DNA from: Saccharolobus solfataricus
Lineage (GTDB): Archaea; Thermoproteota; Thermoprotei_A; Sulfolobales; Sulfolobaceae
Direction of reading: 5' to 3'
NCBI RefSeq assembly: GCF_900079115.1
Contig: NZ_LT549890.1
Span: forward strand, 1,260,001-1,292,000
DNA length: 32,000 bases
A program made the position numbers and the translations under genes. A model generated the notes under the pieces. That model was not told the origin of the DNA, searched no databases, and was given only the letters and a program-made list of their open reading frames with translations. The stretch's first letter is position 1, and the number at the start of each line of letters is the position of its first letter. This document shows, in pieces, positions 1-32,000 of this stretch.

Positions 1-992
1 AGACTTCCCAAATAGTCCCATCTACCGTTATTTGATTTTATGAGTCTCTCACGAAATATCCACAGTATTACAGGGAAAAATCTTCCAGCATTGACCTCCT
101 CATAAAGGAGAGCGAGCTTAAGTGTACCTATCTTAAGTCCTAGTTTAGACTCGATTCTTCTCAAGATCTTTTCTATTATCAATGCCTCATCCGGTGTCTG
201 GGTTTTAGGTAGATAGAAATATACTCCAGAACCCGCACTCTTCAGACTATTATAATTGTTTAGGGTATATATAACGGCAGAAACAATTATAGCCGGTACT
301 GGTTTACCATTTAACGTTATATCGAAATCCAAGAGGTGTAATCCAGGGAGTCTGTGGAAAATCACTGGCCACTTATCCCTAGGTTTGTTTAAGCTGTACG
401 TTTTTCCCTTCTCGTAATAAGGATTTGGAGCCTTACCGGAGAGGAAGAGTTTTACGTTCTTTCTTCCCTCCCATACGTCAGCAATTGTTTTACCAGAACC
501 AAAGGGTATATACCATGCAGGTGAGGCGTCTTCCTCATCTTCCATAACACATGCTACGTCTGAGTTTATTTGATTATACGCCCTACTCAGAGGATACCAA
601 GGTCCAGTGATTTCTAACCCTGGGTTATTGAGGGGATGTGCGTCCTTTGGTATTGGTACATTTTCATTTAACCTCCATTTTAGCTTTGACTGTACCCCGA
701 GGAAGTTATCTATCATCCCTTGAATGATTTCCCTAAAGGTTCTCTTATTTCCATCAGCATCTACAAAGACTTCGTCAAAGGATGGAAAAGCACCTTTTGA
801 GGTCACGGGGTCTTTTGATTCTAACCATAGTCGCCTTTTATTAATAACCTTTCTTATCTCATCTGAGAACTCAACTGCGAGCTCCTCAATTAGTTTTTCA
901 ACACTTACAATCCTATCGTTTATGGTCTTTTCTCCGAATAGGTCACTATACTTTTGATAGATCTCCTCAGGGATTTTAAGGCTAGAAGACAT
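1..992 (-). CDS. aceB: Malate synthase, N-terminal ~330 aa (partial; continues past the left edge of the window)
   Basis: Not in the ORF track because it runs off the window. My translation from the ATG at 992..990 is open to position 1: MSSSLKIPEEIYQKYSDLFGEKT...LLYEEVNAGRFFPVILWIFRERLIKSNNGRWDYLGS. The NGRWDY motif matches the conserved malate synthase (N)CGRWDY(IF)S signature. Confidence 0.7.
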   Translation of the reverse strand, partial: MSSSLKIPEEIYQKYSDLFGEKTINDRIVSVEKLIEELAVEFSDEIRKVINKRRLWLESKDPVTSKGAFPSFDEVFVDADGNKRTFREIIQGMIDNFLGVQSKLKWRLNENVPIPKDAHPLNNPGLEITGPWYPLSRAYNQINSDVACVMEDEEDASPAWYIPFGSGKTIADVWEGRKNVKLFLSGKAPNPYYEKGKTYSLNKPRDKWPVIFHRLPGLHLLDFDITLNGKPVPAIIVSAVIYTLNNYNSLKSAGSGVYFYLPKTQTPDEALIIEKILRRIESKLGLKIGTLKLALLYEEVNAGRFFPVILWIFRERLIKSNNGRWDYLGS

Positions 993-1348
993 TTGATCCC
1001 CAATTTTAAAAAGTTGGAGAATACTATTAAATTTTTCTAAAAAAGTTTCAATTAGATATATGGAGTACCTTATGGAAGAACTTATTTCTTTTTTGAACGT
1101 GCTTTTTAAGTTTTTAAATAAGAAATTGTATCTTGCAGCTTGTAGAGAACTCTACGATTTAGTCTCTGTGAACTGTAAGGGGAAGAGAAAAACTTCTCTC
1201 AATATTTGAGCTTAAGATTAAGGATAAATTCGTCATTGTCTAAGATTGGTGTGAATGTAACAAATTTATCTTATCTATTGAAATCCTATATGGAGTTTTT
1301 ACTGGGAAACATAAGTATTTAAATTTTAAAATAATACATATATTTACC

Positions 1349-1402
1349 ATGTCAAATAGTGGAGGAAAGGATTGGGTAACAGCGTTAAAGGTGGCCATAT
1401 CA
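1349..1402 (+). pseudogene. 5' fragment (18 codons, MSNSGGKDWVTALKVAIS) of an MFS metabolite:H+ symporter-type transporter, cut off by the ISC1904 insertion
   Basis: The ATG at 1349 is preceded by an AT-rich TATA-like tract. The frame runs directly into the IS left end at 1403 and resumes in frame at 3307 (NLGWGFELFDLVVYLY...). Confidence 0.75.
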
Positions 1403-1466
1403 GCCGTTGCCAACAGTTTCAGATAAACCGTAAAGTTTATATTATTTTGCCACAAACTCTTATACA

Positions 1467-2045
1467 ATGCTAAGATCAAAGGAAGCATGCCAAAGACTAG
1501 GAATATCCTATGCAACACTTAGAGAATACGTTAAGAAAGGATACATAAAACCAGTTATACTACAGAGCGGAAAATGGAGATTCAGAGAAGAAGACGTAGA
1601 GAGGCTAATGGGAATTATTAGAAAAAGAAAAGTAATACTTTACGCCAGAGTATCATCTTCCACACAAAAAGACGATCTGGCAAACCAAGTGAAATATCTA
1701 GAGGAACAAGTCAAAGAATACGACCAAGTAATCACAGACATAGGTTCCGGGTTAAACATGAAGAGAAAAGGATTCCTAAAACTACTGAAAATGATACTTA
1801 ACAACGAAGTATCACGCGTAGTTATTGCTTACCCAGACAGACTTGTTAGATTCGGCTTCGAAATCCTGGAGGAAGTGTGCAAAGCACATGGCTGTGAAAT
1901 AGTAGTAATAAACCAAGAGGACAAAGAAGAAGAATTGGTCGAAGACTTAGTCTCAATACTACTCTCATTCAGTGGGAAACTACATGGCATGAGAAGTCAT
2001 AAATACGAGAAGGTGAAGAAATGTGCTGAAGAACTTAAGGCTTAA
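1467..2045 (+). CDS. IS607-family OrfA: serine recombinase/resolvase-type transposase with an N-terminal MerR-like HTH
   Basis: The N-terminal HTH is ACQRLGISYATLREYVKKG. The catalytic serine motif is ILYARVSSSTQKDDL. It overlaps the downstream orfB. Confidence 0.9.
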   Translation: MLRSKEACQRLGISYATLREYVKKGYIKPVILQSGKWRFREEDVERLMGIIRKRKVILYARVSSSTQKDDLANQVKYLEEQVKEYDQVITDIGSGLNMKRKGFLKLLKMILNNEVSRVVIAYPDRLVRFGFEILEEVCKAHGCEIVVINQEDKEEELVEDLVSILLSFSGKLHGMRSHKYEKVKKCAEELKA

Positions 2046-3294
2046 GTCATTCCAACCAGAGGAAGAGTACGTGCACTTCACGTACTCCATCAAGAACGAC
2101 AAGAGGGAGGAGAGCAAAGAATTAATTAAAGAATACACAACACTACTACAGAAAGCAATTGACTACCTGTGGAGTTTAACGAAAATACAAGTAAGAAAGA
2201 ACGGTAATTACAAGATAACACTACCGAAGAAGAAGGAGGTGTACAAACCACTTAGGGATGAACTAGAGAAGATCAACCACCTTGCATCACACTACGTCGA
2301 TAAGGCAATTAATGACGCATTCTCGATCTTGAAGTCGTGGAGGAAAAGGGCTATAAAGGGGAGAGCTTCGATTGAAAAACCAAGGGTAAAGAAGGCTTAC
2401 GTTAGGATAAAGACGACTCTGAGGAAGGTTGTGGGGGAAAGCGTTAGAATAACGGTAAGACCTTATGAGTACATCACCTTCTCGTGGAGTAAGTCATGGT
2501 TCTCAAGAAGGGTTAGGGAGTTGGAACTTGGTGAACCTATAATTAAGGAGGAGAAAGTGTATTTGCCATTTCGTTACAAGTTACCCTGGGCAACACCATT
2601 AAACTTTCTGGCAATTGACTCCAACCTTTATACTCTAGATGCTTATGATGGTGAGAAATTCGTTACAATCTCACTAAAGCAGTTGTACTCCCTTAAGTAC
2701 TCTATGGAGGTGAAGAGGGCTAAGGTGCAATCATTTGCATCAAAGCACACGAAGAGGGGGAGAGAGTTGTTAAGGAAGTATTCGCATAGGGAGAGGAATC
2801 GCGTTCTGGACTTCGTTCACAAGTTTGTAAACGCGTTGTTGGACTTGTACCCCATGACGTTTTTCGCTGTGGAAAAGCTTAACAAAGAGAGTATGTTTGT
2901 AGACGCTAATGACTCTCTTTCGAGGAAGATTTCTAGGACTGTTTGGAGGAGTATACACAGAGTGTTGAAGTATAAGGCTCCGCTTTACGGTTCTTTCGTT
3001 AAGGAAGTGAACCCACGCTTTACATCTAGGTCTTGCCCCAGATGTGGGTTTGTATCCCGAAAGGTTGGTAAGACCTTTGAGTGTGAGAGGTGTGGGTTTA
3101 AGTTGGATAGGCAATTGAACGCGTCACTGAATATTTATCTCAAGATGTGCGGATTCCCTCACATCCGTGATATAGCACGGGTGTGGGTTGGGGTTATTCC
3201 GCTAATGGGGCGAAGAGGGATGAACGGGTTTCCCCGTGACTTTGGTGAAGCCCAAGGGCTGAGGATTGATATTAAATATCATGAAATCCCATGA
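2023..3294 (+). CDS. tnpB: IS607-family OrfB, TnpB-like RuvC/zinc-finger protein (start codon uncertain; GTG at 2023)
   Basis: RuvC-like motifs are LAIDSN, AVEKLN and LDRQLNASLNI. The zinc finger is CPRCG...CERCG. Size is 423 aa. Confidence 0.85.
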   Translation: MLKNLRLKSFQPEEEYVHFTYSIKNDKREESKELIKEYTTLLQKAIDYLWSLTKIQVRKNGNYKITLPKKKEVYKPLRDELEKINHLASHYVDKAINDAFSILKSWRKRAIKGRASIEKPRVKKAYVRIKTTLRKVVGESVRITVRPYEYITFSWSKSWFSRRVRELELGEPIIKEEKVYLPFRYKLPWATPLNFLAIDSNLYTLDAYDGEKFVTISLKQLYSLKYSMEVKRAKVQSFASKHTKRGRELLRKYSHRERNRVLDFVHKFVNALLDLYPMTFFAVEKLNKESMFVDANDSLSRKISRTVWRSIHRVLKYKAPLYGSFVKEVNPRFTSRSCPRCGFVSRKVGKTFECERCGFKLDRQLNASLNIYLKMCGFPHIRDIARVWVGVIPLMGRRGMNGFPRDFGEAQGLRIDIKYHEIP

Positions 3295-3306
3295 AGCCCA
3301 AACCCC

Positions 3307-4538
3307 AATTTAGGCTGGGGATTTGAACTATTCGATTTAGTAGTCTACCTATATGTTGCAACTACAATATCTCCTCTATTCTTTCCTTCTTCAAGCAAAA
3401 TAGCTAGCTTATTGCTTTTTCTATTAACCATAGTCATAGGATATTTTGCCAGACCTTTAGGAGGTATATTCTTTGGACATTATGGAGATAAGATAGGGAG
3501 GAAGAGAATATGGTTTGTTTCACTGCTTGGAATGGGTATTGCTACTACACTAATAGGGTTTTTGCCCACTTATAATCAAGTTGGCATATTTGCTACCATA
3601 CTACTGATTTTGTTACGAATATTGCAAGGCTTTTTCTTAGCTGGAGAATGGGGAGGAGGAATGACGTTAGTTAATGAGTTTTCTCCAAGTAATTTGAGGG
3701 GATTAATGAGTGGTGTACAACAAGGAGGAGCAGCATTGGGTTTAATATTCGCGGTAATTGCTAGTGAAATAGCCTCGTCTTTAGCACCTGGTTCTGCCTT
3801 TGCTACATATGGTTGGAGAATTATGTTCTGGTTCGGTGTTATTCCACTAATAATAGCTTTAACTGTAAGGTGGAAGGTTGGTGAGAGTATTGAATGGCTA
3901 ACTAAGGTAGCAGATAAACCTGAAAAAATTCCTATTGCCACTGTTTTTAAGAAATGGTGGAAGCTGGTTATAATAGCTGCTGTAGTGTTGTTTAGTAGTG
4001 GGTCTATATACTACGGCATTATAGCGTACATGTCTACATTTTTTGAACTTTACACACATTTATCAATATATGAAATAGATAATATTGTATTGGCCACTAA
4101 TCTAGTATGGTTATTCCTCTCTCCATTGACTGGTTATTTAAGTGATATATTGAAGATGAGAAAGACATTAATAGCAATACTAGGATTTATCATTGGTATC
4201 TTGGTATACCCAATAATAAATGTGCTTTACACCAGTTCATATATCTTAAGCATTTTAGCCGGTATGCTATTAGGATTTTTATTTGCGTTTCAATACTCAA
4301 TATTTCCCGCTTGGTTATCTGAAAACATTAATACTAATGTGAGATACTCGTACATAGCTTTCTCAATCAATTTAGGAGTGGCACTTTCATCCTTTGCCCC
4401 TTACATAGTAACAGCACTAGGATTAATCTTTCATAATCCGGTCATAGGATTGCAGTTTTTGATATATCTGCTTCAATATTAGGAGGAATAGCCGCTTTAC
4501 TATCACCACCTGATAAAGTGGGAATGCAACTTAGTTGA
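3307..4538 (+). pseudogene. Remainder of the MFS transporter interrupted by ISC1904. It also carries a frameshift near the 3' end (T5 run at 4456..4460).
   Basis: The sequence NLGWGFELFDLVVYLYVATTISPLFFP...GYFARPLGGIFFGHYGDKIGRKRIW is typical of metabolite:H+ symporter MFS N-termini. The frame stops at 4482, but a plausible C-terminus (ISASILGGIAALLSPPDKVGMQLS*) continues in another frame to 4538. Confidence 0.75.
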
Positions 4539-4544
4539 AAAAAG

Positions 4545-5338
4545 TCAACTTTTTTCTTCTTCTCTTTTTCTTAGCTCAAATCTCTTCAATTTACCGGTCT
4601 CCGTTCTAGGTAATTCTTTAACGAATTCTATTTCTCTAGGATACGCATATAAGGCTAGTCTGCTTTTTACAAATTGTTGAATTTCCTCTACTAGACTATC
4701 AGATGGAGAATATCCATCCTTTAGTACTATAAATGCCTTTATTACATTTCCTCTCAACCTATCCGGCTTACCTATTACAGCAACTTCTTGAACTGCGGGA
4801 TGTTGTAATATAATACTCTCTATCTCCTCCGGTCCCAATCTATAGCCGGAAACCTTTATTACGTCATCCCCTCTCCCTTTAAACCAAATATAACCATTTT
4901 GATCCATTAAACCTAGGTCTCCCATTAAGAACCAATGTCCTCTAAACTTCTTAGCGGTAGCTTCCGGATTCTTATAATATCCTAGAAATAATACAGGATC
5001 CTCTATCCTTACTGCTATTTCTCCAACTTGATTTATTACCTCATTACCTTTTTCATCAATGACTGCTATCTCATGACCGGGAGTAGGTTTACCTACAGAT
5101 CCTATCTTACGCCACATGGAGTTATTTACGGTCACTAGATTAGCCTCTGTACAACCATAAAATTCATTAACATTGGGGGATAACTCTTTCATTGCCCACT
5201 CAATCAAGTCTCCTCCCACAGCTTCTCCAGCACTACTAACTGCTCTTAATCTTAAATCGTAATCTCTCCTTGGACTACTAACTTCCTTCCTAATCATTCT
5301 TAAAGCCGTAGGGGGGATGAAAGCGCAAGTAACCTTAT
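4545..5338 (-). pseudogene. C-terminal part of an AMP-forming acyl-CoA synthetase/ligase split by ISC1316
   Basis: Adenylate-forming enzyme motifs are present: YGCTE, GEIAVR, GWFLMGDLG-like HWFLMGDLG, DDVIKVSGYRLGPEEIE and PRTETGKLKR. It joins in frame with 6646..7486 once 5339..6645 is removed. Confidence 0.85.
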
Positions 5339-5432
5339 AACAGACGGGGGTTCAAAGGGGGCGGAAAACTTCTCTTTGAGGCGGATCCCTTTGTAGAAAA
5401 GTTAAAATAGGAAAATAACGAAATACACATCA

Positions 5433-6608
5433 ATGCCCACCTTAGGGTTTCGCTTCCGTGCATACACTGACGAACAAACCCTTAGGGCGTTAAAGGCCCA
5501 GTTGAAGTTAGCGTGCAAAATCTACAACACCTTAAGGTGGGCAGACATATACTTTTACCAAAGGGATGGGAAAGGACTTACGCAGACTGAGTTAAGACAG
5601 TTGGCTCTAGATCTGAGAAAACAAGATGATGAGTATAAGCAACTCTATTCTCAAGTAGTTCAACAAATAGCCGACCGTTACTACGAAGCTAGACAGAGGT
5701 TTTTTGAAGGTTTAGCACGTTTCCCGAAAGAAAAGAAACCTCACAAATACTACTCCCTTGTCTATCCCCAGTATGGTTGGAAAATACTTCACGTTAGAGA
5801 AATAAGAAAAGGAAGCAAGAAGAAACTAATAACGCTTAAACTATCAAATCTTGGTACATTCAAGGTAATAGTTCACCGAGACTTTCCCCTTGACAAAGTA
5901 AAGAGGGTAGTAGTGAAGCTAACAAGATCTGAGAGGATATACATCACTTTCGTAGTTGATCACGAATTCCCCAAGTTACCTAACACTGGTAAGGAAGTGG
6001 CGATAGATGTTGGTGTAGAAAAGTTGTTAGTAACGTCAGATGGTGAGTATTTTCCTAATTTGAGACCTTACGAGAAAGCGTTATGGAAAGTGAAGCATCT
6101 ACACAGAGAACTTTCAAGGAAGAAGTTCCTCTCTAATAATTGGTTTAAGGCTAAGGTTAAGCTTGCTAGGGCTTATGAGTATTTGAAGAATCTAAGAACG
6201 GATCTTTACATGAAGTTGGGTAAATGGTTTGCTGAGCATTATGACGTTGTGGTGATGGAGGGTATTCACGCTAAACAACTTGTGGGTAAGTCCTTGAGGT
6301 CTCTGAGGAGGAGGCTGAGTGATGTGGGATTTGGTGAGTTGAGGGGTGTGCTGAAGTATCAGCTGGAAAAATACGGTAAGAAACTCATCCTAGTTAATCC
6401 TGCATACACTTCCAAAACTTGTGCTAGGTGCGGGTATGTGAAAAATGACTTGTCTCTATCTGATCGTGTTTTCGTTTGTCCCAACTGTGGTTGGATTGCA
6501 GATCGTGACTATAATGCTTCTCTTAACATCTTACGTGGATCGGGGTCGGAGCGACCCTTAGTGTGGAGCTCCGCCCTCTACCAGTACTCTGGCATGGCAG
6601 AGCTGTGA
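5433..6608 (+). CDS. tnpB: TnpB (OrfB) of the ISC1316-type element, 391 aa
   Basis: RuvC motifs are [15 protein letters not shown] and [11 protein letters not shown]. The zinc finger is CARCG...CPNCG. Confidence 0.9.
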
Positions 6609-6615
6609 AGCAGGA

Positions 6616-6642
6616 AGCTCCCTCATTTATGAGGGGGTAGCT
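6616..6642 (+). other. Subterminal right-end hairpin of ISC1316 copy 1 (agct-ccctca-ttta-tgaggg-ggt-agct)
   Basis: An inverted repeat read directly: a 6-bp stem ccctca/tgaggg with loop ttta, flanked by an agct/agct pairing. The identical structure is in copy 2 at 31520..31546. It sits 8 nt after the tnpB stop, where IS200/IS605 right-end hairpins and the omega/reRNA scaffold 3' end are expected. Confidence 0.6.
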
Positions 6643-6645
6643 CAC

Positions 6646-7486
6646 ATTTTTGCATTATGGCTAGGGTATCTTTAGGGGAGAATTTACCTAGCCTTCTATA
6701 TGCTACTATTGGCTTCCCGAAATAGAGGCTAGGTAGTATTACATCGCCTATAGCCCCAATCCAGCCCCAGTCCGCGGGTGTATAAAATACATCCTCTTCT
6801 CTTGGTGCCATTTCGAAATAGAGCTGATAGGCAGGAATATGTCCCAACAGAAATCTATGAGCATGAAGGACTCCCTTTGGTGCTCCAGTACTACCAGAGG
6901 TATAAAAGAGTTGGGCTGGATCATCACTCTTAGTATCTACCGCATAATGTACTCCAGAGGTCTTTTTAACCTCATCGAAATTAATTTCACTTTCATCTCT
7001 AGCTTCATCAGCAACTATAATCTTAGTTACGTTCCTTAATTTTTCTCTAACCTCTTTTCTTGAACCTTCAATTATTATAGCCTTGGCATCACTTTGTCTT
7101 ATTCTATATTCAACAGCCTCTACTCCCATTAATGGTGAAATCGATAAGCTAATTGCTCCAAGCCTATATAGTGATAAAATACTTATTACAGTTTCAACCC
7201 TGGGCTGTAAGTAAATACCAACCACATCCCCTCTTTTTACTCCTATTTCTCTTAAAATTGTTATTAAAGAATCGCTAAGACTCTTTAATTGGGCGAAAGT
7301 ATAAACGAAATGATCACCTTCCTCGTCTTCATAGTATATTGCGATGTTATCTCCTACACCTTCCTTAACCTTTCTATCTAATATCGATTCTCCTATATTA
7401 AAGCGAGAAGGAATATTCCATTTGAATGTTCTCACAAGTTCATCATAATTATGAAATCTAATTTCCCTCAAATCTACCTCGAGCAT
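6646..7486 (-). pseudogene. N-terminal part of the AMP-forming acyl-CoA synthetase split by ISC1316
   Basis: The AMP-binding P-loop motif is FYTSGSTGAPKGVLH. The ORF-track tail CELPPHK* is encoded by IS sequence. The native reading resumes at 5338 as ...AIMQKYKVTCAFIPPTALRMIRKE... Confidence 0.85.
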
Positions 7487-7586
7487 AAGAAGACTATCTC
7501 AATTCTAGTATATAACTATTATTATTTATGATAGTATTAAATTGATGGTAAGTTAAGCTTTTAAATATAAATTAGGAAAAGGCTTT

Positions 7587-8687
7587 ATGTATAGGGTTAT
7601 TGAGTTAGGACACGTAATTTCAGCACCATTCGCAGGAGAGATCTTGAGACATTTAGGATTTGAGGTAATAAAGATTGAACCACTACTAGGAGATCCAAGT
7701 AGGAAAGACGACGTTTTAGTAGATTCCATGTTCGTCTTCAATAATAGGGGTAAAAGATCAATTTCCGTAGATTTAAGAAAGGAAAAGGGAAAAGAGGTTT
7801 TCCTAAGATTAGTACGGAACTCCCACGTCTTAATCGAGAACTTATCTCCTCATGTAATGGATAGGCTAGGATTATCAGATGACGTTATATTTTCGACCAA
7901 TCCCTCCTTAGTATACTGCTCCATAAAGGGATATCCTAAGGGGAAATACGAAAATCTACCTGCCTTCGGTACCATAATTGAGGCGGAAAGCGGTATCATG
8001 GATGCTAATGGAAAGGCAAGGTTACCTGCTTCAATAACCGACATGAACGCATCTACGTATTGCGTAATTACGATTTTATGGGCACTGCTTATGAAGAAAC
8101 CCGGGCACTATAGGGTGAGCATTATCCAAGCCAATACAGTTTGGTTAGGATATTATCTCATAGCATATCAGAAATACGGTAAGCTCTTTGAAGCTGGAAA
8201 AGATGAACTTCCCTTCTGGGCTCCCTATGAGTTATTCAAGAGTTCCGAGGAGAAGGAATTTTACTTAGCAGTAAATGATAACGAAAAATTTACAAAGCTC
8301 TGTAAGGCACTGGGATTAGAGGACCTATTAGCTGATGAAAGGTTTAAAACTAACGCGGATAGGGTTAGAAATAGAAAGATATTACATGAAAAGCTTCAAC
8401 AGAAGTTCAGCTCAATGAAACTGGAAGAGATAATGAACATTTTACGTTATAATGATATACCCGTGGGTAAATTAAATAACTTGAAAGATTTAATTAGTAA
8501 CGAATTAGTGGAATGGGATACGTTTAGAAACGTTCAAGTACCTAAACTCCCTCTACCAGGTAGTCTTAATAGCCAACATGTGCCAAATGTAGGGGAAGAT
8601 ACTCTATATATATTAAAAGAGCTTGGGTATTCAGAAAACGAAATAGAAAGTATGATAAAAGAAAATGTAATTAATTATAACAAATAG
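7587..8687 (+). CDS. Family III CoA-transferase (CaiB/BaiF / formyl-CoA transferase / racemase-like)
   Basis: The N-terminus VIELGHVISAPFAGEILRHLGFEVIKIEPLLGDPSR is the typical family III signature. It is divergently paired with the acyl-CoA synthetase. Confidence 0.8.
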   Translation: MYRVIELGHVISAPFAGEILRHLGFEVIKIEPLLGDPSRKDDVLVDSMFVFNNRGKRSISVDLRKEKGKEVFLRLVRNSHVLIENLSPHVMDRLGLSDDVIFSTNPSLVYCSIKGYPKGKYENLPAFGTIIEAESGIMDANGKARLPASITDMNASTYCVITILWALLMKKPGHYRVSIIQANTVWLGYYLIAYQKYGKLFEAGKDELPFWAPYELFKSSEEKEFYLAVNDNEKFTKLCKALGLEDLLADERFKTNADRVRNRKILHEKLQQKFSSMKLEEIMNILRYNDIPVGKLNNLKDLISNELVEWDTFRNVQVPKLPLPGSLNSQHVPNVGEDTLYILKELGYSENEIESMIKENVINYNK

Positions 8688-8699
8688 AGAAGAAAAGAA

Positions 8700-8830
8700 G
8701 GGGTTGGACTTTTATAGGATTTCATGATATTTAAAATCAAACAGGGGAACCTTTCCACCAAGGAACTCCATGAACTTCTCACTGCCCCTTATCTTCCAAG
8801 TAGTTCCAAGTGGTGGACGAACTTGATTAG
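8700..8830 (-). mobile_element. Solo right-end remnant of a diverged ISC1904-like (OrfB/TnpB-type) element
   Basis: An 18-nt exact match (ggatttcatgatatttaa, 8717..8734) to the orfB 3' end of ISC1904 copy 2 (13187..13204). The terminus ggggttggactt resembles ggggtttgggctt. The minus-strand translation ...VRPPLGTTWKIRGSEKFMEFLGGKVPLFDFKYHEIL* resembles the OrfB tail ...VIPLMGRRGMNGFPRDFGEAQGLRIDIKYHEIP*. Confidence 0.55.
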
Positions 8831-9103
8831 GAGGGTTTTGAAGAGAAGGATAACGTCTCACTTAGGTCAAGTAAAGGGACTCTAACTTGTTTCTAAACTT
8901 CTCCCAAGGGAGGACCTTATCGGCTTTGAGTAACAAATCTTTTTCAGTTGAAATTGCCTTTACCATAATATTATCTCGTCCCATTTTCTTATTAATATTA
9001 CTCATGAATAGCCATTTTAAACAACTTGGATAACGTCGCGTTTAGTTTCTCTCAATCAAGAGAATGTTTTTAAAAGCTAGTAATAATAAAGATATAATTG
9101 AAG

Positions 9104-9754
9104 ATGTCGCTGGCTGAAGAGATTAAAAAGGTCCTAAAGGAGAATCCATCAATTATAGTGGACGCGCTCGCGCAGAGACCAGAAATTCTCTATGATGTAT
9201 TAGTTAAGTTGATGCCATGGCAAGTTATAATTCGTGATATTGATGACCTAAAAAATCATACTCAAAAAATAGAAAAGGAGTTAGGGGAAGTAAAGGAGAG
9301 TCTGAAGAATTTTGTTACTAAGGAGGATGCTAAGAATTTCGCCACCAAGGACGACATAAAGAGGTTGGAAACTATCATTACTGGTTTAGGTGCGAGGTGG
9401 GGATTATTAAGTGAAGATGCGTTTAGGCAAGGCGTATATGAGATTATGAAATCTGAGGGAATTGTTGCTAAGAAGGAGCTCGTATACGATAAGACTGGTG
9501 AAGTATATGGCGAACCTTCTGATGTCGAATACGATTTAATGATAGAGGACGGAAACTTAGTAATGATAGAAATAACTTCAGCTATAAAAAGAGGAGATCT
9601 ACCCGTAATTAGGAAGAAGAAGGAATTTTATGAGAGAAACAAAAACGTGAAGATATCTAAAGTAATAGTCATAACACCTTTTTTACACGATAAATATCCA
9701 GATAGGCTAAAAGCAATGGCAAAAGATATGGGAATAGAAATAATTAATCCTTAA
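9104..9754 (+). CDS. Hypothetical protein: N-terminal coiled-coil region (DUF3782-like) plus a C-terminal PD-(D/E)xK-like nuclease-fold domain
   Basis: The ATG at 9104 is preferred; the ORF track starts at a TTG at 9098. There is a charged helical N-terminal half. The C-terminal SDVEYDLMIEDGNLVMIEITSAIKRG fits a D...E-x-(T/K) restriction-endonuclease-like core. The family assignment comes from memory of similar multicopy Sulfolobales proteins. Confidence 0.4.
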   Translation: MSLAEEIKKVLKENPSIIVDALAQRPEILYDVLVKLMPWQVIIRDIDDLKNHTQKIEKELGEVKESLKNFVTKEDAKNFATKDDIKRLETIITGLGARWGLLSEDAFRQGVYEIMKSEGIVAKKELVYDKTGEVYGEPSDVEYDLMIEDGNLVMIEITSAIKRGDLPVIRKKKEFYERNKNVKISKVIVITPFLHDKYPDRLKAMAKDMGIEIINP

Positions 9755-10175
9755 ACTATTGTGACAAAGGAAAAGCAAGCCTCGCCCCTTCTCGGTACTC
9801 CCAAAATCTATTTCCAGAAATAATCCACTTCGAAATATTATAGAAATTAAGCAATTAAAGTTTATAACTATCTGACAACTAGCTAAAATTTAAAGTAAAA
9901 ATCTTACTAAATACTTCAATATTTATGTATTACTTAAGAAGCAGTACTATAATTCATGTTATTCACCTCATATTTTCTCATAAATTTTAGAAAAATTAGA
10001 AAGAAATACTTTAATTTTATAGAAATTCAGATAGAATCATTCCCTTTTGATATATTTTATCATATATAAGGAGGTCAGTTAGATCATATAACGTTCTTCT
10101 ATTTATTTAAACATGGGGCTTATGCGACACTAGCGGAAGGGATTTTTCAACCCTAAATCCCCATGAAGATGGAAA

Positions 10176-10949
10176 CTATTTCAGAATATACTCCTTAAAT
10201 CTATTCACGTTTTCCGGATCATAAGATGGAATAACAACATCACATTCCCTCCTCATGTAATCGTAAGCATTTAAACACTCGTAGATATCCTCTGCAATAC
10301 CAATTGGTATATTTTGTTCAAAATTATTCATAACAAAAGCTGAATCACTTATACACCATCTCTTTTTATCAAAATTGAACTTGACCAACATCGAGCTTCT
10401 ATGATGACAACCAGTCCACTTAACCTCAATACCCTTAATTACTTCTTGATTTTCTACCAAAACAATCCTATTCCACGCTTCATCAAATAAATATTCCCTA
10501 GTTAATCTGGGTAAGTAGATGTCCCTATTTAAGAAAGGTGAAGGAGATGGAGTAACTACATCCTCATACCATCCCTTTTTAGAGAAGTATAGTTTAGCTT
10601 TTCTGAACATATGAATTCTTCCTATAGTGTAGTCTTGAACTGGAGTAATAATAATGTGAGAAATGTCATCAGTGGTTATGTTCAGTTTTGCTAGAGCATT
10701 TTCGATCTTCTCTACATGTTGAAATTTGCATCTGTCGCTCTTAGCCCATTCCTTCAGAAACTTATTCCTTAAGCTTAAGTCATCCGGTAATCCAGTATTA
10801 ATTAGCACATATTGATCGTTTTCTGTCTTTATTAAAAAGGAGTAAAATGACAATCTATACCACTTGTCAAAATCTTTCATCCAGAAAACCTCTGCTCCAG
10901 GTACCTCTCCATGATCACCAACCTGTATTATCTTAAATAGAGAAACCAT
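10176..10949 (-). CDS. Metallo-beta-lactamase-fold-like protein with a degenerate metal-binding motif
   Basis: The layout mirrors lactonase-type MBLs: YVLINTGL, IIITPVQDYTIG in place of HxHxDH, WTGCHHRSS, ISDSAF and VVIPSYDPE. The canonical His/Asp ligands of motif 2 are absent. Confidence 0.45.
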   Translation of the reverse strand: MVSLFKIIQVGDHGEVPGAEVFWMKDFDKWYRLSFYSFLIKTENDQYVLINTGLPDDLSLRNKFLKEWAKSDRCKFQHVEKIENALAKLNITTDDISHIIITPVQDYTIGRIHMFRKAKLYFSKKGWYEDVVTPSPSPFLNRDIYLPRLTREYLFDEAWNRIVLVENQEVIKGIEVKWTGCHHRSSMLVKFNFDKKRWCISDSAFVMNNFEQNIPIGIAEDIYECLNAYDYMRRECDVVIPSYDPENVNRFKEYILK

Positions 10950-11125
10950 ACCATTATATTCCTTCTGAACTTATTAATATACACTCATACGAGTTTGGAT
11001 AATTTAGTCAATAATCAGTCCTAATTAATATTGAGAGGTATGATTACCATTTAGCAAAGAATCTAAGAAGAATGGGATAGATGGGAAATGGATATGATAG
11101 AAGATAAGACAAACCTTACCCTTTA

Positions 11126-12264
11126 CGGTAGACCCAAAATGATCCCCTTGAAAATAAATCTGTAACATTATTAAGCGTTTTCTCTATTTTAATAAAATTA
11201 TCCTTGATATTACTGTTATGAATAAAAGGATGAGTAAAAGTCTTCCCTCTTCACATCCTTGAATATGGTGAGGAGGAAGTAGAGAGCTATCATGAACATC
11301 AGCTTACGAAACGCTAACCTGGTTGAGCTTATGAACGGGAGAAACGACTTGATATTCCTATAGGAAGTCTCTATTGGGTTCACCTTGTTGTAAAGCCTAA
11401 ACACCACATCCTTGGGTAGATCTAGGTTTGTGGCCCTAGCGAAGTACTCAATTCTTCCTCCTAATCCCTACCTTGAACAATTGACTTGAACTTCACCTGC
11501 TTTTACCTCCTATGTCTCTTGCTATTCTTCGCCTTCATCGAAATCGTTGTGGATTTTCAAGGTACCTACTGGGACTGCAACTTGAACTTGGAGATGAAGT
11601 TCAACACGTCTGCTGAGTAGAATCCCGCGTCAAGTGTTATCAAGTTTACTGAGATCTGTTCAATAAGTAGCTTGACTGTGTCGTCTTTTGTCATCCCTTT
11701 CTCTTGTTCGATGAATGCTAGTATTTTCCCGTTGTGTTTTGTCGTTGCAGTTGCGTAGTTCCATGAGTATCCATCTTCTGAGCTACCTAACCTCTCTATT
11801 GGTCTGGTACTTTATCGTGGTCCAATCTATTGATATGTTTACTTTCTTCACTGCTTTTAGCATTTCAAGGGATAGTTGTTTCACTCGTTTGAGTAATTTC
11901 TCGGCTACTTCTTCTTTCTCGGCGTAGTTTCTCACTGTTTGGCTTGAGGTCTTGAACATCTTTGACTTGTTCTCGATTGAGCCGTTCCACGGCTGTGACG
12001 AGTGTTTTGGCTACTTCTTCTCCCTTTCTTCCCTTAAAGTCTATCATGGAAAGTAATTTATACCCTATTTGCTGAATTTGGGTGGGGAAAGTTAAGTATT
12101 ATTATTTGGAATTCACTCTTGGTAATACAGATCTCCTCACCTAAAATTTTTCCTTTCAATTTGTTGAATTCTTAACACTATAATTTACTCTATTATCCTT
12201 TATAAGCTGGATATTAATTAACTGATATTGTTTTTTTTTTTGTAAAAAGATTTTGGGTCTACCG
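11126..12264 (-). mobile_element. Decayed DDE-transposase IS (1139 bp) with perfect 15-bp terminal inverted repeats; transposase broken into several frames
   Basis: TIRs are cggtagacccaaaat (11126..11140) and attttgggtctaccg (12250..12264). Minus-strand fragments are MIDFKGRKGEEVAKTLVTAVERLN..., ...KVNISIDWTTIKY..., ...GMTKDDTVKLLIEQISVNLITLDAGFYSADVLNFISKFKL and ...YNKVNPIETSYRNIKSF... (Y-R-E-K type C-terminal motif). Confidence 0.7.
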
Positions 12265-12384
12265 ATGAGGACGGGTTAGCTCACCTCTTACTTTCTTTAA
12301 ACTAATCAGAAGTTTAAGGCGAATTCATGGCTAACTTAACGCCAATTTAAAAAAAGGTTTATAAAATCTATAAAGAAATATAAA

Positions 12385-13047
12385 ATGATGAAAAGGAAAT
12401 TTGATCTCAAAAAGGATGTAATAATAGCGTTAAATCCATTGCAGACAAGATACCAACTGTTCTCAGAAAGAGTATTTCAGCCTTTGTATAGTGCGACAAA
12501 TGATGGAATTTATCGTATGGAGAGACTCAAAAGAACCGGAATCGGACTCGGGCTTACGCTAGCTGAACTTGGAGTAGGTGTTCTAATCATCTTTCTTGGT
12601 ATCTTCATTTATTTCACTATTTATTTCACTTATCAATATATTTATATTCCTCCACTTGCCCATTATCCACTTGCCCCAGAAATAATAGTGTACGCAATTC
12701 CTTTTGCCATTCCTATTGGAATTTTTATTGGGATTATAGTTGCACTTGTTTTTGGAATTGTAAAGCTGGTAAAAATTATCAGAAAACTTTCAAGAAAAAT
12801 AAATATAGCAGAAGGGGAACTAGTAGTTCCATGGGTCTCTGTAAGGAATATCGTAGTTACTAATGTAAGGCAGGAAAATATAGCCAACAGACCCAGTATT
12901 ACTCTGAATATAATCTCGCCGGTTTACAAGGAAATAGGCGATTGGCATGTTCTAACAACGGACGGAAGAGACATAACAATACCTAACGTTGACGACCCAT
13001 TTAATAAGCTAAATTATGTAAAAAACAGATTTAACTTGACATTCTAA
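12385..13047 (+). CDS. Hypothetical membrane protein (central hydrophobic segments, soluble C-terminal ~80 aa)
   Basis: A 220-aa ORF with an ATG start. Long hydrophobic stretches are GIGLGLTLAELGVGVLIIFLGIFIYFTIYF and IIVYAIPFAIPIGIFIGIIVALVFGIV. I recognised no family. Confidence 0.5.
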   Translation: MMKRKFDLKKDVIIALNPLQTRYQLFSERVFQPLYSATNDGIYRMERLKRTGIGLGLTLAELGVGVLIIFLGIFIYFTIYFTYQYIYIPPLAHYPLAPEIIVYAIPFAIPIGIFIGIIVALVFGIVKLVKIIRKLSRKINIAEGELVVPWVSVRNIVVTNVRQENIANRPSITLNIISPVYKEIGDWHVLTTDGRDITIPNVDDPFNKLNYVKNRFNLTF

Positions 13048-13181
13048 AAATTTTTTACATGTACGTCGTTGGACTTCCGCTTGGAGGGTTTCTGGAGGTG
13101 TTGATGGGGTAGTATATTGTTTGGACACTCAATCCCTCCTACTTGAAAGCTCTGATCGTATATTCCCCAGGGGTTTGGGCT

Positions 13182-14400
13182 TCATGGGATTTCATGATAT
13201 TTAATATCAACCCTCAGCCCTTGGGCTTCACCGAAGTCGCGGACGTTCATCCTTCTCCGCCCCATTAGCGGAATAACCCCAACCCACACCCGCGCTATTT
13301 CACGGATGTGAGGGAATCCGCACATCTTGAGATAAATATTCAGTGAAGCATTCAATTGCCTATCTAACTTGAACCCGCACCTCTCACACTCAAAGGTCTT
13401 ACCAACCTTTCGGGATACAAACCTACATCTGGGGCAAGACCTCGAGGTGAGGTACGGGTTCACTTCCTTAACGAAAGAACCGTAAAGCGGAGCCTTGTAC
13501 TTCAACACTCTGTGTATACTCCTCCAAACAGTCCTAGAAATCTTCCTCGAAAGAGAGTCATTAGCATCCTTAAACATACTCTCTTTGTTAAGCTTTTCCA
13601 CAGCGAAAAACGTCATGGGGTACAAGTCCAACAAAGTGTTTACAAACTTGTGAACGAAGTCCAGAACGCGATTCCTCTCCCTATGCGAATACTTCCTCAT
13701 CAACTCTCTCCCTCTTCGTGTGCTTTGATGCAAATGATTGCACCTTAGCCCTCTTCACCTCCATGGAGTACTTAAGGGAGTACAACTGCTTCAGAGAGAT
13801 TGTAACGAATTTCTCACCATCATAAGCATCTAGAGTATAAAGGTTGGAGTCAATAGCTAGAAAGTTCACTGGTGTTACCCATGGTAACTTGTAACGAAAT
13901 GGTAGGTAAACCTTCTCCTCCTTAATTATAGGTTCACCAAGTTCCAACTCCTTAACCCTTCTTGAGAACCATGACTTACTCCACGAGAAGGTGATGTACT
14001 CATGAGGTCTTACCGTTATTCTAACGCTTTCCCCCACAACCTTCCTCAGAGTCGTCTTTATCCTAACGTAAGCCTTCTTCACCCTTGGTTTTTCAATCGA
14101 AGCTCTCCCCTTTATGGCCCTTTTCCTCCACGACTTCAAGATCGAGAATGCGTCATTAATTGCCTTATCGACGTAATGTGACGCAAGGTGATTGATCTTC
14201 TCCAACTCTTCCCTAAGTGGTTTGTATACTTCCTTCTTCTTCGGTAGTGTTATCTTGTAATTACCGTTCTTTTTTCTTACTTGTATTTTCGTTAAATTCC
14301 ACAGGTAGTCAATTGCTTTCTGTAGTAGTGTTCTGTATTCTTTAATTAACTCTTTGCTCTTCTCCCTCTCACTATTCTTGATGGAGTACGTGAAGTGCAC
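13182..14400 (-). pseudogene. tnpB: ISC1904 copy 2 orfB (TnpB-like), disrupted by a -2 frameshift
   Basis: It is split into the ORFs 13681..14400 and 13182..13733. Copy 1 has G5 (2756..2760) where copy 2 has the equivalent of G3 (ccc at 13710..13712). The 5' 16 codons are separated from the rest by the MITE. Confidence 0.85.
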
Positions 14401-14479
14401 TAGTATTTTGGAAAAGTTCTTAGACTATGATCTAGTGGTATATCCTTTGCCTAAAGCTATAGACTTTCTGAAGGCACTA
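14401..14479. mobile_element. SM1-like MITE (79 bp including flanking TA dinucleotides) nested between orfA and orfB of ISC1904 copy 2
   Basis: It is absent from copy 1 at the homologous position. Its ends tagtattttggaaaagttcttagac and (reverse complement) tagtgccttcagaaagtctatag resemble the ISC1048 termini in this window: tagtatttccggaaagttcttagac (right end, reverse complement) and tagtgtttccgaaaagtttatag (left end). It starts and ends with TA. Confidence 0.75.
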
Positions 14480-14497
14480 ACGTATTCCTCTTCCGGT

Positions 14498-15085
14498 TCA
14501 AATTTTCCAATTCTTAAGTTCTTCAGCACATTTCTTCACCTTTTCGTATTTATGACTTCTCATACCATACAGTTTCCCGCTGAACGAGACTAGTGCTGAC
14601 ATTAGGTCTTCAACTAGTTCTTCCTCTTTGTCCTCTTGGTTTAGTACTACTATTTCACAGTTGTGTGCTTTGCACACTTCCTCTAGGATTTCGAAACCGA
14701 ATCTAACAAGTCTGTCTGGGTAAGCAACAACTACGCGTGATACTTCGTTATTTAATATCATTCTCAACAACTTCAAGAACCCCTTTCTCTTCATGTTTAA
14801 CCCGGAACCTATGTCTGTGATTACTTGGTCGTATTCTTTGACTTGTTCCTCTAGGTACTTCACTTGGTTTACTAGATCGTCTTTTTGCGTGGAAGATGAT
14901 ACTCTAGCGTAAAGTATTACTTTTCTTTTTCTAATAATTCCCATTAGCCTCTCTATGTCTTCTTCTCTGAATCTCCATTTTCCGCTCTGTAGTATAACTG
15001 GTTTTATGTATCCTTTCTTAACGTATTCTCTAAGTGTTGCATAGGATATTCCTAGTCTTTGGCATGCTTCCTTTGGTCTTAGCAT
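14498..15085 (-). CDS. IS607-family OrfA serine recombinase, copy 2 (195 aa, apparently intact)
   Basis: Near-identical to 1467..2045, with the same MerR-like HTH and the YARVSSSTQKDDL catalytic motif. Confidence 0.9.
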   Translation of the reverse strand: MLRPKEACQRLGISYATLREYVKKGYIKPVILQSGKWRFREEDIERLMGIIRKRKVILYARVSSSTQKDDLVNQVKYLEEQVKEYDQVITDIGSGLNMKRKGFLKLLRMILNNEVSRVVVAYPDRLVRFGFEILEEVCKAHNCEIVVLNQEDKEEELVEDLMSALVSFSGKLYGMRSHKYEKVKKCAEELKNWKI

Positions 15086-15398
15086 TGTATAAGAGTTTGT
15101 GGCAAAATAATATAAACTTTACGGTTTATCGGAAACTGTTGGCAACGGCTTCCGACTAAAGACAAAGAAAGTTGATAATATTAGAAATTCCCCATCCATA
15201 GCTATAGGATCTATAATAAACATCAACGCTCCTATAGGTAGTGTTGCGAGAATCGCAAAACTGACTTTCTCCCGCCACTCATGGCGAGGTTTTCAGCAGT
15301 TTGTAATTATATTATCTATTTGCCTTAAGCTATGTGGCCACATTGTACTATGCAACGGTGAATTACTTATATATGCAAAAGTTGAGAATATACATGCT

Positions 15399-16205
15399 AT
15401 GACTTTCTCAATAGTCATTTACGATCCCGATGAAAAGGCTTGGGGTGTAGGAGTAGCAAGTAAATTCCTAGCTGTTGGTGCATTTGTACCGTGGTTGAAA
15501 CCAAATGTTGGCGCAATTGCTACGCAAGCTTTAGCTAATTTAACATATGGTATAAATGGGCTATCCTTGTTGGAAAAGGGTTATAGTGCGTCTGATTCAA
15601 TAAGGATTCTCACAGAATCGGATCCGTTAAGGGAGAAGAGACAAATCGGCATTGTCGACTCTAAGGGAAATGCTTCAGCCTTTACTGGAAGGGAATGCTA
15701 TTCGTACGCTGGACACATAGTTGGAAATAACTTCACCGTGCAAGGCAATATATTAGCCGGAGAAGAGGTTTTAGAGGCAATGGCAAAGGAGGCTGAAGGT
15801 AAGGGTAAAATTTATGAGAAGATTCTTAGAGCGTTAAAGGCTGGTGAGAGTAAAGGTGGTGATAGAAGAGGAAAACAGAGTGCTGCAATAATTGTAGTTA
15901 GAGCAGTTGAAAGGAGTGAGAGGGAAATTGATCCTTTAGTAGTAGGAAAGTACGTGGATTTGAGGGTTGATGATAGCCCAGACCCCTTGAGGGATTTGGA
16001 GAGGCTATTGGATCTATGGGTTGCTACTTTTGTTGAGGAGGAAATGGTGAACGTTAAGGATTATGAGGATCAGATTAGGGATGCTTTGAAAAGATGGGGA
16101 TATAGCGATTTGAGAACCTGGGTTGAGATAAACAATTTTGAGGGGAAGTATACTGGGGATAAGATCGGTAAAAGTGTGTTGAAGATTTTACTATCTAAAG
16201 GTTAA
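15399..16205 (+). CDS. DUF1028-family protein (Ntn-hydrolase-like fold)
   Basis: The N-terminus MTFSIVIYDPDEKAWGVGVASKFLAVGAFVPWLKPNVGAIATQALANLTYG matches the conserved DUF1028 pattern MTFSIV..D...GVAV.SKF.AVG..VPW...GVGA.ATQ. Confidence 0.7.
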   Translation: MTFSIVIYDPDEKAWGVGVASKFLAVGAFVPWLKPNVGAIATQALANLTYGINGLSLLEKGYSASDSIRILTESDPLREKRQIGIVDSKGNASAFTGRECYSYAGHIVGNNFTVQGNILAGEEVLEAMAKEAEGKGKIYEKILRALKAGESKGGDRRGKQSAAIIVVRAVERSEREIDPLVVGKYVDLRVDDSPDPLRDLERLLDLWVATFVEEEMVNVKDYEDQIRDALKRWGYSDLRTWVEINNFEGKYTGDKIGKSVLKILLSKG

Positions 16206-16275
16206 GAGTTTAAAAATTAATTTATTATAAAGTGAGGAGTAAAAGATTAAATAGTTAAACATTCATCTCTTAAAT

Positions 16276-17955
16276 ATGCAATACAAATGGGTTGCCTTAA
16301 GCAATACAACAATTGGAGTGCTAATGGCTTCAATAAACGGCACAATAACCCTAATCTCCCTCCCTGCCATATTTAGAGGAATTAACATTAACCCCTTTAC
16401 CTCATTTCAGTACCTATTATGGATATTAATGGGATATAACGTAGTTACCGCAACCTTGTTAGTGTCATTTGGTAGGTTATCTGACATTTTCGGCAGGGTT
16501 AGGTTATACAATTTAGGTTTTTTAATCTTTACAATTGGCTCAATTCTGCTTTTCTTAACTCCCAATACTGGTAGTCTAGGTGCACTAGAGTTAATATTGT
16601 TTAGGATAATCCAAGGAATAGGTGGAGCTTTTCTCTTCGCAAATAGTGCTGCTATAATCACAGACGCTTTCCCGTTTAATGAGAGGGGTAAGGCTCTTGG
16701 AATAAATCAAATCGCAGCCTTAGCTGGATCCCTAGTTGGTTTGATACTAGGCGGGATATTATCTGTAATAGATTGGCGTTACATATTTCTAGTTAGCGTC
16801 CCAGTTGGTATACTAGGTACAATATGGAGTTATACGAAACTAAAGGAAATTTCAGTACCTAGTAGGAGTGAGGGTATAGATTGGGCTGGAAACACAACCT
16901 TTGGTTTGGGTTTGATTCTAATCCTCATTGCAATAACTTACGGACTGTTACCTTATGGGAGTTCTCAGCTAGGTTGGGGAAACCCATTCGTGATTGGTTC
17001 AATGGTAGCTGGTATAGGATTAATAGGTGCATTCATCTACATAGAGAATAAGGTGAAATATCCCATGTTTAGGTTAGAGTTATTTAAGATTAGGATGTTC
17101 ACAGCAGGGAATTTAGCCAGCTTTTTGAGGTCAATAGCATACGGTGGATTAATGATAATGTTAATAATATTCTTACAAGGAATATGGCTTCCACTGCACG
17201 GGTATAGTTATGAGGAAACCCCATTCTGGGCTGGTATATATACTATACCATTAATGATAGGCTTTGTAACTATGGGCCCAATAAGCGGTTGGCTTTCCGA
17301 TAGGTATGGGGCTAGGCTCTTGGCAACACTAGGAATGGTAATAGTGGGTATAGGATTTCTATTATTAACACTCCTTCCCTATAATTTCAACTACCCAGAA
17401 TTCGCCCTCATAATATTCATAATGGGACTGGGAAATGGAATGTTTGCTTCCCCAAATACTGCCTCAATAATGAACTCCGTACCACCTAAGTATAGGGGAG
17501 TAGCATCTGGAATGAGGGCTACAATACAAAATACTGGTCAAACGTTAAGTATGGCATTGTTTTTCACCATAGTCATAATCTCCTTAGCCTCAACACTACC
17601 TACTGCGTTGGCAAATGCGGTAACTCAAGCCGGAGCTCCTCAATTAGCTCCATTAATGCAAAAGATACCGGTAACTGGTGCCCTATTTGCGGCATTTTTA
17701 GGATATGACCCAGTTAAGACAATTCTCTCATCTCTACCCCCACAGATAACTGTTCCACCACAAGCCGTAGCGGTAATGGAACAGCACGATTGGTTCCCAA
17801 CAGTTATTGCACCATCCTTCATGATAGCCTTAAGGGAAGCATTCTACATAAGTTCAGTTTTAACTTTCATTGCAGCTATTGCCTCGGCTTTAAGAGGTAG
17901 GAGAGTTATTGCAGAACAACAAGATGGTGGTGAAATAAATGCAAAAAATAGATGA
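16276..17955 (+). CDS. MFS transporter, DHA2/EmrB-like 14-TMS drug:H+ antiporter
   Basis: It is 559 aa with many hydrophobic segments. MFS motif A-like is [14 protein letters not shown] second-half motif is [11 protein letters not shown]. Its 3' end overlaps the MarR gene. Confidence 0.85.
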
Positions 17956-18373
17956 AAAACTCCAATTAATGAATACTATAGCTAAAATCTATAGAGGATC
18001 AATAAAGGAGTTTAACAACAGGCTAGGTAAGTTAATGAACCTATCCTACTTGGACTTTTCAATACTTAAGGCCACATCTGAGGAACCTAGATCAATGGTT
18101 TATCTTGCTAACAGATATTTCGTAACTCAATCAGCAATAACTGCAGCAGTGGATAAATTGGAAGCCAAGGGATTGGTTAGGAGGATAAGGGACAGTAAAG
18201 ATAGACGAATCGTAATTGTGGAAATAACACCAAAGGGCAGGCAAGTGTTATTAGAAGCTAATGAAGTACTTAGAAATTTAGTAAATGAAATGCTAAGTGA
18301 TGTGGAAAACGTAGAAGAACTCCTAGAGGGTTTAAATAAAATACTATCTAGAATAGGAAGCTCCAAGGACTAG
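17939..18373 (+). CDS. bldR: MarR-family transcriptional regulator (BldR-type), co-operonic with the upstream MFS gene
   Basis: Winged-HTH MarR core: [66 protein letters not shown]. The symbol rests on the MFS-MarR arrangement next to the GH116/GH12/cpsA genes, as described for S. solfataricus. It has not been verified by search. Confidence 0.7.
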
Positions 18374-19093
18374 GGCTACCAATGTAATGATCCAAATAGT
18401 TCATTTCCGCCTTTCCATTATAGCCATTTATCCTTGATGGCTGGTCCCATACCATACCGTTTTTAACCAAATTATCCCACTCTTTCTTACAAAAGCTTAA
18501 GTCTCCAACACCTTTCTTATAAGCTAACCAGCAGATGGCGAAGACCATTCTAGGCCATGAGGAGTAAGTTTGAACACTCAAACCAACAATCTTACCATTA
18601 TCGTCCACGAGGTTAGGAACACAATGGGGAGAAGCGTTACCATTAAGCCTTATAATACTCTCTAACGCCTTCTTTATTATGTCCTCTTCTACAATATCCT
18701 CTAGTCCTACTAGTGTAGTAAACCACTCGCCATACAATTGGGCAAGAAATGACGCATTATCAACACTATCCCAAGCCTTAAAATACCTGCCATTAAACAT
18801 TCTTCTAAACGCTTCTCTGGCAGAACTTAGCTTTTCACTGATAAAATCAACATAATTACTATCACCAACCAACTTTGCAATCTCCCTCATAGCAATTAAA
18901 GACCCAATGAAAAGGGAGGAAGTATAACTATCATGACCCTTAATGATGGTAGCGTCAAAAGCATTGTCCATCTCTCCCTCCATGAATGGTAAATTCCCCT
19001 TACACTGCCTTAATTCCCAATCCATGACCTTAACTAGAATTGGGTAAACCTCTTTCAAGAATTCAATATCGTTAGTGAACTTAAAGTACCTAT
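18348..19093 (-). pseudogene. C-terminal part of a GH116 beta-glucosidase/xylosidase (GBA2-like) split by ISC1439
   Basis: Minus-strand reading is ...YRYFKFTNDIEFLKEVYPILVKVMDWELRQCKGNLPFMEGEMDNAFDAT.... It joins in frame with 20533..21787 once the IS and one TSD copy are removed. Confidence 0.8.
19085..19093. repeat. 9-bp target-site duplication AGTACCTAT, left copy (right copy at 20533..20541)
   Basis: Identical 9-mers directly abut both ISC1439 termini. Confidence 0.9.
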
Positions 19094-20532
19094 CAGTGGT
19101 GTTTCACCAATTTTACTCAAAATGATACAATTTCTATGGAAGAGAAAAATATCAGAGCGGAGTTAGAAAAATCGGCTTATTTCAACACAAGAAGCAAAAA
19201 ATTTTCATATTTGTTGAAGAAACTAACAGAAAACGAGTTTATATATAAAGAGTAATACCATTTGTCTAGTATTATCAATAGAGGAAAGTAGGTGGAAGGA
19301 CGAGATGAACAAGAAAAGGTTAAAGCGAGGGACTCCATAACTCCGTTATGCAAACCATACAAGTATCCAAAACGGAGCTGAAGTCCCTCGCTATAACTTT
19401 AGCAACAAACAATATTAACGTTATCTCTCAAGATCTAGACCCGGAAATAGTGAAAGCAGCACCATCCTTGCTAACCGGAAACAGAGGAAAATACTACTTG
19501 AAGGTAGTAAGACGAGGCGAGAAAGTAATTAGTAAAGGTCAGAGAACCTTCAAGTTCTACCCAATCTACAGAGAAGTAAAGGGAGAGATCAACGTAGTCG
19601 CTGTAGATGAGACCGGATTAACCGTGGGAGAAAAGGAACAAGAAAAAGCAGAGGGCTTTCTACTCTACAACTGGAAGAGAAAAGGAGTAAAGATGAGATC
19701 CTTGGACCTCGTATATCCCTTAAGGTTACCCCTCCTAGTGGAGGTAGCAGATTTGAGAAGCGACAGTCCATCACAGTTCCTACTCAGGAGCGTGAGGGAA
19801 GTAAGCCAATACATGGAAATAGATTACGTTGTAGCTGACGCCGGATTCTTGAACCTAGGGGTCATCAAGGAAATGCCCGTGAAGACCATTGTGAGAGGAA
19901 AGTCGAACTTGAAGGGATTCAAGGAACTATCTAACGTTCCATTAGTTGAGAAGAGATACGAGGTTAAGGACAGGGTTTACGTTGCGTATAGGGTCTTGAA
20001 ATTTGAAGGGCTTTATTATTACGATGTGGTTTACGTTAAGGGAAAGCCGAGGCACTTTATGTTCGTGACGAACTTCGAGGGAGATCCCTATGAACTGGCT
20101 GAACTCTATAGGTTGAGGTGGCAGGTTGAGGAGGGTTTCAAGGTTAGGAAGGCAAGGATAAGGTATGTTAGGAAGTTGAGTAATAAGATCTTCTTGTTCC
20201 TCTATTACACGGTTCTGGATTCTGCGTGGAATCTAGTGAATCATCTTCTCTTTAACTTCAAGTCCACGTGTAAGAAGGGTTTGTCCTTCGATTCATTCGT
20301 CAAGCTTCTCTAACTTTCTCGGTGTTCAGAGGAGACTATGCACGTCGTTTTCACCACGTGAGAAAAATTCAGAATTCTCCTCTTATTATTAGAATTGTAC
20401 GCTATATTTTTTGCAAATTATTTTAACATGTTATGTTTCATAATAATTTTATTGTTTTTCTCTATATCAATCTCTTTTTGAAAGTGCTAATATTATATCT
20501 TTCAAATGAAATAATTTGGTGAAACACCACTG
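19094..20532 (+). mobile_element. ISC1439 insertion sequence (exactly 1439 bp, perfect 17-bp TIRs, 9-bp TSD)
   Basis: TIRs are cagtggtgtttcaccaa (19094..19110) and ttggtgaaacaccactg (20516..20532). It is flanked by the direct repeat agtacctat and carries a single transposase ORF. Confidence 0.9.
19348..20313 (+). CDS. ISC1439 DDE transposase (321 aa)
   Basis: DDE-type motifs are IDYVVADAGFLNLG and the C-terminal YRLRWQVEEGFKVRK (Y-R-E-K signature). Confidence 0.85.
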   Translation: MQTIQVSKTELKSLAITLATNNINVISQDLDPEIVKAAPSLLTGNRGKYYLKVVRRGEKVISKGQRTFKFYPIYREVKGEINVVAVDETGLTVGEKEQEKAEGFLLYNWKRKGVKMRSLDLVYPLRLPLLVEVADLRSDSPSQFLLRSVREVSQYMEIDYVVADAGFLNLGVIKEMPVKTIVRGKSNLKGFKELSNVPLVEKRYEVKDRVYVAYRVLKFEGLYYYDVVYVKGKPRHFMFVTNFEGDPYELAELYRLRWQVEEGFKVRKARIRYVRKLSNKIFLFLYYTVLDSAWNLVNHLLFNFKSTCKKGLSFDSFVKLL

Positions 20533-21787
20533 AGTACCTATACACTAGGAGTATTAAGCTCGGATTCATATCCTTCCATCTGGGAGGAGAAGTAGTACCA
20601 TCAATGGGAGAATCTAAGGAATGATAGCCTAAATCATGAGGAACATAACCATCTTCTCTTATATGTCTAATCAACAACTTCAAAAACGATTTTTCTAACT
20701 CTGGAAACATAAGAATCACTGGAAGTGAGCCAAACTCATAACAAGCGCCTATAGTACCTAAATATGGACAGTTCTGTGGTGCTTCGTAAATCGCAAACCT
20801 ACCCTTCTCATCTAACCAAGTATTGGAGGAGAGGATATATGCGCTGTTTATTATGGCGTCTCCTAACCAGTCCTTTACGTTTACGATATTATGGAAAATT
20901 TTGTTTCTTAACTCATTAAAGTTGTCTAAAAAATACTTTGCTACTTCCAACGAATCTTTAAAGAAGTTCTCGTAATAATGCCCGTAGGGGTAAAACACGT
21001 GCTTACCAGTAAAGTACCAAGCGAATACGTATCTTATTTCATCCCCTTCTGAGTAGTTGGATATTAGAATACTTGCCGGATCATCCCTATGACCGGTTAC
21101 CTCATGAGGATCATCAGTTACTTCCTCCTCCCTATCCAGTTTCACCCAAGGTTCCTCATTTTCATATTGTGATAACCAGAAGTTTATTGTCTCGCTTGGT
21201 TTCCTCTTCAAGTTGTACTGCGTTATTATCTTACTTACATTCTCTGATATTAACGAGGTATTTCCCTTAGCTGGGTCGTAATCATTCGCCTTTATGTTTT
21301 TATGAATTACCCCGTTCCTTATTCTCTCATTTAATCTCCCAATGCTTACACTACCTACGATGTTTGGGAAGGAAATTGCAACTATCCCCTCCCTACTACC
21401 CTTAACTCTTAGACTAATTCCTACTGCAGGTAAGGACGAATTTTTCACGTCACGAGGGATTATTGATGAAAAAGCCTCCAACACTACTTCAACGTCGTCA
21501 TTCTTTCCCTTTACTGTAACAACAGGGTATTTACCTTCATAGAGTATTTCTCCACGAAACTCACTTACCTTGTATAATCCACTATCTTTCTGGAATAGGA
21601 ATCCCCTTTTATCTTTAGGCTTAATATATATGTGGAACCCCCTTAGTAACTTAATTGGATTTCCCCAATTGTTCCTTATTGTGATGTTTGTTATTCTTAC
21701 CTTATTATCAATTTCCAGTTTCCCAGTACCAATTCCTCCTAAGGGTACTCCAGCCACGATCCTATCCTTATCAGTATATGTAACCAT
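20533..21787 (-). pseudogene. N-terminal part (~418 aa) of the GH116 beta-glycosidase split by ISC1439
   Basis: MVTYTDKDRIVAGVPLGGIGTGKLEIDNKVRITNITIRNNWGNP is typical of the GBA2/GH116 N-terminal domain. The last 23 aa of the track ORF (SVVFHQIISFERYNISTFKKRLI) are IS-encoded. Confidence 0.8.
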
Positions 21788-21841
21788 GCTATATTAGTTT
21801 GAGGTATAAATGGTTAAAAAGGTCTTAGAGTCTTATATTGT

Positions 21842-22840
21842 TTAGAGGAGAGTTTCAGAAAAGTTGGATACGGTCCACGAGAAGTATGCCGTACCGTTAG
21901 AAGTCATGGTGCCCCATTCTGTACCAAACTCCCAATCCGTTAGATAATAGTTTGTAATGTTATAGCTTGTAAAGTTACTTAACGCTTTAATAAACAAGTT
22001 GGGTTCATAGCTAACGTAACCATTTGTAACTTTCCAGCCATCTGGTCTAAAGGCTATGTACTCCCATCCTCCCCATGGAACACTTTTCATCTCCCAGACT
22101 TGAAAAGTAGCGTTAACTAAGGTGTGATTAATGTAGATTGGGACGACAACTTTCCCAACCTGTTCTCCTGCTGGTTGTAGGTTTTGGCTAAATAACCAGA
22201 CCATTATCTCAATATCTCCATTGCCTGGAGCAGTTCCGGGGCTGAATGCAATTTGAGGTCTAACTATCCACGCATCAGATGCAATATCAAAATTTATTGA
22301 TGGATCTAATTTAGTTAAGTTTATGTAAAATGAGACCATGAACGGTGTCATGTTACCTATCCTCATTGGGAATATGTTACCAGCATATGCAGTATCCCAA
22401 GGCTTTCTTCCTACATAAATCTCAGGATAACCGTTAGTCCACTCCAATGGTTTAACTTGTGTTAAGTTAAAGCTAACAGAGAGTGTACGAGTAAGCGGAT
22501 TAAATACCATAGTGTAGTTGCCATTATAGTTTTTAGCATTCCACATATTTACTTCAAGGTAGAACGACGGTATAGTTGAATTGTTCAAATAGACTGGGGT
22601 AGGAGAACTAGCAGAGGAGGTGACATAGATTAATTGATTATATGAAGTAATGGAAGTTACTGTTTGTGTTACGGTAGTGGTTATTGCATTTGTTGTAGTC
22701 GAAGTACTAGTTGTAGTGGAAAATTCGGTTGTAGTTACGGGTTTAACGCTGAGAGACTGTTGATGCAAGTAAATGATTCCCCCCATAACGCCAATGGCTA
22801 TTATCACAATTACCGGAAGCACAATATATAATTTATTCAT
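21842..22840 (-). CDS. GH12 endo-1,4-beta-glucanase precursor with an N-terminal membrane anchor and a Ser/Thr-rich linker
   Basis: N-terminal TM: LYIVLPVIVIIAIGVMGGIIYL. Linker: TTTEFSTTTSTSTTTNAITTTVTQTVTS. The GH12 nucleophile motif is GDIEIMVWL and the acid/base region is WEFGTEWG. Confidence 0.8.
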   Translation of the reverse strand: MNKLYIVLPVIVIIAIGVMGGIIYLHQQSLSVKPVTTTEFSTTTSTSTTTNAITTTVTQTVTSITSYNQLIYVTSSASSPTPVYLNNSTIPSFYLEVNMWNAKNYNGNYTMVFNPLTRTLSVSFNLTQVKPLEWTNGYPEIYVGRKPWDTAYAGNIFPMRIGNMTPFMVSFYINLTKLDPSINFDIASDAWIVRPQIAFSPGTAPGNGDIEIMVWLFSQNLQPAGEQVGKVVVPIYINHTLVNATFQVWEMKSVPWGGWEYIAFRPDGWKVTNGYVSYEPNLFIKALSNFTSYNITNYYLTDWEFGTEWGTMTSNGTAYFSWTVSNFSETLL

Positions 22841-22932
22841 TATCCTACTTTATAATCCTTTAGGTACTAAAGATTTTCCGGCTAACTTTTATTAATGGAT
22901 TAGCTTTTTATTCTTAGCTCGCTAAATCTCTT

Positions 22933-24114
22933 ATGGATTTAGTTGAGAAGTTAAAAAATGACGTAAGAGAAATAGAGGACTGGATAATTCAAATTAGAAG
23001 GAAAATCCATGAGTATCCGGAACTTTCCTACAAGGAGTATAACACCTCTAAACTAGTAGCGGAAACGTTAAGGAAATTGGGAGTAGAAGTGGAAGAAGGC
23101 GTTGGATTACCCACAGCAGTGGTTGGTAAGATTAGGGGAAGTAAACCAGGAAAGACTGTTGCTTTGAGAGCTGATATGGATGCCCTTCCGGTAGAGGAGA
23201 ACACTGATCTAGAATTTAAATCCAAAGTTAAGGGAGTAATGCACGCATGTGGTCATGATACTCACGTAGCAATGCTCTTAGGTGGAGCTTATCTGTTAGT
23301 TAAGAATAAAGATTTAATCAGTGGTGAAATTAGGTTAATATTCCAACCGGCAGAGGAGGATGGAGGATTAGGAGGAGCAAAACCAATGATTGAGGCTGGA
23401 GTTATGAACGGTGTAGATTATGTATTTGGAATACATATATCGAGTAGTTATCCTTCTGGAGTTTTCGCAACTAGAAAAGGCCCTATAATGGCTACGCCGG
23501 ACGCATTCAAGATAATCGTTCACGGGAAGGGCGGTCATGGTTCTGCTCCTCATGAGACTATTGACCCAATTTTTATATCCTTACAAATAGCTAACGCAAT
23601 CTACGGCATAACAGCAAGGCAAATTGATCCAGTTCAACCCTTTATCATATCCATTACTACAATACATTCAGGTACAAAGGATAACATAATACCAGATGAT
23701 GCCGAAATGCAGGGAACAATTAGAAGTTTAGACGAGAACGTTAGAAGTAAGGCTAAGGACTATATGAGAAGAATAGTTTCGTCAATATGTGGAATCTATG
23801 GTGCAACTTGTGAGGTTAAATTCATGGAAGACGTCTATCCAACTACCGTAAATAACCCTGAGGTAACTGATGAGGTAATGAAAATTCTATCTTCAATATC
23901 AACAGTTGTTGAGACAGAGCCAGTGCTAGGAGCGGAGGACTTCTCCAGATTCTTACAGAAGGCTCCAGGAACGTATTTCTTTCTGGGAACCAGAAACGAA
24001 AAGAAAGGATGCATATATCCCAATCACAGCTCTAAGTTCTGTGTAGATGAGGACGTGCTAAAATTAGGTGCCTTAGCTCACGCATTATTGGCAGTAAAGT
24101 TCAGTAATAAATAA
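22933..24114 (+). CDS. cpsA: M20D-family amidohydrolase / thermostable carboxypeptidase (CpsA-type), 393 aa
   Basis: Motifs are HEYPELSYKEYNTSK, ALRADMDALP, HACGHDTH and GAEDFS. The size and neighbourhood match the S. solfataricus carboxypeptidase. Confidence 0.75.
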   Translation: MDLVEKLKNDVREIEDWIIQIRRKIHEYPELSYKEYNTSKLVAETLRKLGVEVEEGVGLPTAVVGKIRGSKPGKTVALRADMDALPVEENTDLEFKSKVKGVMHACGHDTHVAMLLGGAYLLVKNKDLISGEIRLIFQPAEEDGGLGGAKPMIEAGVMNGVDYVFGIHISSSYPSGVFATRKGPIMATPDAFKIIVHGKGGHGSAPHETIDPIFISLQIANAIYGITARQIDPVQPFIISITTIHSGTKDNIIPDDAEMQGTIRSLDENVRSKAKDYMRRIVSSICGIYGATCEVKFMEDVYPTTVNNPEVTDEVMKILSSISTVVETEPVLGAEDFSRFLQKAPGTYFFLGTRNEKKGCIYPNHSSKFCVDEDVLKLGALAHALLAVKFSNK

Positions 24115-24142
24115 AGGGCTTAATGCTAAATGAGTATTGGAA

Positions 24143-24616
24143 ATGGAGAAGGAAAAGGTTCTCAATATTTTGAGGAATTCCTCAAATTTACCTTTAAGTT
24201 TAATTAAAGAATTCCTCTCAGACAAGGATAAGGATATTAAACATGAAGCTTGGAATTACGTTATTTTGAACGTTAAGGATAAGGAGTTCCTATTAGAACT
24301 CTTATCATTTCACGATACCGGTACAAGATATAGAGCTTGGAATAGTGTTCCAGAATTCATTATAAGTGGAAGATTAACATTAGAGGAGGTAATTAGTAGA
24401 AAAAGGTACTTCCTTGAAATGCTTAAAGACGATAATAAAGTCGTAAGGGCACTATCTTGGTATGTTACGTTAAAACCCTTATTGGAAATGAAAATAGTAA
24501 AAATGGAAGAGATTCTTAGTTATTCGCCCTTTCTGTGCGAGTTAATTAACTCAGAGTTTCACGATGTCGTACTAGATACTATGGATGAATTTAGGATTAC
24601 ATGCAAGTTTATATAG
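24143..24616 (+). CDS. Hypothetical protein, possibly with HEAT-like helical repeats
   Basis: The ORF has an ATG at 24143 (the track starts at a TTG at 24137). Repeated helical units end in ...EAWNYV, ...RAWNSV and ...RALSWYV. I recognised no family. Confidence 0.4.
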   Translation: MEKEKVLNILRNSSNLPLSLIKEFLSDKDKDIKHEAWNYVILNVKDKEFLLELLSFHDTGTRYRAWNSVPEFIISGRLTLEEVISRKRYFLEMLKDDNKVVRALSWYVTLKPLLEMKIVKMEEILSYSPFLCELINSEFHDVVLDTMDEFRITCKFI

Positions 24617-24751
24617 AAATAGAAGATACAGCTATTTATATAGATATGTATAGATTGTTCTTCTCTATTTTATTTACGAGATATGTTATATAAGTATTAT
24701 AGATCTTCGCCCAAAATCCTTTTATTATTAACTTGTAAGGAGTCACTAAAG

Positions 24752-25480
24752 ATGATTTCAGTTATCATACCGGCATTTAATGAGGAAAGAAGAATAGGTA
24801 AGACGTTAGAGAAAATATCATCAACACTACCTAATGCTGAAGTAGTTGTAGTGTTTGACGGACATGATAATACACCAGAGGTTGTAAAGAAATTTCCAGT
24901 GAAGCTCATAATAAGCAAGGAGAGACTTGGTAAAGGAATGGCACTAAAGAGGGGAATTACTGAAAGCAATTTCCAGAGAGTTTTACTATTGGACGCCGAC
25001 TTCCCCATAACTGAGGAGGAATTGAACAAAATCCTGAGTACTGACGCAGATCTGGTCATACCTAGGAGGAAAATTATAGGCATGCCATTAAAGAGGAGAT
25101 TTCTGCATAAGGCGTTTATAGTGTTAACAAAGATCCTCTTTCCTTCTCTACTGAAGTTTTCTGATTTCCAAGCAGGTGTTAAGCTAGTAAACCGGGAAAA
25201 GGTTGTAAGCGTATTGGATGAACTAATAATTAATGATTTTCTATTCGACGTTAACCTAATTTACGCATTTAAGCGTAGACATTATAAAATAAAGGAAGTT
25301 GAAATAAATTATATTCATGACGAGAGTGATAGTAAGATATCTAGGAAGTTAATGAAAATCGTTATTCTAATGTTTCTCTCCTTAATAAAATTAAGAATAT
25401 ATTATTCTCCCTTCAAGAAAATATTATACACTGAACCTTACCTAAAGGTACAAGGATACATTCTAAGTAAGCTAAGATAA
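24752..25480 (+). CDS. GT2-family glycosyltransferase (dolichyl-phosphate sugar transferase-like)
   Basis: MISVIIPAFNEERRIGKTLEKI and the LLLDADFP (DxD) motif. The ATG at 24752 is preferred over the track start at 24683. Confidence 0.8.
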   Translation: MISVIIPAFNEERRIGKTLEKISSTLPNAEVVVVFDGHDNTPEVVKKFPVKLIISKERLGKGMALKRGITESNFQRVLLLDADFPITEEELNKILSTDADLVIPRRKIIGMPLKRRFLHKAFIVLTKILFPSLLKFSDFQAGVKLVNREKVVSVLDELIINDFLFDVNLIYAFKRRHYKIKEVEINYIHDESDSKISRKLMKIVILMFLSLIKLRIYYSPFKKILYTEPYLKVQGYILSKLR

Positions 25481-26002
25481 TCTACCAGTTATAATTCTTG
25501 AAATTAGATTAAAGGTACCTGCAAATAGAGCTATCCAGTAATAAATTGTGGGATAGCTTTCTACCAGAACTGTTACAATAACGTTTTTGTACACTATACT
25601 CATATTCTCACTCCCTATTATAAACAATGGGTATTTAACTGGGGTAAAGTAGTTAACTACGTTATTAAATAGCAAGTAAAATATCAAGGGGTCTAATATG
25701 TAAAGATAGCTCACCCAAGTTATCAGTAGGTAGTGTTTAATTATTTCCTTTTTCAAGGCTAGATAAATATAGTAGAGTGAAACACTTATTACATAAAATC
25801 TAAAGGCAAATAAAATATAGTTTATTATTGTGCCAATTTCTAATGTTCTTCCTAAGAATTCTAGATAAAATGAAAAGAGACTATCTTTAATTGTCACCAT
25901 TCCACCAGCAGAATAATACCACCAATAGCTAGGGAGGAGTGCTACTAATATATTTAACAACATACTTGTAATTAGCATTAACGTGATTTTCCTACCTCTC
26001 AT
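25472..26002 (-). CDS. Hypothetical polytopic membrane protein
   Basis: A 176-aa ORF that is strongly hydrophobic throughout. Its start overlaps the stop of the upstream ORF by 4 nt (25999..26002). Confidence 0.5.
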   Translation of the reverse strand: MRGRKITLMLITSMLLNILVALLPSYWWYYSAGGMVTIKDSLFSFYLEFLGRTLEIGTIINYILFAFRFYVISVSLYYIYLALKKEIIKHYLLITWVSYLYILDPLIFYLLFNNVVNYFTPVKYPLFIIGSENMSIVYKNVIVTVLVESYPTIYYWIALFAGTFNLISRIITGRLS

Positions 26003-26409
26003 ATTATCTCACTTTGGGAGAAAGTCGTATTGAAAATCTTTATCACCATAGTTAAGTTGTAGGAATTATCTTTAACTGCCATCTCAAACATTTTAAAATT
26101 AGTAACTACTACACTAACGTTCTTTACCTCATTTGGATTGATTGTTACGGGTTTTGATAAGTAAGTGTACTCCCCGGTAATATTTAGTAAGGTTATCGGT
26201 AAGTCAAGTGTGTTATTAAAGGTTAAGATTAACTCATTATGGGAGATGATTAACCCTATTTTTGGTTCTGATGTGAATAACGGAATAATAATGGAATTAA
26301 CCTGGTTAAAAGAAGTTTGGACTAAATTGATTGGGTTATTAAGGATAGCGAACTGGACGATTAGTAATGAAATGAATACTACTAAGCCTATGATTTTACC
26401 TAAATTCAC
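25999..26409 (-). CDS. Hypothetical membrane-anchored/secreted protein
   Basis: A 136-aa ORF with the N-terminal hydrophobic segment IIGLVVFISLLIVQFAIL followed by a beta-rich, Asn/Thr-rich region. It is translationally coupled to 25472..26002. Confidence 0.45.
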   Translation of the reverse strand: MNLGKIIGLVVFISLLIVQFAILNNPINLVQTSFNQVNSIIIPLFTSEPKIGLIISHNELILTFNNTLDLPITLLNITGEYTYLSKPVTINPNEVKNVSVVVTNFKMFEMAVKDNSYNLTMVIKIFNTTFSQSEII

Positions 26410-26432
26410 GTTTTAATATAATATATTGACTA

Positions 26433-27557
26433 CTATAAATCTTTCAACGATAAAAGTGAAACGATAGATATTACACACCCGGCGTCCAAAGCTAGCATTG
26501 ATATGGAAAAACTATGAGTTAAATACAGTACCAATCCCACAAAGGATGGAGCGATCATGGTCCCAATTTGGGATACAGCGTTAGCGAAACCTATTGAGGT
26601 CCCGGCACTAGATTCACCAGCTATTTTCATTATTAACGAATCAGTTGGAGGTCTATAGGAGAAAGAGAAAATACCTAATAGGAAGGCCTCTGGAAGTATA
26701 TCAATGTCATTTGAGAAAATTATTAAAAACGTTAATATGATAAAGCCTATCAAATTTATCAAGATGACGTTACTGTCACCAAATCTTTCAACAAGTTTCT
26801 CTACACTTAGAATACCAACTAGTTGACCAACTCCAAAAAGAAGAAGAAATAAGGCTGACAATGTGGGAGAAATACCTCTGTAAAGTACTAACATCGGGAA
26901 AATCCAAGTTGTTGTTCCCCATGTGGACCACAGCTCTCCTAATCTGACCAGTGTTGCCATGGTAATCTTCCTATTAAGTATCACCCTAAACGATCTCTTG
27001 ATTTCAGTTCCACTAACGCTTATCCTACTGAAATGACTCAAAATAGCAATTAGTCCGAAACTTACTGCCATGGCTAAGTAAATAAATCTCCATAAATGTA
27101 GTAGGAAACTCGCTATAATACCTAAAGTAATGATAGTAATTGGTCCAGCACTTTCAACCAGTGCCACGTAAAATGTGAACTTTGAACTGTGAGAATAACT
27201 TACTGCGACTATTTTCATAGCTGATGGAAATATGGAAGCTGTTATCAGCCCCTCTATCAAATAGGCTATAAGTAAGATAGTGTAGTCTGTAAGGTAGAGG
27301 AAAAGTAATAGATTCATCCCTACTAAGATAATTGACGCATACTCCACAGCTCTACTTGGACCAATTCTATCTATAATTAAACCCCAAGGTATTGAAGACA
27401 ATACATAACCTATATAAAACGCTGTTGCCACTAGCCCAATTTGGATAGAGTTTAAGTGAAAAAGTAAGGCAATTGGCAACGATATAACTCCCCAACTTAG
27501 TCTTAAAAACAACTGAAGAAAAGTACCTATCCAACCCACTATTATATTTCTTAACAC
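26433..27557 (-). CDS. MFS transporter (374 aa; GTG start as given in the track)
   Basis: There are ~10-12 hydrophobic segments. An MFS motif A-like loop is GLIIDRIGPSRAV. Confidence 0.7.
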   Translation of the reverse strand: MLRNIIVGWIGTFLQLFLRLSWGVISLPIALLFHLNSIQIGLVATAFYIGYVLSSIPWGLIIDRIGPSRAVEYASIILVGMNLLLFLYLTDYTILLIAYLIEGLITASIFPSAMKIVAVSYSHSSKFTFYVALVESAGPITIITLGIIASFLLHLWRFIYLAMAVSFGLIAILSHFSRISVSGTEIKRSFRVILNRKITMATLVRLGELWSTWGTTTWIFPMLVLYRGISPTLSALFLLLFGVGQLVGILSVEKLVERFGDSNVILINLIGFIILTFLIIFSNDIDILPEAFLLGIFSFSYRPPTDSLIMKIAGESSAGTSIGFANAVSQIGTMIAPSFVGLVLYLTHSFSISMLALDAGCVISIVSLLSLKDL

Positions 27558-27735
27558 AAAATGCTAATTGGTTAAATCCCTCTTTTATGGTTATCGTTCA
27601 AAAATATACTTGGGCGATTCAGATGTCTTTTGCGAATTGTAATTTATAAATATGCAATTGTAAAAATAATATGTTAATATTGATAATCGTTAGTGTTTCC
27701 GAAAAGTTTATAGATTAGTATTACCAGATTGAACT

Positions 27736-28233
27736 ATGCAAGATTTGGTTCAAGCTTATAAGGAAGAGAAGAACGCGAGAATTAAGGAGAGGATTCTTGC
27801 AGTGAAGCTGCACGTAGTTGATGGTAAATCGGAGAAAGAAGTTTCGAAAATGCTTAACAAGGGCTATTCCACGATAAAATTGTGGATTGGCAAGTACAAG
27901 AAAGAAGGTCTTGATGGACTAAAGGACAAGCCCAGATCAGGAAGACCCAGAAAAGTAGAAGAGGAAAAGATAAAACAAATTCTGGAAGATAAGCCCCAAA
28001 AATACGGAATACAACAAGAATATTGGACAATGAAAACACTCAAGATAGCACTACAAGAACAAGGAATAGAATACAAGAAATCCAGACTATACGAACTAGT
28101 CCACGAACTAGGATACAACCTAGTAAAACCCAGACCTACCAACATCCAAGCAGAAAAGGACAAGTGGGAAGATTTTAAAAAAAAAAATAAAGAAATTGGA
28201 AAGAAAGGCACTGTTCTTTCTAGACGAGTGTAG
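27736..28233 (+). CDS. ISC1048 transposase, N-terminal HTH part (frame 1, up to the A11 run)
   Basis: Helix-turn-helix regions are VDGKSEKEVSKMLNKGYSTIKLWIGKYKKEG and PRSGRPRK. The frame ends shortly after the A11 tract. Confidence 0.8.
   Translation: MQDLVQAYKEEKNARIKERILAVKLHVVDGKSEKEVSKMLNKGYSTIKLWIGKYKKEGLDGLKDKPRSGRPRKVEEEKIKQILEDKPQKYGIQQEYWTMKTLKIALQEQGIEYKKSRLYELVHELGYNLVKPRPTNIQAEKDKWEDFKKKNKEIGKKGTVLSRRV
28177..28187 (+). other. A11 homopolymer at the junction of the two ISC1048 transposase frames (possible slippage/frameshift site)
   Basis: Frame 1 reads ...EDFKKKNKEIG...stop. The +1 frame is open across the run and reads ...KKKIKKLERKALFFLDECRTV..., which continues into the DDE domain. 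Confidence 0.6.
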
Positions 28234-28723
28234 GACAGTAATTAGCACGTCAATTAAGAAGGTTCTAGCTAAGGTTGGCAGTAAGCCCGTAATGCGCGTC
28301 AATATAGGTTTTTCCTCAATCTATGTTATTCTAGCTATAAACGCTTGGACCGGCGAAGTAGTGGTTTCTCTTGCTAAAAGGCCTAACTCTGAATCCGTTA
28401 AGTATTTCTTGAGGTACTTTAAGAGGCGTGTGGGTAGTGGTAGGGTTTACATGGTCATGGATAATTACTCTCCTCACAAGACTAAGGGTACGCTTGAGGT
28501 TTGTCGCAGGAAGGGTATTCATCCCGTGTTTACTCCTCCTTACTCGCCTGAGCTTAATATGGCTGAGGCGGTCTTCAAGTCCCTCAAGAACTACATGAGC
28601 AATAAAATATTCTATACGATAGAAGACGTTAAAAACTGTATTAAACAATTCTTTAAAGAAAATAAGTATAGATTTAATCTTAATGCAATAACATACCTAG
28701 GATTAGATAAAATTGAAGTCTAA
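28196..28723 (+). CDS. ISC1048 transposase, C-terminal DDE catalytic part (second frame)
   Basis: IS630-type DDE motifs are FFLDE, YMVMDNYSPHK and TPPYSPELNMAE. Confidence 0.8.
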   Translation: MERKALFFLDECRTVISTSIKKVLAKVGSKPVMRVNIGFSSIYVILAINAWTGEVVVSLAKRPNSESVKYFLRYFKRRVGSGRVYMVMDNYSPHKTKGTLEVCRRKGIHPVFTPPYSPELNMAEAVFKSLKNYMSNKIFYTIEDVKNCIKQFFKENKYRFNLNAITYLGLDKIEV

Positions 28724-28903
28724 GAACTTTCCGGAAATACTAGTGAATCTGATCACTATTTGATATGAAGATAATAGTATTTAGGAAGAAAATTATTCAA
28801 TATATCTACAGTATCATATAACAATGTATACCGACTACCGATATGATAGAGGAAAAGTATTCAACAGTTCAACTAATCAATTCATGAAAAGAACTTTATG
28901 ATA

Positions 28904-30202
28904 TCATTGAGAGATAGTGTTCTTAAGAACTTCTAGTACTTTTGCGTAGTTGTACCTTTTATCTAAGGTTTTTATATCAACTTTTGGCTCTCCAGTAAGA
29001 GTGTTAGTAATCTTAACTACATTATTTCCATTTAGCTCAAGGATCAACTGCTTGTTAATTTTAGCATTAAAGCCATTCTTATAATTATAATATTGATGAT
29101 AATAACTTAAACAATTTAAGTATTCGCCCATGTCGAACCTATCGTGATAAGTCGTAGTCTTGAGAACGATAGGTTTAATCTCCGTTGAAGCGCTTAAACC
29201 CAATGACTGATCCATCGTGACAAGGTAAACATTAGTTGGAATCGCCGTTTTCAGCCTATTTACCTCTTTTTTAAGCTCCACATCTCCGTAGCTCTGATTT
29301 TTAAGCCTATCCTCTAATTGACTTATGGATGGGAGATGAACTTCCTTAAAGGTTTGTAAACCCAATATGAATTTTATTAAATTAGGATCCTTTTGGGTAC
29401 CTTGTGTCTTACTTTTCAGCTCCCTATATACTGAAGTTGACGGTATTAATCTAAACCCCTTCTCCCTATCGTAAAATAGTCTTTTGATCCTATTTCCTAA
29501 ACTTATATAAACGTTAGTATCGGCTACGAAGAGCGCATCTTCCTTCTTAATAATATCCAGTATCTTCTCCTCTTCCCGAAAGGTTCTCATACCACTTCTC
29601 GTTTTGCACAATTCTATAAATTCATCTCCCTTCTGATCATCAATGTAATTATTGTCACCAAGTTTTATCTTAACTTCCCCATGAAGGCTCAGAATATTAT
29701 AAAGAGCCGTTAGTGACTCAATATCAAGTTCTGAGTCCAGTTCGTCTCCCGCTGTAGTAAGAGGCAAGTGTCTAAACTTGATTTCTTCCCCGTTTCTCAT
29801 GTTAAATATCTTTATCTCATTAAAGGGTACGTAACCGAATACCCTGTACCCCTCATTCTCGTTCTTTAGATAAACATATCTTACCTCCCTAGCTTTAGAG
29901 TAGTTAGCGGTAGTTAATGCCATGTATTTTCTACCCGGCGTAATGTCTAAAACGTCCGGATCATATTCCGAAATTTTCTCCCTCCACGTCTTTACACCTT
30001 CACCTATTACAATGTCCTTTACTTCAACGTTAATTCCTAAGTAACTTAATGCCTTCTTTAAATTATCCTCTATCCTTTTATGTGGTGGAGATTCCCTTAA
30101 AATGATAATTTGTGTGGGCTTTAGGTCAGTTAATAGTTCTGTCATTATCGCGTTAATTGTTGTAACTGATTTGTCTGAACCAAGTGTAGCTAACTTTTCC
30201 AT
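28904..30202 (-). CDS. CARF-like sensor domain fused to a PIN-domain nuclease, plus an uncharacterised ~100-aa C-terminal extension (432 aa)
   Basis: N-terminus: KLATLGSD (strand 1 ending in Ser), QIIILRE, and DVLDITPGRKYMA, which fits the CARF [DN]x[ST]xxx[RK] / DxTHG-like signature. PIN acidic residues occur in order: FVADTNVY (D228), VYRELK (E261), YGDVELKK (D307), YLVTMDQS (D331). Confidence 0.6.
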   Translation of the reverse strand: MEKLATLGSDKSVTTINAIMTELLTDLKPTQIIILRESPPHKRIEDNLKKALSYLGINVEVKDIVIGEGVKTWREKISEYDPDVLDITPGRKYMALTTANYSKAREVRYVYLKNENEGYRVFGYVPFNEIKIFNMRNGEEIKFRHLPLTTAGDELDSELDIESLTALYNILSLHGEVKIKLGDNNYIDDQKGDEFIELCKTRSGMRTFREEEKILDIIKKEDALFVADTNVYISLGNRIKRLFYDREKGFRLIPSTSVYRELKSKTQGTQKDPNLIKFILGLQTFKEVHLPSISQLEDRLKNQSYGDVELKKEVNRLKTAIPTNVYLVTMDQSLGLSASTEIKPIVLKTTTYHDRFDMGEYLNCLSYYHQYYNYKNGFNAKINKQLILELNGNNVVKITNTLTGEPKVDIKTLDKRYNYAKVLEVLKNTISQ

Positions 30203-30241
30203 AAATATATATATATAACAAAAAGGTCTTTTTATTATTAT

Positions 30242-31549
30242 AACAGACGGGGGTTCAAAGGGGGCGGAAAACTTCTCTTTGAGATGGATCCCTTTGTAGA
30301 AAAGTTAAAAATAGGAAAATAACGAAATACACATCAATGCCCACCTTAGGGTTTCGCTTCCGTGCTTACGCTGACGAACAAACCCTTAGGGCGTTAAAAG
30401 CCCAGTTGAAGTTAGCATGTGAGGTATATAACACCTTAAGGTGGGCAGACATATACTTTTACCAAAGGGATGGGAAAGGGCTTACACAAACTGAGTTAAG
30501 ACAGTTGGCTCTAGATCTGAGAAAACAAGATGATGAGTATAAGCAACTCTACTCGCAAGTAGTTCAACAAATAGCTGACCGTTACTACGAAGCTAAGAAG
30601 AGGTTTTTCGAAGGTTTAGCACGTTTCCCAAAAGAAAAGAAACCTCATAAATACTACTCCCTTGTCTATCCCCAGTATGGTTGGAAAATACTTCAAGTTA
30701 GAGAAATAAGAAAAGGAAGCAAGAAGAAACTAATAACGCTTAAACTATCAAATCTTGGTACATTCAAGGTAATTATACACAGGGACTTTCCCCTTGACAA
30801 AGTAAAGAGGGTGATAGTGAAGCTAACAAGATCTGAGAGGATATACATCACTTTCGTAGTTGATCACGAATTCCCCAAGTTACCTAACACTGGTAAGGTA
30901 GTGGCGATAGATGTTGGTGTAGAAAAGTTGTTAGTAACGTCAGATGGTGAGTATTTTCCTAATTTGAGACCTCTTGAAAAGGCGTTATGGAAAGTGAAGC
31001 ATCTACACAGAGAACTTTCAAGGAAGAAGTTCCTCTCTCATAATTGGTTTAAGGCTAAGGTTAAGCTTGCTAGGGCTTATGAGCATTTGAAGAATCTAAG
31101 AACGGATCTTTACATGAAGTTGGGTAAGTGGTTTGCTGAGCATTATGACGTTGTGGTGATGGAGGGTATTCACGCTAAACAACTTGTGGGTAAGTCCTTG
31201 AGGTCTCTGAGGAGGAGGCTGAGTGACGTGGGATTTGGTGAGTTGAGGGATGTGCTGAAGTATCAGCTGGAAAAATACGGAAAGAAACTCATCCTAGTTA
31301 ATCCTGCATACACTTCCAAAACTTGTGCTAGGTGCGGGTATGTGAAAAATGACTTGTCTCTATCTGATCGTGTTTTCGTTTGTCCCAACTGTGGTTGGAT
31401 TGCAGATCGTGACTATAATGCTTCTCTTAACATCTTACGTGGATCGGGGTCGGAGCGACCCTTAGTGTGGAGCTCCGCCCTCTACCAGTACTCTGGCAAG
31501 GTGGGGCTGTGAAGCAGGAAGCTCCCTCATTTATGAGGGGGTAGCTCAC
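30242..31549 (+). mobile_element. ISC1316-type IS200/IS605-family element, copy 2 (TnpB only, ~1308 bp)
   Basis: It has the same termini as copy 1, is preceded by TTAT (30238..30241), ends in gtagctcac (31549), and has a right-end hairpin at 31520..31546. Confidence 0.85.
30337..31512 (+). CDS. tnpB: TnpB (OrfB) of ISC1316 copy 2, 391 aa
   Basis: About 96 percent identical to 5433..6608 (roughly 14-15 substitutions by eye), with the same RuvC and zinc-finger motifs. Confidence 0.9.
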
Positions 31550-32000
31550 TTAATACAAGCCTTGAGATAGAAAAACCTAAACTATAGTAGTACATCAGTG
31601 TTGATAACAGATTTATTACTTTTTATCAATATAAATCATATAAAGTATCCGTTTATTTTCAATTCGATATATAATTTAGCTTTTAACAAGAAGAAGATAT
31701 AGTAATTTTAAAAAAAAAAAGAATCTTTTCCAAAAATTTTATTACGTAATTAAAACATTTTGCGAAAGTGGTATTAGCTGAATTTAAACTAAATTTCAAA
31801 TGAATGAAATTATTGTCCACACTCAATTAAACCACTAGTTCTCCTCACCAGATATGGATTATTACGAAATAATATATACAATTAGACTCAATAATATTCA
31901 AAAATACTATAAAGTAAATTATAGAAAGATTTATTAGGTAAATAATCTATATTAACAAACATGATTATAAAACCCGAACCATCACTTAAAGATTTATCCT

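Follow-up and report, generated by a model that had tools for sequence, protein, structure and literature searches.

The protein encoded by the gene analysed here combines CARF and PIN domains, is clearly orthologous to SiRe_0806 from S. islandicus and belongs to the CARF_m3 CARF-PIN family. We give a probability of about 80% to the reading that it is a stand-alone ancillary effector of type III CRISPR systems, orthologous to SiRe_0806 and acting in trans. The family itself is already known: it has a model in a defence-system database, crystal structures have been solved in the apo form and with cA4, and an activation mechanism was published in 2025. The window, meaning the whole stretch of S. 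solfataricus DNA under analysis, is 32,000 nucleotides long, and all positions below are counted within it.

Gene and family assignment

The CARF-PIN gene is complete and occupies 28904..30202 on the reverse strand, with an ATG start and 432 codons plus stop, as supported by the ORF listing and by PADLOC, PDB, BLASTP and Foldseek matches. The original prediction had named this open reading frame, an N-terminal alternation of strands and helices and a set of motifs, and the ORF listing, the model DSSP and a residue check returned all of them as described. The motifs are KLATLGSD (residues 3-10), DVLDITPGRKYMA (83-95), ADTNV (227-231), YRELK (259-263), GDVELK (306-311) and VTMDQS (328-333).

The PADLOC model PDLC01982, CARF_m3--CARF_PIN, matches protein residues 3-431 over profile positions 2-391 of 392 (E 1.6e-165, 549 bits), and it is also the best PADLOC model for SiRe_0806 (584 bits). 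The sequences of PDB entries 9jxw and 9jxx match the window protein (E 1.3e-106 for 9jxw), and BLASTP aligns it to SiRe_0806 at 46% identity over the full length (E 5e-122). An AlphaFold2 monomer model (pLDDT 90.9, pTM 0.90) compared by Foldseek with 9jxw/9jxx gives TMq 0.84-0.88, TMt 0.86-0.93 and rmsd 2.4-3.5 Å over ~434 columns, with the same order of CARF, linker, PIN and C-terminal domain in both proteins. Full-length Pfam and NCBIfam scans were uninformative, since the first returned only a spurious DOT1 match and the second only a faint Crn1 match (E 0.035, residues 56-106).

Across 38 aligned homologues D86, T88, P89, R91, K92, D228, N230, E261, D307 and E313 are invariant, and the window protein keeps all 32 family-invariant residues. 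The motif pattern is therefore more than chance. The PADLOC model, this conservation and the orthology to SiRe_0806 bear out the predicted CARF and PIN architecture, together with the residues chosen for the signature and for catalysis. As for where the gene came from, tblastn gave no match to a homologue in any plasmid or phage record, and a plasmid or viral origin was rejected.

The original prediction also stated that no biochemical characterisation was known, and this is not supported in view of recent work. Entry 9jxw is SiRe_0806 in the apo form and 9jxx is SiRe_0806 'in complex with cA4', both released on 2025-07-23. According to Wang et al. (NAR 2025;53(14):gkaf744), a paper that we assume to describe SiRe_0806 and 9jxw, cA4-induced dimerisation of dimers activates a CRISPR-associated PIN nuclease. 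A preprint citing gkaf744 adds that cA4-dependent oligomerisation rearranges active-site residues across subunits.

Linker, PIN and C-terminal domains

The middle or linker domain covers approximately residues 136-215 (29558..29797, reverse strand), as delimited by alignments and by the secondary structure of the model. It carries insertions of variable length among homologues, with N169, C199, G204 and E211 invariant.

It is followed by the PIN nuclease domain at approximately residues 216-345 (29168..29557, reverse strand), recognised by residue invariance and by profile alignment to the PIN structure 1o4w, with Pfam PIN_4 matches among family members. Its acids, all encoded on the reverse strand, are D228 (29519-29521), E261 (29420-29422), D307 (29282-29284) and D331 (29210-29212), with the invariant E313 in addition; D228, E261 and D307 are present in all 38 homologues, and D331 in 37. 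The family profile places DTNV, svEL, GDxxLIE and LITxDKEL against 1o4w with the four acids in register (E 0.032). Pfam PIN_4 matches 13 of 23 family PIN regions, at best with E 1.7e-5, and meets the isolated PIN region of the window protein below its cut-off (E 0.014, 16.1 bits against 21.9, profile positions 1-123 of 132). A Foldseek search with residues 205-432 retrieved SiRe_0806 alone (E 1e-17), and within its top 50 no classical PIN protein reached E<1; scores against classical PINs are probably depressed by the long insert of helices. Likewise, when the PIN profile was compared by hhalign with two VapC proteins of Sulfolobus, no meaningful match emerged. The depositors of 9jxw label the homologue a PIN domain-containing protein, and judged from its sequence the domain here is a very divergent and atypical PIN.

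The C-terminal domain spans approximately residues 346-432 (28907..29167, reverse strand), according to the model and the alignment to SiRe_0806, and is modelled as two helices, a three-stranded sheet and a terminal helix, with L347 and C364 invariant. About 100 residues at this end had been described as matching nothing recognisable. It holds that Foldseek finds no structural match to this domain beyond SiRe_0806; the region, closer to 90 residues, is however conserved and integral to the SiRe_0806 fold, and the domain is family-specific and no add-on.

A more elaborate reading treats the protein as a cas-unlinked effector that each of the host's four type III modules would share and as no simple duplicate of SiRe_0806, with its expression rewired by the ISC1316-type insertion and its divergent PIN domain conferring a substrate specificity or redox control that has not been described in classical PIN toxins. 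The specificity and redox ideas draw on additional invariant residues (E313, H289 and K318), on the Cys199/Cys364 pair and on the three-helix insert. We regard this elaboration as unlikely and retain the trans-acting, SiRe_0806-type effector as the preferred reading.

Promoter region and flanking insertion sequences

A predicted TATA-like box, ATAATAAAAAG, was read from the sequence at 30228..30238 on the reverse strand, centred ~32 nt upstream of the ATG. An equivalent ATAATAAAG box occupies the same upstream position in the homologue of Sulfolobus sp. E5-1-F (70% identical). The box is a putative promoter element, and because of its distance from the start codon a near-leaderless mRNA is expected.

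The gene had been described as boxed in by ISC1048 and ISC1316. IS630-type and TnpB-only elements do flank it, and their sizes fit those names, which are candidate assignments. The ISC1316-type, TnpB-only element of 1312 bp lies at 30238..31549 on the forward strand; it was identified through its TnpB Pfam domains, and its ends were set by alignment with a second copy in the window at ~5335-6645. One terminus falls ~36 bp upstream of the CARF-PIN start codon, abutting the predicted TATA box, a position at which it may affect expression. Downstream of the gene, at 27736..28723 on the forward strand, is an IS630-type transposase made of an HTH ORF and a DDE_3 ORF in overlapping frames (Pfam HTH_33/HTH_32 and DDE_3), for which a search for terminal inverted repeats found none at the settings used. 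The surroundings of the CARF-PIN gene in the window are otherwise metabolic genes and further IS elements.

Such a setting raises the question of a silenced or decaying relic, in which the insertion 36 bp upstream severed the regulatory region and the gene plays no part in immunity in this strain. The ISC1316-type end has indeed replaced all sequence upstream of about -36, and IS elements have remodelled this region extensively: the genes for GH116 and for acyl-CoA synthetase are both split within the window, and in strain P2 the neighbouring TnpB is itself interrupted by another IS. The ORF, however, is intact and of full length with every family-invariant residue in place, a 100% identical protein occurs in at least two further assemblies, and the A/T-rich box is shared with the Sulfolobus sp. 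E5-1-F homologue at the distance of a leaderless transcript. A relic is accordingly very unlikely, and a functional effector of the SiRe_0806 type remains our preferred reading.

The CARF domain

The Rossmann-like CARF domain covers approximately residues 1-135 (29798..30202, reverse strand), on the evidence of the model DSSP, Foldseek and the PADLOC CARF models. Strands and helices alternate in the model over residues 2-112 (E2-7, H13-25, E29-36, H45-54, E60-65, H70-77, E84-86, H92-101, E106-112). The signature D86-I-T88-P89-G90-R91-K92 follows strand 4. Encoded at 29927..29947 on the reverse strand and supported by conservation and a motif search, it is the single occurrence of [DN]x[ST]xxx[RK] in the protein, at residue 86. 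D86, T88, P89, R91 and K92 are found in 38 of 38 homologues and G90 in 37; S9, which follows strand 1, is kept in all 35 sequences that cover its position.

The structure search with the AlphaFold2 model agreed with the predicted CARF fold, returning SiRe_0806 and then known CARF proteins, namely cOA-binding effectors and ring nucleases. The effectors are Cdn1 (8z4i, E 2e-6), Can2 (8q42, E 4e-6), Cad1 (9c77), Card1 (6wxw) and Cam1 (8t65), and the ring nucleases are Sis0455 (7z55) and Sso2081 (7ygl/7ygh), with E ~3e-3 and probability 1.0. The modelled fold alternation, the serine with the signature motif and this structural similarity place the predicted domain within the CARF superfamily.

The same evidence bears on whether the protein might chiefly be a ring nuclease or a signal sponge, its CARF domain degrading or sequestering cA4 and so dampening type III signalling, with the PIN domain secondary or regulatory. 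S9 stands where CARF ring nucleases have their catalytic Ser/Thr, the structural matches to Sis0455 and Sso2081 are joined by the faint NCBIfam match to Crn1, and many CARF effectors limit themselves through cA4 degradation (PMC8699464). Against this, the PIN acids are invariant, with D331 alone missing from a single homologue, which argues for a working nuclease and makes a ring-nuclease-like regulator less likely. The title of gkaf744, the paper presumed to describe the homologue, speaks of a cA4-activated nuclease, and S. solfataricus already possesses two dedicated Crn1 enzymes (PMC8699464). An intrinsic ring-nuclease activity could accompany the effector function without replacing it; as the principal role we give it very little credence, and the cA4-gated nuclease is the reading carried forward.

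Distance to cas genes and family loci

The original prediction emphasised the lack of a cas neighbourhood. Gene annotation and repeat scans do show the window to be free of core cas genes, CRISPR repeats and tandem arrays, and its Rfam, tandem-repeat and CRISPR-repeat scans came back empty. This gene does not adjoin type III cas genes, and in P2 no cas gene lies in the 10 kb beyond the window. The statement was nevertheless too strong. In P2 csx1, CRISPR A (103 repeats) and the type I-A(1) cluster with crn1/Sso1393 start ~31 kb past the right end of the window, csx1 being the nearest known cas-associated gene to the CARF-PIN gene, at ~31 kb. The window stops 1.8 kb beyond the gene on the side that matters, and the apparent orphan status is in part a product of that edge. 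This cluster was located through Sso1393; the M. sedula Cas10 used as a probe returned nine relatives, none of them from S. solfataricus. Of the type III modules in the P2 genome, three are III-B and one is III-D, and P2 has cA4 signalling (PMC8699464).

Elsewhere in the family, cas genes occur within 10 kb at 4 of the 11 loci sampled, six loci have none within that distance, and a seventh shows only a faint Cas_NE0113 match. The M. sedula member has Cas6 on one side and a type III module on the other, Cas10 being the 886-aa product of that module. Type I-A modules adjoin the members from M. cuprina and Stygiolobus, and the REY15A member, SiRe_0806, lies 3.4 kb from a Crn1-type gene. In the homologue search the CARF_m3 CARF-PIN family was restricted to Sulfolobales-type archaea, a group in which type III systems are reportedly common.

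A CRISPR-independent stress toxin, whose CARF-like domain would sense a different ligand (such as RNA ends bearing a 2',3'-cyclic phosphate, as RtcR does) and control a PIN RNase, would suit the majority of sampled members without adjoining cas genes, the placement of the window copy among metabolic genes and IS elements, and the known cases of divergent CARF domains with non-cOA ligands, but it is scarcely credible given a homologue crystallised with cA4 (9jxx), ligand-loop residues identical in both proteins, four cas-adjacent loci with one directly neighbouring type III, and a family confined to archaea in which type III is reported to be common.

Relation to known systems

SiRe_0806 of S. 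islandicus REY15A, another species, shares with the window protein the PADLOC model, the four-part fold (TM 0.88-0.92), the CARF signature loop and identical PIN acids. The window protein exceeds SiRe_0806 in length by 15 residues and carries insertions within the linker (~182-190), the helical insert of the PIN domain (~296-303) and the C-terminal domain (~370-382). The genes also differ in setting: here the nearest known cas-associated gene is ~31 kb away, whereas SiRe_0806 is 3.4 kb from a Crn1-type gene, and an IS abuts the promoter of the S. solfataricus gene.

The CARF_m1--CARF_PIN family (PADLOC PDLC01973, 433-462 aa) likewise joins an N-terminal CARF to a PIN domain, and it shows homology over both domains with the family profile (E 1e-13 to 1e-30) as well as PADLOC cross-matches. 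It is nonetheless a separate HMM of 465 positions, which matches the window protein only at residues 47-181 (E 8e-15). ST0035 (Shah 2018), another Sulfolobales CARF-PIN protein from S. tokodaii, was reported in 2018 to bind cA4 only weakly, with no RNase activity induced (PMC6546367). Assigning it to the CARF_m3 family was considered and discarded as unproven; in S. tokodaii that family is represented by BAB65936.1. Judged by its locus tag, ST0035 lies near the Cas10 gene STK_00120; it may belong to the CARF_m1 sister family.

Csx1/Csm6 proteins similarly fuse a cOA-sensing CARF domain to a nuclease in an ancillary role to type III, but theirs is a metal-independent HEPN RNase in place of a PIN domain, activated within a dimer or hexamer and not by the ligand-induced pairing of dimers of the SiRe_0806 type. 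Can1/Can2/Card1, Cdn1, Cad1 and Cam1 have similar CARF structures (Foldseek E 2e-6 to 6e-3) and are cOA-gated, whereas their effector domains are PD-(D/E)xK nucleases, a deaminase or a membrane pore. The Crn1 enzymes Sso2081 and Sso1393 share the CARF fold and the host; they degrade cA4 and carry no nuclease effector domain. The Sso2081 gene lies 81 kb from any cas cluster (PMC8699464). VapC-type PIN toxins and PIN_4 proteins (for instance AF0591, PDB 1o4w) have the four acids in the same order and local context, at very low sequence similarity (E 0.032). The window protein differs from them by its three-helix insert of ~45 residues between E261 and D307, acids two and three of the set, and in its control, which for VapC-type proteins is by an antitoxin and here would be by a fused sensor domain, no antitoxin being present.

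Proposed mechanism

[quoted passage not shown] In S. solfataricus these complexes would detect viral RNA and their Cas10 subunits would supply the signal. The N-terminal CARF domain would then bind cA4 through S9 and the loop D86-x-T88-P-G-R91-K92, a mode of binding suggested by residue conservation and by the cA4-bound structure of the homologue; that the window protein binds cA4 at all is itself inferred. By homology with SiRe_0806, the ligand would pair two dimers into a tetramer, and the PIN active sites (D228, E261, D307, D331 and E313) would be rearranged across subunits, switching on a metal-dependent nuclease. The activity is in this sense transferred from the 46%-identical orthologue. 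Degradation of nucleic acid, with RNA as the likeliest substrate of the PIN domain, would slow the virus or the host, and the Crn1 ring nucleases Sso2081 and Sso1393 would finally remove the cA4 signal. The predicted cyclic-oligoadenylate-gated nuclease working in trans with type III is thus an idea supported by orthology to a protein crystallised with cA4.

Significance

The motifs were enough for a reader who had nothing but the sequence to identify a CARF-PIN effector correctly. The novelty is low, as CARF-PIN biology had already been reached through SiRe_0806. The insertion sequence lying against the promoter offers a natural test of expression differences between strains. In addition to Csx1, the CARF-PIN protein would be a second nuclease of S. 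solfataricus that responds to cA4; as with Crn1/Sso2081, its gene stands outside the cas clusters, and models of cA4 signalling in this model organism should include it.

Identity of the CARF-PIN Protein

The gene at 28904-30202 (minus strand) encodes a CARF-PIN protein of a known family, one that is modelled in a defence database, has had structures solved and has a mechanism in print. In the ORF listing of the window it is an intact frame with an ATG start and 432 residues, and every motif quoted in the original prediction was found in place: KLATLGSD (residues 3-10), DVLDITPGRKYMA (83-95), ADTNV (227-231), YRELK (259-263), GDVELK (306-311) and VTMDQS (328-333). The protein has a single match to the CARF signature [DN]x[ST]xxx[RK], at residue 86. 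A Pfam scan returned a spurious DOT1 match alone. PADLOC, a defence-system library with dedicated CARF-PIN models, matched residues 3-431 with PDLC01982 'CARF_m3--CARF_PIN' (E 1.6e-165); its model PDLC01068 'CARF_PIN' also matched the protein (E 2.5e-54). A PDB sequence search recovered 9jxw/9jxx over the full length (E 1.3e-106); a cluster look-up traced their sequence to S. islandicus REY15A, where the native protein, SiRe_0806 (ADX84883.1, 417 aa), is 46% identical by BLASTP. The NCBI entry 'PIN domain-containing protein [Saccharolobus solfataricus]' is 100% identical to our protein, and its gene lies in strain P2 (AE006641.1, 1,199,398-1,200,696) and also in CP160827.2.

The AlphaFold2 model, made with 38 homologues as input, is confident (pLDDT 90.9, pTM 0.90). 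Foldseek matched it to 'Crystal structure of SiRe_0806 from Sulfolobus islandicus' and 'SiRe_0806 in complex with cA4' (E ~1e-51, TM 0.84-0.93), both released 2025-07-23, and next to the cOA-sensing CARF proteins Cdn1, Can2, Cad1, Card1 and Cam1. The CARF assignment thus rests on sequence profiles, two signature motifs and the fold.

The CARF-PIN architecture was catalogued in 2014 (PMC4012209). A 2018 study listed Msed_1167 as 'CARF+PIN' in its cluster 104, associated with type III A/B/D, and a further CARF-PIN protein, ST0035, cross-linked weakly to cA4 with no induction of RNase (PMC6546367). We assume that the paper on a cA4-activated CRISPR-associated PIN nuclease (Wang et al., NAR 2025) describes SiRe_0806, because the subject matches and the structures were released in July 2025. 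The core of the original interpretation was right; its statement that biochemical characterisation was lacking is out of date, as the SiRe_0806 structures are solved and a mechanism is published.

A Divergent PIN Domain and a Small Family

The PIN domain is genuinely divergent. Residues 205-432, modelled separately (pLDDT 86.8), recovered SiRe_0806 alone in Foldseek, with no classical PIN at E<1, and hhalign of the family PIN profile against two Sulfolobus VapC proteins gave no match. The PIN-region profile of the family aligned to the archetypal PIN structure 1o4w with a weak score (E 0.032), spanning the whole domain with the four acidic motifs in register. Among 23 PIN regions taken from the family, 13 match Pfam PIN_4 (best E 1.7e-5); against our protein the model covers profile positions 1-123 of 132 at E 0.014, under the curated threshold. 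Residues D228, N230, E261, H289, D307, E313 and K318 are invariant among 38 homologues, and D331 occurs in 37 of them. We accept the PIN assignment on the combined evidence. Two cysteines, C199 in the linker helix (29605-29607) and C364 in the C-terminal domain (29110-29112), are also invariant (38/38), and may form a disulfide or structural contact.

A word-indexed search gave 38 homologue clusters, the named ones almost all from Sulfolobales (Saccharolobus, Sulfolobus, Metallosphaera, Acidianus, Sulfurisphaera, Stygiolobus and Ca. Aramenus). When 1.84 billion representatives were searched exhaustively with the profile, just 52 proteins reached E<=1e-3, of which about 18 are close, full-length relatives; a second tier of 433-462 aa falls under the sister model CARF_m1--CARF_PIN. 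The plasmid and phage records searched carried no homologue.

Insertion Sequences Around the Gene

Upstream lies an ISC1316-type IS (~30238-31549, 1312 bp, ends set by alignment of the two window copies), whose terminus is ~36 bp 5' of the CARF-PIN ATG, directly against a predicted TATA box (ATAATAAAAAG, within 30203-30250, minus). The spacer kept between IS and start reads TAATAAAAAGACCTTTTTGTTATATATATATATTT-ATG on the minus strand, and the 70%-identical homologue of Sulfolobus sp. E5-1-F has a ATAATAAA(G) box upstream at equal distance. The box probably serves as TATA box for a transcript that is nearly leaderless, and the IS appears to have replaced all DNA upstream of it; any BRE or regulator sites farther upstream are now IS DNA. 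The TnpB gene on this flank is intact in the window, and the same gene is interrupted by a DDE_Tnp_1 IS in P2. Downstream, an IS630-type transposase (27736-28723, plus) is encoded as HTH (27736-28233) and DDE_3 (28196-28723) ORFs in different frames with a 38 nt overlap, which suggests programmed frameshifting or a frameshift mutation; terminal inverted repeats were not found at the search settings chosen. That the gene is a relic silenced by IS would suit such flanks, and we judge it unlikely for an intact frame with a retained putative promoter box.

Elsewhere in the window, a GH116 beta-glycosidase gene (18348-21787) lies in two minus-strand ORFs (18348-19058 and 20462-21787), split by a DDE_Tnp_1 IS (19348-20313). 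The P2 gene is intact (663 aa; P2 locus L001, 18752-20743), so the window derives from a strain or lineage of S. solfataricus other than P2. An AMP-binding (acyl-CoA synthetase-type) gene (4545-7486) is split by the second ISC1316-type copy (~5335-6645) into N-terminal (6623-7486) and C-terminal (4545-5297) parts. Two units are of the IS607 type (serine resolvase and TnpB), one intact (1467-3294) and one (13182-15085) with TnpB broken into ORFs 13182-13733 and 13681-14400. A 218-aa DUF3782 and PD-(D/E)XK (PDDEXK_10) protein (9098-9754, plus) matches PADLOC C3a181 (E 1.3e-9), a 'type III accessory' cluster of small size and low support (Tpen_1359, labelled diadenylate cyclase; Shah et al. 2018); with the CARF-PIN gene it makes up all defence-library matches in the window.

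Distance from cas Genes

The window holds metabolic genes and many IS elements, and no core cas gene, CRISPR repeat or tandem array was found in it. It reaches just 1.8 kb past the gene's upstream side, the direction of rising P2 coordinates, and the next 10 kb of P2 on that side yielded no cas gene. Farther on, P2 has csx1 (377 aa, ending at 1,232,895 and so starting near 1,231.8 kb), CRISPR locus A (1,233,466-1,239,959, 103 repeats of GATTAATCCCAAAAGGAATTGAAAG), then csa1, cas4, crn1/Sso1393 (1,242,456) and the I-A(1) genes for interference and adaptation. These positions put ~31 kb between the CARF-PIN gene and the start of the main CRISPR-cas region, a distance that includes a ~21 kb stretch outside the gene survey. 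The supposed absence of a cas neighbourhood does not really hold, because in P2 that region starts just past the window's edge.

We scored cas genes <=10 kb from the homologue in 11 genomes or contigs. In M. sedula, Cas6 lies on one side and five RAMP genes and Cas10 on the other. In M. cuprina a HerA-NurA pair (L019, 11261-13877) directly adjoins the homologue, followed by a type I-A module. Stygiolobus caldivivus has a type I-A module at 2.6 kb, S. islandicus REY15A a Crn1-type gene at 3.4 kb, and S. ohwakuensis a faint Cas_NE0113 match alone. S. solfataricus P2, Sulfolobus sp. E5-1-F, S. shibatae, S. acidocaldarius SUSAZ, A. manzaensis and a 76 kb metagenome contig have none within this distance. 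Stand-alone placement is therefore normal for the CARF_m3 CARF-PIN family, and S. solfataricus offers a precedent: no cas cluster is closer than 81 kb to Sso2081/Crn1 (PMC8699464).

Some neighbours deserve mention. A similar HerA-NurA pair lies ~3.5 kb from the S. shibatae homologue (L009, 3500-6532). Immediately 3' of the SUSAZ homologue is a metallo-beta-lactamase-fold gene (L010, 11435-12073), whose product has a weak Pfam match to Anti-Pycsar_Apyc1, a cyclic-nucleotide phosphodiesterase family, and could be a signal-degrading partner. Beside the M. sedula homologue (L004, 8421-9521), Cas6 is called as 41 and 214 aa fragments in one assembly and Cas1 only as a 93-aa fragment, which points to partial decay of the adaptation and processing region, next to an apparently intact type III module.

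Proposed Mechanism

Ring nucleases (Sis0455, Sso2081) follow the cOA-sensing CARF proteins among the Foldseek matches, and an NCBIfam scan gave a faint Crn1 match; that the protein, with its conserved PIN residues, is mainly a ring nuclease or sponge is nevertheless quite improbable. A CRISPR-independent ligand-sensing toxin, agreeable to the stand-alone loci and less so to those beside cas modules, is very unlikely.

We favor the whole mechanism of a cA4-activated CARF-PIN nuclease, with a probability of roughly 0.8. The type III modules documented in P2 are three of subtype III-B and one of III-D (PMC8699464). Viral RNA would be sensed and type III Cas10 would make cA4, an established step. 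The CARF domain would bind cA4, as shown for the homologue, and by homology with SiRe_0806 dimers would pair into a tetramer, remodelling the PIN active sites and switching the nuclease on. Crn1 enzymes may then reset the signal, once degradation of nucleic acid has, presumably, restricted the virus or arrested the host.
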